A stretch of 64,000 nucleotides of DNA from NCBI RefSeq assembly GCF_963921235.1, contig NC_086097.1, forward strand, positions 103,852,001-103,916,000, read 5' to 3'. Positions 1-64,000 of the stretch are shown here, in pieces. Each line of letters begins with the position of its first letter. Position 1 is the first letter of the stretch. This stretch comes from Mobula hypostoma (Eukaryota). The notes below the pieces were generated by a model. That model was not told the origin of the DNA, ran no database searches, and saw only the letters and a list, made by a program, of their open reading frames with translations. A program made the position numbers and the translations under genes.

Positions 1-604
1 TGAACCCTGGTTGCTAATGAGGCTACTCTGGGAAATGCAGACTTTTCCAGAGGTGGGACAAAAGATGACCAATAGGGTGAGCGTGCAGCAGTTTGAAGGG
101 TGCTCCACTTCTTTTGCCAGTATGGTAATGTAGTGGCTTCTCATGCATGGCCTCAGGATCACAGTGCCATCCCAAATGCTCTTTCTCAATTGAGCAGTTA
201 TGGGCTGAAACTTCAGGGGTCAGTGAGAAAGTTAGATTTTTCTCCTCCAAGGAGATTTAAGCACAGCTTTGACCTTTTTCTCTATCCAGCTGATAATCTC
301 TTTTCAACAGAGTTGAATAGACTATTCAGAATGGAGTATTCCCATTGTTTCAGTATTGTTCTTATCCCTCTTCTACCTAGCCTCTCCCACTTTCTTCTTC
401 TACTCTCCTTATAAGTACATCAATTATATTTCCAACATCTCCATTACCTCCAAGAGTTCCCAGCCTCCCTGTCACAACCAGTTAATTTTCATGAATGATG
501 TCCAACTCATTCCACACCTGCACAACCTAAGCATTGTTCCATTTTGCACAAATGCCTAACAGGTAAACTTGTTCTCAGAAATAATATGATTCACTTCCTC
601 CAAA

Positions 605-1050
605 TCCATACAGTAATAATGCACAGATAGAGGCACTTTGGCACAGTGAGCCCACGCCAGTCACCGTGCCTACCCAGCTAGTCCCAATTTCCATCCTCAG
701 CCAATATCCCTCCAAACCCCACCCCTCCATGCACTTATCCAAGTGTTTCTTAAATGGTATTGTATCGGCCTCAACCACAACTCCTAGCAGCTCACTCCAT
801 ATATTTACCACATTGTGTGAATTTTTTTCCCCTCAGGTAACTTATTCTTTCTCTCTCTCTCACTCTAAACCAATTTGAACTCTCCTACCTGGTAAAAAGA
901 CTGTTACTGATCACCTTATCTACACCTCTCATAACTTTAAACATTTCTATAAGGTTGCCCTCTCATTCTCCTACATTCCAAGGAATCAAGACCTAGCACA
1001 CCAACCTTTCCCTATAACTCAGACCCTCTAGTACTGGCAGTGTCCTCACC
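605..1050 (-). mobile_element. Decayed CR1 LINE 3' fragment
   Basis: Minus-strand ORF remnant VNIWSELLGVVVEADTIPFKKHLDKCM plus CR1-type 3'UTR. Confidence 0.7.
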
Positions 1051-1929
1051 AACCTCCAAATTCATCAGCCTACACGACATCACAGCTAGACATCTTCCCC
1101 TCCACTCTTTCCCCACTTCCAAGAGGACCATGCCCTCTGCCAGGTTCCACCTCACAGCACATTCCCACCAACTATAGAAGGTGGAACACCTGCCCTTTCA
1201 TCCCTTCCCATCCTTTTAACTAGGGACTCTGGTTTTCCTGGTGAAACTCAATTTACCCGCAGGTCCTCCAGTTTACTAGATTGCATTCACCGCTCACAAT
1301 GTGATTCCCTCTGAAATGGAGGTCTTAACAATGATTCCAGCCTTTCAATTGATCCTCATTCCATCCTGCTTTTGATCTGACCTCTCAACCTTTGATCACC
1401 TTCATGATTGCAACAAACTCTTTGGGAAGACAACAGCAGACACTTTCCCAATACAGATATTGTTCTCTACCTCTAATTCAATGAACATCCCTTCGTGTTT
1501 TAACAACCTCCAATGCAGCTAAGCTCAGATTAATTTGTAATTAATTTGTGAACTCTCAAGATGAGCTTTTTTTTAAAAATCTACAGTGATTCTTATAAAG
1601 AATATGGCAAAAAAAGCAGAAAGAGTTGGCTACATTAAAAGAAAAAGCTTTCACCCAATCCTATTCATTCAATTAATCAAATCCCAGTCTGTCACATCCT
1701 GCAATTTTAAAAGGATGTGAATTAAAGAGGCTCTTTTATCGCCAATTCTGATACAGTGAACTCCTGTTAATTGGGCCATCGATTAATTGGGACAGCCAAT
1801 TATTTGGGTCAACTCAAAGAACAAAAACTAATCATAAAAAGAGCCAGGAATCCCTTCATTTATTTGGGATTCTAGACTGCTTAGCAGGGAGAGAACACTG
1901 TTGTCGAACAGTTTGTAACTAGTGTCAGT

Positions 1930-2580
1930 CAGTGGTGAGGAAGGCAAATGCGATGTTAACATTCATTTCGAGAGGACTGGAGTACAAAAGCAAGGATGTA
2001 ATATTGAGACTTTACAAGGCACTGGTGAGGGCTCACTTGGAGTATTGTAAGCAGTTTTGAGCCTTTTATCTAAGAAAGCATGTGATGACATTGGAGAGGG
2101 TTCAAAGGAGGTTCACAAAAATGATTCCAGGATTGAAAGGCTTGTCAAATGAAGAACATTTGATGGCTCTGCACCTGTACTCAATGGAATTTAGAAGAAT
2201 GAGTGGAGATCTCATTGAAACCTATCGAACCTTGAAAGGCCTCAAAAGAGTGGAAGTGGAGAAGGTGCTTCCTATGGTGGTGGAGTCTAATAGTCTCAGA
2301 ATAGAGGGACAAACCTTTAGAACAGAGATGAGTAATTTCTTTAGCCAGAGGGTGGTGAATCTGTGGAATTCATTTCCACTGGCAGCTGTGGAAGCCAAGC
2401 CATTGCGCATGTTTTAGGCAGAGGTTGATAAATTCTTGATTAGTCAGAGCAAGAAGGGATATAGAGAGAAGGTAGGAGATTGGGGCTGAGAGGGAAATGG
2501 ATTAGCCGTGATGAAATGGAGGAGCAGACTTGATGAGCCATATGACCAAATTCTGCTCCTATATCATATAGTCTTATGGT
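1930..2580 (+). mobile_element. CR1 LINE 3' fragment
   Basis: LERVQRRFTKMIPG...FFSQRVVNLWNS C-terminal motifs, TCTTATGG tail; GTCAGT repeated at both junctions. Confidence 0.85.
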
Positions 2581-2874
2581 CAGTTGTATGAACTTGTGTA
2601 GCTGTTACACATTACACCATATTTAAGAGTGAAGAGCTTTTAAGTAGCATTATTATGTGCACTTGTGTTCAAAAAACAGTGATTTTGTCACTGATAGTCT
2701 GCTAGAAATAAGCAGCAAAACAACTCTGGACTGCTTTGCTCACTGTGGTTTCAAGCATTCAGAATTGGAAATGCCAGAAACAACCAGAAGTGAAAATGAA
2801 ATGATTTCACTATTTCAATAAGTTAAGAACTACAAAGAATTTGAAGGACTCAGCAATCATCTTGAATATTACCT

Positions 2875-3320
2875 TTGATTCCTGCTGGACACTCAGCTCT
2901 GAACTGTAGCTCCAAGTAGTTGTTTGCATGCAACACAGCCTCACCCTGGCACACTGCTTCAACTAACAAGCTAAATCAGGTGAGGATAGCTGTTGGGTCT
3001 CATACCCCGGTAAGATAGGGATACACCTATGCTAGTAAGCAAAGTCAGCTCCAGTGGACTGGCGAGTGTGATCTACAGTGAGATCCAACAGCCAGGAAGG
3101 CAGTTCTGCAAAGCTATGTGGAGAACAAATGCATGACGAGGCACAGTAGTCATGGTCATTCACTGCAAACAGGGAAAACCCCAGTTATGACACCTATTCG
3201 TACTACTTGGCCCAGACTTCGGAGGTCGAGAGTGGAACTGCCCCAGTGCAACGGCTTTTCCATTTTAAAAACTCTCCCACATAGGTTTCCTGTCATCATC
3301 AGATATGACAGGCAACCATC
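2875..3320 (+). mobile_element. Probable RTE-related SINE/5'UTR-like fragment
   Basis: GC-richer block interrupting the DNA transposon; resembles the repeat style at 13070-13690. Family uncertain. Confidence 0.35.
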
Positions 3321-3954
3321 AGTAGTATTGACAGTGGTTTAATTTGTTCTGTATTTCATTTAAATACATAATTTATTATTCTGTTAAATACTACTTTGTC
3401 TTTTTTATACTGTTATTTCCATGAAACTTCAGCTAATTGGGGTAGTCACTTAATTGGGCCAAAATGTACAGGTCCTAATGTGTCCCAATTAACCAGAATC
3501 CAGTGTGTTACATTAACCAGACCAAAACTGATACTGCTTTTTGTGAAAGGTTAGAATCAAACACCAAATTTAAGTAAAGCTGAAGCTGTTAAGATCTATC
3601 AACATTCAGTGGCTTAGTTAAACCAACATTCTTTCCTGCTCAGATTGTGATGACACAATTAGACATGTAGAACAATTCTCCAGGGACATTGTACTTATGA
3701 TGTAAATTTTGAAATCATCAATACTGGGAATCTGAAAAAAATTACATTGGGCATGCTAGAAAAACAGCAGGTCTGTTGAAGAGTCACAAACCTGAAGTGT
3801 CAATTGTTTTCTTTTTCAAAGATGTTGCCTAACCTGCTGAGTTTTTTCAGCGTTTCTGCGCTTGGCATGTAGTTGTTCAGGTAAAATGTTGAAATGTTGT
3901 GTACAGACAAAATCCTTAATTTCCCTGGATCATGAAACAAAAATAAGCACTGAC

Positions 3955-4024
3955 CTTGACATTCCTGATGCTGGCAACTTTGTCATCCACCTTCACAATT
4001 ATACTTGAGCCTTCTGCAAGTTCT
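3955..4024 (-). CDS. STARD9: Coding exon 2 of STARD9 (70 nt)
   Basis: Acceptor tcattctccAG|A-GAA-CTT..., donor AAG|GTCAGT. The phase-2 junction completes AGA (R), giving RELAEGSSIIVKVDDKVASIRNVK, similar to STARD9 RETKEGGRIIVEVDGKVAKIRNLK. Exon 3 was not found in 1-3954, so it probably lies outside the window. Confidence 0.92.
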
Positions 4025-4843
4025 CTGGAGAATGACATGGACATGATTATTGCAAACTGCAAATACCACAAGAACATTGACTAGATAGATATAGTCAAAT
4101 ATATATATAATAACTCCTTACTCCAGTCGCATGAAGTACTGCATTGGAATAATTATAAAACATTTTGGAAATAATACATAATGAATGGATACTTTGCTAC
4201 ATACACAACCAAGAAATAAATAATTTTAAATTCACAATCTACAAGTAGCTACGAAAGTAATCTCCAGATTAACATGTAAAATTTATATCTGGTGATCTCA
4301 ATCAGCTCAAAACATAGAATCAAAGTTTAAACTGTTGCAGTGTTAAGTCTTAGGACTAACCTAGTTTGTGCTCACTGCTGATCATCCTCACCAAGGCAGA
4401 AATTCAGAAACAGAAGAAACAATGCAGAGCTATTCATTAATCATAAAGGGACAGTGAGGAAGATATTTGCATGGTAAACTACTTCAATACTCAGCAAATA
4501 ATAAACAGATGACCACTGCCTTAAAGGAATTTACAATGCTAGAAAATGGTCCATGTTGTAATTCTCTGTAACAAGAAGCTACGCTATGTGTGCAGGTATT
4601 GAGAAATACAAATTCAAAAAAGTGTATTTACTTAATTTTTTCACCACATAGAACAAGACCAACTTCATTGAACATATCAAATGTTTGGTAGTGACTTGTA
4701 AAATCTATCAGGGCAAGTTTCCATTACTCAAACAGCCATAACGTGGGGGACATTTAATGAAACAGAGGAGGGAAAATATTTGTACACGTCAATTGGAATG
4801 CTGTTTAAACATAGTTAGAAAACCAATATTACAATTATATACG

Positions 4844-5270
4844 CAAACATGAGGAAATCTGAAGATGCTGGAAATTCAAGCAACACACACAACATGCTGG
4901 TGGAACGCAGCAGGCCAGGCAGCATCTATAGGAAGAAGTGCAGGCGACGTTTCGGGTTGAGACCCTTCATCAGGACTGACTGAAAGAAGAGATAGTAAAG
5001 ATCCAAAATGATAGGAGAAGACAGGAGGGGGAGGGATGGAGCTAAGAGCTGGAAAGTTGACTGGCGAAAGGGATAGGAGGCTGGAGAAGGGAGAGGATCA
5101 TGGGACGTGAGGCCTAGGGAGAAAGAAAGGGGGAGGGGAGCAGAGAAAGATGGAGAGCAGGCAAAGAGTTATTGTGAGAGGGACAGAGAGAGAGAAAAGA
5201 GGAGAAAAAGAGGAGAAAAAAAGGAAAAAAGAATAAATAAGGGATGGGGTAAGAAGGGGAGGAGGGACAC
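4844..5270 (-). mobile_element. Penelope-like element terminal (pseudo-LTR) fragment
   Basis: Reverse-complement homolog of 11780-12160; contains a hammerhead motif. Confidence 0.8.
4942..4977 (-). ncRNA. Minimal hammerhead ribozyme motif (Penelope-type)
   Basis: AGTC-CTGATGA-A-GGG(TCTCAA)CCC-GAAAC-GTC-GCCT. The CUGAnGA/GAAA core and GUC triplet are intact; stem I has one mismatch. Confidence 0.7.
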
Positions 5271-6167
5271 TGCATGACTAAGAAAATCTCTCAATTTAAA
5301 CTGTAACATCTTGACAATAAAGGTCAATTGTTTTGCCAACTACTCAATGAACCTATCTGCTAACATTGAGTGACACGTGCACTATAACAAGATCCTACTG
5401 AACATCACTCCTTTGCAGTCTCTTTCCATATAGATAACAATCTGATATGTAATTCCCCTTACTTCATTCCTTCACAATTCCCCACATTAACTGCATTTGC
5501 ACATAGGTTAGGTTAGTTAATCACTATAAAGTGTGCGGAGTGTTTAGGTGAGTGTAAAATCTGGGGGAAGTTGATGAGAATGTGTGGAGAATAAAATGGG
5601 TTTAATACAGCATTTGCTTTTCAAAATTTCTAATGCCTGAATCTGACTTTGCGCTACATTTTACTAACTTATTGTATCAACATTGCAAGGTTGCATTTGC
5701 TCATCCCATAATACCTGCAATCTCAAAAAATTCTCATTGCCCTGCCTCAATACTTTCATAGCTTCTTTCCTCCAAGTGTAATTTGCAGCCTTACTTCCAT
5801 GCCGAAATTCTCCATCTGTCTAATTCTGGCTTTTCAAAGCAGCAACTAATTTACTTACCTCACTATTGCCTTTGCTGTGGAATTGGCAGCAAAACCCCCA
5901 AAACCTAGCCAAAACTATAGAAACAGCTCTAAAACTCTCTATCCCAGTTCTAGTCTTCCTTAAAGTTGAGGTTTCAGTTGCTCCTCCGAAGCTCTACTGC
6001 CTTGGCCAACATCTAATTCTGTCTGATTGCAACTCAATGAAGTACTTCAAGTGATTTTCAGGTTAAAACACTGCATTAAGAGCAGATGCTATGCTGGCAT
6101 CCAGAAGTGACTGTGACCATTTTCTTTGCAGAATATCAGTTATACACTGCTTTTTTTAATATATGTA

Positions 6168-6576
6168 CAGCACTGTGCAAAAGTCTGAGGCACATGTAAA
6201 AATAAGATCTGTAAAGCGAAGATGCTTTCAAAGATAATGAAATAAAACATTTCAAAATTATCAGAAAATTTACTAGAAACAGCAGTATGCTGTGAAAAAA
6301 ACTAAATCAAGTCAATACTTGGCCTTTAAAGCTACATGAATTCTCTCAGGTACACTGTGTGCAGTTTTATAAGAAAATCAGATGGTAGGTTGTTCCAAGC
6401 ATCTTGGAGAACTTGCCACAGATTTTCTGTAGACATTGGCTGTCTTGCTTGCTTCTGTCTCCCTAGGTAATTCCAGGCAGCCTCGAAGATCTTGAGGTCA
6501 GGGTTCTGTGAAGGACATACCATCTGAATCCATATTAAAAAAATCTATCGTGCCCAAAACCTTTTGCACAGTATTA
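6168..6576 (-). mobile_element. Non-autonomous Tc1-like element with transposase C-terminal remnant
   Basis: TIRs CAGCACTGTGCAAAAG / CTTTTGCACAGTATT; minus ORF PSQNPDLKIFEAAWNYL resembles WPxQSPDLNPIE. Confidence 0.7.
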
Positions 6577-7063
6577 TACTTAAACAAGTGGTAATAAAAT
6601 TCAAGTCAAAAATCAGATCATTGATTCAGACATTAAAATAAAATAGCTCTTCAAATTGCAGGCTAGTGATCAATTTATATTCAAAGTCACAATTTAAATA
6701 TTAAGTTTAAAGGCAAACAGAGAAGAAGAAAATATGCTATCAAAAATTGACTTGTGTAATGTGGATTAAAGAGTAAAACAAGTGCTCTGGATTTGCTCAT
6801 TCTCAGCAATCAACTGGATAAGACATGAAGCAAAAGAAAATAGAGATTCAAAATGACCAAAACCTTAAACTTGTGAGCATACATTTTGATAGAGTATATA
6901 ATGAGAGCAAATTGAGATAAACTGCTCTGGCTGGCAGATGGGGCAGTACCACTGCACACTGCAGAGAAAAACAAGCAGAAGAATTAAGATGGAGAGAAAG
7001 CACCCCTTTATAAATTACAATTACTGTAAGTTGAAATTCGTAGGCTGAAAAATGGTGCATATA

Positions 7064-9691
<2,628 letters not shown>

Positions 9692-10626
9692 TAGGTTTGA
9701 CAGTAACTTATGGTAGGGAATCATGGAGTGTTAGAAATACAGCAGAAATCAGCCCTTCAACGCACCAGGTCTGTACTGACCATCGAGCAACATTTACAAA
9801 TACTACATTAATCTAGCTCATCTTCAAGGAAGATTAATCTAAATAACAAAAGCAGCTCCTGATCTCGTACTTTTCTCTGCAAAAGTCATCTTACACATCT
9901 GCTCTGTAAAAAGGAAGCAATCACACCTAAAAGCTGAATCGATCTCTTTCCCTGAACTGTCAATTCTGTGTACAACTCAACGTAAAGCAACTTCTCCATT
10001 TTCTCTCATTAAACAAGCCCAACTCCCCCTCTGTACAATGTATTGCCCAATAAGATGTGGCAATTAGTTTGGTGATCATCCACTCACAATAGGCTAAAAA
10101 AAATTAAAGCAATGAAAATAATTAGCAATGAGCTGCTGTTGAGTTCTATTACTACAGCTATGCCTTCTCTTGGATGATACAAGAAGTTGAAACTATGTCT
10201 CCTCTCCCTAAACAATCCCATGCTACAGAGCCAAGAACATTCTTCTCAGCATGCTGGATAATAGTTATCCCATAAACAAGGCAGCTTGTCATTTCTGCTT
10301 GCAAGAGCCAAACTGTAATTTTCACATTACAACAGTGAGACTTCCAAAGTTGTGAAGAGCTTTGGTTCATCCTAGAATTCAAAAAGATTTTATTTCATTG
10401 CAGTTCTGAAGGAGAATATTATACTGCAGTGATTAAGAAGGAAAGTTCACTATTTTATGGACTACAACATTTACAGGCTCTTCTTACTTCCCTTCGAGGT
10501 TCTCCATGTCAATGCAAAATAGAATTATAAATGATGTATTCTATTTGATAATTGACACTTTAGTTGGACTATAGTATGTAACATATTAATTTCATAAACA
10601 TTTTTTAAGCATGGTCGGTACATTCC

Positions 10627-12160
10627 TCATTCTGAAATATGGGTCCCAGCTATGCCTGCCTTTTTGTTGGCTTTGTGGAACAATCCATGTTCCAAGCCTA
10701 TATTGGTATCTGTCCCCCACTCTTCCTTCACTACATCGATGACTGTGTTGGCGCTGCTTCCTGCACGCATGCTGAGCTTGTTGACTTCATTAACTTTGAC
10801 TCCAACTTTCACCCTGCCCTCAAGCCTAAAAAAAGTTTACCTGGTCCATTTCTGACACCTCCCTCCCTTTTCTTGATCTTTCTGTCTCTGTCTCTGGAAG
10901 CAGCTTGTCTACTGATGTCTACTATAAGCCTATGGACTCTCACAGCTACCTGGACTATTCCTCTTCCCACCCTGTCTCTTGCAAAAATGCCATCCCCTTC
11001 TCGCAATTCCTCTGTCTCCACCGCATCTGTTCTCAGGATGAGGCTTTTCATTCCAGGACAAAGGAGATGTCCTCCTTTTTTAAAGAAAGGGGCTTCCCTT
11101 CCTCCACCATCAACTGTGTTCTCAAACGCATCTCTCCCATTTCACGATCTGCTCTCACCCATCCTCCTGCCACCCCACTAGGAATAGGGTTCTCCTTGTC
11201 CTCATCTACCACCCCACCAGCCTCCGGGTCCAACATATAATTCTCCGTAACTTCCGCCACCTCCAGCGGGATCCCACCACTAAGCACATCTTCCCCCCCC
11301 CCCCACTTTCTGCTTTCCGCAGGAATCACTCCCTTGTCCATTCATCCCCCCCATCCCTTCCCACCGATCTCCCTCCCGGCACTTATCCTTGTAAGCGGAA
11401 CAAGTGCTACACATGCCCTTACACTTCCTCCCTCACCACCATTCAGGGCCCCAGACAGTCCTTCTAGGCGAGATGACACTTCACCTGTGAGTCGGCTGGG
11501 GTGATATACTGCGTCTGGTGCTCCCGATGTGGCCTTCTATATATTGGCAAGACCATTTCGTTGAACACCTACACTCTGTCCGCCAGAGAAAGCAGGATCT
11601 CCCAGTGGCCACACATTTTAATTCCACGTCCTATTCCCATTCTGATAAGTCTACCCACGGTCTCCTCTACTGTCAAGATGAAGCCACACTCAGGTTGGAG
11701 GAACAACACCTTATATTCCGTCTGGGTAGCCTCCAACCTGATGGCATGAACATTGACTTCTGTAACTTCCGTTAATGCCCCACCTCCCCTTCATACTCCA
11801 TCTCTTATTTATTTATTATTATTTTTTTTTATTCCTTTTTCTCTCTTTTTTTCTCCCTCTGTCCCTTGCCCATCCTCTGGGCTCCCCCCCCCCCCCGTTC
11901 TCTCTCCCTCGGCCTCCCGTCCCATGATCCTCTCCCTTCTCCAGCCTCCTATTCCTTTTGCCAAACAACTTTCCAGCTCTTAGCTCCATCCCTCCCCCTC
12001 CTGTCTTCTCCTATCATTTTGGATCTCCCCCTCCCAAATCTCTTACTATCCTTTTTTCAGTTAGTCCTGACGAAGGGTCTCAGCCCGAAACAGCGACTGT
12101 ACCTCTTCCTAAGATGCTGCCTGGCCTGCTGCGTTCACCATCATGTTTTGTGTGTGTCTC
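10627..12160 (+). mobile_element. Penelope-like element (5'-truncated; RT plus GIY-YIG endonuclease, frameshifted)
   Basis: MGPSYACLFVG..YIDD RT motifs, TDVYYKP.DSHSYLDYSSSHP, GVIYCVWCSRCGLLYIG, LEEQHLIFRLGSLQPDGMN; hammerhead-bearing terminus. Confidence 0.92.
12063..12098 (+). ncRNA. Hammerhead ribozyme motif, cleavage triplet mutated
   Basis: AGTC-CTGACGA-A-GGG(TCTCAG)CCC-GAAAC-AGC-GACT; GUC is replaced by AGC. Confidence 0.6.
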
Positions 12161-12719
12161 TTATTGCTTTCATGGTTCAAAGTTGGAAGAAACATAGATT
12201 GAATATGCAATTCCCTTTTCTGTGCCTCTCCCCTTATGTATTATGGATCATCCTTGGGAGACTATTGTTCCAGGGGGATATACTATATATAAACAGTAAT
12301 TGCAAATTAAATGCTAATTTCTACAATGGCATATTGCCCCACTAAAATTCACACAGGAATACAGATCTGCAAAGGATTTTTTTCCTTCTCAGTAGAATAA
12401 AATCAAATACAAAACTTGAGTTCCAAGTTGTTCACAAAGAATACTTCATATGCTGGGAAAACCAACTCGGAACTCTTTCCAGTTCCCCTTGAAGCAGCTG
12501 GCTGCAAACCAAATGTGAAATTTAACAGGAACTACCTGCCCTGAAGGGGGTAGCAAGTGCAGGTGAGGAACATTCCCACACCTCCACTGATTGTGATGAA
12601 TCACAACACATCACAATAAAACTATGAAGCTGCTCAATTTCTGTTGTCTCAAAGGCAGTTCAGGTCACTTTTACTGATCATACTTCCTGTTGCTGAAACA
12701 CATGATCCATCTGTGTAAT

Positions 12720-13065
12720 GCTACAATACTTCAATTTAGACATTCGTGTGAGCAATGAAGCCATAGCTCCCTCAAAGTTGCCACACAACTTTGCAGGATT
12801 GGGTGATTGAGGAGGAGAATGGGTTGTTGGTAGTCATTAGTCAGAGGATTCAAGGGCCATGAGGTAAAGTTGCAGCTCTCATCTGGTCGCCTCATTATAA
12901 GAATGATGGGAAAGCTTTAGACAGGGTGCAGAGAGGAGATTTACCAGGATTTTGAGATTTCAAATTTTGAGAGCATGTCTTCTGAGGAAAGGTTCAGCAA
13001 GTTAGGGCTTTTCTCTTTAGAGCAAAAGATGATAGGTGACTTGATAGAGGTGTATAAGATTCGAA
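12720..13065 (+). mobile_element. Highly decayed CR1 fragment
   Basis: Remnants of RVQRRFTR and GDLIEVYKI motifs. Confidence 0.6.
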
Positions 13066-13069
13066 GTGT

Positions 13070-13690
13070 CAAAATGATTGTCGTGATGTGTCTAGTGTGG
13101 TAGTGTCGTGGGTAGTGCTTGCTGCTCTCACTTTCAGCTTCAACTGCTGGCTAGCAGTCTTGCAAAAGGAAAGCTGAATGTGTAGGTCTCTCCCTGCCAG
13201 TATATTTCCTCTCCAACAGCAAGCCTGATGTAGTGCCTCCTCACTGGTGACACACGGAAACTGAGCTCCTTTCGGACTCAGGCTGAACTGCAGAGGATAG
13301 GGAGGAGGTCTGGTCCCTGTACGCGTAGTACACAGGCCCACCGGCATGTGGACACACCCAGGTGCTCGTGAACCAGATCCCCAGTTATGGGTAAACAGCA
13401 ACTGCCTTGTGGGCAGTCTTAGGAGAGAAGGCGGCTGTGGGAGTAAACCCAGACAGCAAATCTGGAGTGGAGCCCCTAAGGCAGTTGGATGTCATTGAAC
13501 ATCCTTCCAGCAGCTCCTGCAGCCAAGCTGGTGCCAAACGTATTGCTTCATAAGCTTGCCTTTGAACTATACTGGTGAGGCTGGAGGTGGGGCGGGGGGG
13601 TGGTTCTTGATGACTAAGTATCTTCATACCTTCCACCTAGGCTTGTGATGATCACCATTGTCCTTCAAGATAGATAGATGCCAAATGCAA
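13070..13690 (+). mobile_element. RTE-like 5'UTR-derived repeat
   Basis: Shares GGAGTAAACCC..GGAGT/C motifs with the minus-strand copy at 49270-49845. Confidence 0.45.
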
Positions 13691-14618
13691 GGGAGGGGAG
13701 TTGGCCAAAGTGAACAGGAAGGAGATGCCTGCAGAGATTATAGCAGAGCAGCAATGGCGTGCATTTCTGGGAAAAGTGAGGAAGGTTCAGGATAGATGTA
13801 TTCCAAAACTGAAGAAATACTTAAATGGCAAAATAGTACATCCGTGACTGACAAGGGAAGTCAAAGCTAATGTAAAAGCAATAGAGCAGACATGCAACAA
13901 AGCAAAAATTAGTGGGAAGATAGAGGACTGAGAAGCTTTTAAAACCCTGCAGAGAGCAACTAAAAGAATCATTAGGAGGGAAACAGTGAAATATGAAAGC
14001 AAGCAAATAATATCAAAGTGGATAGTAAAAGCTTTTAAGTATGTAAATAAAAAATAAATAAAAAGATGAGAGTGGATATAGGACCACTAGAAATGAGGCT
14101 GGAAAAATAATAACAGGGGACAAAGAGTTGGGAGATGAACTAAATGAGTATTTTGCATCAGTCTTCACTGTGGAAGACACTAGCAATGTGCCAGATGCTG
14201 AAGGGTGTAAGGGTGTAAGGGAAGAGAAGTGAGTGCTGTTACTATTACAAGGGAGGAGGTGCTCATAAAAGGGTACACAAGTCACCTGAAGCAGATGAAC
14301 TGCACGCTAGGATACCGAAAGAGGTAGTGGTAGAGATTGTGGAGGCATTAGTAATGATCTTTCAAATATCATTGGACTCTGGTATGGTGTCGTGGACTGG
14401 AAAATTGCAAATGTCACTCCACTCTTTAAGAAAGGAGGAAGGCAGCAGGAAGGAAATTATTCACCAGTTTACCCGACCTAAGTGGTTGGGAAGATGTTGA
14501 AGTCAATTGTTAAGGAGGTTATTGAGTACTTGGTGACACAGGACAGGATAGGACAAAGTCAGCATGGTTTCTGAAGGGAAAATCTTACCTGACGAACCTG
14601 TCCGAATTCTTTGACGAG
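13690..14618 (+). mobile_element. CR1 LINE, 5' part (host of the L1 insertion)
   Basis: YFASVFT, WKIANVTPLFKKG, SQHGF, SYLTNL motifs; continues at 20055. Confidence 0.88.
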
Positions 14619-17600
14619 GGATCTCCTGCTGGTTGAAGGAGTAACAGCCTTTTGCAGTCGCTCCTATTTTACTTACTTTACAGTTTCAAACCTGTTTTGA
14701 AACCTTACTTTTAAAAGTGATATTGTTTTACTATGAGTACTCTGAGTACAAGGGGTGCCAAAGGTACTAAAAAAGACCCTCCTGAATCTTTGGAAGCTAT
14801 AATGGATTTGCTTCGAAAACAGAGAAAAGAATCCGACGAGTTTCAGCAGCAGTCCAACAACTCAGCTCTGAAATTAAACAAATAGATGCAAAATTGAATT
14901 CTATTCAAAAAACCTTAACTGAACATGATAAACGAATAGAAGGGAATGAGGAAATTGACGATTTTGGATGCGAAAATGGATGACCTACAAAAGCTTTGTG
15001 AAAAACAATCTAAGTCTAATGAAAAATTAAGACAGAAGATTATCGATTTAGAAAACAGAAGCAGAAGAAATAATCTACGAAGTCTGGGTCTTGAAGAGTT
15101 AGTGGAAAGTGATCAGCCTACTGAATTCTTTGCAAGCTTTTTGGCAAAATTATTTCATAAAATCTTACCATCTTTACCTATGAATGATCGAGCTCATAGA
15201 TCGCTTGTGTCTAGACCACCTCCAGGAGCAAAACCCAGATCAGTGATAATCTGTTTTCATGAATTTCAAACAAAGGATCATTTAATTTGTGAATCCTGTC
15301 GAAGAGGAATGATTGATTATAACGGTCAGAAGATCAGGATCGTCGAGGATTTTTCACCCGAGGTCATGAATGAGCATGCTAAGTTCAAAAAGGTTATGTC
15401 GGAACTTTTTAAACAAAGGTTTCAAACCTTCTCCTCGTTATCCTGCTCGGCTCAGAATTATACTGAAGGATGGCTCTAAGGAGTGGTTCCATTAGAGTGA
15501 AGCAGCTCAGAAATTCTTAAAATCAGAAGATTAACTGTTCAGTATCTTTCCACATGAATAATTGCTTCTTTTACTTTTGGTAAATCTTTGTAGCTATCTT
15601 TTTGAAACTTTAAATGCTTTATTTAGAGAAGATTTTAACAAGTTAATATCTTGTATGTTTTTGAATTTCGATAGGTTTTTTATTATTTTATATTATACTT
15701 AATTTTCAAGGTTTTTTTTCTATCAATAAGGCCTAGTTTGGGTATTTTTCATTTTATCATTTTGAAATTAATAATTAATTTATATATGTTCTTGTTATGA
15801 GGGTTAAGTTTTTTTTCTTTGTCTACTGTTTTGTCTAGGTTGGAATGCAGTTAACTTTGAAACTAATTAGGAGCTAAACCAGTAGGTCTTTTTGGGAGGG
15901 TGACGTCATTAGATTTAGCTGTCGGCTTTCTTTTGGCCGGCTTTCTGACTTTGGGAGGAGAGTGGGGGGCATGTTTTTTTTCCCCGAAGCTGTTTTGGAT
16001 TTTTAGCCAAATCTGTTGCTTAGTTACCACATTTCAAGGTTTATTGTTTGGCTTTAACATACATTCCAGTGGTTATTACTTTAACCTTTCTATTAAATAG
16101 TATTAAGAATGGATCAAACTATTAACTTACTTAGTCTTAACATGAAAGAATTAAATCACCCTGTGAAATGGAATAATATTTTTGCATATATTAAAAAACT
16201 TAAGGTTCCAATTATTTTTCAACAAGAAACTCACGTACGTAATTGTGACAATTTACGCCTTTTCGGTAGATGGAGAGGACTCTTTTTTCATTCCTCTTTT
16301 CAGAATAAGTCGAGGGGAGTTTTGATCTTTATAGCTAATACAGTTCCCTTTGTCCAACATAAAGTAGTGTCTGATACTAATGGGCATTTTGTCATAGAGT
16401 CAGGAAAATTAGATAATAAATTAATGGTATTTGCTCATCTGTCCGCCCCAAATACAGATGACCCAGGATTCTTCGAGCGTTTTTTTCTCATTTTTGCCAG
16501 ATTTGAGCCTTTACTCATTGGTGGTGGGAGGAGACTTTAATTGCTGGTTAGATCCAGCTCTAGATCGGTCATCTTTTAAACCAGCAACACTTAATAAATC
16601 AGCTTTATTCAATCTTTTCTAATGAAATGTGGTATTGTTGATGTATGGTGTTTCTTACATCCACTAGACAGGGATTATTTGTTTTTTTTTCTCATGTCCA
16701 CCATACATATTCCAGGATTTTTTTTTTTATTGATAGCCAGATGATTCCATTAGTTCGATCCTGTGAATATAAAGAGATTGCTGTCTCAGATCATGCCCCT
16801 GTGCTTTTATCTTTAAATCTCCCCGGTCTTCCTCAAAGAAACAGATCTTGGTGCTTTAATCTAACTTTGCTATCCGATAAGGATTTTTAAAAGTTTCTGG
16901 AGAGACAAATTACTCTTTTTTTTTTGAAGAGAATACACTGGAAGAGACTTCTAGTCTTATTATATGGGATGTTTTTAAGGCTTATATTAAAGGACAAATT
17001 ATTTCATATACTGCAAGTGTCAAGAAAAAAGCTAATAAAGAGAGAATTGAATTAGCTAATCAGTTGAAACAATTAGACCAAAAATATGCCTTGGCTTCAG
17101 ATCCTGCTTTATATAAAAGGCGTGTTGAAATTCAAACTAAATATGATCTTCTTTTATCTTATCCAATTGAAATTCCGCTCCTAAAAGATAAAAGTCAATT
17201 TTATATTCATGGAGACAAAACAGGTGAATTACTGGCTAACCAATTAAAAACCTTTATAGCTGAACGGCAAATTAAAGAAAATTGTAAAGTTAATAGCGAT
17301 AGGACAACTGACCATTCAGAAATAAATAATATCTTTAGAGAATTCTATTCTAAACTTTATAGTTCTGACCCTCCCAAAGATAATACTATTATGAATAATT
17401 TTTAGACCAATTAAACATTCTTACACTTTCTGTTGATAACTGTAAACAGTTGGATCAACCTATTTCTTATGAGGAAATTGCTGAGGCTGTACATTCATTG
17501 CACTCGGGGAAGGCTCCGGGTCCTGATGGGTTTTCTGCAGAATTTTATAAGGCGTTTTCCTTACTGCTTATACCTCATTTATGTTCAGTTTTTTTGATTC

Positions 17601-20054
17601 CTCTAAGTTGGGTAGGTTGCCACAATCTTTTTATGAAGCTTCTATTTCGCTCATCCTTCAAAAGAATAAGAACCCAACTGAATTCTCTTCATACAGACCA
17701 ATTTCCTTAATTAACGTTGATACTAAATTTCTATCCAAAGTTTTGGCACACAGGATTGAAAATATTTTACCATCTATCATTTCTGATGATCAGACTGGAT
17801 TTATTAACATCCACTTTAATAACATTTATTAAATGTTACTTATTCTCCTTCTGAGGAGATATCGGAATGTGATATCTTTAGACGCTGAGAAGGCTTTTAA
17901 TCAGGTTGAATGGAATTATTTATTTAAAACCTTAGAAAAATTTAATTTTGGGCCCTATTTTATTCAATGGATTAAATTACTTTATCTCCCTCTGCTCAGG
18001 CTCTTACTAATTTTCATAATTCCAAGTCTTTTAAACTTCAACGTGAAACCAGACAAGGTTGTCCCTTGAGACCTTTGCTCTTTGATCTGGCCTTAGAACC
18101 CTTAGCCATTGCTTTTTGAGAATCTAATGATATTACTGGTATCTTAAGGAGAGGTATTACCATAAAGTTTCTCTTTATGCTGATGACCTATTGCTTTTTA
18201 CTTTTAGTGTCGAGACTTTGTTACCTCCTGCGCTTTCTTGGCGCTCTTGCTTTAGCCAGTTTTCAGGATATAAACTGAATTTACACAAGAGTGAATTTTT
18301 TTCCTTTGAATAATTTGATATCAATTAATACTAACCTTTCTTTTAAAATTGTAAGAAATCAATTTACCTATTTGGGTGTAACAATTACTGAGAATTATAA
18401 ACACCTACTTAAAGAAAATTTTCTTACCCTTCTGAATTATGTAAGAAGGGCACAATCAAACTGGTCGCTCCTTTCGTTATCATTGATTGGCCGAATAAAC
18501 TATTAAAATGAATATTTTACCTACATTTATATACCTTTTTCAGGCCTTACCCATTCTTATTCCTAAATTCTTTTTTGACTCTCTTGCTTCTATTATATCT
18601 TATATATGGAAAAATAAACATTCGCGACTAAATAAAGTCCATCTTCAAAAAGCTAAAAAGAATGGAGGTTTAGCTTTACCAAATTTTAGGTTTTATTACT
18701 GGGCAGTCATTATACGAAATCTTACATTTTGGTCATATTACCCCTGAGGGCTGTCCGATATGGGTTTCTTTAGAAGCTAATTCTGTTAATAAATTTTCTA
18801 TCATTTCTCTTCTTGGATCCTCACTTCCTTTATCCTTAATTAACTGATAATTTGGTAGTTAAACATACTTTGAGGATCTGGGTACAACTTAGAAAATATT
18901 TTGTTTTAATGGGATTTTCTTTTTCAAGTCCCATTTATTCTAGTTATTTTTTTAAACCCTCTATGATCAATCCAGTTCTTAAAGAATGGGATAGATTGGG
19001 TATTAAATGCTTCTAGGATTTGTTTGTTCGAGGAAGTCTCCTTTCGTTTGAGCAATTGTCAGCTAAATATAGCTTACCAAAAACCCACTTTTACCGATAT
19101 CTACAAATTAGAGACTTTCTGCGTTCTCAATTACATACGTTTCCTAATAGTCCCAATAAGGACTTATTAGATGTAATTTCTAATTTGGAACCCTTTCATA
19201 TGATTCAATATCCAATATTTATAGCATGTTGCTGGGAATGAGAAATGCTCCTTTAGACAAAATTAAAAATTTCTGGGAACAAGATTTACAGACTTCAATT
19301 TCTGAGGAAATTCGGAATGAAATTTTTAAATTGGTTAACACTTCTTTGTTATGTGCCCACCACTGCCTCCTACTATTTAAAGTGGTCCATAGGGCTCATA
19401 TGACTAAGGATAAGCTATCTCATTTTTATTCAGATATATCTCCCTTTTGGGATAGGTGTAACAATGGAGAAGCTTCATTAATTCACATGTTTTGGACATG
19501 TCCGAGTCTTGAAAGATACTAGAAGGAAGTATTCCAAACTTTCTCGGTACCTTTTAAGGTTAATTTTAAGCCTAACCCTTTGACCACCCTATTTGGTATT
19601 GTTGGAAGAAAAGATATTATTTTGGAGACATCTGATTTGTACATTTTGGCGTGATGTTATGTCATGTTTAAATTTAGAGAAGATCCATTGTTCAATTTCT
19701 GAATCTAGTCAAGACTTTCAAACATTGTGGGGACCATTTTTGAACTATTTTCAAAACCTTTAACGTGCTGTTAAAGTACAGATGGTGGCTAATAACATAT
19801 TTCACTTTATGATAAGGATATTTTTCCTTTTTTCTTTCTTTACCAAACAGCTTCGATCTTGGCAGTGGGTTTAGATTTTTTCGTATAATAAAATTATTAC
19901 ATTTCAATATTACGATTTAATTTAATTTACATGAATATAGGGTAATGTGATTGCAAGTGTGATTCTAATACGTATTTGGTTTTTTTTGATTTATAATATA
20001 TCTTCATGTACTCTGTATTCTTTTATGCAAAAACTCATAAAAATATTGAAAGAG
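14619..20054 (+). mobile_element. Full-length decayed L1-clade LINE (ORF1 ~14733-15530; ORF2 ~16109-19760)
   Basis: ORF1 IIDLENRSRRNNLR/DRAHR/IRIVEDFS. ORF2 APE (QETH, GGDFN, SDHAP), RT (KAPGPDGF, YRPISLINVD, LDAEKAF, YADD) and C-terminal HMFWTC. 15-bp TSD GAATTCTTTGA(C/G)GAG at 14604-14618 and 20055-20069. Confidence 0.95.
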
Positions 20055-21255
20055 GAATTCTTTGAGGAGATTACACGTAGGATAGATAAAGGGGATGCAG
20101 TATATTTAGACTTTCAGAAGGCCTCGGACAAGGTGCCACACATAAGGCTGCTGACTAAGTTAAGAACCCATGGTATTGGAGCATTAGTTGATTGGTTGGA
20201 GGCAGAGAGTGGAAATAAAAGGATCCTTTTCTGGTTGGCTGCCAGTGACTAGTGGTGTTACGCAGGGGTCGGTGTTGGGACCACTTCTTTTTATGCTGTA
20301 TATCAATGATTTAGATGATGGAATAGATGGCTTTGTTGCTAAGTTTGCAGATGATACAAAGATTGGTGTAGGGGTAGGTAGTGTTGAGGAAACACTAGGA
20401 CTTACACAGATCAGGGGAATGGGCAACAAAGTGGCAAGAGAAATACAATGTTGGAAAATGCATGGTCTTGCACTTGGGTAGTAGAAATAAATGTGCAGAA
20501 TATTTTCTAAACGAGGAAAAAAATCCAAAAATCTAAATTGCAAAGGACTCCCAAATCCAGGAGTCCTTGTGCGGAACACCCTAAAGGTTAACTTGCAGGT
20601 AGTCAGTGGTGAGGAAGGCAAATGCAATGTTAGCATTCATTTCAAGAGGTCTAGAATACAAGAGCAGGGATGTGATGCTGAGGGTTTACAAGGCAGTGGT
20701 AAGGCCTCACTTTGAGTACTGTGAACTGCTTTGGGCTCCTCATGTAAGAAAAGATGCGCTGGCATTGGAGAGGGTTCAGAGGAGGTTCACAGGGATGATT
20801 TTAGGAATGAAAGGGTTATCATCTGAGAAACATTTGATTGGTCTGGGTCTGTACTTGCTGGAATCAGAAGGACGAAAGGGAATCTCACTGAAACCTTTGG
20901 AACGTTGAAAGGCCTAGACAGAGTAGATTGGAAAGGATGTTTCCCCATGGTGGATGAGCATAGGACAAGAGGGCACAGCCTCAGGATAGAGGGGTATCCA
21001 TTTAAAACAGATGCGGAGAAATATCTTTAGCCAGAGGATGGTAAATTTGTGGAATTTATTACCACAGGCAACTATGGAAGCCAGGTCATTGGCAGAGCTT
21101 GATAGGTTCTTGATTGGACACAGCATCAAATGTTACGGGGAGAAGGCAGGGAAGTAGGGCTAAGGAGGGGAGAAAAAGATCAGCCATGATTGAATGGTGG
21201 AGCAGTGTCGATGCACCAAATGGCCTAATTCTGCTCCCATGTCTTATGGTTTTAT
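20055..21255 (+). mobile_element. CR1 LINE, 3' part
   Basis: EFFEEIT, YLDFQKA, QGSVLGP, FADDTK, RPHFEYC and TCTTATGG tail. Confidence 0.9.
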
Positions 21256-21585
21256 TAAGATTCGAGATATAGACAGGGCGGACAGCCAGTCCCCTTTTTC
21301 CCCAGAGCAGCAATAGGTAATGAAAGGCATACTTTCAGGTGATTTGAGGAAAGTATAGGAAGGATTCCAGAAACATTTTTCTTTAAAAAAAAAGTGAGTG
21401 CACGGATTGCACTGTTGAGGGTGGTGGCACAGGCAGATACATTAGGGACATTTAGATACATTCATGAAAGAAAAATGGAAGGCTCTGTGGAAGGGAACGA
21501 TTTGATTGATCTTGGAGTAAGTTAAAAGGTCAATACAACACTGAAGGCCAAGGAGCCTGTATTGTGCCGTACTATTCTATAAAAG
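21256..21585 (+). mobile_element. Older CR1 3' end
   Basis: CR1-type 3' coding remnant and UTR ending TATTGTGCCGTACTATTCTAT. Confidence 0.6.
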
Positions 21586-22129
21586 AGATAACTAAATTAC
21601 ATGGTAAAGGTTTAGAACGGATTTTAAAATTAATTTTTCCCCACACAGATGGTAGATTGTAATTGGAACACTGTCTGAATGGCCAGTGAAGTCAGATACA
21701 CTGCTAACATTTAAAGTTTCTCGACAAGTAGTTAAATTGCTTGAACATCGAAAGTAATTGACCAAATGCAAAAAAATAGGATTAGGGCAGACAGATACTT
21801 GATGGTCATTATGGACGTGGCAGGCTCACAAGACAGTTTTTGTATTGCATAACTTTGTGACTATTTCATTGGCACTCAGTAGTTTTGGAACATCCTGCAA
21901 TTTGGAAAGTCAGTGGAAGGCTCTTCCTTTTCTGAGACCCAAGCAGAGGGTATTGCCATACTAAGGGGAAAAAATTGCACTTCTACAACAGCTTTCAGGT
22001 CAACTCAAAACATCGCAGAACCGGTGGAGTCCTCCGGAAGTGCTGCATCTGTGGTACTACAGGAAATATTGTAACCAATTAGTACATACATTCAAGAAAA
22101 AGCAATGTGATAAAATGTTTGACTGTTGT

Positions 22130-24190
22130 TGATAAACTGGAAAGATACTAGCATGGATAAAGCATTTGCTAATTAGCAGGAGGCAAAGAGTGGGAAGCCT
22201 TTTCTGATTGGCTGCCGGTGAAGAGTGGTGTTCCACAGGGGCCAGTGTTAGATCACTTCTTTTTACAATATATGTCAATGATTTGGATGACAGAGTTCAT
22301 GGCTTCGTGGCCAAGTTTGCAGATGACACGAAAATAGGTAGAGAGGCATGTAGTGTTGAGATAGCAGAGAGTTTGCAGACAGATAAGAATGCGCAAAGAT
22401 GTGGCAGGTGGAATTGTGTCCAGAAGTGTATGATATGCACTTTGGTAGAAAGAATAAAAGCATAGAATATTTTCTAAAACGGTGAGTAAATTCAAAATTC
22501 CGAGGGTGCAAAGGATCCTCGTGCAGGATTCCCTAAAGGTTAACTTGCAGATTGAGTTGGTGGTGAAGGCGGCAAATGCAATGTTAGCATTCATTTCGAG
22601 AGGACTAGAATAGAAAAACAAAGATGTAACGCTGAGGCTTATAAGGCATTGGTGAAGCCTTACTTGCAGCATTCTCGGCAGCTTTGGGCCCTTTATTTAA
22701 GAAAAGATGGGCTGACATAGGAAAAGGTTCAAAGGAGGTTAATGAGAATGATCCCCAGAATGGAAGGCTTATCATATGAGAAAATTTGATATCACTGGGC
22801 TTTTACTCACAGGAATTTAGATAAATGAGGTGGGGGGGGGAGAAAGATTTCATTGAAATCTTTCAGATGTTGAAAGATCTAGAGAGAGTGGATGTTGAAA
22901 GAATGTTTCCTATAGTGGGGTCGAGGATCAGAGGCCACAGCCTCAGAAGCAACGGACATCCATTTAGAATTTGAATTGACTTTATTTCTTACATCCTTCA
23001 CATACATGAGTAAAAATCTTTGTTACATCTCCATCTGAATGTGCCATGTGCAATCATAGTAACCATATAACAATTACAGCACAGAAACAGGCCATCTCAG
23101 CCCTTCTAGTCAGTGCCGAACTCTTACTTTCACCTAGTCCCTCACTCAGCCCATAACCTTCCATTCCTTTCCTGTAATTTATAATAAATACAAGAGTCAA
23201 TGTAATATAGAGCACACTCAAGTCAGCGTGAGTTCATCGGTCTGATGGCCTGGTGGAAGAAGCTGTCCCGGAGCTTGTTGGTCCTGGCTTTTATGCTGCG
23301 GTACCACTTCCCAGATGGTAGCAGCTGGAATAGATTGTTGTTGGGATGGCTTGGGTCCCCAATGATCCTATGGGCCCTTTTTACACACCTGTCCTTGTAA
23401 ATGTCCTGAATCATGTGAAGTTCACAACTACAGATGTGCTGGGCTGTCCGCACAACTCTGCAGAATCCTGCGATTAAGGGAGGTACAGTTCCAATACCAG
23501 GCAGTGATGCAGCCAGTCAGGATACTCTCAATTGTGCCCCTGTAGAAAGTTCTTAGGATTTGGGGGGCCCATACCAAACTTCCTCAGTTGTCTGAGGTGA
23601 AAGAGGTGCTGTTCTGCCTTCTTCACTACACAGCTGGTGTGTACTGACCACGTGAGGTCCTCAGTGGTGTGGATGCCAAGGAACTTGAAGCTGTTTACCC
23701 TCTCAACCCCAGACCCATTGATGTCAATAGGAGTTAGCCCGTCTCCATTCTTCCTGTAATCCACAACCAGCTCCTTTGTTTTTGTGACATTGAGGGAGAG
23801 GTTATTTTCTTGACACCATTGTGTCAGAGAGATGACTTCTTCCCTGTAGGCTGCCTCATTATTGTTTGAGATAAGGCCAATCAATGTAGTGTCCTCGGCA
23901 AATTCAATTAGCAGATTGGAGCTGTGGGTGGCAACACAGTTATGGGTGTACGGAGATGGAGAGGAATTTCTTTAGCCAGAGAGTGGTAAATCTTTGCCGC
24001 AGACAGCTACAGAGGCCAGGTCATTGGGTGTATTTAAGGCAGAGGTTAATAGATTCTTGCTAAATCAGTGTGTGAAAAGTTACAGGAAGAATTCAGGAGA
24101 ATGAGATCGGGGGGAAATGGATCAGCCATGACCAAATGGCAGAGCAGACCTGATGGGCTGAATAGCCTAATTCTGCTGTCTTATGGCCTG
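22130..24190 (+). mobile_element. CR1 LINE 3' half, interrupted by a Rex1/Babar element
   Basis: YVNDLDD..FADDTK; host sequence resumes at about 23951 (CGGAGATGGAGAGGAATTTC) and ends in TCTTATGG. Confidence 0.85.
22969..23950 (-). mobile_element. Rex1/Babar-like LINE 3' fragment, with a CR1 tail inserted at ~23062-23175
   Basis: DTTLIGLISNNNEAAYREEV, LNVTKTKELVVDYR, FKFLGIH, LPSGKWYRSIKART. Confidence 0.85.
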
Positions 24191-24383
24191 GTAAATAAGA
24201 GGCCAGGAGAAAGTGGGGAAAAACTTACCTGCCTTTCTTTCAAATAATACTGCAGGATCTTTCCATCTAAATAAGACAACTCAATGATTCAATAAGCAAT
24301 AAGAAAATATAAACACAAGAAATTCTGAAGAGCAATGGACATAAAATGCTGGAGAAACTAAGCAGGTCAGAGAGCATCTATGG

Positions 24384-27300
24384 CAGCGGTCCCCAACCAC
24401 CAGGCCAAGGACCGGTATCGGGCCGCAATGCATGTGCTACCGGGCTGTGAGGAAATGATATGAGTCAGCTGCACCTTTCCTCATTCCCTGTCACGCACTG
24501 TTGAACTTGAACATAGGGTTGCCAACTGTCCCGTATTTGCTGGGACATCCCATATATTAGGCTAAATTGGTTTGTCCCGTATTTCCCCCGCTACGGTAGA
24601 GCGTTCCTATGAAGCCTTTCGTAGCGAAATGGCGTGAAGCGAAAAAGCAATTACCATTAATTTATATGGGAAAAATTTTTGAGCGTTCCCAGACCCAAAA
24701 AATAACCTAACAAATCATACCAAATAACACATAAAACCGAAAATAAATAACACTAACATTAACAAGGGTCGAGGTCCCTTCTCCCCGAGCAGTGTTTAAA
24801 ACAAAAGACTTTTTGTACCCGATTTCTTCACTCCCTTCTGAGAAGAAGGGAGTGAAGAAATCGGGTACAAAAAGTCTTTTTTTTTTAAACACTGCTCGGG
24901 GAGAAGGGTCTGCACTGCGCAGGCGCGTGATGTAGCACACTAAGGTTTAAAAAGAGGAATTTTCAATGGTTCTTGTTTCAGTCGAAGCAAGCAGCTGAGA
25001 AGAAGGGAGCGAAGAAATCGGGTACAAAAAGTCTTTTTTTTAAAACGCTGCTCAGGGAGAAGGGTCTGCACTGCGCAGGCACGTGACATAGCGTGCCAAG
25101 GTTTAAAAACAGACAACCATATACAGTGGGCAGCGGAGTGAGAGGGAGCAGAGTGGGATGGCTTTGGCTCAACAGGCTTCGGCGAGAACAGGCAGAGGCC
25201 AGGGTAGGTTCCGGTAAGTTTTTTGTCCAGATTGTTTAGAGTAGAGAGAATGCCAGGTAGGATGTTGGAATGCTCCTCTTGCAGGATGTGGGAAGTCAGG
25301 GAGCCCTCCGGTGTCCCTGACAATGACATCTGCAAGAAGTACATCCAGCTGCAGCTCCTAACAAACTGTGTTAGGGAACTGGAGCAGGAGCGGGATGACC
25401 TCCGGATCATTCGGGAGAATGAGGAGTTTATAGATAGTAGCTACAGGGAGGTAGTTACGCTAAAGGAGCAGAGCACAGGAAATTGGGTCACTGTCAGGTG
25501 AGGGAAGAGGAAATGGCAGGCAAAGCAGGGTTCCCCCGTGGCCATTCCCCTCAACAACAAGTATACCACATTGGATACTGTTGGGGAAGATGACTTACCT
25601 GGGACAAGCTGCAGCAGCCAGATCTCTGGCACTGTGTCTGGTTCTGCAGTGCAGAAGGGAGGGTAGAAAAAGAGGAGAGCGGTAGTGATAGGGGACTCAA
25701 TAGTTAGAGGTACAGATAGGAGGCTCTGTGGTCGTGAGAGAATCCAGGATGGTTTGTTGCCTCCCAGGCGCCAGGATCAAGAATGTCTCTGATCGATTGC
25801 ATGACATTCTGAAGTAGGAGGGTGATCAGCCAGATGTCGTGGTACACACCGGTAGCAAGGAAGTGTGAGGAGGTCCTGGAGAGTGAGTATAGAGAGAGTG
25901 GTAGAAATTTGAAAAGCAGGACCTTGAGGGTGGTAATCTCAGGATTGCTACCTGTGCTACGTGCCAGTGAGGCTAAAAATAGGATGCTCTGGAGGATGAA
26001 CAAGTGGCTGAGGAACTGGTGTAGGGGGCAGGGTTTCAGATTTCAGGATCATTGGGACCTCTTCTGGGGCAGGTGGGTCCTGTACAAGAGAGACGGGTTA
26101 CACTTGAACTACAAGGGGACCAATATCCTTTCAGGGAGGTTTGTTAGTGCTGTTAGGGAGGCTTTAATCTAGATTTGCAGGGGGATGGGAACCAGAGTGC
26201 CAGAGCTGACAGTGAGGCTGGGGTGAAAATAAATGATGTTAAAAGTTCAAGCAAAGCCACAAATAGAAAGACTGTGAGTGGTGGTAAAAAATCTTCTGAG
26301 GCGTATATATTTCAATGCTAGGAGTATTGCGGGGAAGGCAGACGAGTTGAGGGCGTGGATTGACATGTGGAATTATGACGTTATAGCAATTAGTGAAACT
26401 TGGCTAGAGGAGGGGCAGGACTGGCAGCTTAATATTCCAGGGTTCCGATGTTTCAGATGTGATGGAGGCAGAGGAATGGAAGGTGGGGTGGTAGCATTAC
26501 TTGTTGGGGAAAACGTTACAGCAGTGCTCAGGCAGGACAGATTAGAGGGCTTGTCTACTGAGTCCTTATGGGTGGAGCTGAGAAACAGGAAAGGTATGGC
26601 CACATTAGTGGGGTTGTATTATAGACCACTCAGTAGTCAGCGAAAATTGGAGGAGCAAATCGGCAGAAAGATAGCAGGCAACTGCAGGAAAGAGAGTTGT
26701 GGTGGTAGGGAATTTTAATTTTCCACATATTGATTGGGACTCCCATACTGTTAGGGGTCTAGTTGGGTTAGAGTTTGTAAAATGTGTTCAGGAAAGCTTT
26801 CTAAATCAATATATAGAGGTACCAACTAGAGGGGATGCAATAGTAGATCTCCTATTAGAAAACAAGTTAGGACAAGTGACAGAAGTGTGTGTAGGGGAGC
26901 ACTTTGGTTCCAGTGATCATAACACCATTAGTTTCAACTTGATCATGGATAAAGATATATCTGGTCCTAGGGCTGAGGTTCTAAACTGGAAGGCGGCCAA
27001 ATTTGAAGAAATGAGAAAGGATCTAAAAAGCGTGGATTGGGACAGGTTGTTTTCTGGCAAGGACGTGAACGGTAAGTGGGAAGCCTTCAAAGGAGAAATT
27101 TTGGGAGTGCAGAGCTTGTATGTTCCTGTCAAAATTAAAGGCAAAGTGAATAGGAATAAGGAATCCCTTGGTTCTCAAGGGATATTGCAACTCTGATAAA
27201 GAAGAAGAGAGAGTTGTATGACATGTATAGGAAACGGCGTAAATAAGGTGCTTGAATATAAAAAATGCAAAAAAATACTTAAGGAAATCAGGAGGGCTAA

Positions 27301-29515
27301 AAGACATGAAGTTGCCTTGGCAGTCAAAGTGAAGGATAATTCAAAGAGCTTTTATAGGTATATTAAGAGTAAAAGGATTGTAAGGGATAAAATTGGTCCT
27401 CTTGAAGATTAGAGTGGTCGGCTATGTGCAGAACCAAAAGAAATGGGGGAGATCTTAAATGGGTTTTTTTGCCTCTATACTAATGAAACTGGCATGAAGT
27501 CTATGGAATTAAGGAAAACAAGTAGTGAGATCATGGAAACAGTACAGACTGAAAAGGAGGAGGTGCTTGCTAGCTTGAGGCAAATTACAGTGGATAAATC
27601 CCCAGGACCTGACAGGGTATTCACTTGGACCTTGAAGGAGACTAGTGTTGAAATTGCAGGGGCCCTGGCAGATATATTTAAAATGTCAGTGTCTACGGGT
27701 GAGGTGCCGGAGGATTGGAGAGTGGCTCATGTTTCTCCGTTGTTTAAAAAAGGATCGAAAAGTAATCCAGGAAATTATAGGCCGGTAAGTTTGACATTGC
27801 TAGTGGGTAAGTTATTGGAGGGAGTACTGAGACAGAATCTACAAGCATTTGGATAGTCAGGGACTTATTAGGGAGAGTCAATATGGCTTTGTGCATGGTA
27901 GGTCATGTTTGACCAATCTATTGGAGTTTTTCGAGGAGGTTACCAGGAAAGTGGATGAAGGGAAGGCAGTGGATGTTGTCTACATGGACTTCAGTAAGGC
28001 CTTTGACAAGATCCCGCATGGGAGGTTAGTTAGGAAAATTCAGTTGCTAGGTATACAATGGAGAGGTGGTAAATTGGATTAGATTTTGGCTCAATGGAAG
28101 AAGCCAAAGAGTGGTAGTAGAGGATTGCTTCTCAGAGTGGAGGCCTGTGACTAGTGGTGTGCTACAGGGATCAGTGCTGGATCCACTGTTATTTGTCATC
28201 TATATTAATGATCTGGATGATAATGTGGTAAATTGGATCAGCAAATTTGCTGATGCTACAAAGATTGGAGGTGTAGTGGACAATGAGGAAGGTTTTCAAA
28301 GCTTGCAGAGGGATTTGGACCAGCCGGAAAAATGGCAGATGGAGTTTAATACAGACAAATGTGAGGTATTGCACTTTGGAAGGACAAACCAAGGTAGAAC
28401 ATACAGGGTAAATGCTAAGGCACTGAGGAGTGCAGTAGAACAGAGGGATCTGGGAATACAGATACAAAATTCCCTAAAAGTGGTGTCACAGGTAGATAGG
28501 GTTGTAAAGAGAGCTTTTGGTACATTGGCCTTTATAAATCAAAGTACTGAGTATAAGGGCTTGAATGTTATGATGAGGTTGTATAAGGCATTGGTGAGGT
28601 TTTGGTTACCAAATTACAAGGAGGATATTAATAAGGTTGAAAGAGTGCAGAGAAGGTTTACAAGGATGTTGCCGGGACTTGAGAAACTCAGTTACAGAGA
28701 AAGGTTGAATAGGTTAGGACTTTATTCCCTGGAGCGTAGAAGAATGAGGGGAGATTTGATAGAGGTATATAAAATTATGATGGGTATAGATAGAGTGAAT
28801 GCAAGCAGGCTTTTTCTACTGAGGCAAGGAGAGAAAAAAAAGAGGACATGGGTTAAGGGGGAAGGGGGAAAAGTTTAAAGGAAACATTAGGGGATGCTTC
28901 TTCACACAGAGTGGTGGGAGCGTAGAATGAGCTGCCAGATGAGGTGGCAAGTGCGGGTTCTTTTTTAACAGTTAAGAATAACTTGGACAGATACATGGAT
29001 GGGAGGTGTATGGAGGGATATGGTCCGTGTGCAGATCAGTGGGACTAAGCAGAAAATGGTTTGGCATAGCCAAGAAGGGCCAAAAGGCCTGTTTCTGTTC
29101 TGTAGTTTTTCTATGGTTTCTATATAATAAAAGCAGGAATGATATGATAAATACACAGCCTATATAAAGTAGAAATAATGTATGTACAGTATAGTCAGGA
29201 ATATGAAGGCAAAATCGATTTTAGAGGGGAAAAAATCGGCATATATGCGCATGCGCACATCACATACGCACACAGGTGCCCGTGCAAGGCTTCATGGTCA
29301 TGGTAGTCTTTCCTGGGGTAAAGTGTCCCGGGATTTGACTGCTACTTTTGTCCCTTATTTGGGAGTGAGAAAGTTGGCAACCCTAACTGTAAAAGACATG
29401 TTGAGGTGAGTTTAACCCTACTTGAACACCCCCCCCACCCACCCAGTTGGCCGGTCCGCAAGAATATTGTCAATATTAGACCAGTCCATGGTGCAAAAAA
29501 GGTTGGGGACCCCCT
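24384..29515. mobile_element. hAT-type non-autonomous element (composite), interrupted by a full-length CR1
   Basis: TIRs CAGCGGTCCCCAACC / GGTTGGGGACCCCCT; 8-bp TSD ATCTATGG (24376-24383) / ACCTATGG (29516-29523). Confidence 0.8.
24761..29122 (+). mobile_element. Full-length decayed CR1 LINE (ORF1 zinc-finger/coiled-coil plus SGNH esterase ~25250-26172; ORF2 APE+RT ~26300-28880)
   Basis: ORF1 CSSCRMWE, VIGDSIVRG, DGLHLN. ORF2 YFNARSI, ISETWL, SDHN, KSPGPD, DFSKAFD, QGSVLDP. TTCTATGG tail. Confidence 0.95.
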
Positions 29516-30389
29516 ACCTATGGAAATAAATAAACAGCTGATGTTTCAGGCCAAGACCCTTCCTCAGGACCAGAAAGGAAGAAGGAAGATGCCAGAATAA
29601 AAAAAGTGGGTGGAGGGGAAGGAGGATGAGCTAGAAGACAATGGATGAAGCCAGGTGGGTGGGAAAGACATAGGGCTGAAAAAGAAGGAATCTGATAAGA
29701 CAGGAGAGTGGACCATGGGAGAAAGGGAAGGGGAGGGTACCAGGGGAAGGTGAGAAGTGGTAAAAGGCCAGAGTGGTGATTTGAAGAGGGACAGGGAAAG
29801 GATTTTTTCTTAAACCATTTGGAGAAACTGATGTTCATGCCATCAGATTGGAGGCTACCTTGACAGAACATGAGGTGTTGCTCCTCCACCCTGAACATGG
29901 CCTTATCATGGCTAAACAAGAGCTCATGGGCCGACACGTTGGAATGGAAATGAGGACAGTAATAAAAATGGTTGGCCTCAAGGAAATTCCGCTTTTGGTG
30001 GATGGAACAGAGGTGCTCAACAAAGCAGTCCCCTAATTTATGTCGGGTCTCACCAATGCAGAAGAGGCTGCATCGGCAGTACCAGATACAACAGACAACC
30101 CCAACAGATTCGCAGGTGAAGTACTACCTCACCTGGACTGCTTGGGGCCTCCAATGGAGGCAAGAGAAGAGGTGAATGTAAGAGAGGAATATGTGCCAGG
30201 AGTGGGAGGAACCACAGAGGGAGTAATCACTACAGAAAGCAGAGAATGGAGGGGGGGAGAAGAGGGGTAAAGATCTATTGTTGTGGGGAATGATGTGTTG
30301 GATGCAGAGGTGCAAAGAACAGTACAGCCTTCCTATGCATTACACTGGATTGTCAGTCTAGAAAGTTTTGTTCAGGTCCTTAGTCAGAT

Positions 30390-31400
30390 GTACAGCATGG
30401 AAGCTGAACCTTCGGGCCAACTTGTCCACAACAACCAACTTGGTCCCATTTGCCTGCATTTGGCACATATCACTCTAAACATTACCCATCCATGAACATT
30501 TCTAAATGTCTTCTAAATGTTATAAATTGTGTCCACCTCTGCAACTTCCACTGACAGCTCATTACATAAACTCACCATCCTGTGTGTGGAAAAACCTGCC
30601 CCTCAGGTCCCCTCTAAATTACCTCCTCACCTCTCGTTTTAGGCTCCCCTGCCCTGCGGAGAAGACTGTGACTAGCCCCCTTAGCTATGACTCTCATGAT
30701 CTTACAAAACTCTAGAAAGTCACTGCTCAGCTTTATTCGCTCCAAGAAAAACAGCCCCAGTCTATTTGGTCTCTCCATATAACTTAAGTCCTCCAGTCTC
30801 AGTAATATTCTTATGAATCTCTCGTCTACTCCCTCTTGCTTGCTCTTTCCCATACAGCAACAATCAGAACTATTCACAATATTTCATGTGTATACCAACA
30901 TCTTGTTTTGCTGTAATATCCCAACACTTGTACTAAGTCCCTTCCCAATGAAGAAGGTATCTGACAAGCTTACCTTCACCACCTGTCATGTGTTGTCATT
31001 TAAGGGAAATGTGTCCTTGTACTCCAGGGTAACTCTGCTCAACAGTGCCATTCACTGTGCATGTCCCTTGTTTACCTTCCAAAAATGAATTACCTGGCAC
31101 TTGTCTGAGTTCAATTCCATCTGCCATTCCCTGTCCACTTTCCAATTGGCCTACATCCAAACATTCTGCACCGTCCACTCTACTACCAATTTTGCTTTAA
31201 TTGTCAACTTGTCAAGCACACCACTTCCATTCTCATCCAAATCATGACAAACAATGGTGGATCTAGCTCTGATCTTGGGCACACCACTAGTCAATATGAA
31301 AAGCAGTCCTTCACTACCACCCTCTAAACCCTACCATCAAGCCAATTTGGTATCCAATTGGTTACCTTGCGCTGAATTCTATGTGATCTAACCTTCTACA
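30390..31400 (-). mobile_element. Decayed CR1 3' half
   Basis: Minus ORF remnant RFIRILLRLEDLSYMERPNRLGLFFLERIKL. Confidence 0.7.
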
Positions 31401-31454
31401 GCAGGCGTCACACTGACAGTATGTAATCAGTTCTCATCTTTCCAGCTGCAAATA

Positions 31455-31991
31455 CATTCAGTGGCCACTTTATTAGGTACAGGAGTGGAACCCAGTGTGG
31501 TCTTCTGCTGCTGCTGTAGCCCATCCACTTCAAGGTTTGTGTGTCCGGAGATGCTTTTCTGTATACCACTGTTATAATGCATGGTTACTTGAGTTGCCGT
31601 TGCCTTCATGTCAGCTTGAACAAATCTAACCATTCTCCCTCCACCTCTCTCATTAACAAGGCATTTTCAGCCACAGAAATGCCACTCACTGGACTTTCGT
31701 TTTGCTTTTCACACTATTCTGTAAACTCTTAGACACTACTGTGCATGAAAATCCCAGATCAGCAGTTTCTGAGATACTTAAACCATCCTGTCTGGCACCA
31801 ATATTTATTTCACAGACAAAGTTACTGAAGTCACATTGCTTCCCCATTCTGATGTTTGGTCTGATCAACAACTGAACCTCTTGACCATGTCTGTATGCAG
31901 TTATTCACCAAGTTGCTGCCATGTGATTGGGTGATTAGATATTTGCTTTCACAAGCAGGTGCACAGTACCTAATAAAGTTGCCACTGACTG
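31455..31991 (-). mobile_element. Non-autonomous Tc1-like element
   Basis: TA flanks; TIRs CATTCAGTGGCCACTTTATTAGGTAC / GTACCTAATAAAGTTGCCACTGACTG; transposase N-terminal remnants. Confidence 0.85.
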
Positions 31992-32374
31992 TAGATCCTT
32001 ACTTTCAAAAGTAAGATCCTTACTTAGAAATAGTGTGTTCCTTTCTCTCTAGTTGTGGGTTTCACATTGACTGAGGAATATGTGGGCTCTGCACACTGCA
32101 TAACAGATTGAGTAGGTGGAATGAGAGAAGGTAGGCAGAAATTCATGACATTGCACACTCTCCTGTTTGTATGTGGCATCCTTGTTCTCCTGCCTTGGAG
32201 AAAGGGGACTCCTTCATTTTAAGCAATCACAAACCAGGGATTTCCAAAAGTTGGATTTAATCTTTGTAAGGAAAAGTTGATAATGTACTGAAGTGTTCTC
32301 TCTGTCCTCCTGGAGATCACTACCTGGACTGGAGCTCACATTTGGCCACTTGTTTCCAAAGTTTGGCATCAGTA

Positions 32375-33918
32375 TAGGTGTCCCCCGCTTTTCAAACGTT
32401 CGCTTTACGAAAGACCTACATTAGTACCCTATTTTCACTTTCAGAAGGTGTATTCACTGTTACAAAAAAAAATTCAGCGCGCGATAAAAGGCAGTGCGCC
32501 CTGAGCAGCCGCTCTCCCCCGGATTCTCGCCGGCATTGCTTAAACACAAGCCTGTGAGCAGCCGTTTGCAATATGAGTTCTATGGTATCGGAAAAGCCTG
32601 AAAGAGCTCGTAAGGGTGTTACACTTACGGTAAAACTAGACATAATTAAGCGTTTTGATCGTGGTGAACGAAGTAAGGACAACGTGAGTTTGGCTTGTGG
32701 AAGTTGACGAAGATGATGTTGAAGAGGTTATGGCCTCCCATCACCAAGAACTGACAGATGAAGAGCTGATGCAATTGGAAGTAAAAAGGATAACAATCAA
32801 AACCGAATGAGTAATGATAAAGTACGACTTTAATTTTAAAAGGGTACGTCGGTTTAGGGGATATTTGCAGGATGGTTTGAATCCTTATTAAAGAACTGTG
32901 TGATAGAAAAATACGCGAGGCTCAGCAGTCAAGCAAGCCTTCCACATCAGCCACAGCAGACGAAGAACCTCAACCTTCGACATTGAGGCAGGCAGTCATT
33001 GGAGATGAGCTGCCTGCTCTAATGGAAACAGGCGACGAGATGACACCCCAGTGTCCCACCGCCCCAACCCCCAGGCCACAGACAGATACCAATTCGCAGA
33101 GAATGCAAAGGTAGCCAGGAGGCACACAGCACATCTTTAAAAAACCGAAATAAACATGCTAATTAATTAGGTGCCGCCGACACGTAATTGTCGGCCCGGA
33201 TCAGTGACAACGAAATCGGAAATCGGCACTGATCTGGGCCGACAATTACGGGCGACACCTAATTAATTAGCATGTTTGTTTCGGCTTTTTTCTTAAAGAT
33301 GTGCTGCGTACCTCCCGGCTACCGCTGGACCCCTGCATTCTTCGCGGCAATGTATCGCTCAGCGGCCTGGACGGTGGGGGGAGGGGGGGTGCCACTGCAC
33401 CAGCCAAACTCCGACGACTCAGTCTAACACACCATTATCAGTGTGCTTGGCGCTGTCCCGATTCCCATAAGTGACACTACACTGTACATACATTATTTCT
33501 ACTTTATATCAGCTGTGTATTTTTACGTGTTATTTGGTATGATTTGGTAGCTTCATAGTTTAAAGGTTACTGGAGAGCGCTTGCGCCGTGTTTTTGCCAA
33601 CAGCGCTTGCGTGAGATTTTCTGCCGACGGCGCTTGCGTGAGATTTTTGCTCCAGAGAACAGTTCAGTAATGATTGTGGAAAAGTATTTCTACTTTATAG
33701 GCTGTGTATTTATCATATCATTCCTGCTTTTACTATATGTTACTGTTATTTTAGGTTTTATGTGTTATTTGGCATGATTTGGTAGGTTATTTTTGGGTCT
33801 GCGAATGCTCATAAAATTTTCCCATAAATAAATGGTAATTGCTTCTTCACTTTACGACATTTCGGCTTACGAACCGTTTCATAGGAACGCTCTACCTTCG
33901 GATGGCAGGGGAAACCTG
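32375..33918 (+). mobile_element. Tigger/pogo-family non-autonomous transposon
   Basis: TA flanks; TIRs (C/T)AGGTGTCCCCCGC / GCAGGGGAAACCTG; CENP-B-like HTH remnant RKGVTLTVKLDIIKRFDRGE; acidic C-terminal remnant DDVEEVMASHHQELTDEELMQLE. Confidence 0.85.
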
Positions 33919-33999
33919 TATATGAAAAAGTGGCCAGATGTAATTAGACCAAGTTAAAATATTACTTTAAATTCCTGTGTAGGCGAGTGGTAAAATAGC

Positions 34000-35940
34000 T
34001 TGGGAATGGGTTGGATAAGGGAGCAGGGTGGGAGATGAGCTGTTAACAGCATGATTGGTCTTGGTTTACGTACACTTCTTTAGTCAGCTGGTTGACTGGA
34101 GGCAATGACTTTTAAACAGCACCTCAAGAAAGTAATCTATGCTTTCAGGATCCTGTTGTAAATTGTCAGTGTTGGGGGCTCTTCCAGGTTTTTGATGAAA
34201 GGCCAGTTTTTTTTATAAGTGCCAATGACAGAATCAATACCTTGGAGCTTGGCTTTACAGCGTGTACAAATCCAAACATTAGCTGCATGCTAGAATTTTA
34301 GGTTGGGATGATCTTAGTTTCAGAGTCCAGGAAAAGGTGGAGCACTTCTTCACTTTACTTGCAGACCAACTCCACTCCAGCAGTGAGCTTATTGGTGTAC
34401 TATTGTATAGAGAAGGGCTAAAAAGATTGTAGCAACAACCACTCCTTTTTTCAGCAGTTTAGTTGCCCCAAAAGTTTTATTGTTTCAACTGTTGGATGGC
34501 CTTTTCAACATTCTTCCAGGTTGAGGTAGCATCAATTTGTATAACAAGATGATATGGGAAGTAGTCAAGGACACTTGTATCCAACAGATGCTCAAAGAGC
34601 CACTCTGCTAGGTGCTCTGTCTTTGATAAGCTCTCCCCAGTAGTACAATAAGCAGAGCCATTGCCTCACAGTACCAGTGGCCTGGGGTCAATCCCAACAT
34701 CTTGTGCAGTCCATGTAGAATTTCTCTATGATTACCTTGCTGGTGGTCCAGTTTTCTCCCAAATTCCAAAGACTTGCAGGTTGGTAGGGTAATTGTAAAT
34801 TGTCCCTGATGAGTAGCTGAGTGGTAGAATCTGGAGAGAATTTATAGGAGCATGGGGAAAGGAGAGAGATTAATGTAAATGGGTGTTCTGTAGTCAGCAT
34901 GGGTTCAAGGGGACTGGGCAACCTGCTTCCACAGAGTACGACTATGGATCTATGACTGTTTTGGTAAGGCAAGCCGAGAGGTAACTTGCAAGATAGGCTT
35001 AATAAAGGATTGCTATCCTTCCACCCACCATCTTTCCTTAAGATCAATAATTTTTGGGCCTCCCTTTCAGATGCATGTGGATCGTGCAAGTATACTGCAG
35101 GTTGAAAAGCCAGGCGAAACTTCACACTGAATGACAGTGGCCTCAGAACAGATGGATGCTGTAAAGACTGCAGTTCCCCAGGGCACTAACTACTTTGTGG
35201 GACTTTAATCGATACAAAAACAATGTTAAGTGAGTAGATCAGTGGCAGCTAGTCCAGCAGCGCTTGGCAACTGTGACAGTGTTTGATGTGGACATCCCTG
35301 CAGACCTTCACTTGCAGGTGCTTGGATTGAAAAGCTGCTCTCGTTTATAAAACTGGATGTTCCATGTTCCAAGCATTTTGACAGGAGGATAACACCTTCA
35401 TTACCTAACTCATCTCCAGGAAGTTTGGATCTTTTCTAACTCCGGCACTGAATTTACTGAGGAGTGGCAGCTTGTTTCCTGGTTAACAATCTTGCCAGGG
35501 AATGTCAAGGGCCAGAGCAGAATTTCTCTCCAAGTTCATCCCATAGCTCTGGGGTTAGAATTTAATCCCACTGATCACAAAGAGTTCACTGCACAGAGCG
35601 GTCTTTAAACAAACACAAATTCCAACGGAGGTTATCAGGGGTGGTGAAGAGGGTTGGTGATGGCAGTAAAGAAATTGCCAGGTCCCAAAACCAGCTCAGT
35701 CTTAAAGACATGACCCATCCATAAAGACTGCAATCCTCAGTCCTGTTTCCTTCTCAAATCCACTCCCCCACTTGCTGTCCTTGCTCTTTGAGTTGGCCCC
35801 TCCAACACATCATGTTACTCAAAGCACCAATGTCAATACTAAACCATCCAACTCACTGGGCAAGGTTCAATTTTCTTATGGCTCAGGTTGGCCATGAAAG
35901 TCCTAACATTCCAGCTTCCAAAGTCCATTTTGGCAAATGA
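34000..35940 (-). mobile_element. Highly decayed RTE-clade LINE
   Basis: Endonuclease start MDFGSWNVRT at ~35935-35905, with scattered ORF2-like remnants toward 34000. Confidence 0.5.
34640..34950 (+). mobile_element. tRNA-derived SINE (V/Deu-SINE-like)
   Basis: Degenerate A/B-box head (TTGCCTCACAG..GGGTCAATCCC) followed by TTCTCCCAAATTCCAAAGAC..GGTTGGTAGG..TGTAAATTGTCCC core. Confidence 0.6.
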
Positions 35941-36089
35941 GTGCCTGCATACAATTTCTTTTAACATGGGATACCATACACACCCACCAACATATAGACT
36001 TGACAGAGAAAGATTTTGGCACAAAGGCAAAGAAATCTAAGACAATCAGAAACCTAATACAGAGACCTGCAACAGATACACATATCCAG

Positions 36090-36432
36090 ACATGCACATC
36101 TCCTCGTGCACTGGGAATCCAGCATTTTCCAACTTGGAAATCATAGTACCAGTGATAATGATGAACTGCTCGAACTTCCAGACCCATCACACAAACACAC
36201 ACAAAATGCTGGAGGAGCTCACCAGGCCAAGTAGCATCTATGGGAAAAAGAGTACAAAAACCCTTTGGCTCCAAGGGTTGTAGGTGGAGGGCAGTTAAGA
36301 AGTTCAAAAAAATCTCCCTTTGACCCCACTCCACTTTGGATGAAAGGAGACCTTGGGTGACTTAAAATGAAACCCAAAAGAGTACAGCACAAGGTTATTA
36401 GTTTTCTGTGATGCACATTTAAGGCAAGTGCT
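36090..36432. repeat. Copy 1 of a diverged ~270-bp direct duplication (partner 37895-38160)
   Basis: Shared blocks such as GTGATAATGATGAACTGCTCGAACT and CCACTTTGGATGAAAGGAGACC; copy 1 contains a Penelope-terminus fragment. Confidence 0.85.
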
Positions 36433-36581
36433 CCCAGACAAGGGAAGGATTTCAGTAATACAAATGCAGGCTACATCACTGGTGAGTTGTTTATACACAC
36501 AAAGGTCTAGCACCCAAACAATATAAGTACAGCTTGGCATTTGCAACTGTTTTGCACCTGTAACAGTGACACGTACACTAT

Positions 36582-37541
36582 GGCTACGTCCACGCTACGC
36601 CGGATAATTTTGAAAACGCCGGTTTCGAGTAAAAACGACAGGCATCCACACTAAGCGTTTTTCAAAATATCTCCGTCCACATTAGGGCGAATCTCCTCCT
36701 ACTGGGCATGCGCAGGACACACACAGAAAACAAGTGAAGAGGAAACGATATACTTCGTGCACGTTTGTCCAGTTACAGAGTAGAAAAACTTTAAAGGAAT
36801 TACTCTTGGCTCTTGCACAGGAGGACTTAAAACTTAAAAAAACAAATACTGGAGCGTATGGAGGCAACCGACAGGGAGTTCACGGACAGTATGACCCAGC
36901 TGACAACGAACATTGAAAAACTAACTGTTACATTAATAAAGCACCTTGTTAAATGTATAAAACGTCTGCATCAACGTTATCTTGCATTTCCATACATTAG
37001 GCTGTTACACATCTATTGTCAGAGAAGTACTTGCATAAATAGGTAAACCACCTTCATACAAGCAAGGACAGAAAACAGGGCGAAGTGAGTATACTTATTT
37101 ATTCAGTAAGCTATGGGTCAACTGGCTTCAGTCTCGTCCGTCTGTTCTGAAATTGTTAGGTGGTGGCGTTCAAGAAAACAACGAACATCTGTTCCAGCAC
37201 GTCATGACAGCGTTTGTAAATAGTCAAAAAAACTCACTTTACAATTTAACTCTCACGCCGTTCACACCGACTGCGCGTTATAACAGCTTGCGCAGTACCA
37301 AGCAGAAGCAGAAAAAAGCATTGTTGTTGTGGTGTTGTCATGACAGCGTTTTAAAATCTCTCCGGTTACCCCGTACACACTATGCCGGATATTAAGCGTT
37401 TTCAGATTTATTCACTCTGGAGAGTGTTTTCGAAAATCTCCGTTTTCAGGGTCAAAACACCGGCTCAGTGTGGACGGGAGGGCAAAATGAAGAGAAAAAG
37501 CTTTGTTTTCAAAATTATCCGGCGCAGTGTGGACTATGTCC
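36582..37541. mobile_element. PIF/Harbinger-like MITE
   Basis: TIRs GGCTACGTCCACGCTACGCCGGATAATTTTGAAAAC / GTTTTCAAAATTATCCGGCGCAGTGTGGACTA; CpG-rich. Confidence 0.75.
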
Positions 37542-37894
37542 TGAGCAACAAGCCCAACACCTGCCAAAAGACAGAAGAGCTCAATGCACGCCTAATTTAG
37601 GTTAAATTGTCATAATGACAAAGCTGTGCCCTGAGGCACACACTGAAGTCAACATAATTAGCCAGCTGAGAGAATAGTTATACTTCTTCAACGTTTCTAC
37701 ATTAAAACATTTCTACATTAAACACACATTTCTACATTAAAAAGATCCTTAACAACTGTCAATTCTAATTGCACCTTTAACATAGTAAATCGCCTTAAGG
37801 AACTTTACAAATATTGAAATCAGGCCAAAAGGAAAAGCTGGTTAGACCAGTGACCAAAACTGGCTGAACATAATAGAGTAGGGACTTGCAGATA

Positions 37895-38160
37895 CACATA
37901 TCCTCATGCATTGGGAATCCAGCATTTCCAATTTAGAAATCAGAGTAGTACTGGTGATAATGATGAACTGCTCGAACTCCCAGACCCATCAGATGATCAG
38001 TTTTGCTCCAAGGGTTATGGGTGAAGGGCAGGAGAGAAATTCAAAAAATCCTCCTTTGACTCTGTTCCACTTTGGATGAAAGGAGACCTCGGGTGACTTA
38101 AAATGAAACCCACAAGGTTACTAATCAGTTTTCTGTGACGCACATTTAATGCAAGTACTT
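37895..38160. repeat. Copy 2 of the direct duplication
   Basis: Collinear with 36090-36432. Confidence 0.85.
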
Positions 38161-39029
38161 TTGGGTAGGCTCTGGACAGTGGAAGACACAGCTCTCAATA
38201 GCGGCCACAAAACAGAACAGTTTGTTTTTAGGTTTATATGGTAAGATTACACAGAAGCAGGTTTGGAGGTACTGGAGTACCAGTGACCAAGTGAGGCCAG
38301 CAAACACAGGGATGATGTCCAAGTTGATTTGGTATGAACTTTATACAAACTCAAGACCAAGCTAACAAGGAAAGATTTTGAATTGTCATGTCCAAAAATA
38401 ATGAAACTACTGACTTTAGTACTATCGCCATTTGAGAGTTCAAAGTTGCAGAATATTAATGTTAGGGCTGAATTTCTTTTTAATTTACAAATACATTTTA
38501 TGTCACCAGTTTATTTAAGAAAATGACTGCCCACCAGTTGCACTGCAAGTAGAACCAGTATCTCACCGCACTAGACAGCCAGATTCAACACTGACCTGTG
38601 CTATTTGACTACGTGGGTTTCTTCAGCTTCCACCAACATCACAAAAATTCTTGATCTTAAAAGATTGATATTGCTAAATTACATAAAGCATTTTAGTAGA
38701 CAAGAGATAGAATAGTTATTTTGCGCTCAGTTAAAATAAAAGCACTTCACAGCTGGAACAAGTACTCATTTAAAATGCCATCCTTAAAGCATAGGTTTTC
38801 AGGTAAGAACATCTATCTGCAGAAATCCTCAGATGTATTAGCTACTGACCTACAGTTTGACCAGAGAACTGAACAATGACTGATTAGAACTTTACACTGA
38901 AAAATCTAGAAGTAATACACAAAGCATAAATGCAGCAAGTTGCCAAATGTAGCTGCAATATATTTTTTTTTCAGAACTCACATGTGCAACATCATATAAT
39001 TAGAAACATCTAACCAAGTTTTAAACTGC

Positions 39030-39250
39030 ATCATGAACGGTCCCAAGCCAGCTATGAAAGAGGAGGGGTGGGCATCAGCCTAGCAACCCTGTCCATAAAA
39101 GCCCAGTGCTACAGAAACACAAAGACCTCATCCTTGGAAGAGGAAGGAGCTTCGACAGGCTACACTTTCAAACATTGGCTCAGGACAGAGGATACTTGTG
39201 AGCTGCTATTGGCAGCCTTTGCCCCAATAGTAGTGGTGAACATAAGAACA
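39030..39250 (+). mobile_element. Short RTE-derived (bipartite SINE-like) repeat
   Basis: CTAGCAACCCTGTCCATAAAA 5'-type motif joined to an LAQDRG-like RTE 3' end. Confidence 0.4.
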
Positions 39251-40369
39251 AAGTTTTTATTGAAGCAAATTTAAACTATAGTCATTCAATTCCTAACAGT
39301 TATTACTTTGTCTATGGCTGAGGGAAAGTGTGTAACATACATGCTGACACATTGAAGTATTTCCTCCAACAATAGTTTACTGCAATACAACATGTGGAAC
39401 ACTGTCAATGTTTAGTCAATAGGCCAATAAATTATAGCTTTAGCCACCTTTGCCAGAAATTCATCTTCTCCTCTGCATTGTTTGGACAGATGCAGGCCAT
39501 AGTTTTAAGATTTAATCACTCCTAATTATTGTCCTGCTTATTTTTTTAAAGCGTGCACTGTTCGATGGAAAAGCGGCTAAATTACATTACTTCTCTATTT
39601 AGCACATCAGGAGATATTAATTAGGGCAGATATTGTATCACTTAATCACTTCAAAAGCACAACATTAATTAGATGTTCATTGTTTACCTTCAAGCTTATT
39701 ATATAAACAAGCAATTGGGAAGTAACCATGCTGCAGGCAATATGAAATGGCTGTCCCCAGTTAAATGCATTTGGAATTGTTTTCTGCACTGAATTATAAA
39801 TCCAGCCAACTCCCATGAGCTAACCGCTGCAATAGTACAGACCAGATATGTAGATACAACCAAATTTGGAAATACAATTTTAAGTGAAAAAAAAGTTATT
39901 GCAAACAATTTCTGATCTTGACCTCCATTCCATTCCCACCCAAAACAAAACTATACAGTGAAGGTGGGGGGGGGGGGGGATCTTAAAAAATGTTCTTGGA
40001 ACACAAAATCAGATGACAAAAATTGGATTAAAGATCTGCAGAGAGACAAGACTCTTGTAAATAAGACATGGGGTGAATTGTGTACCAGTCTGAAAGGAAG
40101 ACAAATCAGTCACCAGAATCCCTGCTGTGCAACAGTGTGGAATACATCTTCATTCTGAGGTGTCGTCATCAAGTTGTGTCCCCCACTGCACTATCACAGA
40201 CACCCTTCCAACCTCATCAACAAAACACACTCACAGCCTCATTTTATTCAGTAAACTGCTCACAAATTCACCACCATTCTCAATTCTGTACCAAATATTT
40301 TTGACCTCATCTACTCTCACCCTCCCCTTCAAACCCCTAACACATTCTCCCCTCCCCATCTCTCACTGA

Positions 40370-41735
40370 GCCACCAGTCCGCACTCCTCACACCCGTCCC
40401 TACTCTGTCCTCCTCCCTCCAACCGCACCCGTCCCCACTCTGTCCCCCTCCCTCCAACCGCACCCATCCCCACTGTCCCCCTCCCTCCAACCGCACCCAT
40501 CACCACTCCATCCCCCTCCCTCCAACCGCACCCATCACCACTCCATCCCCCTCCCTCCAACCGCACCCATCACCACTCCATCCCCCTCCCTCCAACCGCA
40601 CCCATCCCCCTCCCTCCAACCGCACCCATCCCCACTCCGTCCCACTCCCTCCAACCGCACCCATCACCACTCCGTCCAACCGCACCCGTCCCCACTCCCT
40701 CCAACCGCACCCGTCCCCACTCCCTCCAAGCGCACCCATCACCACTCCCTCCCCCTCCCTCCAACCGCACCTGTCCCCTCTCCATCCCACTCCCTCCAAC
40801 CGCACCCATCCCCACTCCGTCCCCCTCCCTCCAAACGTACCCATCCCCACTCCGTCCCACTCCCTCCAACCGCACCCGTCCCCACTCCCTCCAACCGCAC
40901 CCGTCCCCACTCCCTCCAACCGCACCCGTCCCCACTCCCTCCAACCGCACCCATCCCCACTCCGTCCCACTCCCTCCAACCGCACCCATCCCCACTCCCT
41001 CCAACCGCACCCGTCCCCACTCCCTCCAACCGCACCCGTCCCCACTCCCTCCAACCGCACCCGTCCCCACTCCCTCCAACCGCACCCATCCCCACTCCCT
41101 CCAACCGCACCCATCCCCCTCCCTCCAACCGCACCCATCACCACTCCATCCCCCTCCCTCCAACCGCACCCATCCCCACTCCGTCCCACTCCCTCCAACC
41201 GCACCCGTCCCCACTCCCTCCAACCGCACCCGTCCCCACTCCCTCCAACCGCACCCATCCCCACTCCCTCCAACCGCACCCATCCCCCTCCCTCCAACCG
41301 CACCCATCACCACTCCATCCCCCTCCCTCCAACCGCACCCATCCCCACTCCGTCCCACTCCCTCCAACCGCACCCGTCCCCACTCCCTCCAACCGCACCC
41401 GTCCCCACTCCCTCCAAGCGCACCCATCACCACTCCCTCCCCCTCCCTCCAACCGCACCTGTCCCCTCTCCATCCCACTCCCTCCAACCGCACCCATCCC
41501 CACTCCGTCCCCCTCCCTCCAAACGTACCCATCCCCACTCCGTCCCACTCCCTCCAACCGCACCCGTCCCCCTCCCTCCAAACGTACCCATCCCCACTCC
41601 GTCCCACTCCCTCCAACCGCACCCGTCCCCACTCCGTCCCACTCCCTCCAACCGCACCCGTCCCCCTCCCTCCAACCGCACCCGTCCCCCTCCCTCCAAC
41701 CGCACCCATCACCACTCCGTCCCCCTTCCTCCAAC
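40370..41735. repeat. C-rich minisatellite, core CCCCACTCCCTCCAACCGCACCC(A/G)T (25 bp, with 35-bp variants)
   Basis: Directly visible tandem array. Confidence 0.97.
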
Positions 41736-41753
41736 TATTCCACTAACCCTTGA

Positions 41754-41828
41754 TCATAGAAACATAGAAAACCTACAGTACAATACAGGCCCTTTGGCCC
41801 ACAATGCTGTGCCGAACATGTCCTTACA
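41754..41828 (-). mobile_element. Very short CR1 3' tail
   Basis: Near-identical to 7735-7808 and 52627-52698. Confidence 0.8.
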
Positions 41829-42129
41829 GCTTAAAGCTTGCATGAAAACAATTCACCACTGCCTTTCCACCATCTTGATTCTGCCTCCCCATCCATCTCT
41901 ACCTTATCCCTCCTATCCCCTTCCATTATCCTCCTCTCCTCCATCCACTCTTCCCACTTTCACCAATCTCTTTGCCCCCATTGCTTCATTACCTTATCCC
42001 TTTCTCCTCCCTTGTCCCCACCCCCTCATCCACTCCCTTCTCATCTCCCCACACACCCTCCCCCTCCTTACAACTCACTTTCACCCCTCCCAACACCTCC
42101 CTTATCTCCTCACACCACCTTAACCCATC

Positions 42130-42880
42130 CTTCACTTCCCCACTCCACCACACCTCATCCTTCCCTTCCCCACTCTATTCCACCCCACCTCACCCAACCC
42201 CTCCCTTCCCCACTCCATTCCACCCCACCCCTCCCCTCCCCACTCCATTCCACCCCACCCCTCCCCTCCCCACTCCATTCCATTCCACCCCACCCAACCC
42301 CTCCCCACTCCATTCCACCCCACCTCACCTCTCCCCTCCCCACTCCATTCCACCCCACCTCACCTCTCCCCTCCCCACTCCATTCCACCCCACCTCACCC
42401 AACCCCTCCCTTCCCCACTCCATTCCACCCCACCCCTCCCCTCCCCACTCCATTCCACCCCACCCAAACCCTCCCTTCCCCATTCCATTCCACCCCACCC
42501 AACCCCTCCCCACTCCATTCCACCCCACCTCACCTCTCCCCTCCCCACTCCATTCCACCCCACCTCACCTCTCCCCTCCCCACTCCATTCCACCCCACCT
42601 CACCCAACCCCTCCCTTCCCCTCCCCACTCCATTCCACCCCACCTCACCCAACCCCTCCCTTCCCTTCCCCACTCCATTCCACCCCACCTCACCCCTCCC
42701 CTCCCTTCCCCACTCCATTCCACCCCACCCAACCCCTCCTTTCCCTTCCCCACTCCATTCCACCCCACCTCACCCCTCCCCTCCCTTCCCCACTCCATTC
42801 CACCCCACCTCACCCCTCCCCTCCCTTCCCCACTCCATTCCACCCCACCTCACCCAACCCCTCACTTCTCTTCCCTTCCC
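42130..42880. repeat. C-rich minisatellite built from pentamers (CCCCA-CTCCA-TTCCA-CCCCA-CCTCA)
   Basis: Directly visible tandem array. Confidence 0.95.
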
Positions 42881-43099
42881 CAATGCATCCACCCCATAGC
42901 TTCCTCCCTTCATTCCTCCACTTCACCTTCATTTTCCCACCCCAGCCCTGCAATCATCTCCCCACACCCAACTCTCCTTCACTTCCTTACAACTCCACTT
43001 CAACCCCTCCCCAACTCACTTTTACCCCTCCTCTCACACCCACCCCTTCATCCCTCCTCACTCCACCCTTCACTTCCATACTGCACCCCACCTCACACC

Positions 43100-44415
43100 A
43101 ACTCTCACTGCAGCCTGCCCCTCACCCCTAACACCTCCCTTCCCTCCCCCACTCCACCTCCCTCTCAACCCTCCCCTCCCTTCCCCACTCACCCTCCTTC
43201 CCCACTCCACCTCCCTCTCAACCCTCCCCCACTCACCCCTCCCTTCCCCACTCACCCCTCCCTTCCCCACTCACCCCTCCCTTCCCCACTCCACCTCCCT
43301 CTCAACCCTCCCCTCTCACCCCTCCCCTCTCACCCCTCCCCCTCCCTTCCCTTCCCCACTCACCCCTCCCTTCCCCTCCCCTCTCACCCCTCCCCCTCCC
43401 CTCCCTTCCTCACTCACCCCTCCCTTCCCCACTCCACCTCCCTCTCAACCCTCCCCCACTCACCCCTCCCTTCCCTCCCTTCCCCACTCCACCTCCCTCT
43501 CAACCCTTCCCTCCCTTCCCCACTCACCCCTCCCTTCCCCTCTCAACCCTCCCCTCCCTTCCCCACTCACCCCTCCCTTCCCCACTCTGCTCTGCCTTCC
43601 CTTCCCCACTCATCCCTCATCTCTCACCCCTCCCTTTACCCTCCCCTCTCCACCTCCCTCTCACCCCTCCCTTCCCCACCTCCCTCTCACCCCTCCCTTC
43701 CCCACCTCCCTCTCACCCCTCCCTTCCCCACCTCCCTCTCACCCCTCCCTTCCCCTCCTCACTCCACCCTCTCCTCCCTTCCCCACTCACTCCTCCCCTC
43801 CCCACACCCCTCCCCTCCCTTCCCCACTCACCCCCCCTCCCCTCCCCACTCACCCCTCCCTCCCCTCCCCACTCACCCCTCCCCTCCCCTCCCCACTCAC
43901 CCCTCCCCTCCCCTCCCCACTCACCCCTCCCCACTCACCCCTCCCCTCCCCTCCCCACTCACCCCTCCCCACTCACCCCTCCCCTCCCCTCCCCACTCAC
44001 CCCTCCCCTTCCCCACTCACCCCTCCCTTCCCCACTCACCCCTCCCCTCCCCTCCCCACTCACCCCTCCCCTCCCCTCCCCACTCACCCCTCCCCTCCCC
44101 TCCCCACTCACCCCTCCCCTCCCCACTCCACCCTCCCCTCCCTTCCCCACTCCACCCTCCCCTCCCTTCCCCACTCCACCCTCCCTTCCCCACTCCACCT
44201 CCCTTCCCCACTCCACCCTCCCCTCCCCACTCCACCTCTCACCCCTCCCTTCCCCACTCCACCCTCCCCTCCCTTCCCCACTCCACCCTCCCCTCCCTTC
44301 CCCACTCCACCCTCCCCTCCCTTCCCCACTCAACCCTCCCCTCCCCCCTCTCACCCCTCCCCACCTCCCTCTCACCCCTCTCCTGTCCACCCTCCCATCC
44401 CTTCCCCACTCCATA
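43100..44415. repeat. C-rich array of CCCCACTCACCCCTCCC(T/C)T-type units abutting the exon 1 donor
   Basis: Directly visible; almost no G on the plus strand. Confidence 0.95.
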
Positions 44416-44425
44416 GCCCCCTCAC

Positions 44426-44472
44426 CTCTTGCTCAGCGGTCGGACTCTCACTGCCACTTTCACATTCGCCAT
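44426..44472 (-). CDS. STARD9: Coding exon 1 of kinesin-3 family StAR-related lipid transfer protein 9 (STARD9/KIF16A)
   Basis: Minus strand reads ACC-ATG-GCG (good Kozak context), MANVKVAVRVRPLSK-AG|GTGAG donor, inside a CpG island. It matches the kinesin motor N-terminal motif VxVAVRVRP and the STARD9 start MANV(Q/K)VAVRVRPLSKRE. Confidence 0.93.
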
Positions 44473-44780
44473 GGTTGAGTAACAGGAAGATATTTTAATC
44501 CGCGGATTTTACTGACATCCTCCAAAAGCGCAACCGGCAATGCCGCCGAGCAGAGACCGACAACCGTGCGGGGTCCGCTCATCAGACCGCCGGCCCCATC
44601 CCACCGGCCGTTCCCTCTACTCGGTCCGCATCGCGTCGAGGCGGGGCACGAGGTGTCAGTCAGAGCGCGGACACGGCGAGGGGCGGGGCGGGGCTGGGGG
44701 ATGTCAATCAGCTCCGTCCAGTGCTGCCTGTCAATCACGGGGAACTCAGCGCCTGACGGCAGCAATTCTGTTTCCCCTCT
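44430..44780 (-). promoter_or_regulatory. CpG-island promoter/5'UTR of STARD9
   Basis: High CpG density against a CpG-poor background. GC boxes GGGGCGGGGCGGGGC at 44680-44694. TGTCA(A/G)TCA motifs at 44654-44662, 44702-44710 and 44728-44737. Confidence 0.8.
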
Positions 44781-44974
44781 CAGCCATGCAGTTCTGATCC
44801 CCTGCTTGTGGTGGGAATGGAACTGCACCTGAAGTATGTGTGTAGTTCGTATGTTGCAATACCAGCATGCAATTGAAACTGTGTGATGGAAAACCCAGAG
44901 AGACCGTAAGACATACAGCAGAAGGAGAATGTACATAAACTGTAAATAAAGTATATATCAAAATACATATATGT

Positions 44975-45485
44975 CATCCTATATAACCCTGAGATTCATT
45001 TTCTTGCAAGCATTCACAGTAAGTACAAGAAACACACCAAAATCAATGATAGACCGCACCGAAGAAGGACAAACAATGTGCAGAAAACTACCAACTATGC
45101 AGATACAAAAAGAAATAATAATTATAAATAAATAAGCAATAAATAGCAAGAACAAGAGATGAAGAATCCTTGAAAGCAAGTCCATGGGTTGTGAAAGCAG
45201 TTCAGCGACAGGATAAGTGAAGTTTAAGAGCCTGATGGTTGAGGGGTAATAACTGCTCCTGAACCTTGTGGTGTGGGACATGAGGCTGCTGTATCTCCTC
45301 CCTGCTGCTTGAAGGGTAATAACTGTTGATGAACCTGGCGGTGTAGGTCCTGAGGCTCTTGCACCTTCCTCCTGGTGGTAGCAGTGAGAAGAGAGCATGG
45401 CCTGAGGGGTGGTGGTCCTTGATGATGGATGCTGCCTTCCTGCGACAACGCTCCTTGTAAATGTGCTCAATGGTGGGGAGGGCTT
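44975..45485 (-). mobile_element. Rex1/Babar-like LINE 3' end
   Basis: GRRYSSLMSHTTRFRSSYYPSTIRLLN, with a small internal duplication. Confidence 0.7.
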
Positions 45486-46312
45486 CTAGTCTGCTCTACC
45501 ATTCCATCTTGGCTGATTTATTACTTTCAATGCCATTCTTCTGCCTTCTCCCAGTAACTATTGACATCTTTCACTAATCAAGAAGCTATCAAACTCTGCT
45601 TTAAATATACCCGATGACTTAGCCTCTAAAGCTGTCTGTGGCAATGAATTCCACAGGTTCACCACCCTCTGGCTAAATAAGTTCCTCCTCATCTCTTTTC
45701 TAAAGGAATGCCCTCGTATTCTGAGGCTGTGCCCTCTGGTCCAAGACTCCTCCACTGTAGGGAATTATCCTCTCTAAGTCCAACTTATCTAAGCCTTTCA
45801 ATATTTAATAGGTTTCAGTGAGATTCTCCCCTCATTCTTCCAAACTACAGTGAGTACAGGCCCAGTACAATCAAACATTCCTCCTACATTAACCCTTTCA
45901 TCCCTGGGATCATTCTCATGAACTGCCCCTGGATGCTCTCCAATGCCAGCACATCCTTTGTTAGATAAGGGCCCCAAAACTGCTCACAATACTCCAAGTG
46001 TGGTCTGACCAATGCCTTACAAAGCCTCAATATTACATCTTTGCTTTTATATTCTAGTACTCTTGAAAAGAATGCTAACATTGTATTTGCCTTCCTTACT
46101 ACCGACACAAGCTGCAAGTTAATCTTCAGGGAATCCTGCACAAGGACTCCCAAGTCCCTTGAATCTACTGCCTATTTAGAAAACTGTCTACCCCTTTAGT
46201 CAATCAAAGTGCATGACCTTTCACTTCCCTACACTATATTCCATCTGCCACTTCTTTGCCCATTCTCCTAATCTGTCAAAGTCTTTCTGCAGATTCCCTG
46301 CTTCCTCAACAT
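45486..46312 (-). mobile_element. CR1 3' fragment
   Basis: VRKANTML..RPHLEYC; FSQRVVNLWNSLPQ. Confidence 0.85.
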
Positions 46313-46379
46313 TGGAATAGAGAACAGTTCAGCAGGAGAATAGGACCTTTGGTCCACAATGTTCTGCAGAACCAACTTA

Positions 46380-46788
46380 GTTGTAATTTAGCCCTGATAA
46401 GTGAGAGGTATGTATTTTGGAAACACTAATAAAGATAGAATATACCGTACACAGTGAATGATAGGCCATTCGGAATACTGAAGAGCAGAGGGACACTAGC
46501 ATGCAATTCAAGGAATTCTGAGATGGTGGTGCATGGTGAAGAAAGTGTAGAGATGCCAGCCTTTATTAGCCAGGCCACAGAATAGAAGAGAAGGGAGATA
46601 CAACTTTATAATGCACTGGTTAGGTTTCAGCAAGAATATTGTGTGTTGTTCTGCTTGCCCCAGTAAAGGAAGGATTTAATGGCACCCGAGAGGGTGCAGC
46701 AGGGATTAATCGGGATGTTGCCGGGAATGGAGTATCACAGTTACGAGGAAAGATTGGAGAGACTGGATGTGTTTTTTTTTGGAGCAGA
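46380..46788 (+). mobile_element. Decayed CR1 fragment
   Basis: DKCEV.YFG and RVQ..L.GMLPG remnants. Confidence 0.6.
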
Positions 46789-47195
46789 GTCGACTGTACC
46801 TCTTCCTAGAGATGCTGCCTGACCTGCTGCATTCACCAGCAACTTTGATGTGTGTTGCTTAAACTATGCTGTGTTATTTTACACAAACAACAGGAATACT
46901 GCAGATGCTGGAAATTCAGGCAACACACATCAAAGTTGCTGGTGAACACAGCAGGCCAGACAGCATCTCTAGAAAGAGGTACAGTCGACGTTTCAGGCCG
47001 AGACTCTTCGTCAGGACTAACTGAAGGAAGAGTTAGTAAGAGATTTGAAAGTGGGAAGGGGAGGGGGAGATCCAAAAGGCGTTTGCGTTTTTACTGCAGT
47101 ATTCCTGTTGTTTGCGTTTTTACTGCTGCATTCACCAGTAACTTTGATGTGTGTTGCCAGAATTTCCAGCATCTGCAGTATTCCTGTTGTTTTTA
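46789..47195. mobile_element. Cluster of Penelope-like termini in +/-/+ orientation
   Basis: 46789-46862 (+), ~46885-47077 (-) and 47078-47195 (+) are all homologous to 12060-12160 and its downstream extension. Confidence 0.85.
46983..47018 (-). ncRNA. Minimal hammerhead ribozyme motif
   Basis: AGTC-CTGACGA-A-GAG(TCTCGG)CCT-GAAAC-GTC-GACT; stem I perfect, GUC triplet intact, stem II weakened. Confidence 0.65.
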
Positions 47196-47297
47196 TTTTT
47201 ACACATTCAGTTTTGAAAATATGTAAGCAATGTTAATGAATTTGCACTGCTCTCATTCAATATTGCCTAATATTTTTCAAATCAATTTCCCTGACAA

Positions 47298-47680
47298 AGG
47301 AGGGGTGATTGAAATGTTTGTGGCCTAAGGTCGAAGGAGTCAATTTTAGAAAACCTAGCACATTTATTTTTCAACATAGTCCCCACCTACACGTACACAC
47401 TTAGTCCAGCGGTTCTGGAGCATACTGATCTTGGACCTCCAGAAATTGCCCACAGCACGGGTGATTGATAAGTTCATGGCCTAAGGTGGAAGGAAATGAG
47501 CTATACAGCTCTCGTTACATGCAAATGCAGTTTAACTCTTTGAGTGATTATGCAGAAAGTTTGAGGTTAATAAGGGTGATTGATAAGTTCATGGCCTAAG
47601 GTAGAAGGAGATGAGTTATTAACTTCAAACTTTCTGCATAATCGCACAAAGAATTGAACTGCATGTGCATGTAACGAGTA
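47298..47680. mobile_element. Mariner-like MITE remnant with tandem and inverted terminal copies
   Basis: GGGTGATTGATAAGTTCATGGCCTAAGGT occurs 3 times (~47302, ~47458, ~47574); inverted pair ~47510-47572 / ~47616-47679. Confidence 0.6.
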
Positions 47681-48081
47681 ATATGCATAAAATGAAAGTA
47701 GCCAAAAAACATTGTTCAAATGTTCCTCAGATGGCAGAGTTAAAAACTGGGACGCAGAAGAAACAAAAAGACACAGCCAGTTTGGTTGGGGCTGAAGACA
47801 GATCAGTGACTGAGCAAAGTGAGGAACGAAGGCAGAGAATTCTGAGATACTCAGCAGGTCAGACAGGAAAGGTCAGGAACTATCAACACTGAGGAACTTA
47901 ATGAAGGGCACCAACTGAAACTTTAACCCATCAATCTTGCAGATGGACTGGGATTTTCAGTGCTGCAAATAAAACAGTCATTGGGATCTAATTTCACGTT
48001 AATTTAGAGCACCTCATTGTCAAATCCACAATATTTTTATTTTTAAAAAACCACAGGAATTATTGAATAACAGCTACATTC

Positions 48082-48094
48082 TGCCATCTAGTGG
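48082..48094 (-). promoter_or_regulatory. CTCF-like core motif CCACTAGATGGCA
   Basis: Plus strand TGCCATCTAGTGG matches the CTCF core CCASYAGRKGGCR, in AT-rich non-repetitive-looking sequence about 3.6 kb upstream of the STARD9 ATG. Confidence 0.55.
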
Positions 48095-48810
48095 AGATCT
48101 GAAAAGGGATTTGAATACAACAAGTCACATTAAAATTGCAATTTAAATGAATGGTTTCATTCTTCTGTGCTTGTTTTCCAAAGAAAAGAATATCTGGGCC
48201 TTATCATGATAAATTACCCTGACCTCATTTCAGTGCGAGACCTTTGGAGCAAGGGTTATTTTACAGAACAATTAACCAAATGTCCACATATGGTAATCAT
48301 CTTACTTATCCAAAAAGATATCAATAATTATCAACTTGCATTTCTACATTATATGCTCACATGGTTAAATATTCCTCGGCAAAATTCAAGTGTGTGGTGT
48401 ACAGTATATCAAAATGTAATGTTTGGTCAAAGAGGTAGTTTTAAGGAGTTAAAAAAAACAACTACTGGAGGAATTCAGCAGGTCTGGCAGCATCTGTGAA
48501 GGCACAGGGATGGTTGATGTGTTCGGTCAAGAGCCTGCATCAGGACTGAAAGAGGAGAGAGCTAATTTAAAGAGGTGAGAAGAAGGTGTGAGGCAGGAGG
48601 TGGGTGGAACCAGTTGAAGAGGGGAGATGGGGGTTGGGGAGTGTGGCGAGCCATCGGGACATTCACAGTGTTCTCCTTGGTGAACAGGCTGTTTTATGTG
48701 TTTTCCATTTCCTTATTTCCCATTGTTCAATCACCTCCCTCTCTAGAGATCCCACACATTATCTCCTACCATTTCTATAACAACGGAAAGTTTTACAATC
48801 TGTTATGAAA

Positions 48811-48980
48811 TCAAAATTTCTCAAAATCAATTTTCTCCTTTCTCAGGAACTTTGTAGACATTGGATGCTGATTCATAAAAACCTCCCAGTCATCTACTCT
48901 ACCGCCAGCCCTTGCCATTTTGTATTCCCGACTTTTCAATTTCAAACCATCCTTGACCAGCTCTGTTAACCATGGACGGA
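48811..48980 (-). mobile_element. CR1 ORF2 linker fragment
   Basis: PWLTELVKDGLKLKSREYKMAR..DDWEVF resembles the CR1 linker at 13840-14000. Confidence 0.65.
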
Positions 48981-49269
48981 GATGAATAAGACAGAGGAGA
49001 AAGAGAAAAAACACTTGGCTGATGGTGGAAATCTGAAATAAACACTTAGTGCGTGGGGCAGCATCTGTGGAGAAAAAAATGAATGAATGCTAGAGTTTGA
49101 TTACCTTTCATCAAAAATGGTCAGTTCTAATTCAAACTATAAAAGCTGAAACAGTTGAATACAATATTGAGCCAAGAGGGTTATCATTTGCTTAGATGTC
49201 AAAGAAGATGCCATTCTTCAAGTTTACCATATGACATGGGAGCAGAATTAGGCTCTGTTAAGCTCTGTT

Positions 49270-49845
49270 AGAACTTTGAGACCATGACATGTTTCCTGAT
49301 GTATGAAGAATGTTGGTCACGGACCATGGGTACTGCGTACAACCTGTCTATGTGACATGTGAGCCAGCATGCAAGCCAGGGCTGCTGCCCACGCAGCAGG
49401 CTCACCCTCTCCAGGCAGCTGCTGAATCCAAAGGGACACAGAGACCAATACAGTTTGGCACCATCAGCAACACGGGAGTTGCCAGTCAGCAATTAACTCA
49501 ATGTAAGGACTCCACCTCTGGAATTTTCCTTGGGGTTTACTCCGGAAGCCTTCCCCATGAGTGGGTATAGCTGCAAGGAGTTTTCCTTCTCCAAGATGAG
49601 CGGTCAACCAAGGTTGATGAGCCCCATCTGCCTGACGCAACTGGTTTTAAGATGACAATAACTTGCCTTTGTCCCTCCCCTGTTAGTAGAAATTGTTCTC
49701 CTGGGCTTCGTATCTAAGCACACATGAGCCACGGGAGGTGGATTTGGTTGTCAGAGGCTATTTGAGATGCACACTATTGGGAACATTGAATAGGTAGCTT
49801 ATCCCCACCATCTCCCCCGGCTATGACAACCTTAAAGAACCACCT
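49270..49845 (-). mobile_element. RTE-like 5'UTR-derived SINE
   Basis: Related to 13070-13690 in reverse orientation. Confidence 0.45.
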
Positions 49846-50589
49846 GATGTAACAGACACAAAATGCTAGAGGAACCCAGCAGGTCAGGCAACATCTATGG
49901 AGAGGATTAAACAGTTGATGTTTTGGGCTAAAACCTTTCAGCAGGTTTATTCTGTCCATAGATGGAATACATCCCAAAACTTGCCCTTTAACCCTTCCCA
50001 TCATCCAAGAACCTCAAAGTTCTTCTAAGTAAAGGAGCAATTTATTTGCACTTCTTCCATTTCTGTGTGCTCTATGTAGCATCTATGGTCTCCTCTCTAC
50101 TGGAAAACACCTGCATTCAGTGACAAAGGTGACTGCCATTTTGATTCTCTGTCCCTCTGTCATCATGCCCGGTCCTGGGCCACCCACCCTGCTCAGGCAA
50201 AGTTCAATTCAAGCTCCAGGAACAGCATATCATCTTCCAACTAGACACAGAACAATCCTCAGGATAACATTAATTCAACAATTTCAGGAGAGCCAGCCTT
50301 TCCAATTTCAGACCACTCCTGACAAAAGTTCTTAAAGCATATGGCATTAACCCTGATTTTCTATCTTTATACATTCTGCATATTTCCAGCAGTTTTGTGT
50401 TTATTCCCAATTCCGCGGCCACCATGCGTTATAATGTCTATTTTGAGTCTTTTTCCATCTTTGCTGATACGTACAATATGAGTGGAAGAATCTGGAGCAG
50501 GAGAATCAAACTCAAGGCTCAGGGTGCTCTGCCGGTGTTGAGTTCAAATTTGTCAAAAAGACAGCAATTCCTATCATTTATCTTTCACG

Positions 50590-51189
50590 TTTATTTATTA
50601 GAAAATGGTTCTTTTATAAATAGCTCAATAAAATTGTATACAAAATGTTCATCTGTTTAGAGATAGAGATTTAGTACTACACAGCTGACCAAACAATCCT
50701 AACTCTGTTCACCCATTCTCATGGAGTTCACATCAGGACTCTGACATGGCTGAAAAGACTCATCTCACTGTACACAGTAATAGCTTGTAAATAATCATTG
50801 TATATACACAAAGGTCATGGTTTTATGGTTCAATATCCACTGGAGGAATGAACCACCAATACACACACTCATTACCTGCAGATTCAGCAATCTGCATGCT
50901 TATGACAGCTCACTCAAGCTATAATGGAACACTGACACACTGGAAAACAAAGGTACAATTGAAAATACACAGACACTCCTGTAAACATTAACAATCCTTC
51001 ACAGTGGTATCCTACTGAGCAACGCTCAAGACAGGCATTAAATAGAAGGTACTAATTGAATGATATGGTTTCACAAGGGCAAAACTGTAGAAGGATCTTG
51101 TTCACCTGCTCCAGTTACTTATATTAAAACACACAGACACCGACACCGACACAGACACAGACACAGACACAGACACAGACACAGACACA

Positions 51190-51228
<39 letters not shown>

Positions 51229-51731
51229 ACACACACTCCAAAAACAAATTTTACAATATGGATTGCACTCTCTGGAAGTGCAATGTTAAGAAATTCAACG
51301 TTAACTTTCATAAACTTAAACATGAAAGGGAAATGTTGTACATGGAACAGGGAGTATCTTTTAGTTGTTTTTTAAGCTAAGTATCTAGCACAGACATTAT
51401 AGCCTCTGTTGGAGAGAGAGGCCTCTAAATACGGACATGTAAGAGAGAACAGTTAACAGGGAAAGAAGTGCGGAAATAGTACTGATAGAATTGATTGAGC
51501 TGGCACTGACTCAAAGGGATGAATGGCCTCCTCCTGTGTTCTAAGGATGGATGAGATGGATGTTGCTGCTGAGCCTCATGCAGACTTCACCCCAGCTGAG
51601 GTTTGTTAGGGTCAGTGGATACTGCTACCAGAGTCCCTATCCTTCTCAGCACAGGTCTGACCCTTCCCATACCAGATCATGTTCATTAATACTGAGTCAA
51701 CACTCTGTCATAAACCTGGTGCAGTCTTCAC
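50590..51731 (-). other. Putative terminal exon and 3'UTR of an unidentified upstream minus-strand gene
   Basis: Acceptor tgtgttgtttctAG|GT-GAA-GAC... gives xEDCTRFMTEC* (stop at 51699-51697). It is followed by about 1.1 kb of AT-rich sequence ending in minus-strand AATAAA near 50590-50600. No upstream exon was identified. Confidence 0.35.
51130..51237. repeat. Compound microsatellite (ACACAG)n/(CA)n
   Basis: Directly visible. Confidence 0.97.
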
Positions 51732-53967
51732 CTAGAAACAACACATTATCACAAGAACATGTTGTGTATTTAATATCTCAGTATTTGAGTCATCTTGTAA
51801 ATATATTGTTCAATTTATCATTCTTGTTCGTTCGGGGTTATGTGAATTGCATAAGTCATCACACTACACGTGATACGTGTGTACCTCACTAAAGTAAACT
51901 TGAAGTTAGACCCACATTCCTGGACTCAGGTGTCTTTCTTGATGATGAGGTATTTTTAAACCAAACCTGATATGGCTATTGATCTATTGAAGTGCAGCAA
52001 GATGTGTGAACTAAAACAAATGCAGTAAGGAACATTTAGTAAAAACGCAGACTAGCACATACAAACTGTTGAGTATAAAACAAGGCAGTAAAGGGAGGAA
52101 TTCATGAGTTCATAAAGAATGAGTAATAAAAATCATTAAAAATGCAGAAATAACTGGCTTTGTTGGCAAAATTGATATGTTTGACTACATAAAAGATAAC
52201 TGAACTATGCATAATTCAACAATATTTTGAATCAAATGATATAGCTAATGAGAAGCAAATACCGATTTTGCTGAGTACTTTGGGTTTAAAGGCATTCAGT
52301 TTGCTTCAAAGTTTAACTGCTCTAACCAAACCAGCAGAAATGAGCTTTGTCAACATAATGAAGGAACATTTAGAACCAAAGCCAAGTTGCACTTTCGAAA
52401 AGAGCACGAATCTGCATGCTGTTGCTGAAAAAACTGATAATGATAACAGTGACACAAGACTGTGTAGCCTTAAGAATTAACATGTGAAAATTAACAATAG
52501 ACAAGCTTACACCAGAAGTGAACGGCAAATTAATTAAAATGGAATTAGACACTGGTTCAACTGTTTCAGTCATTCCACAAAATGCATTTGAGAGACGTTT
52601 CAAAGATACTAAACTAAAGCCTGCAAATAGAAACATAGGAAACTTGCGGCATAATACAGGCCCTTCGGCCCGCAAAGTTGTGCCGAACATGTCCCTACCT
52701 CAGGACATGTCCAACTAAGCACTTACAGTGGAGAAAGGATAACTCCTGTGGAACTGACATTTGTGACATTTGTCACAGTGAAAAACAACAACCAATGAGA
52801 CACATTGAGCTTGTACGTGGTAAAAACAGGAGGGCCAGCATTGTGGGAATGTGATTGGCTGAGACAACTACAACTTGATTGGAGATCCATCCACCATTTG
52901 CATGCCACATCCCCTGTAATGAAGTCATATGAAAGCAAACTAAGAAAGATACTGAATGATGGCACAGTTCAAGGGTAGAATTGGAAAACTCAGATATATC
53001 AAGGGTAAAATAGTGTTAAAGGTAAATGCTGCACTCAAGTTTTGCAAAGCCTGTCAGTTCCTTATAGAATCTGTGATAAAGTAGCCAGTGAGCTGGATCG
53101 CATGGAGGCTGAAGGAATTCTTTCCAAGGTTGAGTGGAGCCAATGAGCAACTCCAGTGGTCCCAGTAGCCAAAAAGAATGGGTCTGTCAGGATCTGTGGT
53201 GATTTTAAGGTCACTATCAACCCAGTACCAAAGGTAGATCAAAACCCTCTACCCAAGATGGAGGATATCTTTGCAAACCTTTCTGGAAAACACTTCAGCA
53301 AAGACAGAGGTGGAAGAAGAGTCCAAGGTGATGCTGGCGAGGTGGTAATGGGGGACAAGGAATTGGCAAACAAACTGAATAAGTATTTTGCATTAGTCTT
53401 CACTGTGGAAGTCACTAGCAGTATGGTGGAAGTTGCAATTGTCAGGGTGTGAAGTGTGTGAAGTTACCATTACTAGAGAGAAGGTTCTTGAGAAACTGTA
53501 AGGTCTGAAGGTAGATAAGACACCTGGACCAAATGGTGTACACCCCAGGGTTCTCAAAGAGTTGGCTGAAGAGACTGTGGAGAGATTCTTTCAAGAATCA
53601 TTGGATTCTGGAATGGTTCTGGAAGATTCAAGATCCTGACAGAGCCATCCTTCTTGGCTACTGGGGCCACAGGCATTGCCCATGAGCTCCACTCAACCTT
53701 GGAAAGAATTCCTTCGGCCTCCATGTGATCTAGCTCACTGGCTATTTTATCACGGATGGTACAGTATAAGAAACTGGACAGGCTCTGCAAAACTTGGGTG
53801 TGGCATTTACATTCCTCAAGGGAAAATCTTGCCTGACAAATCTGTAGGAATTCTTTGAAGAAATAACAAGCAGAATAGGCAAAGGAGAATCAGTGGATGT
53901 TGTGTACTTGGGTTTTCAGAAGACCTTTTGACAAGGTGCCATACATGAGGCTGCTAAACAAGCTATG

Positions 53968-55894
53968 TGTCACAACCATGGATTCGGCAGAGCAGTAGAT
54001 ACGGCAATTGCACTTGTGAATATGCATGTGTCAGCTAATTATTATTTCATTGTGATAGTACTTAACTCCATACTTGTCGCCGTAGTGTTGAGACTTGGAC
54101 ACAGCACAGCAACGCTTCACTGCCTGTTTGCATTCGGCCCTCCCTGAGAGATTGGACTGTCAAGTCAACTGACTCTGAAGACTGGCAGTAATCATTTAAT
54201 GCTTAGTTGCTCTTTTCAGCCACAGTGTAAGCTTTGTTTTTCCATCTGACAGCTTTAGTTAGTGGCCCCGTTTGGCTTAGTGTTTATTGTTTGCTTTCCC
54301 CTTTAACATGGTTCGCATTAAAGTCTGTGAACTATCGACCTGCTTCAGTGTATCTCACTCCGCACTTGGGCCATATCTGAACCGGGTAACAGCAAGTCTC
54401 GAACAACAAAGATAGACCCAGCAGAGAGAGAGCAGCTGACCTTGGCCGTGAGATTCATTGGTCAGGTAGGAGACAAGCTACAGGCAATGGAATCTGTTCT
54501 CAGTGAAGTTACGGAGGCAATGAGGCAGATAACCCCGTGCTGCCAAGCCCAGTCTCACTTGGAGGTCCCTAGCTGCAACTGTTCAACAGCTCACCGCAGA
54601 TAATCGGACTCAGGTGATTTTCGCACTCACGGCTGCCGTCCACGAACTTACTGTGAACAGCCAGCATCAGCTGACAGCCATTAACATTCTCGCCAACGCA
54701 ATTCTGCAGCCTCAAGCCGCCTCAGTCCCACTCCCAGCATCTCGCAGGTCCTCCTTTTCTGCTGCCTGACAATCTCTGCTACTAATGCTCCTGCGCCTGG
54801 ACCAGAGCTGATTCCCACATTCGGATCCCCACAGACACCCGCATCCGTACAAGAACCGACTATTCCACCACCAGACAGATATTCTGGTGATCCCGATGGC
54901 TGCAGGAATTTTATTACCCAATGCGAGGTGACTTTCCAAGCCCAGCCTGGTTGTTTTGGTGATGATGCGCGAAAACTGGCATACATGATCAATCTTCTTG
55001 ATGGACCTCCGCTCGGCCTGTTCAATGCTTTATGGGAGCAAAGACACCTCGCAGCCCAGTCGTTCCGACATTTCATGGCAGAGTTAAGAAGGGTTTTTGA
55101 TCTTTCAGTACGGGGTCAGGAGGCTGCCCACCGACTCTTGGATCTGCGTCAAGGCAGAGGAACGGTGAGAGCCTATGCAGTTAAATTCAGTACCCTTGCA
55201 GTAGGAACAGGTCGGAATGGGAGATCGCTCATCACCGCCTTCCAGCATGGACTGAACGCAGGGGTTCGGCATGAGATCGCTGTCCAGGATGAGCAGGATA
55301 GTCTGGATGACCTGATTAATCTGGCTATTCGAGTTGACAATCGGGTGACTGAGTGGCGCAGGGAAAGAATGTTTCAAACTTCCTAATCACCTGATCACCG
55401 TCTTTCCTCGCCCTCTCCCCCTCCCTCACCACCCAGTACCCAGCTCACGGAAGAGCTTATGCAAGTGGGGTGCATGCACCTGTCTCAGGAGGAATGAGAG
55501 CGGCGCTGGAGAACAGGTTCCTGCCTCGATTTTGGTGATCCAGGACACTTCCGTGCGGCATGTTCCAAGCATGCAGTAAAAGAGAATACCCGTCAGCAGG
55601 GAGGGGGAAAACAAAGCCTACACTGCAGCTGAAAAGAACAACTAAACGAACCAAACAATTAAACGAATATCGCCAGTCTTCAGAGACAGTTGACTCAACA
55701 GTCCAATTTTTTAGCCAAGGTCGAATGCAAACGGGCAGCAAAGCGTTGCTGTTCTCTGTCCAAGTCTCGACAAGCATTATGTTGACAAGTATGGAGTTAA
55801 ATACTATCACAATGAAATAATAATTAGCTGACACATGCATATTCACAAGCGCAGTCGCCATATCTACTATGCTGTCGAATCCGTGGTTGTGATA
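53968..55894 (+). mobile_element. Gag-only Gypsy (Sushi/PEG10-like gag) derivative with an inverted partial LTR as its right end
   Basis: LTR TGTCAC..GTAACA (53968-54391); gag PPPDRYSGDPDGCRNFITQC..LAYMINLL..LRQG..Y..F; inverted LTR copy ~55600-55894; TSD CTATG. Confidence 0.88.
54846..55386 (+). pseudogene. Retrotransposon gag capsid region (open segment; N-terminus and zinc knuckle disrupted)
   Basis: Retrotrans_gag/DUF4939-like motifs; degenerate CCHC (CLDFGDPGHFRAAC) at ~55521-55563 lies after a stop. Confidence 0.8.
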
Positions 55895-56624
55895 CTATGA
55901 GCCCAATGTATTACAGGAAAGATTCTAGCACGGATGAAGCAGTGGCTGACTGGCAGGAGGCAAAGAGTGGGAATAAAGGGAGCTTTTTCCAGTCGGCTGC
56001 TGGTGACTAGTGGTGTTGCACAGGGGTCTATGTCAGGACTGATTCTTTTTATGTTATACGTCAATGATTTAGATAATGGAATTGATGGCTTTGTTGCAAA
56101 GTTTGCAGATGGTATAAAGAAAGGTGGAGGGGCAGGCAGTTTGTGAGGAAGTAGAGAGGCTATAGAAGGACTTGAACAGATTAGAAGAATGAGCAAAGAA
56201 ATGGCAGATGAAATATCGTGTTGGGAAGTGTCTGTTCATGCACTTTGGTGGAATAAATGAAAGGGTTGACTATTTTCTAAATGGAGAGAAAATACAAAAA
56301 AACTGAAGTGGAAAGGGACTTGGGAATCCTTGTGTACGATTCCCTAAAGATTAATTTGAAGGATGTGTCTGCGGGGAGGAAGGCAAATGCAATGTTAGTA
56401 TTCATTTCAAGAAGACTAGAATATAAAAGCAAGGATGTAATGTTAAGACTTTATAAAGCACTGGTGAGGCTTCACTTGGAATATTGTGAGCAGTTTTGGG
56501 CCCCTTATCATAGAAAGGATGAGCTGAAACTGGAGAGGGTGCAAAGGAGATTCATGAAAATGATTCCAGGATTGAATGGCTTGTCATATGAAGAGTGTTT
56601 GATGGCTCTGGCCCTGTATTATAT

Positions 56625-57935
56625 AAGAACATAAGAAATAGGAGCAGGAGTAGGCCATCAAGCCCGCCGAGTCTGCTCTGCTATTCAATAAGATCATGAC
56701 TGATCTGGCTATGGACTCATCTCCATCTACCTGCCTTTTCCCCATAACCTTTAATCTCACTACTATGCACAAATCTATCCAACCTTGTCTTAAATATACT
56801 TATTGAAGTTGCCTCCGCTGCTTCATTGGGCAGAGAATTCCACAGATTCACCACTTTCTGGGAAAAGCAGTTCCTCATCTCCACCCTAAATCTACTCCCC
56901 TGAATCTTGAGGCTATGTCCCCTAGTTCTAGAGTCACCTACCAATGGAAACAGCCTTCCTGCCTCTTTCTTATCTATCCATATAACCATATAACAATTAT
57001 AGCACGGAAACAGGCCATCTCGGCCCATCTAGTCCGTGCCGAACTCTTACTCTCACCTAGTCCCACTGACCTGCACTCGACCCATAACCCTCCATTCCTT
57101 TCCTGTCCATATAGCTATCCAATTTAACTTTAAATGACAACATCGAACCTGCCTCAACCACTTCTGCTGGAAACTCGTTCCACACAGCTACCACTCTCTG
57201 AGTAAAGAAGTTCCCCCTCATGTTACCCCTAAACTTTTGCCCTTTAACTCTCCCATTCTCAATGGAAAAAGCCTATCCACGTCAACTCTATCAATCCCCC
57301 TCATAATTTTAAATACCTCTATCAAGTCCCCCCTCAACCTTCTACGCTCCAAAGAATAAAGACCTAACTTGTTCAACTTTTCTCTGTAACTTAGGAGATG
57401 AAACCCAGGCAACATTTTAGGAAATCTCCTCTGTACTCTCTCAATTTTATTGACATCTTTCCTATACAGTAATTCGGTGACCAGAACTGTACACAATACT
57501 CCAAATGTGGCCTTACCAATGCCTTGTACAATTTCAACATTACATCCCAACTCCTATACTCAATGCTTTGATTAATAAAGGCCAGCATACCAAAAGCTTT
57601 CTTCACCACCCTATCCACATGAGATTCCACCTTCAGGGAACTATGCACCATTATTCCTAGATCCCTCTGTTCTACTGCATTCTTCAATGCCCTACCATTT
57701 ACCATGTATGTCCTATTTTGATTAGTCCTGTCAAAACGTAGCACCTCACATTTTTCAGCATTAAACTCCATTTGCTATCTTTCAGCTCACTCTTCTAACT
57801 GGCCTAAATCTCCCTGCAAGCTTTGAAAACCTACTTCATTATCCACAACGCCACCTATATAATCCCTTTCATAATTTTATGTTTCTATAAGATCTCCTCC
57901 CATTTTTCTATAGGATCTCCTCTCATTCTTCCATT
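56625..57935 (-). mobile_element. Two nested minus-strand CR1 3' fragments (inner one ~56978-57858)
   Basis: Tails (ATAAGAAC)n and ATATAACC; inner copy MEFNAEKCEV..RPHLEYCVQFWSP. Confidence 0.85.
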
Positions 57936-58416
57936 CACCAGAATCAGAAGAATGAGGGGTGACCTCAGTGAAACCTATCAAATGATGAAAAGCCTTGATA
58001 GAGGGGATGTGGAGAGGATGTCTCCTATGGTGGGAGAGTCTAAGACCAGAGGACACAGCCTCAGAATAGAAGGATGTCCTTTTACAACAGAGATGAGGAG
58101 GAATTTCTTTAGCCAGAGAGTGGTGAATCTGTGGATTTTTTTCCACAGGCAGCTTAGAGGCCAAGTCTTTATGTATATTTAAGGCAGAAGTTGATAGATT
58201 TTTGATTGGTCAGGGCATGATGAGTTATGGGGAGAAGGCAGGAGATTGGTGCTGAGAGGAAAATTGGATCAGCCATGATGAAATGGCCAAATGGACTAAT
58301 TCTGCTCCTACATCTCTTATGGTCTAACTTCTCCAAAACCTCACTGCAATATTAAAAAGATTAGAAGATTATGGGCTCAGAGCATGATGTGACAAGTGTG
58401 AATTCTTTAAACCAAG

Positions 58417-58955
58417 TGTAACCCTCAGGTTCGGTGGGCTGTGTTAGTCTAGGGAAAGACACTCTCCTGCTTGCCAAACTTGAGAAATCTCATTTGTGTG
58501 GATGCTGCATGATGTTTTCCCGTTACAAATCAGTACCACAAAATAACAAACAGTACACCATATGCAATTAAACCATTTAACTTTATAATTCTTATTTGAC
58601 TAGAGGGTTAGTAAAGTAAACAAAAAGAAAAGGGCCCATTTTAAGGTAATGTGCACGTTGGAGCTCATGACTTTCCCGTCCGTTTGCTCTCCATCGACTT
58701 CCCCCGGGCGTCTTCAGCTCCCGTCCCCATTCCATGTCCACTCAGTCCTGCAGTCTATGACCTCTCCATTCTGGCATCTTCTCTCTCCATCTTCCACCGA
58801 ACAAAAGCCCACGAATACCTTCTCTCAGACATGCAAGAAAGAAACAACACACCTCTCATTGGATAGCACACATTCCAAAGCCCTCGTTATCTCTAGTCGT
58901 AACCTGAACACTGCTGCTACAGAGAAACTATTACATTAGCTTACAGAGCATTAAA
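58417..58955. mobile_element. Solo-LTR-like insertion in the Gypsy RT
   Basis: Starts TGTAAC and ends with TTACA/TTAAA repeats; interrupts FFKPS|ITYCGH; flanked by CAAG/CGAG. Confidence 0.6.
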
Positions 58956-60082
58956 CGAGCATCACGTACTGTGGTCACACCATTGATACATAAATTTGCT
59001 GAGAAAATTCAAGCAGTAGTGGATGCCCCAAAGCCAAAGGAAGTGTCACAGTTGTGGTCCTCTTTTAGGATTTGTCAATTACTGTAACAGGTTCCTGCCA
59101 ACCTGGCTACTGTGCTCTGCCCCTTAAGCTCAATACAGCGGGAAGAAATAGTAAAGGACAAAGCAGTGTGAGATGGCTTTCAAAAAAATAAAGGACATGG
59201 TGATGTCATTTGACACATTATGATCCAAATCCTCTAGTGAAGCTTGCCTGTGATGTCTCACCTTATGGTATATGTCACATGTTATGAGTGATGGACATGA
59301 ACAACCTATAGCCTTTGCATCATAATCCCTTACGGCCACCCAGAAAAGTTAGTACAGATTGACAGAGAGGTCTTGAGTCTGGTTTGGAGTGTAAAGCACT
59401 TCAACCAGTACTTGTATGGAAGAGAGTTTACCCTCATCAACCACTGGTGTCCATTTTCCATCCACTAAAAGGACACAATTACAAGATCACATTCAAGAAG
59501 ACAACTAATCATGGAAATGCTGATGGATTGTCTCGATTACCCTTGGAAAAGGAAATACCAGAAAAATTTGCAAAAAAAGACCCTCCTCTTGACGTATTCT
59601 TCCTAACACAAATTAAAAGTCTCCCTATTATGACAGAGATGATCCAAAGGGAAAGCACAGAAAACCCACAGTGTCTCAGGTCTACATGGCCACCCAAAAT
59701 TCCTGGAATATGCAGCAGAAGCTCCAGTTACCCATTTTTACCAGCAGTGAGATGAATTTGCCCTTGACAGAGGTTGCCCTATTTGAGGATTGAGAGTTAT
59801 GAGTTCAAACTGAGAGCTGAAGTGTTGGAGGAGCTATATCCAGGCGTGGTAAAAATGAAGGTGTTGGCTCAAAGCTTTGTCTGGTGGCCTAGGATAGATC
59901 AGCAGATCGAGCAGCTTGTCATGCATTGTGCGGGATGCCAACATATCCAGAAGATGCCAAGAACAGCACCTCTCTTTCCCTGGGAATAGCCTGCATAGCC
60001 CTGCAGAGAACTCGTGGATTTTGCTGGACTGTTTGTGGGCATTCCTTGGTAGTAGTGGCTGCAGCGACAAAATGGACAGAAG

Positions 60083-61120
60083 TTGAGGGAGCAGAGTCCC
60101 CTGAATCTCCAGTAACAGCCGGAGTGTCCCAGGGGCCCGTGTTGGGACCCTTACTTTTTCTCATTTACATCAACGACTTGCCAAATATAGTCAAGTCCAA
60201 AGTCAGACTTTTTGCAGATGACTGCATAATCTACTGTGAGATAAAAAATGATCAAGATGCTCAGCTGCTGCAAAACGATATTGATTAATTACGTCAATGG
60301 GAGTCTCAATGGCAAATGTCCTTCAACCCATCTAAATGTTATGCTATGCATGTCAGTCACAAAGTTAAACCAATCAACACGACATACGACATGAATGGAC
60401 AGATTCTTAACACAGTCACCCACCACCCATATCTTGGTGTTGAAATTAGCAAGGATCTTAACTGGGCATGCCACATCAATCAGATTACAGCCAAAGCAAA
60501 TAAAATGCTGGGTATCCTGAGAAGAAACCTCCGCCCATGTAGTAAATCCGTCAAGGACATGGCATACAAGACACTCGTCCATCCAAGCTTGAGTATTGCT
60601 CGGCCATATGGGATCCCCATCAAGCTAACAATAAGAAGTCCATTGAAAAAATCCAACGCCGTGCTGCTCGCTTTGTGTTCAGCGATTACAGCAGGAAATC
60701 CAGTGTCACCAACATGCTCTCTAACCTTCAACGGGAACCACTTGAAAACCGATGTATTAAACTACGGTTAATTTTCATTTTCAAAGAAGTTCACAACAGC
60801 ACTCCATTAAACATCCAAATTCGTCAGAGAGTCAGTTCAACTTGACAGCAAACTGGACCTCACGTATTGGAAACGCCTTCATTCAATAAGATTTGCTACC
60901 AGTACTCCCTCTACCCAAGATCATCAAGAAAGTGGAATCTTCTGCCGCCAGACCTGCGCAGTGTTTCTGACATTAATATTTTTAAAGATTGACTCAATCA
61001 AATCGATTTAGGGGATCTAGTCAAAAAAGCTTACTTTACAATTGAACTCCCACGCCGTTCACACCGACTGCACGTTATAACAGCCGTCCGGCAGTGCTTG
61101 TGCAGTACCGAGCAGAAGAA
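60083..61120 (+). mobile_element. 5'-truncated CR1/L2-group LINE of a lineage distinct from the other CR1s, inserted in the Gypsy integrase
   Basis: GVSQGPVLGPLLFLIYINDLP..RLFADDCIIY, MSFNPSKC, PYLGVEIS, KANKMLGILRRNL; GCAGAAGAA end; CAGAAG at both junctions. Confidence 0.88.
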
Positions 61121-63309
61121 TTGTTCCCAACAGCCTCCACTCGCCTCACACACTGTTGATGTATTGAGAAGGCTTTTCACAAGGACTGGTGATCCAGAAC
61201 ACGTAGTCAGTGACAATGGATCAGTTTCAGTCATTGCTGAAAATGAATGGAATAAGACATATTACATCTGCACCGTACCAGCCAGCTACAAATGGTTTGT
61301 TTGTCCGGAGTCTAAATAACACACTGTGAGCAATGTCAGCAGAATTACCTGCTATGCTGTTCTGGGGTCGTTCCTTGCACTCACACTTGGATCTCCTCAA
61401 ACCCAGTATCAGAAGGAGTATGCAGGACAAACAGTAGAGACAAATTGAGGTCTCCTCAAACAAGGAGGTTCGATGTTTCCCTCCTGGACAAGCAGTCTTG
61501 GTGAGGGACTACAGAGGTGGTCACAAATGGGTACCCGGAAAGATTAAGGACAGAACTGGACCACTCTCCTATGCGGTGGAGATTGCCTCTGATACCATCA
61601 AAAGATGACACATCGATTAGTTGAGGACATCCCAATCAATTGTTAGAGAAGAAAGGTGTCCAGAGCTGTCAGAATCACTTTGTGCAGTCTCAGAGTCATC
61701 TTCTACAACCATCATGGAGGAAACCCCAGAATCTGAGATTGCTTCACAGCTACAAGCCTCACCTTCCAAGCAGAGTGATTGCCTGATCAGGAAAGGTGTC
61801 ATCCTACAAGAGTAAGAACTCCCCCACAGCGATCATATCTCTAGGCCTGAATGGGACAATTTAAAATTTACTATGCTGTGGATGTCCATATATAGCGTTA
61901 TATTGTACAGTACACTGTGTATATAGTTGAGATGCATTCTCCGTTGAGTTGGAGTTTATAGCTAAGCAGAGAGGAGTGTTGAGTATTTAATATTTCAGTA
62001 GTATTTGAGTAATATTGTAAATATAGTTTGAGCATTCTTTGTTTCAATAATTCATTATGGGTTAAATGCATAAAAACATGAACAGCATATGTCATCACAC
62101 TACCATGTGACATGTACGGGCCCTACTTAAAGTAAACTCGAAGTTAGACCTGCATTCCCGGACTCCTGTATATTCCTTTGGATTAGTCTACTGTGAAACT
62201 TAATAGAACACAGCCAAAGTTACAATCTAAATGTGTCCTCCAATCTACCCATAATTACTCTGTTTTGTCCTACATAGCTTGGGAACTTCTGAAAAACAAA
62301 GCAGTTTTCTTTCTGCCAATGAATAATGAAGGAATTGTGCTGAAACATGCAGTGGTCAGTTTCAGGCTAGTGCAGACAGCTCACTCTAGAGTTCTTTGTG
62401 TTTGTTTAATTGTGCCTTTAATTGGAAAGGCGTCAAATTTTCTGGGGTGGGAATGAAGACCCAGCAAGTCAGGCAGCATCTTTGGAAAGTTGGCAGTGGC
62501 TGGCCCACTCTGGGCTGAGATAAAGTTCCAATCCCACTCAGACATTGGCACAAGATGGGGGTTGCATTCTCTCTGCAGGACTGAAGGATTGCTGCACTGT
62601 ATTCTCTGAGATGTTACATAGGGATCTCAGAGGGATTGAGAAAGATAATAAATCAGCCATTATTGATTGGTGTAGCAGACTCACTGGGCCAAATGACCTA
62701 ATTCTGCTCTTATAATTTATGGTCATTGTCCTATGAGTCTTTCTGAGGCCTGTATAGATATCCTCCCAACATCTCTGCTAGTATGCTTCACCCAACCAAC
62801 ACCTCCAAATCTGCTGCCGATTGCACTGAAGACAATGGGAGCTTGTTGTGTGAGAATGAGTGAAATGGCAGGACCCCTACATAACTGCAGTGAATTTAGA
62901 TATTTGGGATGTCCTGAGATCCTCAAAGGATGAACTGCTTCATGGGGAACACTGTGTCCCAACATGGGGCAAAAATAATTTGTGTTCTTTACAAAGAGCT
63001 TTAAGCTTCTGTTAGTGAGGTATGAGGTATGTGCATTAGTAGGTATCTCTAAAAAAGGGGAGGTAGAAGATTATGATCAAGAACACTCACTGAGGCTCCC
63101 AGAAAGTGACAGACCCCTTCCTCCTTCCCAGCATTCAGTCCCACTGAGATATATCAACACATCATCTCTGACTTGTGGCCAAAGGTGAGTTTCGAACCCG
63201 GAAATGAAATCACAAAATGCTGCAAGTATTCTGACCCAATATGTTAACTTTGTTTCTCACTCTACTTCGTCATGGGTTAATGTTGATAGATGAAGTGTAA
63301 AGACCATAA

Positions 63310-63555
63310 GGTATGGGAGCAAGTAAGAGAAATGTGAGGGGGATGAGGGGGTAAGAGGGTGGAACGAGCAGTCAGCGCAAGTGGTGGATGTGGAGTTGAT
63401 TTCAACATTTAAGAGAAATTTGGATTGGTACACGGATGGGAGGGGTATGGAAAACTATGGTTCGGATGCAGGTTGATGGGGCTAGGCAGAATAATGGTTT
63501 GGCATGGACTAGATGGGCCAAAGGGCCTGTTTCTGTGCTGTACTGTTCTATGAGT
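63310..63555 (+). mobile_element. CR1 3' end
   Basis: TFKRNLD remnant plus GGGCCAAAGGGCCTGTTTCTGTGCTGTACTGTTCTATG tail. Confidence 0.8.
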
Positions 63556-63599
63556 CTGTTCATTTTCACAGATAAAACAGAATGAGGCATTTTATATTT

Positions 63600-64000
63600 A
63601 ATGAAACCCGCAACACGGAACTCCAAAAGTTGCACACAGAAGCACGCTAAAGAGTTTTACGTAATAACGTCATCATGTCGAACCAGTTTCTTAAAGTGAA
63701 CCTCCAACTCAGTGTCAGTGATTGTGCATAATGTACATTTCACCCAATTACGTCACCCTACACAGCACCCTCCCCCCCCCCAGTAATTCACTAGAACTGA
63801 CATTGTGAGCCTGCCTGGAGTTCAGATGAGCTACCCATGGGTCCTATGTTCCATGGGTGGAGGAACAGCAGGTACCTCTGGCTTGTCTGGAGGTGTGTCA
63901 CATGCACATGGGCAGGTTGTGATGTCAGGGGCATGGTCACGGAATTCTCCAAATCTTGGTGGGCTGGTTTAAGGCGATCTTCTGGAATACGTTCAGGTTT
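63600..64000 (-). mobile_element. 3' end of another Gypsy element (integrase tail, PPT, short LTR)
   Basis: Minus strand KPERIPEDRLKPAH, then a G-run PPT (~63767-63781), then TGTAGGGTGACG LTR start. Confidence 0.6.

What the first reader, a model, noticed from the sequence alone, without database searches (positions are those of the whole stretch)
53963..55899. Gag-only LTR retroelement with INVERTED terminal LTR copies and a clean 5-bp TSD
Seen: a complete LTR (53968-54391, TG..CA) is followed by a Sushi/PEG10-type gag. Right after the gag zinc knuckle, where pol should begin, the sequence switches to the reverse complement of the first ~280 bp of the same LTR (~55600-55894, roughly 80-85% identical by eye). 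Both outer ends are therefore the U3 end (TGTCACAACC / GGTTGTGATA). CTATG is duplicated on both sides and the host CR1 reads through. Established: Gypsy elements have direct LTRs, while DIRS elements with inverted repeats use a tyrosine recombinase and leave no such TSD. Inference: either a non-autonomous family with a U3-U3 fold-back cDNA that integrase still accepts, or a one-off template switch during reverse transcription or repair. A read-through RNA would form a long dsRNA panhandle around gag.
Basis: partly seen in the sequence, partly recalled or inferred. Interest (0 to 1): 0.8.

Follow-up and report, generated by a model that had tools for sequence, protein, structure and literature searches.

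The report
Retrotransposon misprint with two front ends
This dead 1.9-kb insertion in a ray-like genome carries the front end of its jumping gene's terminal repeat at both termini, between a clean 5-base target duplication; it is likely a one-off copying error that the element's integrase still pasted in, not a new mobile family, and it shows how such elements could gain the inverted ends of DNA transposons in one step.

Summary
The 1,927-bp insert (53968-55894) lies in a CR1 LINE between CTATG duplications. It consists of a left LTR, a self-priming-type primer site, a decayed Tf1/sushi-like gag, and then, 10 nt past the gag end, an inverted copy of LTR nt 1-276 (236/275 identical). The family reading is not supported. 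In contigs of three related organisms the parent family is multi-copy, and 30-75 contigs per run continue normally on each side of 55606, but 0 of 32 listed longest pieces (1,859 laid) bridge the junction. So the junction also lacks read confirmation; the diverged arms and the TSD argue against misassembly. The arms differ (14%) about as much as unrelated copies do (13%) and share no derived letters (0/6), so the inversion likely dates from insertion. Best reading (0.6): a reverse-transcription template switch joined the gag end, inside a hairpin loop, to plus-strand LTR DNA, giving two U3 ends that integrase accepted. The element is predicted to be unable to retrotranspose. The scan already noted U3-U3 by-products elsewhere in this genome and in other genomes. 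Paper searches found only a passing mention (a guppy ERV).

The parts
53810..53962 (+). Host CR1 LINE RT fragment, left of the insertion
   Evidence: Matches other CR1 copies in the window; frame continuity; empty-site read-through by CR1 contigs (table 7)
53963..53967 (+). Left target-site duplication CTATG
   Evidence: Sequence
53968..54391 (+). Left LTR, TG...CA, 424 bp; U3 up to about 54085 (inferred), ATTAAA at 54317
   Evidence: Termini in sequence; ATTAAA; the end is inferred from CA plus the adjacent primer site and a fall in contig depth after 54382
54086..54097 (+). Putative self-primer (inferred 5' end of the RNA)
   Evidence: 12 bp with one bulge to 54393-54405, in both MFE and centroid structures; 31 of 2000 LTR shuffles score as well
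54393..54405 (+). Primer-binding-site position, complementary to the element's own LTR (Tf1/sushi type)
54412..55596 (+). Decayed Ty3/Gypsy gag of Tf1/sushi-PEG10 type: no start codon, two frameshifts near 54533-54769, stops at 55384 and 55495, degenerate CCHC knuckle at 55522-55563
   Evidence: Pfam, PDB PEG10, frames, 53% identity to P0007, whose C-terminal ARQ end matches 55591-55596
55588..55596 (+). 5' arm of the gag-end hairpin; in ordinary copies the complementary arm follows about 5 nt after 55606, here it is lost
   Evidence: The majority loose-end line at 55606 in all four runs contains the reverse complement of this stretch (table 7, read by eye)
55598..55611 (+). Junction gag-end / inverted LTR at 55606, inside a 14-nt purine run; overlap 1 nt as called, at most about 4 nt
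   Evidence: Gag-side contigs stop and LTR-side contigs start at 55606 in 4 of 4 runs; purine run
55606..55894 (-). Inverted copy of LTR nt 1-276 (all of the inferred U3 plus about 158 nt of R), with a copy-specific 10-nt insertion at about 55648-55657
   Evidence: insertion absent from the family majority and from the left arm
55895..55899 (+). Right target-site duplication CTATG
   Evidence: Sequence
55900..56620 (+). Host CR1 LINE RT fragment, right of the insertion
   Evidence: RVT_1 weak hit, E 0.013; matches other CR1 copies

Best explanation
This is a single dead insertion from a multi-copy Gypsy family with a Tf1/sushi-like gag, whose DNA copy was likely misjoined by a template switch during reverse transcription, so that it had a U3 end on both sides, and was then likely integrated whole by the family's integrase. 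Inferred steps: (1) plus-strand synthesis ran from U3 through R, U5, the primer site and gag, and stopped 10 nt past the gag end, in the loop of the gag-end hairpin, a purine run. (2) The 3' end paired over 1-4 nt with plus-sense LTR DNA at nt 276, either a free plus-strand strong-stop DNA or the strand's own 5' end, and copied it back to its 5' end, which is exactly the U3 start. The mirror route, in which an aborted strong-stop DNA jumps onto the RNA loop, gives the same product and cannot be told apart. (3) Both ends now carried CA-3', integrase made the 5-bp staggered cut in a CR1, and host repair resolved the branched middle. Shown directly: the anatomy, the TSD, the breakpoint and the independent decay of the arms. 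The product would be a dead end for retrotransposition.
For: An exact U3 start at both ends plus a 5-bp TSD points to one integrase event. The breakpoint is sharp at 55606 in 4 of 4 runs and falls in the loop of the gag-end hairpin, next to the gag end seen in relatives. Neither side of the junction is an LTR end, so the junction is not an integrase product. Arm divergence of 14.2% is close to the 13.1% (261/1986 letters) between this copy and 32 other pieces. The left arm shares the right arm's private letter at 0 of 6 alignable sites and has the family's majority letter at 5 of 6, so the duplication is about as old as the insertion. Dead-end plus-strand strong-stop DNA accumulates in Ty3 particles (PMC5371799, section 6 read). 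HIV integrase uses like-end pairs in vitro and still makes 5-bp duplications (PMC8742673, passages). Template-switch chimeras are integrated with TSDs (PMC1950507, passages).
Against: No long homology guides the switch: the junction site pairs with the gag end at only -7.2 kcal/mol, against -13.4 for the best LTR site near 54136. A 1-4 nt overlap fits end joining equally well. No intermediate was observed, and the strong-stop and like-end evidence comes from Ty3 and HIV, not from this family; in the HIV assay U5/U5 pairs were preferred to U3/U3. No contig spanning the junction was seen. A host-type inverted duplication lies 150 bp to the left, so the locus is prone to rearrangement.
Confidence: 0.6

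Rival explanations
1. Two-donor integration: one intasome captured the U3 ends of two separate DNA copies from the same particle and inserted them in concert. The two free inner ends were trimmed and joined by host end joining, keeping 1,639 bp of one copy and 289 bp of the other.
For: Gives the same ends and TSD. Like-end pairs integrate in vitro with 5-bp duplications (PMC8742673). The overlap is only 1-4 nt and no extended pairing exists.
Against: It does not explain why the break sits in the gag-end hairpin loop. It predicts U5-U5 products too; the earlier scan notes seen (unchecked) mostly describe two left ends.
Confidence: 0.18
2. Post-insertion host rearrangement: a normal element inserted first, and a replication or repair template switch later replaced pol and the 3' LTR by an inverted copy of the 5' LTR start, returning at the old 3' end through the 3-nt ACA match shared by both LTR ends.
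For: A similar local inverted copy (53631-53813 against 53019-53195, 84%) sits in the same CR1. The LTR ends are short imperfect inverted repeats. Recombination was the guess offered for an inverted LTR in a guppy ERV (PMC5210030, passages).
Against: The switch would have to stop exactly at LTR nt 1 and return exactly at the TSD, with no flank copied. The arms share no derived letters (0 of 6) and are as diverged as unrelated copies, so it would have had to happen right after insertion.
Confidence: 0.08
3. A non-autonomous family with this fixed U3-U3 structure that spread to several loci, through a fold-back cDNA or as a TIR-bounded unit moved by Gypsy integrase.
For: TIR-like arms of 276-289 bp with TGTCA termini resemble Ginger ends (PMC2836005). 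The parent family is multi-copy. Only 32 of 1,859 laid pieces and 24 of 155 loose-end rows were shown, so a few-copy or very young family with short junction contigs could be hidden. The window's own genome could not be searched.
Against: 0 of 32 longest pieces in 4 runs (3 organisms) pass 55608. A junction-bearing contig needs only a few more letters to outrank the 62-nt pieces that were listed. Meanwhile 30-41 gag-side and 56-75 LTR-side contigs per run continue normally. The anatomy has no 3' direct R and no terminal PPT for strand transfer. No second copy lies in the 64-kb window.
Confidence: 0.07
4. Assembly or library artefact (fold-back chimera).
For: No contig of four public runs was seen to span the junction, and the copy-specific 10-nt insertion was covered by only one contig, in run X5.
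Against: A fold-back artefact would give identical arms; these differ at 14% of sites with three gaps. The TSD and the CR1 frame are intact on both sides. The runs need not be the source species, and a filter removes contigs.
Confidence: 0.03
5. A DIRS-type (inverted-repeat, tyrosine recombinase) retroelement, or a Ginger-type DNA transposon that captured a gag.
For: Inverted, non-identical terminal repeats with a gag are DIRS features (PMC7192593). A TGTNR start and long TIRs are Ginger features.
Against: The gag's relatives carry Gypsy protease, RT, integrase and chromodomain. There is no internal complementary region (scores 14-19 against a null mean of 18) and no recombinase or transposase. 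In family contigs the arm runs on into ordinary LTR sequence, so it is part of an LTR, not a TIR.
Confidence: 0.01

Closest known systems
Tf1/sushi group of Ty3/Gypsy chromoviruses (parent lineage; bioRxiv 2022.12.06.519325 passages; PMC4600332 passages)
   Same: PEG10-like gag whose relatives carry Tf2-type SH3 and chromodomains; TG...CA LTR; primer site complementary to the element's own LTR; 5-bp TSD.
   Different: No pol, no PPT before a 3' LTR, and no direct 3' LTR; the right end is an inverted partial LTR.
Complex LTR insertions made by template switching (Sabot and Schulman 2007, PMC1950507, passages; bioRxiv 452573, passages)
   Same: A chimeric cDNA formed before integration and inserted in one event with flanking TSDs.
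   Different: Those have three LTRs; the word 'inverted' occurs 0 times in either text. Here the switch changes strand, and both ends are U3.
Guppy foamy-like ERV PrERV-1 with an inverted 5' LTR (PMC5210030, two passages)
   Same: An LTR element in a fish genome with one LTR inverted.
   Different: A retrovirus with the 5' LTR inverted, mentioned in passing and tentatively put down to recombination. No TSD or junction analysis appears in the passages seen.
Ginger1 and Ginger2/Tdd DNA transposons (Bao et al. 2010, PMC2836005, passages and Discussion)
   Same: TGTNR termini, inverted ends of similar length (Ginger1 TIRs 40-270 bp), Gypsy-type integrase chemistry; the paper suggests that Ginger1 TIRs came from two oppositely oriented LTRs.
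   Different: No transposase here, a 5-bp rather than the usual 4-bp TSD, and no sign of spread. The paper invokes two neighbouring insertions, whereas this insert shows a one-event route.
Autointegration inversion circles (PMC7197481, passages)
   Same: Aberrant cDNAs with inverted parts form inside particles.
   Different: Those are circles without free LTR ends, and their junctions are LTR ends; here the junction is internal on both sides.
DIRS-1 retrotransposons (PMC7192593, passages)
   Same: Inverted, non-identical terminal repeats and a gag.
   Different: No tyrosine recombinase, no internal complementary region, a Gypsy gag, and an integrase-type TSD.

Membership tests
Ty3/Gypsy Tf1/sushi lineage (as parent) | Gypsy-type gag related to sushi/PEG10 | tested here: met
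   PF03732 E 6e-10; PEG10 the only PDB match; 4 of 10 scanned relatives carry RT or RNase H domains or integrase and 3 of 10 a chromodomain (RT/RH: P0033, P0070, P0121; protease: P0009, P0011, P0015)
Ty3/Gypsy Tf1/sushi lineage (as parent) | Primer site complementary to the element's own 5' LTR (self-priming) | tested here: met
   12 bp with one bulge; 31 of 2000 shuffles reach the score. The overall leader fold is not better than shuffles (z 0.08), and priming itself is untested.
Ty3/Gypsy Tf1/sushi lineage (as parent) | TG...CA ends and a 5-bp TSD | tested here: met
   the right end has one transition in the terminal dinucleotide
Ty3/Gypsy Tf1/sushi lineage (as parent) | RT/integrase phylogeny and chromodomain of this family | not testable with these tools
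   pol is absent from this copy; no genome is held; no full-length relative was fetched
Canonical (transposable) LTR retrotransposon | Two direct LTRs with a PPT before the 3' LTR | tested here: not met
   54244-54391 occurs once in the window; the second LTR copy is partial and inverted
Non-autonomous family with a fixed U3-U3 junction | The same junction at several loci | tested here: not met
   0 of 32 listed pieces (1,859 laid) bridge it in 4 runs; a few-copy family in the source genome is not excluded
DIRS | Tyrosine recombinase | tested here: not met
   The only ORF of 130 aa or more with a family match inside the element is gag
DIRS | Internal complementary region repeating the outer ends | tested here: not met
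   Scores 14-19 against a shuffle mean of 18
Ginger1/Ginger2 | Integrase-like transposase between TIRs | tested here: not met
   None encoded
Ginger1/Ginger2 | TGTNR termini and TIRs of about 40-270 bp | tested here: met
   TGTCA at the left end; arms 276 and 289 bp, at the upper edge; TGTNR is shared with Gypsy
Ginger1/Ginger2 | 4-bp TSD (5 bp in Tdd-4/5) and dispersed copies with the same ends | tested here: not met
   5-bp TSD; no further copy seen

The most novel reading that the evidence does not exclude
The insert belongs to a small family in the source genome that moved as an inverted-end unit on Gypsy integrase supplied in trans: a caught-in-the-act intermediate between a Gypsy retrotransposon and a Ginger-like DNA transposon, with convergent U3 promoters making gag double-stranded RNA. 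A weaker version is more likely (about 0.6): U3-U3 inserts are a recurrent by-product class whose breakpoints map the pause sites of reverse transcription.
Probability: 0.06. Interest if true: 0.85.

Novelty: new variant of a known kind. Interest (0 to 1): 0.36.

Why it matters
[quoted passage not shown] An insert with two U3 ends and one TSD shows that inverted, integrase-compatible ends can likely arise in one event in a vertebrate germ line; a copy that kept integrase instead of gag would have Ginger anatomy. The breakpoint also preserves a likely reverse-transcription pause site in a self-priming lineage. As a single decayed gag-only copy, of a sort this scan has already noted several times, its own weight is modest.

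Tried and rejected
No whole genome is held, so the decisive genome BLAST was not possible. Gag relatives with flanking DNA: 0 loci in viral contigs and 0 in metagenome contigs. An exact LTR pattern found 0 matches in each collection. One search was swamped by CR1 contigs (24 of 6,367 loose-end rows shown), so it gave no view of the termini or of other junctions. The absence of the locus from runs X1, X3 and X9 proves nothing, because contigs are filtered and the species may differ. Homology-guided switching was tested and not supported. Autointegration was rejected because neither side of the junction is an LTR end. Two nested or adjacent insertions were rejected because there is a single TSD at the outer ends. 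Rfam gave 0 matches at gathering score in 53900-55960; ARAGORN found 0 tRNAs in the window. Earlier findings by sequence, by relatives and near this place: none. Paper searches for inverted-LTR Gypsy inserts: 0 papers; 3, all DIRS; the phrase 'LTRs in inverted' in 0 of 15 listed; 4, none on point by listing; one read; 2: a vector paper seen as a listing only, and the guppy ERV. Subscription journals are not in the library, and no supplements were read. No dating in years was attempted, for want of a calibrated rate.
Full report
Observation. The window holds the structure as described. The insert runs from 53968 to 55894 and is flanked by CTATG at 53963-53967 and 55895-55899. Window 53968-54243 aligns with the reverse complement of 55606-55894 at 236 of 275 columns, with 31 transitions, 8 transversions, K2P 0.162 and three gaps. 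Both outer ends are therefore the start of the LTR. The rest of the LTR (54244-54391) occurs only once in the window. The host CR1 keeps its reading frame across one copy of the 5-mer, and CR1 contigs from other loci run through the empty site into sequence that matches the left flank (table 7; 28 of 30 letters by eye). A 5-nt match at both ends has a chance of about 0.001.

Parent element. The internal part is a decayed gag (PF03732, E 6e-10). Its only PDB match is PEG10. Fragments of close relatives at 53-79% identity are annotated inside Mobula proteins, which points to a ray host. Of ten relatives scanned, three carry RT or RNase H domains, three an aspartyl protease and three a chromodomain. 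This places the lineage among Tf1/sushi chromoviruses by likeness of gag, not by RT phylogeny. The primer-site position (54393-54405) pairs with 54086-54097 of the LTR over 12 bp; 31 of 2000 shuffles do as well. This is the self-priming arrangement described for Tf1/sushi elements (passages of PMC4600332, and bioRxiv 2022.12.06.519325). It puts the inferred RNA start near 54086, so the right arm holds all of U3 and about 158 nt of R, and stops before the ATTAAA at 54317.

Family or accident. No genome is held, so I used contigs of public runs. The family is multi-copy in all four organisms laid, with 16-128 contigs per listed site inside the element. laid 1,859 records of four runs (three organisms) on 55545-55664. 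Of the 32 longest pieces listed, 31 end at 55606 and one at 55608; none bridges the junction. At 55606, 41, 32, 30 and 35 contigs run on from gag into ordinary downstream sequence, and 61, 56, 63 and 75 run on from the arm into ordinary LTR. A diverged copy with this junction would likely give a piece longer than the 62-nt ones listed, so a sizeable family is unlikely. The limits are real: 1,827 pieces and 131 loose-end rows were not shown, a filter drops contigs, and the runs may be other species. The same result means that the junction itself has no read support; one contig in run X5 covers the copy-specific 10-nt insertion but is not listed as bridging. Misassembly is still unlikely, because a fold-back artefact would have identical arms.

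Timing. This copy differs from 32 other pieces by 13.1% (261 of 1,986 letters; these are the longest pieces, so they lean to diverged copies), and the arms differ by 14.2%. Seven of the 40 rows shown, table 3 (770 in all) fall in the right arm. At six alignable sites the left arm never has the right arm's letter, and at five it has the majority letter. If half of the right arm's changes predated a late duplication, 0 of 5 would have a chance of 0.03. The inversion is therefore about as old as the insertion.

Junction. The closest gag relatives end in ARQ, which matches 55591-55596, so the break lies 10 nt past the gag end. In all four runs the ordinary continuation contains the reverse complement of 55588-55596 (by eye). 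Normal copies therefore have a hairpin here, and the break lies in its purine-rich loop. The overlap between the two sides is 1 nt as called and at most about 4. No longer pairing guides the join: -7.2 kcal/mol at the junction site against -13.4 at the best LTR site.

Mechanism. A precise U3 start on the right needs a template that begins exactly there. Plus-strand strong-stop DNA does, and it accumulates as a dead-end product in Ty3 particles (PMC5371799, section 6). I infer that the plus strand stalled at the gag end, jumped onto plus-sense LTR DNA and copied it to its 5' end, or that the mirror jump happened. This left two CA-3' U3 ends. Integrase can use like ends in vitro with a 5-bp duplication (PMC8742673, where U5/U5 was preferred), and template-switch chimeras do integrate with TSDs (PMC1950507). 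I give this 0.6. Two-donor integration followed by end joining gives the same product (0.18) but does not explain the break site. A host template switch (0.08) has a local precedent, an inverted Gypsy RT piece at 53631-53813, but would need two exact end points and early timing. From established LTR replication, an RNA of this element could not make the first strand transfer, since it has no 3' direct R; an RNA from the right arm has no primer site. The insert would be a dead end. A read-through RNA could form a long duplex (longest perfect run 48 bp), but no RNA evidence was obtained.

Known or new. It is not DIRS (no recombinase, no internal complementary region) and not Ginger (no transposase), although its ends look like Ginger ends and the Ginger paper proposes opposed LTRs as the source of TIRs. 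Searches found no paper that describes U3-U3 Gypsy integrants; the nearest is a passing mention of a guppy ERV with an inverted LTR (PMC5210030). This scan has noted such by-products before, in this genome (e1-9930421, e1-8157700, e1-9913754) and in others; those notes are unchecked and are not counted as support. Verdict: real, most likely a one-off, a new variant of a known kind; interest 0.36.

Noticed in passing
window 53019-53195 and 53631-53813: A piece of an unrelated Gypsy RT (ATPVVPVAKK motif region) at about 52700-53310 is repeated in inverted orientation (84% over 183 columns) inside the neighbouring CR1, where it appears to replace part of the CR1. It looks like a local templated inversion, 150 bp from the element; no LTR or TSD was seen.
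   Followed up: partly
window 54086-54097 and 54393-54405: Self-priming-type primer site whose partner lies about 230 nt upstream of the poly(A) signal, at the inferred RNA start as in Tf1. Earlier notes in this genome describe another clade whose partner is the poly(A)-signal region.
   Followed up: partly
window 55588-55606 and run contigs: Ordinary copies of the family have a hairpin around the gag end, a candidate signal for gag-pol recoding (inference).
   Followed up: no
window 54314-54382 and 55763-55831: Contig depth in these two LTR stretches is several times that of the rest of the LTR in all four runs, suggesting motifs shared with other, more abundant LTR families.
   Followed up: no
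proteins P0001, P0003, P0005: Mobula gene models named ADGRE2-like, DMBT1-like and neurotrypsin-like contain stretches 53-79% identical to this gag: either annotation errors or exonised gag.
   Followed up: no
window 24595-25112 and 33476-33896, 29122-29195: Short nested direct and inverted repeats (24776-24839 against 25001-25064, 92%), possibly fold-back Penelope-type stubs like those in earlier notes.
   Followed up: no
window 40255-44500: A long low-complexity C-rich tandem region.
   Followed up: no
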